A stretch of 22,650 nucleotides of DNA from Promethearchaeota archaeon (GTDB taxonomy: Archaea > Asgardarchaeota > Lokiarchaeia > Sigyniarchaeales > SOKP01), in contig JBHLMQ010000051.1 of the NCBI GenBank assembly GCA_048938005.1, positions 1 through 22,650 on the forward strand. Direction: 5' to 3'. Each line of letters starts with the position of its first letter. Position 1 is the first letter of the stretch. This document shows positions 1 to 22,650 of the stretch, piece after piece. The position numbers and the translations under genes were made by a program. The notes under the pieces are model-generated. The model was not told the origin of the DNA and did not search any database. It saw nothing but the letters and a program-made list of their open reading frames with translations.

Positions 1-107
1 TATTCTTCTAAATAATCCATTAATTTATCAACTGCAGCTCGACTTACGATTTCAGCTCCGGCTTTTTTCATTAGAGCCCGTAATGGACTCCATGCAAATG
101 CAGCCAT
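1..107 (-). CDS. Archaeal histone (HMf-like fold), N-terminal part; gene runs off the left edge
   Basis: Not in the ORF track. Manual translation from ATG at 107: MAAFAWSPLRALMKKAGAEIVSRAAVDKLMDYLEE..., matching histone-fold helix1-loop1-helix2 (cf. LPxAPxxRIxKxAGAxRVSxxA). GAGG SD-like motif upstream. Confidence 0.9.
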   Translation of the reverse strand, partial: MAAFAWSPLRALMKKAGAEIVSRAAVDKLMDYLEE

Positions 108-155
108 TTTCTTATTCCTCCACTTTAATTATTTTCATATCTTTTTTTTAGAATG

Positions 156-190
156 TATTTAAATTTTAATTAGTATTTCTTATATTTAAA
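156..190 (-). promoter_or_regulatory. Two tandem TTTAAATA TATA-box candidates for the histone gene
   Basis: tatttaaa at 156-163 and 183-190 (TTTAAATA on the minus strand), upstream of the histone ATG. The AT-rich background lowers specificity. Confidence 0.45.
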
Positions 191-613
191 TGTGTTGGTT
201 GATCATCATTAATCCGATACATGTGATCAATCAAATATGGTCGACAAAAAAAATTGATGAAAAAAATCGATAAATTTTTTATTAGTGAATTCAGTTAATC
301 AGAAATGATCAATATTTGATTTCAAATAATGCAGTTGTTATTAGGAGTAGATAAACTTTGTTATATTTGGGTGAAATAAATAATCCAGTTTATATAGAAT
401 CTCATAAAAGATAAAAGATTGAAATCCTAATCATTGAATAATTTAACAAAAAAACAATTTTAATAAAAATTTTTAAAGCTTTTTTCAAATCTTAATAATT
501 TATAATTAATTTTGCTTTACACTAATATAAAAGTTAGGGAATCTCCTTAATAATTCTCTTACATTTTACTTTATTTAAATTGAAATTTTCATCTAGAATT
601 GGAGTATTAAAAA

Positions 614-1696
614 ATGGGTGTAATCAATCCTAAAATTTTAGTTTTTTCAGACACTCACTTAGGTTCCTTGGATAGTGAAAGGGATTTATTAATTCAATTT
701 TTAAGAAAAATCTTTAATGGAGAATTCGGAAATGAATTACAAGCCGTTATAATATTAGGAGATTTTATTGATTTATGTACCGATACTCCTGAAACTCTCT
801 TGAGAAGAGCAAAAATCCAAGAAATTTTCAATCTTTTATTAGAAATTAAAAAGCAAAAAAGTGTAATTTATGTGCTTGGAAACCATGAAATTCCTATTAC
901 TGGAGACTATGATAAGAAATTCCAACGTCGGAAAAAAAAGTTTTCAATCAAATTTGAAAATAGCAATTTCAATGATTTGTTTGATATTGATTTCTTTAGT
1001 CAATATATATTGTTGAAAAAGTATAACAACGAGGACATGCTCTTATTATACGATTCACGAGATCAAATTGAAAATACTCCTAGTAAAAAAGTAAGAATTG
1101 AGGGGCTTGATTTAGATAGCGATTATACGTGTTTAATGACACATGGATATCAGTTTGAGAGTGATATATTTCGATTTTTTGTAGGTCAAACATGGAAATC
1201 TATGATTTCTTCTAATAATTTTGAAATAAAAGAAACATTTGATTATTTCTGGAATGAGATAATTAAGAATGATAGAAAAATCAAACCAATCACATTCGAA
1301 CAGATGAAACAAGAATTAGCTACACTAAAAAATATGTCTATAGAATCAATAGATACACTTTTTTCAGAATTAAGTAATTTCGAATTTAAATTAATTAAAG
1401 CGAACGCGCGAATAATGAAGAGATGGGAACGTGCAAAAAAACTTGATTATTATTTTGAGGAAATACAAGAGTTCTTAGAGGATGATGATTATGATTTCTC
1501 AGAAGTTAATCATTTAATATATGGTCATACACACAATAAGGGAGTTTATAATGGAATGATAAATGGACATCCAATAGAAATTGTAAACGATGGTTCTTGG
1601 CAGCACGTTCAGCCATCTTATGTAGAGATTCTTTATAAGGGAGTATTAAATTTAAGAGCTGTTTTTAATAATGTGAATTCTTCATTACTTTATTAA
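614..1696 (+). CDS. Calcineurin-like metallophosphoesterase (LpxH-like architecture)
   Basis: All five motifs present: SDTHLG, GDFID, GNHE, THG, GHTH. GGAG SD at 601-604. Confidence 0.88.
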   Translation: MGVINPKILVFSDTHLGSLDSERDLLIQFLRKIFNGEFGNELQAVIILGDFIDLCTDTPETLLRRAKIQEIFNLLLEIKKQKSVIYVLGNHEIPITGDYDKKFQRRKKKFSIKFENSNFNDLFDIDFFSQYILLKKYNNEDMLLLYDSRDQIENTPSKKVRIEGLDLDSDYTCLMTHGYQFESDIFRFFVGQTWKSMISSNNFEIKETFDYFWNEIIKNDRKIKPITFEQMKQELATLKNMSIESIDTLFSELSNFEFKLIKANARIMKRWERAKKLDYYFEEIQEFLEDDDYDFSEVNHLIYGHTHNKGVYNGMINGHPIEIVNDGSWQHVQPSYVEILYKGVLNLRAVFNNVNSSLLY

Positions 1697-1713
1697 AATG
1701 AGTTAAAATTTCT

Positions 1714-2178
1714 TTATATTCTCAACTCTATTTTCGGTTCTTTTTTCTCAGCATAGAAAAATCGTCCAGAACCCATTACATCTACATGTCGGAAATATAT
1801 CTCATTAAATACTAATGTTTGAGAGCCAATTCCCTCCTTTTTTTTTGTCTCATTGATATTTTTTTTTGAATTCGAATCAATAATGTTCTTAATCATTTTA
1901 CCTAATTCAGAAACAAGGATCTCTTCTTCAGAAGGATAATATTGATCTGGATCAGCACCTATTGCTATATTTCCTTCCTGATAATCACCTGGATTTTTTT
2001 CTGCCGCAATCTTATATTTAATGAAATAATCTAAAATGCTTTTTAATTTATCGAGACTTGCTTGACCGATTTCCTCAAGAATCTTAAACACAAATGAATC
2101 TGGTTTTTTCAAATAGTCATGAACCAAATCTGGAGTTGTTTTCGGTTCATAATCTGGAAATAAATCTTTATTATTCAA
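1714..2178 (-). CDS. Hypothetical protein (154 aa, TTG start)
   Basis: Fills the gap between neighbours with a natural protein-like composition; no family recognised. Confidence 0.7.
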   Translation of the reverse strand: MNNKDLFPDYEPKTTPDLVHDYLKKPDSFVFKILEEIGQASLDKLKSILDYFIKYKIAAEKNPGDYQEGNIAIGADPDQYYPSEEEILVSELGKMIKNIIDSNSKKNINETKKKEGIGSQTLVFNEIYFRHVDVMGSGRFFYAEKKEPKIELRI

Positions 2179-2289
2179 AACTTATTCAACACCGAATTAT
2201 ATTAATATGTTCAAAACTTATAAATCCAAACTTTTATTCTTAATTATTAAGCTTAGATTTTTTTGATAATAAAATTAACTATTATACTC

Positions 2290-2898
2290 ATGGCTGACCA
2301 AACAACTCTTCTTTCTAGCAAGGAAGAAAAAGGAAAACCGATTTATATCTTCAAAATATGCATTTTGGGTCAGGAACGTGTAGGGAAAACATGTATTGCA
2401 AAACGATTATGTTTTAATACATTTGATGTAAATACTAAAGAAACATTAGGAATCGAATTCTATACAAAAGATCTTCCTATTATTGTTAATGGAGAGGAAA
2501 CTTTTGTTAGAATTAGTATCTGGGATTTTGGTGGACGAGAACAATTCAAAAAATTGTTCCCATATTACATAAACGGTGCTAATGGAATTTTTATGGTTTT
2601 TGATTTGATAGATCTTCAAACACTGCTTAGATTAGACTGGTGGTATGAGAGATTACAAGATTACAATCAAGCATATACTCCCAGAATGTTCATTGGTGCT
2701 AAAAGTGATCTAATTAAGATAGCAGATGAAAAATCAAGGGTTGATGATTTAGTTATAAATAGATTCATGGAAAGACACAATGAGGATAACTTTCTTAAGA
2801 CTTCTTCTAAAGATAATTATAATATTGAACTAATTTTTAAAGAACTTATTATTAGAATATTAGAAAAAAATAGATTGGATTACGATAGATTAGTATAA
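2290..2898 (+). CDS. Rab/Ras-like small GTPase (Asgard type)
   Basis: G1 GQERVGKT, G2 ETLGIEF, G3 WDFGG, YYINGANGIFMVFD, G4 AKSD, G5 TSSK. ATG at 2290 preferred over the TTG at 2263. Confidence 0.92.
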   Translation: MADQTTLLSSKEEKGKPIYIFKICILGQERVGKTCIAKRLCFNTFDVNTKETLGIEFYTKDLPIIVNGEETFVRISIWDFGGREQFKKLFPYYINGANGIFMVFDLIDLQTLLRLDWWYERLQDYNQAYTPRMFIGAKSDLIKIADEKSRVDDLVINRFMERHNEDNFLKTSSKDNYNIELIFKELIIRILEKNRLDYDRLV

Positions 2899-2966
2899 CG
2901 AATTGTAATCGAATTATTTAGGTAACGTATATTTTGTATAATTAATTTTTTTGGGGGAGAATCGAA

Positions 2967-4046
2967 ATGGTTAATATTTTTCATGAAGAAGATGGAGATC
3001 TTTCAATTTTAGAAAATAAAACGATAAGCATTATTGGTTACGGAAATCAAGGCAGAGCTCAAGCTCTTAACTTGAGAGATTCGGGTTTAAATGTTATTAT
3101 AGGAAATATTGAAGATGATTATAAGAAAATTGCTATAAGAGACAACTTTCCCGTTTATTCAATTAAAGAAGCTACTGAAAAATCAGAGATAATATTTTTA
3201 TTAATCCCAGATGAGATAATGAATGAAATTTTTGAAAAAGAAATAAACCCTAATTTGAAACCTGAATCCATACTTGTTTTTGCTAGTGGCTATAATATTG
3301 GTTTTAACTTACTAAAACCACCTGAAGACATTGATGTCTTATTAATTGCACCTAGAATGATTGGAGTGGGTGTAAGGGAGAATTTTCTTAAAAATGAAGG
3401 ATTTTTTAGTTTTATCGCTATTGAAAAAGATGCTTCTGGACATGCAAAAGAGATTTTGCTTGCCCTGTCTAAAGGTATTGGAACTTTAAAAAAAGGTGCT
3501 ATCATGTTAACTTTCAAGCAAGAAGCCGAATTAGATTTATTCAATGAACAAGCATTTGGACCCGCATTTGGTAGAGTGTTATTATCGAGTATATACACAT
3601 TAATTAATGCAGGATATCCCCCAGAAGCTGTGTTAGTTGAGATGTATATGAGCGGAGAAATGTCTTATACCTATAAGAAAATGGCAGATGTAGGATTAAT
3701 AAAGCAAGTAGATTTTCATTCTCAAACAAGTCAGTATGGAGCAATGAGTAGAGGTATACGTTTTAAGCAACTTCCTCTTATGGATAAGATGGAACGGATC
3801 TTAAGAGAAATTCAAAACGGTGAATTTACTAAAGAGTGGGAAAAGAAAATTACCAAATTAAAATTTAAGATGATAAAGTATTTTGCAACTAAGCAGAAGA
3901 TTAATAAATTAGAAAAGCAAGTAAGAAATAATCTTAAATTAGAACTCTATGATATTTTTGAAGAAGAACCCCCAACCGAAGCAGAACTTACTGAGTTAAA
4001 AAAAATTTCAGACGAGTTAAAGTTGTTTGAACAATATTTTAAATAA
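2967..4046 (+). CDS. ilvC: Ketol-acid reductoisomerase (class I IlvC) family protein, divergent
   Basis: IIGYGNQGRAQALNLRDSG Rossmann motif, LLIPDE, metal-binding DLFNEQ, SQYG. Several canonical residues are altered (see findings). Confidence 0.85.
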   Translation: MVNIFHEEDGDLSILENKTISIIGYGNQGRAQALNLRDSGLNVIIGNIEDDYKKIAIRDNFPVYSIKEATEKSEIIFLLIPDEIMNEIFEKEINPNLKPESILVFASGYNIGFNLLKPPEDIDVLLIAPRMIGVGVRENFLKNEGFFSFIAIEKDASGHAKEILLALSKGIGTLKKGAIMLTFKQEAELDLFNEQAFGPAFGRVLLSSIYTLINAGYPPEAVLVEMYMSGEMSYTYKKMADVGLIKQVDFHSQTSQYGAMSRGIRFKQLPLMDKMERILREIQNGEFTKEWEKKITKLKFKMIKYFATKQKINKLEKQVRNNLKLELYDIFEEEPPTEAELTELKKISDELKLFEQYFK

Positions 4047-4056
4047 TCTCTATTTG

Positions 4057-5034
4057 TTATATAAGGATAATAACTACTCCTAAAATGGTTAGGATAACAC
4101 CAATAAGCCCAAACTTAGAAATCTTCTCCTTATTTACAAAATAAGTTAATGGAAGGGCAAATAATGGACTAGCACTGGCAATTAATGCAACTATATTCGC
4201 TCCTGCTATATGAACGGATTCAGTGTATAGAAATGCTCCTAGGGAAGTGCCTATTATTGAAGCAACTAATAATAAAATCCATGAACGAAGTGATTTTTTC
4301 TGAGTTGTTGAATTATTATCTCTTTTCTTTAAATAACTTTCTCGCCATACCATTGAACCCAAAATTAGCAAGGCAAATGGAAATCTGATAACATTTCCTA
4401 TAATAGAACTTAGTTCTTCTATATGAATTATCTGATCTATTTGAATAGTAGCAAATTCAATAATTACAGCACCAATAGCCCACCCAAGAGAAGCAATAAA
4501 ACAAAAACCTATGGCTTTTATAATATCCTTTTTAAAAATCTCATTAATTCTGATTTTTAAAGAGTGATGCAAAACATTATTTCTTTCATGTTTCGAATTC
4601 TCAGTGTTTATTTTGGATTTTCCAATAATAGTTATTCCTACACCAATTAGAATCAAGGACAAAATTAAGTTAAGTTTAAACGGGTGGTTAAGAAATATAA
4701 GAGATAATATGAAGGTAAAGAGAGGAAAAGTCATTGAAATGGCAAGAGCGATAGTAGTTCCAAGTTCTTTTTGAGCTGTAAAATAAGCAGTGTCTCCTAT
4801 TACTTGACCAAAGACAAAACTCAATATTAATAGCAACCATAATTCCCACGGTATTATAAAAATGAGATTTAATCGATTTAAAAATAAAATAATAATAATG
4901 AAAGTCAATGTACCTACACCTGTTCGAAAGAAATTGATAAAAGTTGGAGTTACTTCATGTTCTGTTTTGCGAAAAATAACATTAGATCCAACAAATGTAA
5001 GCACAGCAAATAATGCGATAATTTCTCCTAACAT
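4057..5034 (-). CDS. EamA/DMT family transporter
   Basis: About 10 hydrophobic segments in two repeats; motifs R...G, SMTFPLFT / ASASPLFA, EKI...G. Confidence 0.88.
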   Translation of the reverse strand: MLGEIIALFAVLTFVGSNVIFRKTEHEVTPTFINFFRTGVGTLTFIIIILFLNRLNLIFIIPWELWLLLILSFVFGQVIGDTAYFTAQKELGTTIALAISMTFPLFTFILSLIFLNHPFKLNLILSLILIGVGITIIGKSKINTENSKHERNNVLHHSLKIRINEIFKKDIIKAIGFCFIASLGWAIGAVIIEFATIQIDQIIHIEELSSIIGNVIRFPFALLILGSMVWRESYLKKRDNNSTTQKKSLRSWILLLVASIIGTSLGAFLYTESVHIAGANIVALIASASPLFALPLTYFVNKEKISKFGLIGVILTILGVVIILI

Positions 5035-5121
5035 TGAATATGTGAATTAAAGAGTACATATATTGTTATGTTTTTCAATTCTTTTTAATGTGAAAACTAA
5101 ATGAATGAAGAATTAGTTATT

Positions 5122-6582
5122 TTATTGGAATTGTCTAGCTAATTTCTTACCAAATTCATATAATTTTAAAAATGATTTAGCAGCAGCTTCAATTGTAGGA
5201 TAAACAATGAACTTATCATTAAGTAGTAAGTGATTAAATTTGGCTTGAGATTCACTGGGATATTGATGTAGGATAATAACAAAAACCTTATTTAATGATT
5301 CAACATAATCTCTCAATTCTAACAGATTATTATAATAACCTTTAAAACGGTCGCCTTCCATATCTTTCCAAGCATCAGTCTCTACTAATATAAAATCAAT
5401 TTTTTCGTTAATGGCCGCTTTACAAACCTCTACTAGTACTTTTTGGTGTGTTATCCAAGGTAAATCAAGTGGATTGGCCAAACTACCAACCCTTAAAGGA
5501 AGTATATCCTTTAATTTCTCTAATGTATCACCTTCAAAATAGGGCAATTCTAATCCTAATTCTACTAACATATCGGTTGCTAAGATGCCAAAACCACCAG
5601 ACCAAAGAATAATTAAAGCTCGTTTGTTTGTTGGGTAAATAACTTCCTTTTTTGATTTACGAAACCGAGATATATAACTCGAAAAAAGAAAGACATAATC
5701 AATCAGTTCATCCAAGGAAGCAGGAACTTCAATAATCGGAGTTTGGCTGTAAATTGCACTCCATATATCACTTTTTGTTGTTAAAGCTCCTGTATGAGTC
5801 AAAACAGCAGTTTGACCTCTTGAAGTTCTTCCGCCTCTCATAAATAATACTGGTTTTTTCATCTTTTTTAACATATTGAATAATTTTTTGCCCTCATTTT
5901 TATGGAATGGCGAAATTCCTTCAAAATAAACGCATATTACATCAGTATCAATATCATTATTGAGATATTCTAAAATTTCTGAAATTTGTATATCAATGCA
6001 ATTTCCAATACTAACTCCAATCGAAAATCTAAGATTATATCTTCGCGAACCAAATTTTATCATCTTTGAGTGTAAATCTCCTGATTGAAAAATAAGACCA
6101 ATATTGCCTCTCTCAACAGGAAAAGATGAGTAATATGCAGTTTTACCACGAGGATTATATAATCCCATACAGTTCGGCCCTATAGCTCTTGTATTTTTAT
6201 AATTTTCCAATAGCTCTTTTAACTGACGTTCAATTTTTATGCCTAAATCGTCAAATTCCCCTGTTCCAGCTGTAAATATATGAACAAAATTTACTTTCTT
6301 TTTCGATAGAATATCTTCTAATGATTCAATAAGCAATTCTCTTCTTACAGATAAAATTAATAGATCTATTATATCCTCTGGAATCTTATCAACAGTTTTA
6401 TAACATTTCAAACCTGAGAATTCTTCTTCTTTAGTTGATATTAAGTATAATTTCCCTAAATCAAAACCTTGCCTTTTAAAGCCTTCAACGAAGAATGAAA
6501 TCCTTTGACTTACTTTAAAAATTGCTACACTATTCGGCTTAAATAATCTCTCAAATGAATGAATATTATCCTTCTTTCCCAC
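5122..6582 (-). CDS. ADP-forming acyl-CoA synthetase alpha-subunit-like protein (CoA-binding + ligase domains)
   Basis: LFKPNSVA, TAGTGE, IGPNCMG, QSG, SIGNCID, YFEG, phospho-His motif THTGAL, SGGFGIL, NPLDL. GTG at 6582 follows a GAGG SD and is preferred over TTG 6594; it overlaps the upstream stop. Confidence 0.85.
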   Translation of the reverse strand: MGKKDNIHSFERLFKPNSVAIFKVSQRISFFVEGFKRQGFDLGKLYLISTKEEEFSGLKCYKTVDKIPEDIIDLLILSVRRELLIESLEDILSKKKVNFVHIFTAGTGEFDDLGIKIERQLKELLENYKNTRAIGPNCMGLYNPRGKTAYYSSFPVERGNIGLIFQSGDLHSKMIKFGSRRYNLRFSIGVSIGNCIDIQISEILEYLNNDIDTDVICVYFEGISPFHKNEGKKLFNMLKKMKKPVLFMRGGRTSRGQTAVLTHTGALTTKSDIWSAIYSQTPIIEVPASLDELIDYVFLFSSYISRFRKSKKEVIYPTNKRALIILWSGGFGILATDMLVELGLELPYFEGDTLEKLKDILPLRVGSLANPLDLPWITHQKVLVEVCKAAINEKIDFILVETDAWKDMEGDRFKGYYNNLLELRDYVESLNKVFVIILHQYPSESQAKFNHLLLNDKFIVYPTIEAAAKSFLKLYEFGKKLARQFQ

Positions 6583-7174
6583 TTTTATCCTCAATTGTTA
6601 TTGTTAAATCTGTATTACAATTATAGCAAAATTTTGGTATAGATTCGAATTCAGTTCCACAATTAGGGCACACTGTTTTACTCGTACTCGCAATAGCATG
6701 TAAATTTTCAATTTGAGTGTCAATTTTTAGTCTCTTGATTTTTCTTAGTATTAATGAAAGTCCGATTGAAATGCCAACAATTATAATGCCTAGCAGAATC
6801 GTGTGTAGAAAATGAAATTGAAAATTAGAATTAAAATATTCAGGTGAATGTTTTGACAAAAATATGTAAAGAAAAAAATTTGGAAAGAAAAATGTCATTA
6901 AATTCATTGAATATGCTTTTTTGAAATTATTATAAATGAGGATCGGTATTAATGATACTAAAATCCAAATAAAATAAATATAAAGTAAGCCAAATAATTC
7001 ATTAAATAAAAGGAAGTTTGCTAAGAACTTCATGATTACTTCTTGTTCTATTGAAACACCAATATCGAAATTAATATTCATCTCATAACCAATAATAAAT
7101 ACAAATAGCGTTAGAATTAAAACTTGGAAGATAAAAATAACAATTCTACTTCTAAAAACTTCTTTTACTTTCAT
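6566..7174 (-). CDS. Membrane protein (about 4 TM) with C-terminal zinc ribbon
   Basis: Four hydrophobic stretches followed by CPNCG...FCYNC. Confidence 0.8.
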   Translation of the reverse strand: MKVKEVFRSRIVIFIFQVLILTLFVFIIGYEMNINFDIGVSIEQEVIMKFLANFLLFNELFGLLYIYFIWILVSLIPILIYNNFKKAYSMNLMTFFFPNFFLYIFLSKHSPEYFNSNFQFHFLHTILLGIIIVGISIGLSLILRKIKRLKIDTQIENLHAIASTSKTVCPNCGTEFESIPKFCYNCNTDLTITIEDKSGKEG

Positions 7175-7244
7175 TATTAAATAATAGAATCTATTATAGA
7201 ATTAAACTCTTTTAAATACGATCTGAAGATAAATTACTTCTGTT

Positions 7245-7291
7245 AAAATAAAAAAAGAAAAAGAAATAAAATTTTTTACAATTTATTTTTT
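7245..7291 (-). terminator. Oligo-U terminator candidate after the surface-protein gene
   Basis: Minus strand contains TTTTATTTCTTTTTTCTTTTTTTATTTT shortly after the stop; archaeal terminators are U-tracts. Confidence 0.4.
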
Positions 7292-8782
7292 TCAAGTTAT
7301 TTTCTTCCTTTTTGATACAATTAATGTTATTCCAACTATTAACACCACAGTTAAAATTTCAATATGATATCCCGGAATTAATTCCTCTCCATAAACATCG
7401 AAATATGCTGTATATACCGGATCATGTATTAATTTTCCTCCTCCATTCATACCATATTCAGGATAACATGTAACGAAGAATGCGGCCATATTCTCAGGAT
7501 CAGTAGAATTATATGCCTCTTCAAATGGAATTCCAAATGTGAAATGATTTGTTTGATTAATAACATATCCTATTATTAATCTACCAAATTCTCCAACTAA
7601 TTCAGTCATACCTTGGACAAAATGTATAAATTCAGCATCATGAACAACATCTAAACATTCATAAGATGCATTATATATATTAGGTATGGTTCCAGATTTA
7701 TTTATCATACTATATTGAGGTTTTTGACTGAATTTAAAATCAAAAGCATGAACACCACCTAATGTTGTTCTAACCTCAGATAACCCTGTAGTATGGTTTG
7801 CTCGAGATATTGTGCCATTAGGAGTAGTTAATGCCCAATCTTGACCTGCCCATATAAAACTATATGTCCCTAGAGACATTGCAAAGTCATCAGGTACCCA
7901 ATGATCATCTGGAAATGATGCTGGAGCCCATGAATCAGTGGAATTATCTCTATATACCATTGCTGCAATCTCTCCTGATTCATAATCTTGATATAAAGTT
8001 GCTACACCCCTACTTGTATCAATTTCAAGAGTATAATCATAAGAAAAATGAGTTACATTTCCAATATGGTGCGATCCATTAACATAGGTACCTGGATCTG
8101 AATAGTTAAAACCCCATTTAAAATAAGGAGTTGCTACCGCTCTATCAATTTCAGGGACATAAAAAATAATATCTGAGTAATTATATCCCCATTTATATGT
8201 AATTATTGATCCATTTTCAACTCTAGTTAATGGTAAAGCCTTTGTTTTCGGATTTGACATAATTCCTGCATTTCTTACATCTTCTGTACTAGCACCCATG
8301 AAAAAGTAGGGATTCACCTCTTCTCCGATATCGTAATATCCATTAGAATTGCTATCTCCAAATCCAAACCAGGCAGAGTGCATGGAAGCTATGAAAATCT
8401 CAGAACCACTTAAATGAGCATGTTGCCACCACATTTGTGCTGGAGTAGTATAAACTATTTCTTTACCATCTTCCCACGTTGTTTTATTGATAAATGCTAA
8501 CATCCCCATCTCAAAATTTCCTTCCTTCATCCACTTCATGTTCCATGTATTATTTTCCCAAGATACCTCAGGTCTCACATCAGGATGATCCCAATATGAA
8601 TTATTAAAGATATTTGTATCCCAATAATTCTGATCAAAAGTGTTTCCCGAACCAAATGCTTGTTCTTGAGTTGGAGGTCCTTCCTGTGCGTTAGCTATAA
8701 AAGTAAACAAACCAAAAATGAGTAAAATTCCAAAGATTAATATAAAAAGTCTACTCTTGTGTAAATTTTTCATAAATACCAT
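7292..8782 (-). CDS. Secreted cell-surface glycoprotein with IPGY-TM-basic C-terminal sorting signal (Loki-CTERM / PGF-CTERM-like)
   Basis: N-terminal signal peptide ending ANA|Q; about 15 N-x-S/T sequons; ends IPGY + hydrophobic helix + KRKK. Confidence 0.85.
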   Translation of the reverse strand: MVFMKNLHKSRLFILIFGILLIFGLFTFIANAQEGPPTQEQAFGSGNTFDQNYWDTNIFNNSYWDHPDVRPEVSWENNTWNMKWMKEGNFEMGMLAFINKTTWEDGKEIVYTTPAQMWWQHAHLSGSEIFIASMHSAWFGFGDSNSNGYYDIGEEVNPYFFMGASTEDVRNAGIMSNPKTKALPLTRVENGSIITYKWGYNYSDIIFYVPEIDRAVATPYFKWGFNYSDPGTYVNGSHHIGNVTHFSYDYTLEIDTSRGVATLYQDYESGEIAAMVYRDNSTDSWAPASFPDDHWVPDDFAMSLGTYSFIWAGQDWALTTPNGTISRANHTTGLSEVRTTLGGVHAFDFKFSQKPQYSMINKSGTIPNIYNASYECLDVVHDAEFIHFVQGMTELVGEFGRLIIGYVINQTNHFTFGIPFEEAYNSTDPENMAAFFVTCYPEYGMNGGGKLIHDPVYTAYFDVYGEELIPGYHIEILTVVLIVGITLIVSKRKKIT

Positions 8783-9024
8783 CCCTTTTTTTTATAGAAA
8801 GATATATTTAACATAAACAAAACAAACTCATCTATTTAAATCTATTTGAAAATCAAAAATGCCCAAAACAGTAAAATTTTTAATATTTGCTACCTTTATT
8901 TAAGTACAGTGGAAGACTCGTATTCTTGTTTTTTAAAACTAGCAATTTATAACTATTATAGAGGATGTTTTCTCCTATGAATCACACTTCTTCTTCAATA
9001 TATATTAAGAAAAGTATTTCTTTT

Positions 9025-9030
9025 GGAGGT
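9025..9030 (+). promoter_or_regulatory. Shine-Dalgarno GGAGGT for rpoA1
   Basis: GGAGGT ends 9 nt before ATG 9040. Confidence 0.75.
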
Positions 9031-9039
9031 ATTTAACTT

Positions 9040-11967
9040 ATGAGCTATACATTTTCAAGAACGAAAATGATTGAAAAAATCAAATTTGGACTTTTAAGCC
9101 CTGACGAAATCCGTAAAATGTCTGCAGCTCGTATAATCACAGCAGACACCTATGATGAGGATGGATTGCCAATTCCTAGCGGTTTAATGGACCAAAGACT
9201 TGGAACTATTGAGCCAGGGCAAAGATGTCAAACTTGTGGTAATTTAGTTAGTAATTGTATGGGCCATTTCGGCCATATTGAACTTGCAAGACCAGTCATT
9301 CATGTAGGTTATGCGAAAAAGGTATTGAAAGTCCTTCGATCTATATGTCCCGAATGTTCTCGATTAATGCTCACTGAAGAGGAAAAAGAAAGTTTTAGAC
9401 AAGAGCAGTTAAAGCATCGAAAAATATTTTTTGAAGGTGATGAGGATGCTGCTAAAATTGTATTTAAAAGAGCGAGAAAAGTAAGAACTTGCCCTCATTG
9501 CGGAGCTAAGAAAAAGAAGATAATTATTGAGAAACCAACTACTTTTTATGAAGAAGAAGAAGGAAAAGGTTCACGGAGAATAACACCAATTGAGATTTTA
9601 GAGCGACTAAAAAAAATGAGTGATGTGGATCTTAGGATCCTCGGTATTTCACCTGAAAATGCTAGACTCGAATGGGTAATATTCACAGTTTTACCCATAC
9701 CCCCCGTATGTGCAAGGCCATCAATTACTTTAGATAGCGGAATTCGTTCTGAAGATGATTTAACGCATAAATTAGTAGATGTAATCCGAATAAATCAGAG
9801 ATTAAGGGAAAATATTGATGCTGGAGCGCCACATTTAATTGTTGAAGATCTTTGGGAATTATTACAATATCATATTACAACTTATTTTGATAATCAAGTA
9901 TCTGGGATCCCTCCTGCGAGACATCGTTCCGGTAGAGCGCTAAGAACATTAACTCAGAGACTGAAAGGGAAAGAGGGAAGGTTTAGAAGTAATTTAAGTG
10001 GGAAGAGAGTTGATTTTTCTGCCCGAAGTGTTATATCACCAAATCCATATATCAGTATTAATGAAGTAGGTGTGCCAATAGAAATAGCAAAAATTTTAAC
10101 AATACCTACTAATGTTAACGATTGGAATATTGAAGAGATGAAGCAAATGGTCTTAAATGGTCCATTTAATCATCCTGGAGCAAATTATATTATTCGGAAT
10201 GATCGTAGAAGGATTGACCTTCGATATGTGAAAAATCGAAAAATTATTGCAGATATGCTTGCACCGGGTTTTACTGTTGAGCGTCACCTAAATGATGGGG
10301 ACTTAGTGTTATTTAATCGCCAGCCTTCGCTTCATAGAATGTCAATAATGGCTCATGAAGTAAAAATTATGAAAGGAAGAACTTTTCGATTAAATTTAAC
10401 CGTATGTCCACCATACAATGCTGATTTTGATGGAGATGAGATGAATTTACATGTACCTCAAAGTGAAGAAGCTCGAACGGAGGCAGAATTACTTCTTAAA
10501 GTTCAAGAACATATACTGTCTCCACGATTTGGTGGACCAATCCTAGGTGGAATTCAAGATTTTATTTCAAGTGTATTTCAATTTACGAGTAAGGATTCCC
10601 TATATAATAAAAAAGATACGTTAAAATTATTATATATTGGAGATGTTTATAAAACTAATCCTAATTTTAGTTTGGATCAACTTGTTCCTGTAATTACAGA
10701 TCCTGAACCAAAGTATTCTGGTAAAGAAATTTTCAGTACACTATTTCCAGAGGATTTAAATATTAAAGTAAAATCTAAATTTTGTAAAAAATGTGAAGTC
10801 TGTGAAGAAGAAAATTGCAGTTATGATGCATATGTTATAATTAAAAATGGTAAATTAATTACTGGAACTATTGATGAGAATTCTTTTGGTGCCATGCAAT
10901 CAAATAGTATATTACAACGTATTATTAAGGATCATGGCAATGCGCGAGGAAGACAATTTTTAGATAGTGCCACTAAGATGCTCCTATACGTTATTAGGCA
11001 AAATGGAATGACTATGGGATTAGATGAAGTATATGTGCACGGGCATGCATATGATGAAATCCAGAAGATATTAGAAGAAGCAGATATAGAATCTGAAAAA
11101 TTAATCAAAGCTTTTTATGATAACAATACTAAAATACTTAAACGTGCTCCTGGTCGTTCAATGAGAGAAACCTTAGAATTAAGAATCAGGCAGGTATTAG
11201 CAGAAGCCCGTAAAAAAGCTGAAGAAACAGCAGCAGAGTTTATTGGTGATGAGGCTCATTCAGTTATAATGACCAAATCTGGAGCCAGAGGTAATATATT
11301 AAATTTAGGACAGATGTCTGCTGTTGTAGGACAACAAGCTATTAGAGGTGAGAGGATTAATCGAGGCTATAGTATGAGAACCCTACCTCATTTTAAAGTA
11401 AATGATCTTAGTCCTCGAGCTCGTGGTTTTGTTGCCTCATCTTACCGAAATGGATTAAAACCAGAGGAATTCTTCTATCATGCCATGGGTGGTCGAGAAG
11501 GGCTTGTTGATACAGCAGTTAGAACAAGTACATCTGGATACATGCAACGAAGGCTTGTAAACGCCTTACAAGATATGGTTGTTGAAAATGATGGAACTGT
11601 AAGAAACTCAGATAAAAATGTTATCCAATTTTGCTTTGGAGATGATGGTATAGATGCTATGCATACAGATCATGGTGCTGCAGTAAATTTAGATGTTTTA
11701 TTATTAAAGGCTAAAGCTTTGGATGTTGAAAAGGTGCGTGAAGAAATTAAAAAAGACTCAACAACAAAGCCTTCTATATCTAAAGAGAAAGTTGTTCCCA
11801 AGAAAAAACAAATAAAAAAGGCTTCAGTTCAAGCAAAACCAAAGACATTTAAAATTGATGAAGATTCCTTACAGCAACAGTTTGAAGAGGAAACTGGCAA
11901 GAAAGCAGTTTGGCGGGGTAAAGAAACTAAAGCTTATTTAGAATGGAAAGAAAAAAAACTAGAATAA
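9040..11967 (+). CDS. rpoA1: DNA-directed RNA polymerase subunit A' (Rpo1N)
   Basis: CQTC...CMGHFGH Zn site, GKRVDFSARSVI, NRQPSLHR, catalytic NADFDGD, bridge helix GREGLVDTAVRTSTSGYMQRRL. Confidence 0.99.
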   Translation: MSYTFSRTKMIEKIKFGLLSPDEIRKMSAARIITADTYDEDGLPIPSGLMDQRLGTIEPGQRCQTCGNLVSNCMGHFGHIELARPVIHVGYAKKVLKVLRSICPECSRLMLTEEEKESFRQEQLKHRKIFFEGDEDAAKIVFKRARKVRTCPHCGAKKKKIIIEKPTTFYEEEEGKGSRRITPIEILERLKKMSDVDLRILGISPENARLEWVIFTVLPIPPVCARPSITLDSGIRSEDDLTHKLVDVIRINQRLRENIDAGAPHLIVEDLWELLQYHITTYFDNQVSGIPPARHRSGRALRTLTQRLKGKEGRFRSNLSGKRVDFSARSVISPNPYISINEVGVPIEIAKILTIPTNVNDWNIEEMKQMVLNGPFNHPGANYIIRNDRRRIDLRYVKNRKIIADMLAPGFTVERHLNDGDLVLFNRQPSLHRMSIMAHEVKIMKGRTFRLNLTVCPPYNADFDGDEMNLHVPQSEEARTEAELLLKVQEHILSPRFGGPILGGIQDFISSVFQFTSKDSLYNKKDTLKLLYIGDVYKTNPNFSLDQLVPVITDPEPKYSGKEIFSTLFPEDLNIKVKSKFCKKCEVCEEENCSYDAYVIIKNGKLITGTIDENSFGAMQSNSILQRIIKDHGNARGRQFLDSATKMLLYVIRQNGMTMGLDEVYVHGHAYDEIQKILEEADIESEKLIKAFYDNNTKILKRAPGRSMRETLELRIRQVLAEARKKAEETAAEFIGDEAHSVIMTKSGARGNILNLGQMSAVVGQQAIRGERINRGYSMRTLPHFKVNDLSPRARGFVASSYRNGLKPEEFFYHAMGGREGLVDTAVRTSTSGYMQRRLVNALQDMVVENDGTVRNSDKNVIQFCFGDDGIDAMHTDHGAAVNLDVLLLKAKALDVEKVREEIKKDSTTKPSISKEKVVPKKKQIKKASVQAKPKTFKIDEDSLQQQFEEETGKKAVWRGKETKAYLEWKEKKLE

Positions 11968-11999
11968 AGTAATTATTCGAAAGAGAAGGGACTATAATA

Positions 12000-13205
12000 A
12001 TGGCAAAAGTAAATCCAGATTTTTTAGAAGCACAATTAAAAATATTAAAAAAAGATGGAATTCCTGAAGACCTAATAGATAGAATTAGAGAAAAAGTAAT
12101 TGATGAGGATTTAGAAGAAGAACAACTAGAATATTTATTAAATAAAATCTTTATTAATTTTAAAAATGCTCTTGTAGAAACTTCTGAACCTGTAGGTACA
12201 GTAGCTGCTCAATCTATTGGTGAACCTGGAACTCAGATGACATTGAGAACATTTCACTATGCTGGTGTAGAAGAGTTCTCAGTAACTCAAGGTCTTCCAA
12301 GATTAATTGAAATTGTAGATGCTCGGCGATTTCCTTCTACTCCTCAGATGACTATTTATTTAGAAGAACAATATAGAGGAAGTGAAGAAAAAGCGATCGA
12401 AGTTCATAATCGTATCGAACAGATACGTATAGAACAAATAACTCATGATGTTGATTTAGATTTTGTGAATTGGTATATTGTGATTAATTTAATTCCTGAA
12501 ATATGTGAAAAAAAAGGGATTGACATTAATGAGATTCCTGAAATTTTAAAACGATATAAGAAGAAAGGAACTATTAAACGTGAAGGAAGTTCAATTATCA
12601 TTGATCCGGGAATAGAAGACCTACAAAATTTGCAAAAACTAAGAGAAAAGATCTTGAAAAAGGTAGTAAAAGGAATAAGAGGAGTTAAAAGAGGGTTATT
12701 GACTCCCTCAGATGATAATAACGAATGGATAATTAAAACCGAGGGTACTAATATGCAAAGTGTAATCCAGATAGAAGGAGTAGATATAACAAGAACCGTT
12801 TCAAACCATATTCATGAAATTGAAAAATTGTATGGTATTGAAGCAGCACGTCAAATGATAATAAAGGAATCTCAAAAAGTCCTTGAACAACAAGGTTTAG
12901 ATGTAGATTTAAGACATCTTCTAATTTTAGCAGATTTAATGTGTTATTCTGGCTCAATTCAGTCTATAGGAAGACATGGAATTTCCGGCTCAAAATCAAG
13001 TGTTTTCGCTCGAGCTGCTTTTGAAGTAACAGTTAATCAATTGCTTGACGCGGGGCTTTATGGAGAAGAAGAACGTTTACTTGGGATCCCTGAAAACGTA
13101 ATTGTGGGCCAAATCAGCCCTATTGGTTCAGGACGTGTAAGTGTAATGTTCGATCTTGATGCTAATTTAGATTTATTAAAAAAGAAGAAAAAAAGAAGTA
13201 GTTAA
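12000..13205 (+). CDS. rpoA2: DNA-directed RNA polymerase subunit A'' (Rpo1C)
   Basis: Trigger loop [39 protein letters not shown]. Confidence 0.99.
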
Positions 13206-13302
13206 CAAAAACCATTTAATTATATCACTTAAATGTACCTAAAAAAAATTAAAAAAGTATTATTTCTTATTACTTATTAAATCGATACCAATTGAATATA
13301 CC

Positions 13303-13674
13303 ATGGCAAATAAAAAGAGTAAAACTGTTGCTGGTAAAGTTGATTTAAGTAGGAAAAAAAAAAAAGAATTTGATATTGATACTAATATTAAAGTTGCATA
13401 TAAAACTGGTAAAATTATATATGGTAAAAACCAAGTTCTTAAAAACTTAAGAGAAAATCCCTTTAAGATGCTCATTGTGAGTAATAATTGCCCTGCAGAA
13501 TTAATGAATCAACTGAATTATTATAATTCTCTTTCAAAAGATAAAGTCTTTATTTATAACTATAAGGGTTCGAGTTGGGATTTAGGATTAGCTTGTGCTA
13601 AACCATATATGATTTCTATTATAGGAGTTATTGATTTTGGAGATTCGGATTTAATAACTTTGAAAACTAAATGA
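13303..13674 (+). CDS. rpl30e: Ribosomal protein eL30
   Basis: KTGKIIYG, NNCP, YKGSSWDLGLACAKPY, GDSD; canonical position after rpoA2. Confidence 0.95.
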   Translation: MANKKSKTVAGKVDLSRKKKKEFDIDTNIKVAYKTGKIIYGKNQVLKNLRENPFKMLIVSNNCPAELMNQLNYYNSLSKDKVFIYNYKGSSWDLGLACAKPYMISIIGVIDFGDSDLITLKTK

Positions 13675-13701
13675 TTTTAACAATATTAATTAGTTTTATA
13701 C

Positions 13702-14178
13702 ATGTTAAAAAAGAATATTAAAATAGATCGGGAAGCAATGGAGCTTATTTCGCTATTCAATAATATCTCAGGTGCTATTATAAAAGATTGTCTAATTTTT
13801 AAATCACCAGAAAATGAGACTGAAATCATCATTTTTTTAGTGAAAGAAGAAGATGTAGGAAAAGCCATTGGAAAAGCTGGTGAACATGTTAAAGATTTAA
13901 AGTCAAAACTCCAAAAGAAGATAGACGTAATTGCATTTTCAGAGGATCTAAACCATTTCATCCAGAATATCTTGCAAACTACTAAAAATTCCATAATGGT
14001 TCAAAATATTGAAATAAAAGAGAGTAGAAATCTAAAGAAGACTGTGATAATTACAGTACGACCTCAAGATCGTGGTAAAGCTATTGGTAAAGATGGTTCA
14101 ATGATAAGGAAAATAAAAGAACTAGTTTTAAGGTATTTCGAAGTTGATAATGTAATCATCAATACAAAAAATATCTAA
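13702..14178 (+). CDS. nusA: Archaeal NusA (two KH domains)
   Basis: Two GKAIGKxG KH motifs; canonical position after rpl30e. Confidence 0.95.
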   Translation: MLKKNIKIDREAMELISLFNNISGAIIKDCLIFKSPENETEIIIFLVKEEDVGKAIGKAGEHVKDLKSKLQKKIDVIAFSEDLNHFIQNILQTTKNSIMVQNIEIKESRNLKKTVIITVRPQDRGKAIGKDGSMIRKIKELVLRYFEVDNVIINTKNI

Positions 14179-14243
14179 TTTTAGTTCCCTCAAAATTATA
14201 CTTAATAATTACTATTAAAATAATCACAAAATTACTCATTATA

Positions 14244-15500
14244 GTGATTAATATTTCAAAATCGAACCTTTATGATGAACACGCAGCTTTAAATCATGTT
14301 AGATCATTAGGATTTACACGTCACGCTGCTACTGATGGTGAAACAAAAACAATAAACTATATTCGAAAAGAACTTGATAAAGAGAATATTGATCCAAAAG
14401 TAGAGTCTTTTGAATGGACTAAAACATCAACAAAATTTAGGAAATTGATTTTTTTATGGATATTTATTGTTTCTATGAGTATTGATATATTATTGTTATA
14501 TCCCACTTTTACTTGGATAATACTTCCTCTTTATGGCTTTTTCTTTATAGTATTAGTCTTAGGAGGAAAATATGCTTTTGATCATTCGAGAAATATATTT
14601 ATAGGTAAGAAAAGAGAGTCAAAAAATGTTATAGCAACTATTCAAGCAAAAGATTTATATCCAAAAAGACCTGTGATTTTATTTTCTGCTCATCACGATT
14701 CAGTTTCATCAAATATTCCATATAAAGTTATGAAGCCGTTATATATTTCAATGGTATCATTGCTTATCTTAACTCTTCTTATAAACATATTTCTTTCCAT
14801 TTGGGCAATTATAGCATTGTTTACAGCAATTCAAATTGAAATTGTATATTTATGGATAAGAAATATATCCCTAATCCTTGGGATTATTCTGCTTATAGAA
14901 ATTTTCATAAACTTTTTTAGGAAAAAGACTAATCTTTCTATAGGTTCAATAGATAATGCCTCCGGTGTAGCAATTCTATTAGAATTAGCGAAATTAATTA
15001 AAAAAAATCCTCTTAAAAAAACCGATGTAATCTTTTTATGGTGTGGCGCAGAGGAGATGGGCCTCTGGGGTTCGAAACAGTATTGTGCAAAACATTTCGA
15101 AGAACTAGATTACTATTATGATTTGAATAAATCATATAATATTAATATCGATATGGTTGGTACTTATATAGGTTTAATTGAGAAAACTGGATTACTTAAA
15201 AAGAAAAACTTAAATGAAAATCTGAATGATGTCTTAAAAGCTTCCGATACACAACAGAAAATTCCATCTGAGAAAGCAAAAATGAAATTTGGTACTGGAA
15301 GTGATCATTTAGTTTTTCGTGCATTTGTAGAAAAAGGAAAAAGGAATGACTTTCAAGTTTGTTGTTTTTTATCAAATAAAGATTCAAAATATATACATTC
15401 TAAAAAAGATATTCCTGAATTTTGCTCTGCTGAAAATCTAAACGGTTGTATAGAAATTTGCTATAATGCCATAAAAAGCCTTGATCTACGAGTTGAATAA
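14244..15500 (+). CDS. Membrane-embedded M28 family metallopeptidase
   Basis: SAHHDS, DNASG, AEEMG, NIDMVG, SDH, YIHS metal/catalytic motifs; four TM helices in two hairpins. Confidence 0.9.
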   Translation: MINISKSNLYDEHAALNHVRSLGFTRHAATDGETKTINYIRKELDKENIDPKVESFEWTKTSTKFRKLIFLWIFIVSMSIDILLLYPTFTWIILPLYGFFFIVLVLGGKYAFDHSRNIFIGKKRESKNVIATIQAKDLYPKRPVILFSAHHDSVSSNIPYKVMKPLYISMVSLLILTLLINIFLSIWAIIALFTAIQIEIVYLWIRNISLILGIILLIEIFINFFRKKTNLSIGSIDNASGVAILLELAKLIKKNPLKKTDVIFLWCGAEEMGLWGSKQYCAKHFEELDYYYDLNKSYNINIDMVGTYIGLIEKTGLLKKKNLNENLNDVLKASDTQQKIPSEKAKMKFGTGSDHLVFRAFVEKGKRNDFQVCCFLSNKDSKYIHSKKDIPEFCSAENLNGCIEICYNAIKSLDLRVE

Positions 15501-15597
15501 CTTATTAATAGTAGTAATGTTTCATAATATACATAAATTTTAAGTTTAAAGAATCATTTTTTCTACTACTAAAGTTCTATCAATTATTATTTAATAG

Positions 15598-16041
15598 GTG
15601 TTAAATATAGGTAGCCCAAAAGGACTCTATGCCGCTCGAAAGCTTCAAGCTAATCGAAAGAAATTTCGTTGGTCTAAGACTAAGTATAAAAGAAGAAAAC
15701 TCCAATTGAAAAAAAGAGTAGACCCCCTTGAGGCATCATGTCAAGCTCTTGGCATTGTTCTTCAAAAAGTTGGGAGGGAAAGTAAGCAGCCTAACTCAGC
15801 AATAAGAAAATGTGTAAGAGTTCAATTAAAAAAGAATGGAAAAGGAGTAACAGCATTCTTACCTGGAGATGGGGCTTTAAATTTTATTGAAGAACATGAT
15901 CGAGTCATTGTTGAAGGTATTGGAGGAGCAAAAGGAAGGAGTATTGGGGATCTTCCTGGCGTAAGATATAAAGTTATAAAGGTAAATGGTGTCAGTTTGG
16001 AGGCATTACTTCAAGGAAAGAAGGAAAAACCATTGCGATAA
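15598..16041 (+). CDS. rps12: Ribosomal protein uS12 (start uncertain: GTG 15598 or ATA 15607)
   Basis: [29 protein letters not shown]. Confidence 0.98.
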
Positions 16042-16059
16042 TCATTGAGGTAAGTAATT

Positions 16060-16677
16060 TTGAGTAAAACTAAAAAGCAAATAAAACTATTTAATAGATG
16101 GGCTTTTACAGACATAAAGGTTAACGATAGAACACTTGAAAACTATATCAATTTAAAACCTATTATAGTTCCTCATTCTGCTGGGAGACATGAGCACAAA
16201 CGATTTTGGAAATCTTCAAAAGTCTCAATTATTGAACGGTTTTCTAATAGATTACTTTCTCCTGGTTTCATTGGAAGTAAAATTAAGGGTCATAAGAGTT
16301 CTTATAATTCTGGTAAGAAAAGTAAACTTCTAAAGAATTTAGAGAATGCTTTCACATTAATAGAACTAATTACTGAGCAAAATCCTATTCAAATTTTAAT
16401 AGATGCTATCTGCAATTCTGCACCACGAGAGGAAACCACTAAGATCGCTATGGGAGGGATAAGTTACGCTTCAGCAGTAGATATCGCCCCACAGCGGCGA
16501 GTTGATTTAGCTATCAAATATCTCGTTCAAGCAATAGGCGCTAGATCTCATGCCAATGTAAAACAGTTTGAAGAAAATCTAGCTCAAGAACTAATATTAG
16601 CAGCAGATAATAGTCAAGAATCTAGAGCGGTTAAACGAAAAGATGAAATTGAGAGAATTGCTGTTTCTGCACGATAA
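16060..16677 (+). CDS. rps7: Ribosomal protein uS7 (TTG start)
   Basis: PHSAGRH, NPIQIL, APREE, VDIAPQRRVD, ERIAVSAR; GAGGT SD upstream. Confidence 0.98.
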   Translation: MSKTKKQIKLFNRWAFTDIKVNDRTLENYINLKPIIVPHSAGRHEHKRFWKSSKVSIIERFSNRLLSPGFIGSKIKGHKSSYNSGKKSKLLKNLENAFTLIELITEQNPIQILIDAICNSAPREETTKIAMGGISYASAVDIAPQRRVDLAIKYLVQAIGARSHANVKQFEENLAQELILAADNSQESRAVKRKDEIERIAVSAR

Positions 16678-17331
16678 TTATTTCTAAAGAATTAAATGAA
16701 TCCTTTTTTATTAAAAAAAAATCATCGGTATTATTCATTATACAAATTATAATGTTATATAGCCTGAATGAGTTTCCATTTTTTATGTGAATTATATTTG
16801 AAAAACACTTTACTTTAAAAATTTATTATTTTCATTTTTATGTTACTCAAAAATTACGAGGATATAGGGATATTAATGACATTTAGATTTTTATTTTGTT
16901 AATATTTGCCTTTAATACCTTATTTAAGGAGTTGGTGAAGAATTAGGCACTTAAAAAAAGAAAATGCATGAAATGAGCCTAAAATAAATATTATAAAGAA
17001 AAGTTTAAAGATATTGTTCAAGAAATTAAAAAAAAATGAAAAAAGCATTATGAGAGCTAACTAAGAAAAAAATGAATTTATTTTAAAGCAACATAAAACA
17101 TATGATATTTCGCGTCAATTTTATTCGTTGCTTTACATTGTTTACATGATTTTATATATCCCACAGCTTTAAATTTAATACAAAATAGGGAAGTTTGAAT
17201 AATTTCAATTAAAATGCATTATCTCTTATAGATTAAAAAAAAGAAAGGGCGCGAGATTAAAACTTCCAAATTTAAGTCTAGTATCACCCGCATATTATCC
17301 ATATTCATAGATGGCTTCGAAAATTCCTAAA

Positions 17332-17342
17332 TTTTTATATAA
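17332..17342. promoter_or_regulatory. TATA-box candidate (TTTTTATATAA), readable in both directions
   Basis: About 60 nt upstream of the GTG at 17404; also reads TTATATAAAAA on the minus strand, pointing at the hairpin region. Confidence 0.4.
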
Positions 17343-17403
17343 TTGATAAACATATTATTTATCTAAGCAGAATTAAAGAAACCGAACATGGGTTTTAAGT
17401 AAA

Positions 17404-19386
17404 GTGTACACCGACAAAAATCAAAATATTTTAGAAAAGCAACTCAAGACATTAGGTCAGAAGATTAGAATTGATATTTTAAAAAAGTTAAAAAAAACTC
17501 AAACTCCTTTATCATTTTCAAAGCTTCAAAAAGAGATTTTAGGAAATGACCCTTCTTCTGTTAATTTGTCTTTTCATTTAAACACATTAAAGAAGAGTGA
17601 GTTAGTTTTATCCTCTGAAGAAGGATATTCAATTACATTTTTAGGAGAGCAAATTTTAGATAAAATTTTATCTATTGAACAAATTCTAAATAAACAACAT
17701 AAAGCAAGGATGATCCGAACCTCAAAATATTCTAAAGAACTATTTGATTCAAGCAAAATTGAGGAATATTTAATGAAGGAAGGTGAATTGGAACGTTACT
17801 TAGCTAAAAAGATTGCTCATGAAGTAGAAGAGCGGCTTTCCAGGACAAATATAGAATATATGACTGCACCGTTGATGCGTGAATATATTAATGCGGTTTT
17901 ATTAGAAAATGGTTTAGAGGAAGTCAGACACAAGTTAACTCGATTAGGAACTCCTCCATTTGAGGTATTTCAATTATTTTATTCAAAGGAGTGTGAGATT
18001 ATGCCTGAAGATTGTATTAAAAGATTAGGTTCAGATGTTTCTGAACAATTTTTGCTTCTAAACCTTTTGCCTAAAAACTTAGCTGATCTGTATTTGTCTG
18101 GAGAAATTGCCTTACTCAATTTGAATTATTGGAGTTTAAGACCATTAGGTTTGTATATAAATACAAAAACAATAATCAATTATCTTTTCAAAACTCATTC
18201 GTATTCCTCACAAATAATTAAAGAATCTACAGATTATACCGATTTTATTATACACTTTTTTAATCTGTTATATACATTAAACCAATTTTATTCCGAAGAC
18301 TTACTTCTTGGTGATTTTAATTTTCAACTCCTCTCTAATTTTGAATTACCAAAAACTAAATCATTCAATTTCAATTTACTTACTTCTCAAATATCTAGGT
18401 TCAATAACTTCTTTAATGATGGTAAAACACATTTATCATTAAATTTCAATTATAATAGAGAATTAGTCGAAAACTTTAAAATTCAGAATCATATTGATAA
18501 AAAATTTCTTAATTCTTTGAAAATCCAAAATAATGACTGCATTAAACCCCTACTTCTTTTTGAATGGTTACCGCAATTTACATCAGAATCGGGAAATGAT
18601 ATCAGAAAAAGGCTTATTACTGATTCTATTAAAAATAATATAATAATCTATAATAAAGATTATTCAGATTTATTAAATTCAACGCTAGTTCGAATATCTA
18701 ACCCTAAAGAGGAAGTAATTATTTTAGATAAGATCTTAGCAAATTTATACCTTATATCCGTAGAGGCAAAGCAAAATGACGATTTATTTTTAGATTTATT
18801 ACAAAATAAATTAAATTCTATATTTGAATTATTTAAAAATAAAGATAAATTAGTTCAAAAAAGACTAAATTCTCTTAAACAATGGAATCTCGTAATTTCT
18901 CGGATTTTAAATAAAGATATAAAACACTTATTTAGAGAATCGTTAAAGGCCATTAGTTTTTTTGGATTAAATGAGGCTATTTTAAATCACTGTGGAATTG
19001 AACTTGATAGAACAGAAAGTAGTGAAGCTTTTGCGTTAAAAATACTATCAAAAATGAAAAATATTATTGACGAAAGAAATGAAATTGATAACAATCATTT
19101 TATTCTAAGTCAACCGCATCATGATTCTTATTTGAAAGATTCCTACCATAATGGTATGGCACAATACAAACAAAAAGTAAATGGATATTCTTCAAGAATA
19201 ATTAGACGTGAATCTAATATTCCTTTAAATAAAAAAATCAAAATATTTAAAAAATTTCAAAAAATCCTCAATGGAGGGGCTTTATTTATAGAAAAAAAAC
19301 CACCTGAAATGTCATATCAAAAATTTTTAAAAGTTTTATTTGACTCCAAAATAGGCGCGATTTCTTTAAATGATTGCATATTCTAA
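17404..19386 (+). CDS. ArsR-like winged-HTH + ATP-cone + degenerate class III ribonucleotide reductase (NrdD-like) fusion; putative regulator
   Basis: wHTH: IRIDILKKL...LSFSKL...LSFHLNTLKKSELV...YSITFLG. ATP cone: IRTS...FDSSKI...TAPLMRE...LLENG...TRLG. NrdD-barrel remnants: ISFFGLNEA, ILSQP, LNGG. No glycyl-radical tail. Confidence 0.82.
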   Translation: MYTDKNQNILEKQLKTLGQKIRIDILKKLKKTQTPLSFSKLQKEILGNDPSSVNLSFHLNTLKKSELVLSSEEGYSITFLGEQILDKILSIEQILNKQHKARMIRTSKYSKELFDSSKIEEYLMKEGELERYLAKKIAHEVEERLSRTNIEYMTAPLMREYINAVLLENGLEEVRHKLTRLGTPPFEVFQLFYSKECEIMPEDCIKRLGSDVSEQFLLLNLLPKNLADLYLSGEIALLNLNYWSLRPLGLYINTKTIINYLFKTHSYSSQIIKESTDYTDFIIHFFNLLYTLNQFYSEDLLLGDFNFQLLSNFELPKTKSFNFNLLTSQISRFNNFFNDGKTHLSLNFNYNRELVENFKIQNHIDKKFLNSLKIQNNDCIKPLLLFEWLPQFTSESGNDIRKRLITDSIKNNIIIYNKDYSDLLNSTLVRISNPKEEVIILDKILANLYLISVEAKQNDDLFLDLLQNKLNSIFELFKNKDKLVQKRLNSLKQWNLVISRILNKDIKHLFRESLKAISFFGLNEAILNHCGIELDRTESSEAFALKILSKMKNIIDERNEIDNNHFILSQPHHDSYLKDSYHNGMAQYKQKVNGYSSRIIRRESNIPLNKKIKIFKKFQKILNGGALFIEKKPPEMSYQKFLKVLFDSKIGAISLNDCIF

Positions 19387-19422
19387 AAAGCAGAATAAAG
19401 AAGTAAAATAAATTTTTAAAAA

Positions 19423-20340
19423 TTACTTAGTCATTAATTCTGCTAAGAGAGCTTTCCTCATAGGGATCCCATAATAAGTTTGTTTAAAGTAAAGCGCCTT
19501 TTCTGAACCGTCGACACTTGGAGAAATTTCTGTAATTCTTGGTAATGGATGCAATAATCTAAAGTTATCTTTTGTTTCTTCAAGGTCCTCTTTTTGAAAT
19601 GTATAAAAACCTTTAATTCTTTCATATTCTTCCAAATCAACAAATCTTTCTTTCTGGATCCGTGTCATATAAAGTACATCTAAAATATTTAGTATTTTCC
19701 TATAATCTGTGATTTCTTTATATTTTGCCTGCCGTTGTTGTAAAAAATCCTTATCACGATTTCTCATTTTCAATTCAATAGGACTTATGAAATAAATATT
19801 AATATCGAAATTCGAAAGTAAAATCGCAAGTGAATGAACTGTTCTCCCATATTTTAGATCTCCCATTAAGCCTATATTTAATCCATCTAATGGACCTAAT
19901 TCTTCAGTTATGGTTAATAAGTCTAATAATGCTTGAGTTGGATGTTCTCCACTTCCAGATCCAGCATTAATAATAGGAATTTTCGCAAATTTAGCTGCCA
20001 TTGTTGCTGCTCCTTCAAGCGAATGTCTCATAACTATACAATCACTATAATTCTCTACAGTTCTTATTGTATCTGCAATACTTTCCCCTTTTTTAATTGA
20101 AGAAACATCTCCAGAATGGAAACCAATTACACTCCCACCTAATCTATACATAGCAGATTCAAAACTAAGACGCGTACGAGTAGAAGGTTCAAAAAATAAA
20201 GTAGCTAAGATTTTTCCTTGAAGTATATTTGAATTTTTAATTTGAATCATTTCTTTGCCTTTCTTTAAAATGTATTCAATATCTTCCCTATCAAATTGCT
20301 TAGCACTTATTATGCCTTCGCTAAATTTCTCTTTAAACAT
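19423..20340 (-). CDS. pyrB: Aspartate carbamoyltransferase catalytic subunit
   Basis: FFEPSTRTRLSF, HPTQALLD, GDLKYGRTVHSL, TRIQKER, HPLPR. Confidence 0.98.
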   Translation of the reverse strand: MFKEKFSEGIISAKQFDREDIEYILKKGKEMIQIKNSNILQGKILATLFFEPSTRTRLSFESAMYRLGGSVIGFHSGDVSSIKKGESIADTIRTVENYSDCIVMRHSLEGAATMAAKFAKIPIINAGSGSGEHPTQALLDLLTITEELGPLDGLNIGLMGDLKYGRTVHSLAILLSNFDINIYFISPIELKMRNRDKDFLQQRQAKYKEITDYRKILNILDVLYMTRIQKERFVDLEEYERIKGFYTFQKEDLEETKDNFRLLHPLPRITEISPSVDGSEKALYFKQTYYGIPMRKALLAELMTK

Positions 20341-20501
20341 TTAATTTCTCAATCAATATGTTTTTATTAACATTATGTAAATAAGATTTAAATTATTTTT
20401 TATTAAATGATGGTTGTTCAAAAAGAACTGACCAGAACTAATAAAATTTAAAATTTATGAATAATTAGTTTAGGTAATTAGATAATAGTGGTTTATCAAA
20501 A

Positions 20502-20783
20502 TTGAAGTATCCGCGAACAATACGAAGATATTGTCCCAATTGCCGTTCCCATCAAGTGCATAATGTTTCATTATATAAAAAGGGAAAGGAACGCATGTTA
20601 AATCATGGACGTAGAAGGCTTGAACGAAAAAAAAGCGGATATGGCAGTTTCCCTAAAGAGATTTTCCATAAAAATGCAAAAATTAATAAGAAATCAACTC
20701 CCTTATTAGAATGTACTGAATGTGGTAAAAAGCAGTATGCTAAATCATATCGAGTAAAACGACTCGAATTACAAGAAGTATAA
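20502..20783 (+). CDS. rpl44e: Ribosomal protein eL42 (L44e), TTG start
   Basis: YCPNC...H...YKKGK...GRRR...SGYG...ECTECGK. Confidence 0.96.
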   Translation: MKYPRTIRRYCPNCRSHQVHNVSLYKKGKERMLNHGRRRLERKKSGYGSFPKEIFHKNAKINKKSTPLLECTECGKKQYAKSYRVKRLELQEV

Positions 20784-20798
20784 AAAATGTGAATAACT

Positions 20799-21002
20799 AT
20801 GGTCAATAAAAAAGAAAAAGAACTCATTCCACACCCAAAAAGTAGATTCTTACGTGTAAAATGTCTTAATTGTGGTAATCAACAAATAATCTTCGGATGT
20901 TCAGCAACAGACGTGGAATGTTTAGTTTGTGGAAAAACTTTACTTCAATCCACAGGGGGTAAAGCAAGAATTCTTACTAAAATTTTAGAGGTTCTTTCTT
21001 AA
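20799..21002 (+). CDS. rps27e: Ribosomal protein eS27
   Basis: [15 protein letters not shown]...CLVCG...TGGKA. Confidence 0.97.
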
Positions 21003-21029
21003 AAAAATTAAATCCTAAATACATATCTT

Positions 21030-21049
21030 CGTGAAACTGTTCTTTCACG
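21030..21049. repeat. Perfect 7-bp inverted repeat between convergent rps27e and tfs
   Basis: CGTGAAA-ctgttc-TTTCACG. Confidence 0.7.
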
Positions 21050-21099
21050 TTAATTCTTTAATATCTGAATAATACAATTATTTAATTTAATTTAATCAA

Positions 21100-21435
21100 T
21101 TATTCACGCCAAGTATATTTACATTTAGTACATCTAAAAAAATGAGTAGATGGTTCATCAGCACCGCGAATTTGTTTTTGCCAAGTTTCTGCTTCTATAT
21201 GACCACATTTTGGGCAATCTCTTTTTGTCTTAGGATATACAGAAATTTTATCATCTTGAGTAAGAATTAATAAATTCTTTTCAAAGGCTTTCTTTTTTTT
21301 AAGAATGCTTTTCTGAATTTCATCAAGATTTTCATCAACTTCTTTTTGAAAGCCACATTTACAAACTAGAAAAAGTTTATCATTTATTTTTCTTTTACGG
21401 AGAAGGTTATCACAATCAGGGCAAAAATCTGGCAT
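21100..21435 (-). CDS. tfs: Transcription factor S (TFS / RpoM-like transcript cleavage factor)
   Basis: Two Zn ribbons (FCPDC...CKCG; CPKCG...CTKC) with acidic hairpin QIRGADEP and terminal WRE. Confidence 0.95.
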   Translation of the reverse strand: MPDFCPDCDNLLRKRKINDKLFLVCKCGFQKEVDENLDEIQKSILKKKKAFEKNLLILTQDDKISVYPKTKRDCPKCGHIEAETWQKQIRGADEPSTHFFRCTKCKYTWRE

Positions 21436-21445
21436 GTTTTATTTC

Positions 21446-21769
21446 TTATTTATCAAATTCTTTTTTCAATTCATACAATTTTTGATAATATTCAAAATTT
21501 AGTTTATTCATATCTTGAATTATATCAGCATTAAGTACTTTTTCTCCAGAAGATTGTAATTCAAGATCTCCTATTACGTTGATTAAATCATTCTCTTTAA
21601 AATTAAAATCATCAATTCCTATGATATTAACTCTTATTTCACCGCTATTATCATCCAAAACAATATGATCATCATTAATTCTACTTTTTATGTACCCTGT
21701 AACCTGAATTCGCTCATCATCAATACCGATGTCCTTTATTATTCTTTGCTTTGCAGACTGAATAGACAT
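21446..21769 (-). CDS. Small single OB-fold protein, RPA3/RPA14-like
   Basis: RIQVTG...LDDNSG...INVIG...ADIIQD plus a C-terminal helix; recalled resemblance to Thermococcales RPA14. Confidence 0.7.
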   Translation of the reverse strand: MSIQSAKQRIIKDIGIDDERIQVTGYIKSRINDDHIVLDDNSGEIRVNIIGIDDFNFKENDLINVIGDLELQSSGEKVLNADIIQDMNKLNFEYYQKLYELKKEFDK

Positions 21770-21952
21770 TTTTTTTTAACTAAGAATCATTTAATTATTT
21801 AATTAATACAAATTTGAAAATTTAATATAAGTATAAATAATTAATTTAAAACCTAAAATTGGTATTATTAAAAGACTAATATCAAATATTATTAATAATG
21901 CGAATTACACAATATTATCTTATTTATAATTGAATAAATTTGCTGAAAGAAT

Positions 21953-22650
21953 ATGAGCTTTACATTAAAATTAGAAAATAGTCGGATATTGAAAGGAATT
22001 GTCGAAACCCTTGCAAGTATTATAGACGAAACAGAATTTCGAGTTACTCCAAAAGAATTTATGATATCAGCAATGGATCCAAGTCGAATATGTTTACTGA
22101 AACTATCTATTAAAAAGGAGAATTTTGATGGATATCAATGTGAAAAAGAATCAAAAGTTGGATTAAACTTGGATGATTTGGATAAAATTTTAAAAAGAAG
22201 CGCTGCGAATGATTCAGTTGAAATTGATTTCAATGAAGCTGATCAAAAAATAAAAATTAAGATGCAACGAGAAGGTGTATCCCGTACAAGAACATTTAGT
22301 TTAGCACTATTAGATATCGATATTGAAGAAATCCCAATGGATAATTTGCTAAGGATTGAATATCCATCGAAGTGGGTAATAGAACCAGAGTTTCTAGTTG
22401 AAGCAATAAAAGACGCAGAAATATATTCCGAAATTCTTAATATGACAGCAATAGAGAATCAAGGATTAGTTTTTAGTTCAACAGGCCAAATCGGTGAAAT
22501 GGAATATGATCTTAGTGAAGATGATTTAATAGAACATGCTCTTAGTGGAACTAGTAGTGGAGCATATTCCTTAACCTTTTTGAAGGCAATATTAAAAATA
22601 TCTTCAATCACAGAGAAGTTAGAAATATCCTTAAAGACAGATCATCCATT
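21953..22650 (+). CDS. pcn: PCNA sliding clamp, truncated by the right window edge
   Basis: Not in the ORF track (no stop). Manual translation: MSFTLKLENSRILKGIVETLASIIDE...AMDPSRICL...GLNLDDLDKILKR...YSLTFLKAILK...LKTDHP. Confidence 0.96.
   Translation, partial: MSFTLKLENSRILKGIVETLASIIDETEFRVTPKEFMISAMDPSRICLLKLSIKKENFDGYQCEKESKVGLNLDDLDKILKRSAANDSVEIDFNEADQKIKIKMQREGVSRTRTFSLALLDIDIEEIPMDNLLRIEYPSKWVIEPEFLVEAIKDAEIYSEILNMTAIENQGLVFSSTGQIGEMEYDLSEDDLIEHALSGTSSGAYSLTFLKAILKISSITEKLEISLKTDHP

Follow-up and report, generated by a model that had tools for sequence, protein, structure and literature searches.

What does an archaeal gene encode when its product resembles an anaerobic ribonucleotide reductase, carries a DNA-binding-type domain at its N-terminus, and sits beside a gene of pyrimidine synthesis? 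The question arises from a stretch of 22,650 nt from a Promethearchaeota archaeon (GCA_048938005.1, contig JBHLMQ010000051.1, positions 1-22,650, forward strand), which we refer to as the window. One of its genes, here called gene X (Table 1), had been read in an initial annotation, made from the sequence alone, as a class III ribonucleotide reductase (RNR, NrdD) scaffold without its radical machinery, fused to a winged helix-turn-helix (wHTH) and an ATP-cone. Pfam, hhalign, Foldseek, and a 27-row alignment agree on this architecture. In what follows we describe a protein that probably regulates genes in response to nucleotides and has not been described before, and the new point about it is a conserved genomic context beside pyrB.

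Table 1. Features of gene X and its surroundings (positions in the window)
Feature	Position	Strand	Basis or remark
Three conserved blocks upstream of X	17281-17299, 17320-17345, 17350-17381	+	MAFFT; TATA-like box inside the second
Gene X (wHTH + ATP-cone + NrdD-like protein)	17404..19386	+	Uninterrupted 660-codon ORF, GTG start
ArsR/SmtB-like wHTH of X, aa 14-88	17443..17667	+	Pfam DUF7347
Divergent ATP-cone of X, aa 103-174	17710..17925	+	Pfam PF03477, sub-threshold
Conserved linker and first barrel elements of X, aa 175-250	17926..18153	+	NrdD flap/first-strand region
NrdD-type alpha/beta barrel of X, aa 251-656, non-catalytic	18154..19371	+	Pfam NRDD, hhalign, Foldseek
NrdD finger-loop position in X, aa 420-437	18661..18714	+	Shortened loop, no Cys (27-row MAFFT)
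pyrB (aspartate carbamoyltransferase catalytic chain)	19423..20340	-	Pfam OTCace_N + OTCace; convergent with X
Near-invariant 48-nt block	20358..20405		Lies 17-65 nt before the start codon of pyrB

Gene X joins a winged helix, a divergent ATP-cone, and an NrdD-type barrel

The N-terminal domain of X matched DUF7347 in Pfam (41.7 bits, cut-off 27.6, E 1.4e-10), and the same end of the protein gave weak matches to HTH_20 and HTH_5. The N-terminal profile of the X family led to solved ArsR/SmtB regulators, namely CadC (1u2w, E 3e-4), ArsR (6j05), HlyU, NolR, and CzrA (structures 1u2w, 6j05, 3jth, 4omy, and 1r1u; E 3e-4 to 7e-3), and in this profile comparison the recognition-helix S-x-H-L motif of X aligned with theirs. 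The ArsR-type NCBIfam model NF033788 scored below its cut-off on X (25.2 bits, cut-off 55). Because residues 1 to 95 contain no cysteine and only one histidine, metal sites of the ArsR/SmtB type are absent.

The ATP-cone that follows had been described as well preserved. A match to the cone does lie there, however, measured against the canonical domain that description is overstated, since the PF03477 match reaches 23.8 bits (E 6.5e-5) and lies just below the cut-off of 25.8. PF03477 is annotated in most long relatives in the precomputed domain column, and the cone of X aligns with that of the true NrdD from the same genome. A profile search of the PDB with the X cone matched no solved ATP-cone at E<=10. 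In PcNrdD the cone ligand residues are Lys7, Arg8, Tyr83, Arg87, and Arg91 (PMC11226230). Many columns of the linker behind the cone are invariant across all wHTH forms in the family alignment, and residues 179 to 221 have low pLDDT in the AlphaFold model although they are conserved.

The remainder of X is a barrel of the NrdD type. Pfam NRDD (PF13597) matched residues 447 to 656 over profile positions 285-505 of 562 (63.4 bits, cut-off 26.2, E 2.2e-17), and hhalign placed residues 101 to 628 of the X-family profile on residues 28-616 of the true NrdD of the same genome with a probability of 97.1% (E 6e-11). A Foldseek search with the AlphaFold model of X (pLDDT 73.3, pTM 0.65) returned NrdD structures alone among the matches listed through rank 35, the top one being 8p28_A (E 4.6e-17, TM 0.51-0.63). 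In sequence searches of the PDB, NrdD was absent from the matches of the single X sequence, and the full-length X profile gave only weak NrdD matches (E 0.014-0.4).

The catalytic elements of NrdD are missing from X

Catalytic columns were compared in a MAFFT alignment of 27 rows, with nine rows labeled NrdD, of which one (G112) is itself degenerate. In X, the strands with NLPR and GLNEA, as well as QPAES and NGG, line up with the motifs of true NrdDs, as the initial annotation had recognized. It had also pointed to a finger-loop segment free of cysteine and to an early end of the protein, and both observations stand in the alignment. The finger loop holds a Cys-Cys pair in the eight intact true NrdDs and no cysteine in X, and X ends at the last barrel strand, before the CxxC..CxxC Zn site and the RxxGY loop; a column check found the radical glycine absent and none of the four Zn cysteines (0/4). 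Two further losses went beyond that earlier list. The lower active-site cysteine is missing, with Gly or Ser at its column, and the N-x-N substrate flap, whose role we take from PMC11226230, reads N-A-N in 8/8 true Asgard NrdDs checked and is absent from the X linker. The class III RNR equivalog TIGR02487 gave X 48.7 bits, as compared with 441.7 bits for the true NrdD of the same genome and a cut-off of 326.35. None of the window genes beside X is a split partner that could supply the missing parts. Judged from its residues, the X barrel has lost every element required for radical chemistry.

The same genome has RNR genes of its own. A complete NrdD is encoded on another contig (the TIGR02487 match of 441.7 bits above), and NrdG, which had been noted as missing from the window and was not found within it, is likewise on another contig (TIGR02495, 151 bits), so the genome holds the separate, intact RNR that the initial annotation had proposed looking for. 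There is also a second truncated NrdD paralogue of 617 aa on contig C9. Its finger loop is deleted (25 residues), its lower cysteine and C-terminal domain are missing too, and it has no wHTH. With 45% identity to the true NrdD and a place inside the true NrdD clade, this paralogue is an inactivation of recent date that arose independently. In three near-complete relatives (G019, G159, and G208), X was the sole NrdD-family match and no class I or II RNR was found, for which gaps in these metagenome-assembled genomes (MAGs) could be the cause.

X belongs to a widespread family under purifying selection

A total of 480 homologues of X were found. The best 120 are 559-671 aa long (116/120 at 648-671) and 53-87% identical to X, and at E<=1e-30 the family comprises 249 clusters at 50% identity. 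By the source names of the records, the wHTH-NrdD fusion occurs in many Asgard lineages, in Bathyarchaeia, and in Methanomethylicota. Misannotated fusions in other Asgard and TACK genomes had been suspected from the start, and public records do label most members "anaerobic ribonucleoside-triphosphate reductase". Metabolic reconstructions of Asgard, Bathyarchaeia, or Methanomethylicota that count such genes as RNRs can therefore be wrong. In the tree, a fully supported branch separates all wHTH forms, as a single lineage, from the true NrdDs.

Catalytic loss in the family is graded. Of the 357 members with a wHTH that were checked, 268 are without either radical residue, 68 keep the glycine only, 16 the cysteine only, and 5 both; the Zn site is kept in 173, the Gly-loop motif in 73, and the lower active-site cysteine in a single one. 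Homologues with catalytic parts would have spoken against the initial annotation, and some exist, as these counts show, but X itself has none of these parts. Two of the five members with both radical residues, P0343 and P0375, carry motifs that look canonical, so the fusion may have started out as an active enzyme. The N-x-N flap, scored across the family by an anchored regular expression, gave loose matches in 29/348 members; of 12 listed, 11 are an asparagine-rich spacer and one (P0132) resembles a real flap. The family shows cleanly how an entire radical enzyme was pared down stepwise to what would be a sensor scaffold, with surviving intermediates that retain the Zn site and Gly loop and have lost the cysteine.

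The uninterrupted frame of X had been taken to argue against simple decay, and the pattern of substitution bears this out. Against three relatives, dN/dS of X is 0.18-0.20 overall, with 0.08-0.12 in the wHTH, 0.06-0.11 in the cone and linker, 0.26-0.38 in the N half of the barrel, and 0.20-0.24 in its C half. Conservation across the family is also highest in the cone and linker, where pairwise identity averages 0.81, as compared with 0.38 for the N half of the barrel. Constraint is thus strongest on the parts that a regulator needs and weakest on the former catalytic half. Full-length matches to X (profile 1-5 to 655-660) numbered 38 in the 41 f1 genomes searched, and 32/38 had no stop; the other six had a single TAA, perhaps the natural end of the gene or a product of assembly. 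X diverges faster than its neighbors, with 46-87% identity vs 74-94% for pyrB and 73-93% for S7.

Gene X adjoins pyrB in several Asgard families

In the window, the stop codons of X and pyrB are separated by 36 nt. The product of pyrB carries out the first committed step in pyrimidine synthesis. The context counts given here cover Asgard loci. pyrB adjoins X in 78/80 close genome loci, usually tail to tail at 0-60 nt, and in 59/59 metagenome loci where 400 nt or more follow the full gene, these being mostly close relatives of the window protein. The pair also occurs in four other Asgard GTDB families, with three different orientations overall. In f13 (3/3) and f15 (3/3) pyrB is convergent with X and pyrI lies beyond, in f9 (1/1) pyrB is immediately upstream on the same strand and abuts X, and in f2 (1/3) it precedes X on the same strand. 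The order X, pyrB, pyrI on one strand is seen in a further contig, where X shares 71% identity with a Helarchaeota-named protein. At the loci from f19 (0/5) and f21 (0/2), pyrB was not beside X. In the genome of the window, PyrI is encoded elsewhere, unlinked from pyrB.

Linkage to nrdD is much rarer. X adjoins nrdD in 1 of the 17 genomes with the long form whose locus was examined; in this genome (G007), X is tail to tail with a true nrdD and forms an abutting pyrB-X pair on one strand. No nrdD was seen within 6 kb of X at the 80 close loci (0/80), which were surveyed without an nrdD query.

Conserved non-coding blocks lie upstream of X, pyrB, and nrdD

Within the last 150 nt upstream of X (MAFFT, 78 loci), the three blocks of Table 1 are 80-99% conserved vs about 40-60% in flanking columns. 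We read them as a putative promoter with a possible operator. The first block has one exact copy in the genome and five at two mismatches vs four for the reversed control; being unique, it defines no regulon. In the spacer between pyrB and L44e (MAFFT, 74 loci), most columns of the 48-nt block are 90-99% conserved. An inverted repeat within it was considered as an operator and set aside: it is exact in just 25/74 loci, it has 15 sites in the genome vs 6 for the reversed control, and the window contains three matches at no more than one mismatch vs 2.4 expected. The promoter blocks of X and pyrB have weak similarity. A short box present in two X blocks recurs in altered form after the TATA-like box of pyrB, and it was rejected as a common operator, being too short and too rich in A and T to carry weight. 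None of the conserved elements could be assigned as an operator.

The three pyrB-pyrI spacers of f13 hold an 8-mer repeated 43-49 nt apart; two genomes have it exactly, and in the third one of the copies differs by one mismatch. No copy was seen upstream of X in f13. Upstream regions of nrdD (19 loci) have conserved blocks of their own, one of them a 12-mer that is nearly invariant and sits in a long leader. When the X, pyrB, and nrdD blocks were compared by eye (19 nrdD loci), no tandem repeat like an NrdR box and no common motif was evident. Rfam and tRNA scans of the window gave no matches, and the 726-nt spacer between S7 and X contains no ORF of note.

A nucleotide-sensing regulator is proposed as the best explanation

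Our best explanation starts from the observed architecture, catalytic loss, purifying selection, separate NrdD/NrdG pair, wide distribution, and linkage to pyrB. On this footing, we regard it as an even call that X, no longer catalytic, is a regulator that senses nucleotides, binds DNA, and is tied to the supply of pyrimidines and dNTPs. X would then be a domesticated class III RNR whose NrdD barrel probably serves as a scaffold, most likely dimeric as in NrdD. Adenine nucleotides (ATP vs dATP, as in RNR ATP-cones and NrdR) would bind the cone, and other (d)NTPs may occupy relics of the barrel sites. We hypothesize that nucleotide binding would alter cone pairing and hence the placement of the two adjoining winged helices, and that this placement would switch DNA binding, for activation or for repression, at promoters of nucleotide-supply genes. 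The most likely target would be the neighboring pyrB(-pyrI), and the promoter of X itself is a second candidate. One point against a regulator is the convergent arrangement of X and pyrB, which is common in the window's family and is not the classic layout of a regulator and its target. The sub-threshold cone, the lack of an assignable operator, the f19 and f21 loci with no pyrB beside X, the faster divergence of X, and the five relatives with both radical residues also weigh against it.

In the closest competitor of this explanation, which follows the archaeal analogue of NrdR inferred in the initial annotation, X is a strict NrdR counterpart that represses nrdD and nrdG by the dATP/ATP ratio, with pyrB as an incidental neighbor or a second target. 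X couples an ATP-cone with a DNA-binding-type domain just as NrdR does, it descends from NrdD itself, and since NrdR is reportedly absent from Archaea the role would be vacant; the tail-to-tail nrdD in G007 and the conserved blocks upstream of nrdD, with their near-invariant 12-mer, also fit. We nevertheless consider it unlikely, as nrdD is beside X in only that one of 17 genomes and on a different contig in the window's own genome, the upstream blocks of X, pyrB, and nrdD have no evident motif in common, and in G019, G159, and G208 X is the only NrdD-family match with no class I or II RNR, with the proviso on MAG gaps given above. A regulator acting at the protein level seems less likely still. 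Here the dead barrel would pair with PyrB, or with true NrdD as a heterodimer, and relay the nucleotide state of the cone, while the wHTH would serve for protein contacts or tethering. The tight and old linkage to pyrB, including the abutting pair in G007, the dimeric nature of NrdD together with the barrel fold retained in X, and the unlinking of pyrI from pyrB in the window's genome would suit such a partner. Yet few parts of X are under tighter constraint than its recognition helix and wing of the ArsR type, as contact with DNA would predict, the genome still encodes PyrI, and X occurs in genomes with no detected NrdD.

It is very improbable that X retains a catalytic or nucleotide-processing role independent of the RNR radical residues or receives the missing parts in trans. 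Purifying selection on the barrel and the relatives with a Zn site (173/357), a Gly-loop motif (73/357), or both Cys and Gly (5/357) could be read this way, but X has no C-terminal domain at all, no Cys at either position, and no flap, no split partner adjoins it, the truncated paralogue on C9 has likewise dispensed with these parts, and the barrel is the least constrained region of the protein. That X is a functionless, decaying pseudogene or an annotation artefact is the least credible reading of all. The loss of the catalytic elements and the poor conservation of the N half of the barrel (identity 0.38) are what decay would leave, however, this reading is already contradicted by the intact 660-codon frame, the stop-free frames in f1 (32/38), the 249 clusters, the dN/dS of about 0.2, and the conserved position.

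Returning to X as a nucleotide-sensing DNA-binding regulator, we speculate, with considerably more reserve, that the family may form a third kind of ATP-cone protein. In this bolder version, an ancient archaeal family (Asgard, Bathyarchaeia, and Methanomethylicota) would have turned a whole anaerobic RNR into a transcription factor that reads the ATP/dATP state, perhaps also that of pyrimidine nucleotides, through its old allosteric apparatus, controls pyrB/pyrI, and couples pyrimidine synthesis to the supply of DNA precursors, so that in Archaea it would be the functional equivalent of NrdR and PyrR alike. Little is known of how Asgard and TACK archaea regulate the making of pyrimidines and dNTPs at the level of transcription. 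If the proposal is true, the X family would put the ATP-cone to yet another, independent use in gene control and provide a first candidate regulator of nucleotide supply in these archaea.

Comparison with known systems

No description of the combined wHTH, ATP-cone, and NrdD architecture was found in the literature searched, though RNR catalogues in supplements or in papers beyond that search may list it; the accessible text of 10.1101/2025.07.27.667033, PMC11226230, PMC9669993, PMC3019208, and 10.1101/2025.03.28.645925 does not describe it. ATP-cones bind ATP and dATP and are essentially limited to RNRs and NrdR (PMC11226230). In NrdR the cone reorients the DNA-binding domains, and the protein is reported as absent from Archaea (bioRxiv 10.1101/2025.03.28.645925).

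With NrdD, X has in common its homology from the ATP-cone to the barrel end, its fold, and the NLPR, GLNEA, and NGG strand motifs. It differs by the absence of the finger-loop cysteine, lower cysteine, N-x-N flap, Zn ribbon, and glycyl-radical loop, by the extra N-terminal wHTH, by a score far under the TIGR02487 cut-off, and by its place in a separate clade. The C9 paralogue has the same three gaps as X (finger loop, lower cysteine, and C-terminal domain), but no wHTH. As in ArsR/SmtB regulators, X has a winged helix with a recognition-helix motif that aligns with those of CadC, ArsR, HlyU, NolR, and CzrA; unlike them it has no metal sites, and the sensing part would be the cone and barrel.

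The likeness to NrdR is in the order of parts, a DNA-binding domain followed directly by an ATP-cone, and, by analogy, in the proposed logic, where nucleotide state would set the geometry of the DNA-binding domains. In contrast to the Zn-ribbon of NrdR, the N-terminus of X is an ArsR-like wHTH without cysteine. X is also archaeal, about four times larger, equipped with a whole dead RNR barrel, and independently derived from NrdD, and its neighborhood suggests a link with pyrB and not with nrd genes. Bacterial PyrR, which has a phosphoribosyltransferase fold, binds RNA and controls pyrimidine genes. The analogy with X would be that the fold of a nucleotide-metabolism enzyme is reused as a sensor for pyrimidine genes, with the difference that X combines an RNR fold with a predicted DNA-binding domain in place of an RNA-binding phosphoribosyltransferase.

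X retains the fold of NrdD and lacks its catalytic residues

The gene X encodes a winged helix-turn-helix (wHTH), an ATP-cone and a barrel resembling that of NrdD, the anaerobic or class III type of ribonucleotide reductase (RNR). This architecture, as read in the initial annotation, was borne out by the ORF, Pfam, profile alignment and fold match, and the frame proved intact, with a start position common to relatives in the family alignment. The Pfam models HTH_20 and HTH_5 also match the winged helix, weakly. The ATP-cone had been described as well preserved and is instead divergent, scoring below its Pfam cut-off. Against the NCBIfam NrdD equivalog X scores 48.7 bits, where the cut-off is 326. 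A family profile built from 30 members aligned aa 101-628 with residues 28-616 of the genome's own true NrdD (true meaning with catalytic motifs and without a wHTH) at a probability of 97.1%, a span running from the ATP-cone through the last barrel strands. An AlphaFold model on the 30-member alignment (pLDDT 73.3, pTM 0.65) was good over the barrel and wHTH and poor at aa 94-112, 148-157 and 179-221. Its listed structural matches through rank 35 were all NrdD structures, with class I RNRs coming after them; the best match was P. copri 8p28_A (E 4.6e-17), TM reached up to 0.63, and the top-ranked targets were the dATP-bound structures 8p28 and 9d3x, with ~660 aligned columns.

Positions of the features discussed, in nucleotides of the window unless amino acids, a contig or a locus are named
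Feature	Position	Strand	Remarks
X ORF	17404-19386	+	660 codons, GTG start, no interruption
Winged helix (DUF7347) of X	aa 14-88		Pfam 41.7 bits, cut-off 27.6
ATP-cone of X	aa 103-174		Pfam 23.8 bits, slightly below cut-off 25.8
Finger-loop segment of X	aa 420-437		short, no Cys
NRDD domain of X	aa 447-656		Pfam
His-Cys-Gly triplet of X	aa 529-531 (18988-18996)		
Peptidase M28 gene	14244-15500	+	between NusA and S12
S7-X spacer	16678-17403		726 nt
pyrB	19423-20340	-	convergent with X
pyrB-L44e spacer, first block	20358-20405		48 nt
pyrB-L44e spacer, second block	20433-20467		35 nt
Second NrdD paralogue	contig C9:42444-44246	-	617 aa, no wHTH
Second NrdD paralogue, locus coordinates	locus L002, 1480-3333	-	
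Degenerate NrdD	locus L121, 862-3054	-	730 aa, no wHTH
HTH_3 protein gene	locus L089, 461-1186	+	directly upstream of long X
HTH_3 protein gene	locus L091, 3802-4530	-	directly upstream of long X
HTH_3 protein gene	locus L085, 4109-4828	-	directly upstream of long X

Catalytic elements were compared in a 27-row alignment of 4 close X members, 12 longer relatives, 2 second-paralogue copies and 9 NrdD-family proteins of Asgard genomes without a wHTH. Eight of these nine are intact NrdDs, with two adjacent finger-loop Cys, a further Cys following barrel strand 1, a linker that contains the N-A-N flap, and a C-terminal CxxC..CxxC and Gly-loop motif. In X, the finger loop is free of Cys and the chain ends with the barrel, as had been noticed at the outset; the lower active-site Cys position holds Gly, and the flap is missing from the linker (flap function and P. 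copri residue numbering as given in excerpts of PMC11226230). A His-Cys-Gly triplet is invariant in 30 of 30 aligned 660-aa members, contains their sole invariant Cys, and is missing at that position in true NrdDs and in the long forms, relatives of 712-780 aa.

We surveyed these residues across the family by adding to a reference alignment 358 proteins no shorter than 560 aa, 357 of which have at least 60 residues ahead of the cone. In this sample, which is not unbiased because three source searches overlap and Asgard sequences dominate, 268 of the 357 wHTH-bearing members had neither finger-loop Cys nor loop Gly, 68 had the Gly without the Cys, 16 the Cys without the Gly and 5 both; one kept the lower Cys; 173 carry all four Zn cysteines and 182 carry none. 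Retention of the Cys and the glycyl-radical domain by homologues, named initially as an argument against an inactivated enzyme, applies to those five and neither to the 268 nor to X. Two of the five (P0343 and P0375) have Cys and Gly motifs that look canonical, but neither the lower Cys nor the N-A-N flap is present in them; members such as these may be active in some way. The long forms score 302 and 321 bits against the NrdD cut-off of 326, slightly under it, consistent with their NrdD-type public names. X itself is almost certainly a non-catalytic NrdD derivative. Taken together, reduction looks stepwise: a wHTH was joined to an NrdD, which then lost the thiyl Cys together with the lower Cys and the flap, and some lineages, the window's among them, also shed the Zn/Gly domain.

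Other NrdDs have degenerated as well. The second inactivated paralogue in the window's genome is 45% identical to true NrdD, has lost the finger loop by a 25-residue deletion, carries Ser at the lower Cys position and has no C-terminal Zn/Gly domain; similar copies of 581-645 aa occur in 17 or more of 41 genomes from f1, the window's GTDB family. As it is nested within the true NrdD clade, its inactivation was separate and recent. The ninth NrdD-family protein of the alignment (locus L121, genome G112, family f26) keeps both CxxC pairs, lacks the finger-loop Cys pair, lower Cys and loop Gly, and is a third, independent degenerate NrdD.

X is under selection in a genome with its own RNR

The window's genome, a 3.72-Mb assembly in 101 contigs with 95% completeness and 7% contamination, carries a separate intact RNR, a 711-aa NrdD on contig C57 (441.7 bits, all motifs) above the NCBIfam equivalog cut-off. 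NrdG, above its own cut-off, is on contig C39 and PyrI on contig C90; no class I or II RNR was found in this genome. Nei-Gojobori dN/dS for X against three relatives (L004, L005, L006) was 0.18-0.20 overall. By region it was 0.08-0.12 for the wHTH, 0.06-0.11 for the cone plus linker, 0.26-0.38 for the N-terminal half of the barrel and 0.20-0.24 for its C-terminal half, where mean pairwise identity among 30 members was 0.71, 0.81, 0.38 and 0.55, respectively. X is neither the cell's RNR nor a wreck. Selection is strongest on the parts that a nucleotide-sensing DNA binder would need and weakest on the former active-site region.

In three f1 genomes (G019, G159 and G208; 98, 99 and 95% complete), X was the sole NrdD-family match and the search for a class I or II RNR found none; either the bins miss the RNR gene or the organisms do without de novo dNTP synthesis. 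On contigs C21 of G213 and C45 of G168, true nrdD matches are broken into pieces inside open frames (1658 and 1687 aa, respectively), consistent with intein-size insertions.

The wHTH fusion is widespread in archaea

A word-indexed search with X gave 480 matches; the best 120 were 559-671 aa long (116 of them 648-671 aa), 53-87% identical, and either unnamed or entered publicly as "anaerobic ribonucleoside-triphosphate reductase" or as "HxlR/ArsR family regulator". Among 200 genomes of the phylum plus the window's own, the 660-aa form (full length, >570 bits) was limited to f1; apart from the window's genome, 40 f1 genomes were sampled and 38 carry it. The long form, whose N-terminal half is the same, was seen in six other families (f2, 3/3; f9, 1/1; f13, 3/3; f15, 3/4; f19, 5/6; f21, 2/3). 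Matches in f7, f8 and f12 were limited to the ATP-cone/first barrel (profile ~85-260), in ORFs mostly of 610-820 aa without a wHTH, and are taken to be true NrdDs; several sampled families gave no match to the X profile at all. With the N-terminal 250-residue profile, an exhaustive search reached 2937 cluster representatives at E<=1e-3, of which 249 passed E<=1e-30, and the alignment begins at the wHTH in all of the best 150. A long-form query gave 2544 matches at E<=1e-30 that combine HTH, ATP-cone and NRDD. Similar fusions had been suggested as possible in other TACK and Asgard genomes, and source names indeed include Freyarchaeota, Jordarchaeum, Njordarchaeum, Helarchaeota, Odinarchaeota, Baldrarchaeia and Hodarchaeota and, beyond Asgard, Methanomethylicota and Bathyarchaeia. 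In a quick, unrooted IQ-TREE analysis of the 27 rows, the wHTH forms lie together across a fully supported branch of length 0.98 from the true NrdDs, with the placement of three rows unsure because of long branches.

X is linked to pyrB

In the window, RpoA1, RpoA2, L30e, NusA, S12 and S7 precede X, and beyond it lie pyrB (aspartate carbamoyltransferase catalytic chain), then L44e and S27e. Within 6 kb of X at 80 loci of species genomes, pyrB was found at 78, L44e and S27e at 75 each, S7 at 72 and S12 at 66. In 76 of the 78, X and pyrB are 0-127 nt apart (exceptions L044, 176 nt, and L024, 614 nt); the S7-X gap ranges over 136-5880 nt, so that this link is loose. At metagenome loci, pyrB was present in 64 of 80, and in 59 of 59 with at least 400 nt beyond a full-length X. 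In f13 and f15 (3/3 each), X and pyrB are convergent, pyrI is divergent from pyrB, and the other flank holds unrelated genes (HMG-CoA reductase, HTH_3 protein). In f9 (G007), pyrB abuts X upstream on the same strand, with pyrI divergent and true nrdD convergent on the far side; same-strand pyrB also lies upstream of X in f2 (G089). One contig has an X with 71% identity to a Helarchaeota-named protein; there, X, pyrB and pyrI stand in series on one strand. pyrB was not near X in f19 (0/5 loci) or f21 (0/2 loci), although G038 among these has pyrI at a distance of 4 kb, nor in one f2 genome; another f2 contig ends too early. Retention of one neighbour through three orientations and in several backgrounds usually points to a functional tie, and the pyrB linkage is the sole evidence here on what X acts on.

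The peptidase M28 gene is present in 16 of 80 related loci, within an otherwise conserved RNAP/ribosomal cluster. Locus L074 (DATKTW010000033.1), titled Nanopelagicaceae bacterium, has the Asgard order S7, X, pyrB, with S7 and pyrB 77-80% identical, and is probably a mis-binned contig. Beside the long X of f15 and f19 lies a gene for a ~240-aa protein with an N-terminal HTH_3, the remainder of which gave no Pfam match.

Non-coding conservation was seen on both sides of the pair. Three blocks in the last 130 nt ahead of X, one TATA-like, are 80-99% conserved across 78 loci, and these ~130 nt are the only conserved stretch of the S7-X spacer, in which we found no ORF >42 aa, tRNA or Rfam match (the whole window likewise gave no Rfam match). 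The 161-nt pyrB-L44e spacer holds two blocks near-invariant across 74 species-level loci, at which the flanking proteins differ by 6-25%; both exceed the length needed for a BRE/TATA promoter. A separate conserved promoter precedes true nrdD genes, and a near-invariant 12-mer (19 loci, among L122-L143) lies ~110 nt ahead of the start, downstream of a conserved TATA-like block, which suggests a long conserved leader. No operator could be derived from the conserved blocks ahead of X, pyrB or nrdD.

A proposed regulator and its alternatives

ArsR-type winged helices bind DNA as dimers, and we hypothesize that X would dimerize on the NrdD pattern, with a single helix (aa 79-99 in the model) linking each cone to its wHTH. 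The cones would pair differently with ATP and dATP, and their pairing would set the winged-helix spacing and, through it, binding at the pyrB(-pyrI) promoter, perhaps also at X's own. The linker at aa 179-221, strongly conserved yet poorly modelled, may be a segment that becomes ordered upon ligand or partner binding. Remnants of the specificity or substrate sites might bind pyrimidine nucleotides; absence of the flap speaks against binding of a substrate-like kind. DNA binding by X is likely, and we lean slightly towards the ATP-cone being a nucleotide sensor; pyrB is a tentative target. The whole statement, that X is a non-catalytic, nucleotide-sensing, DNA-binding regulator tied to pyrimidine/dNTP supply, we hold at even chances.

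A strict NrdR-like regulator would act on nrd genes, whereas the conserved neighbour of X is pyrB, and we consider this reading unlikely. X could also be a protein-level partner of ATCase, beside whose gene it lies, or of NrdD; against an obligate NrdD partner stand, weakly since MAG gaps may explain them, the three near-complete genomes with X as sole NrdD-family match, and a partner role seems quite improbable. Residual enzymology might be looked for given the canonical-looking relatives; we judge this very improbable. That X is junk, with an intact frame under selection, deserves next to no weight.

No description of the X architecture was found in the main texts of openly available papers, nor in excerpts of the RNR evolution papers PMC9669993 and PMC3019208; "DUF7347" likewise gave no mention in those main texts. 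The domain combination has already been met by annotation pipelines, as some members carry JGI names. According to excerpts of PMC11226230, ATP-cones bind ATP/dATP and work by altering domain and subunit pairing, and cone, flap and Gly domain of P. copri NrdD move jointly; in bacterial NrdR, a regulator of RNR, cone nucleotides reorient the DNA-binding domains (excerpts of bioRxiv 10.1101/2025.03.28.645925). X would belong among such ATP-cone regulators and among enzyme-derived sensors.
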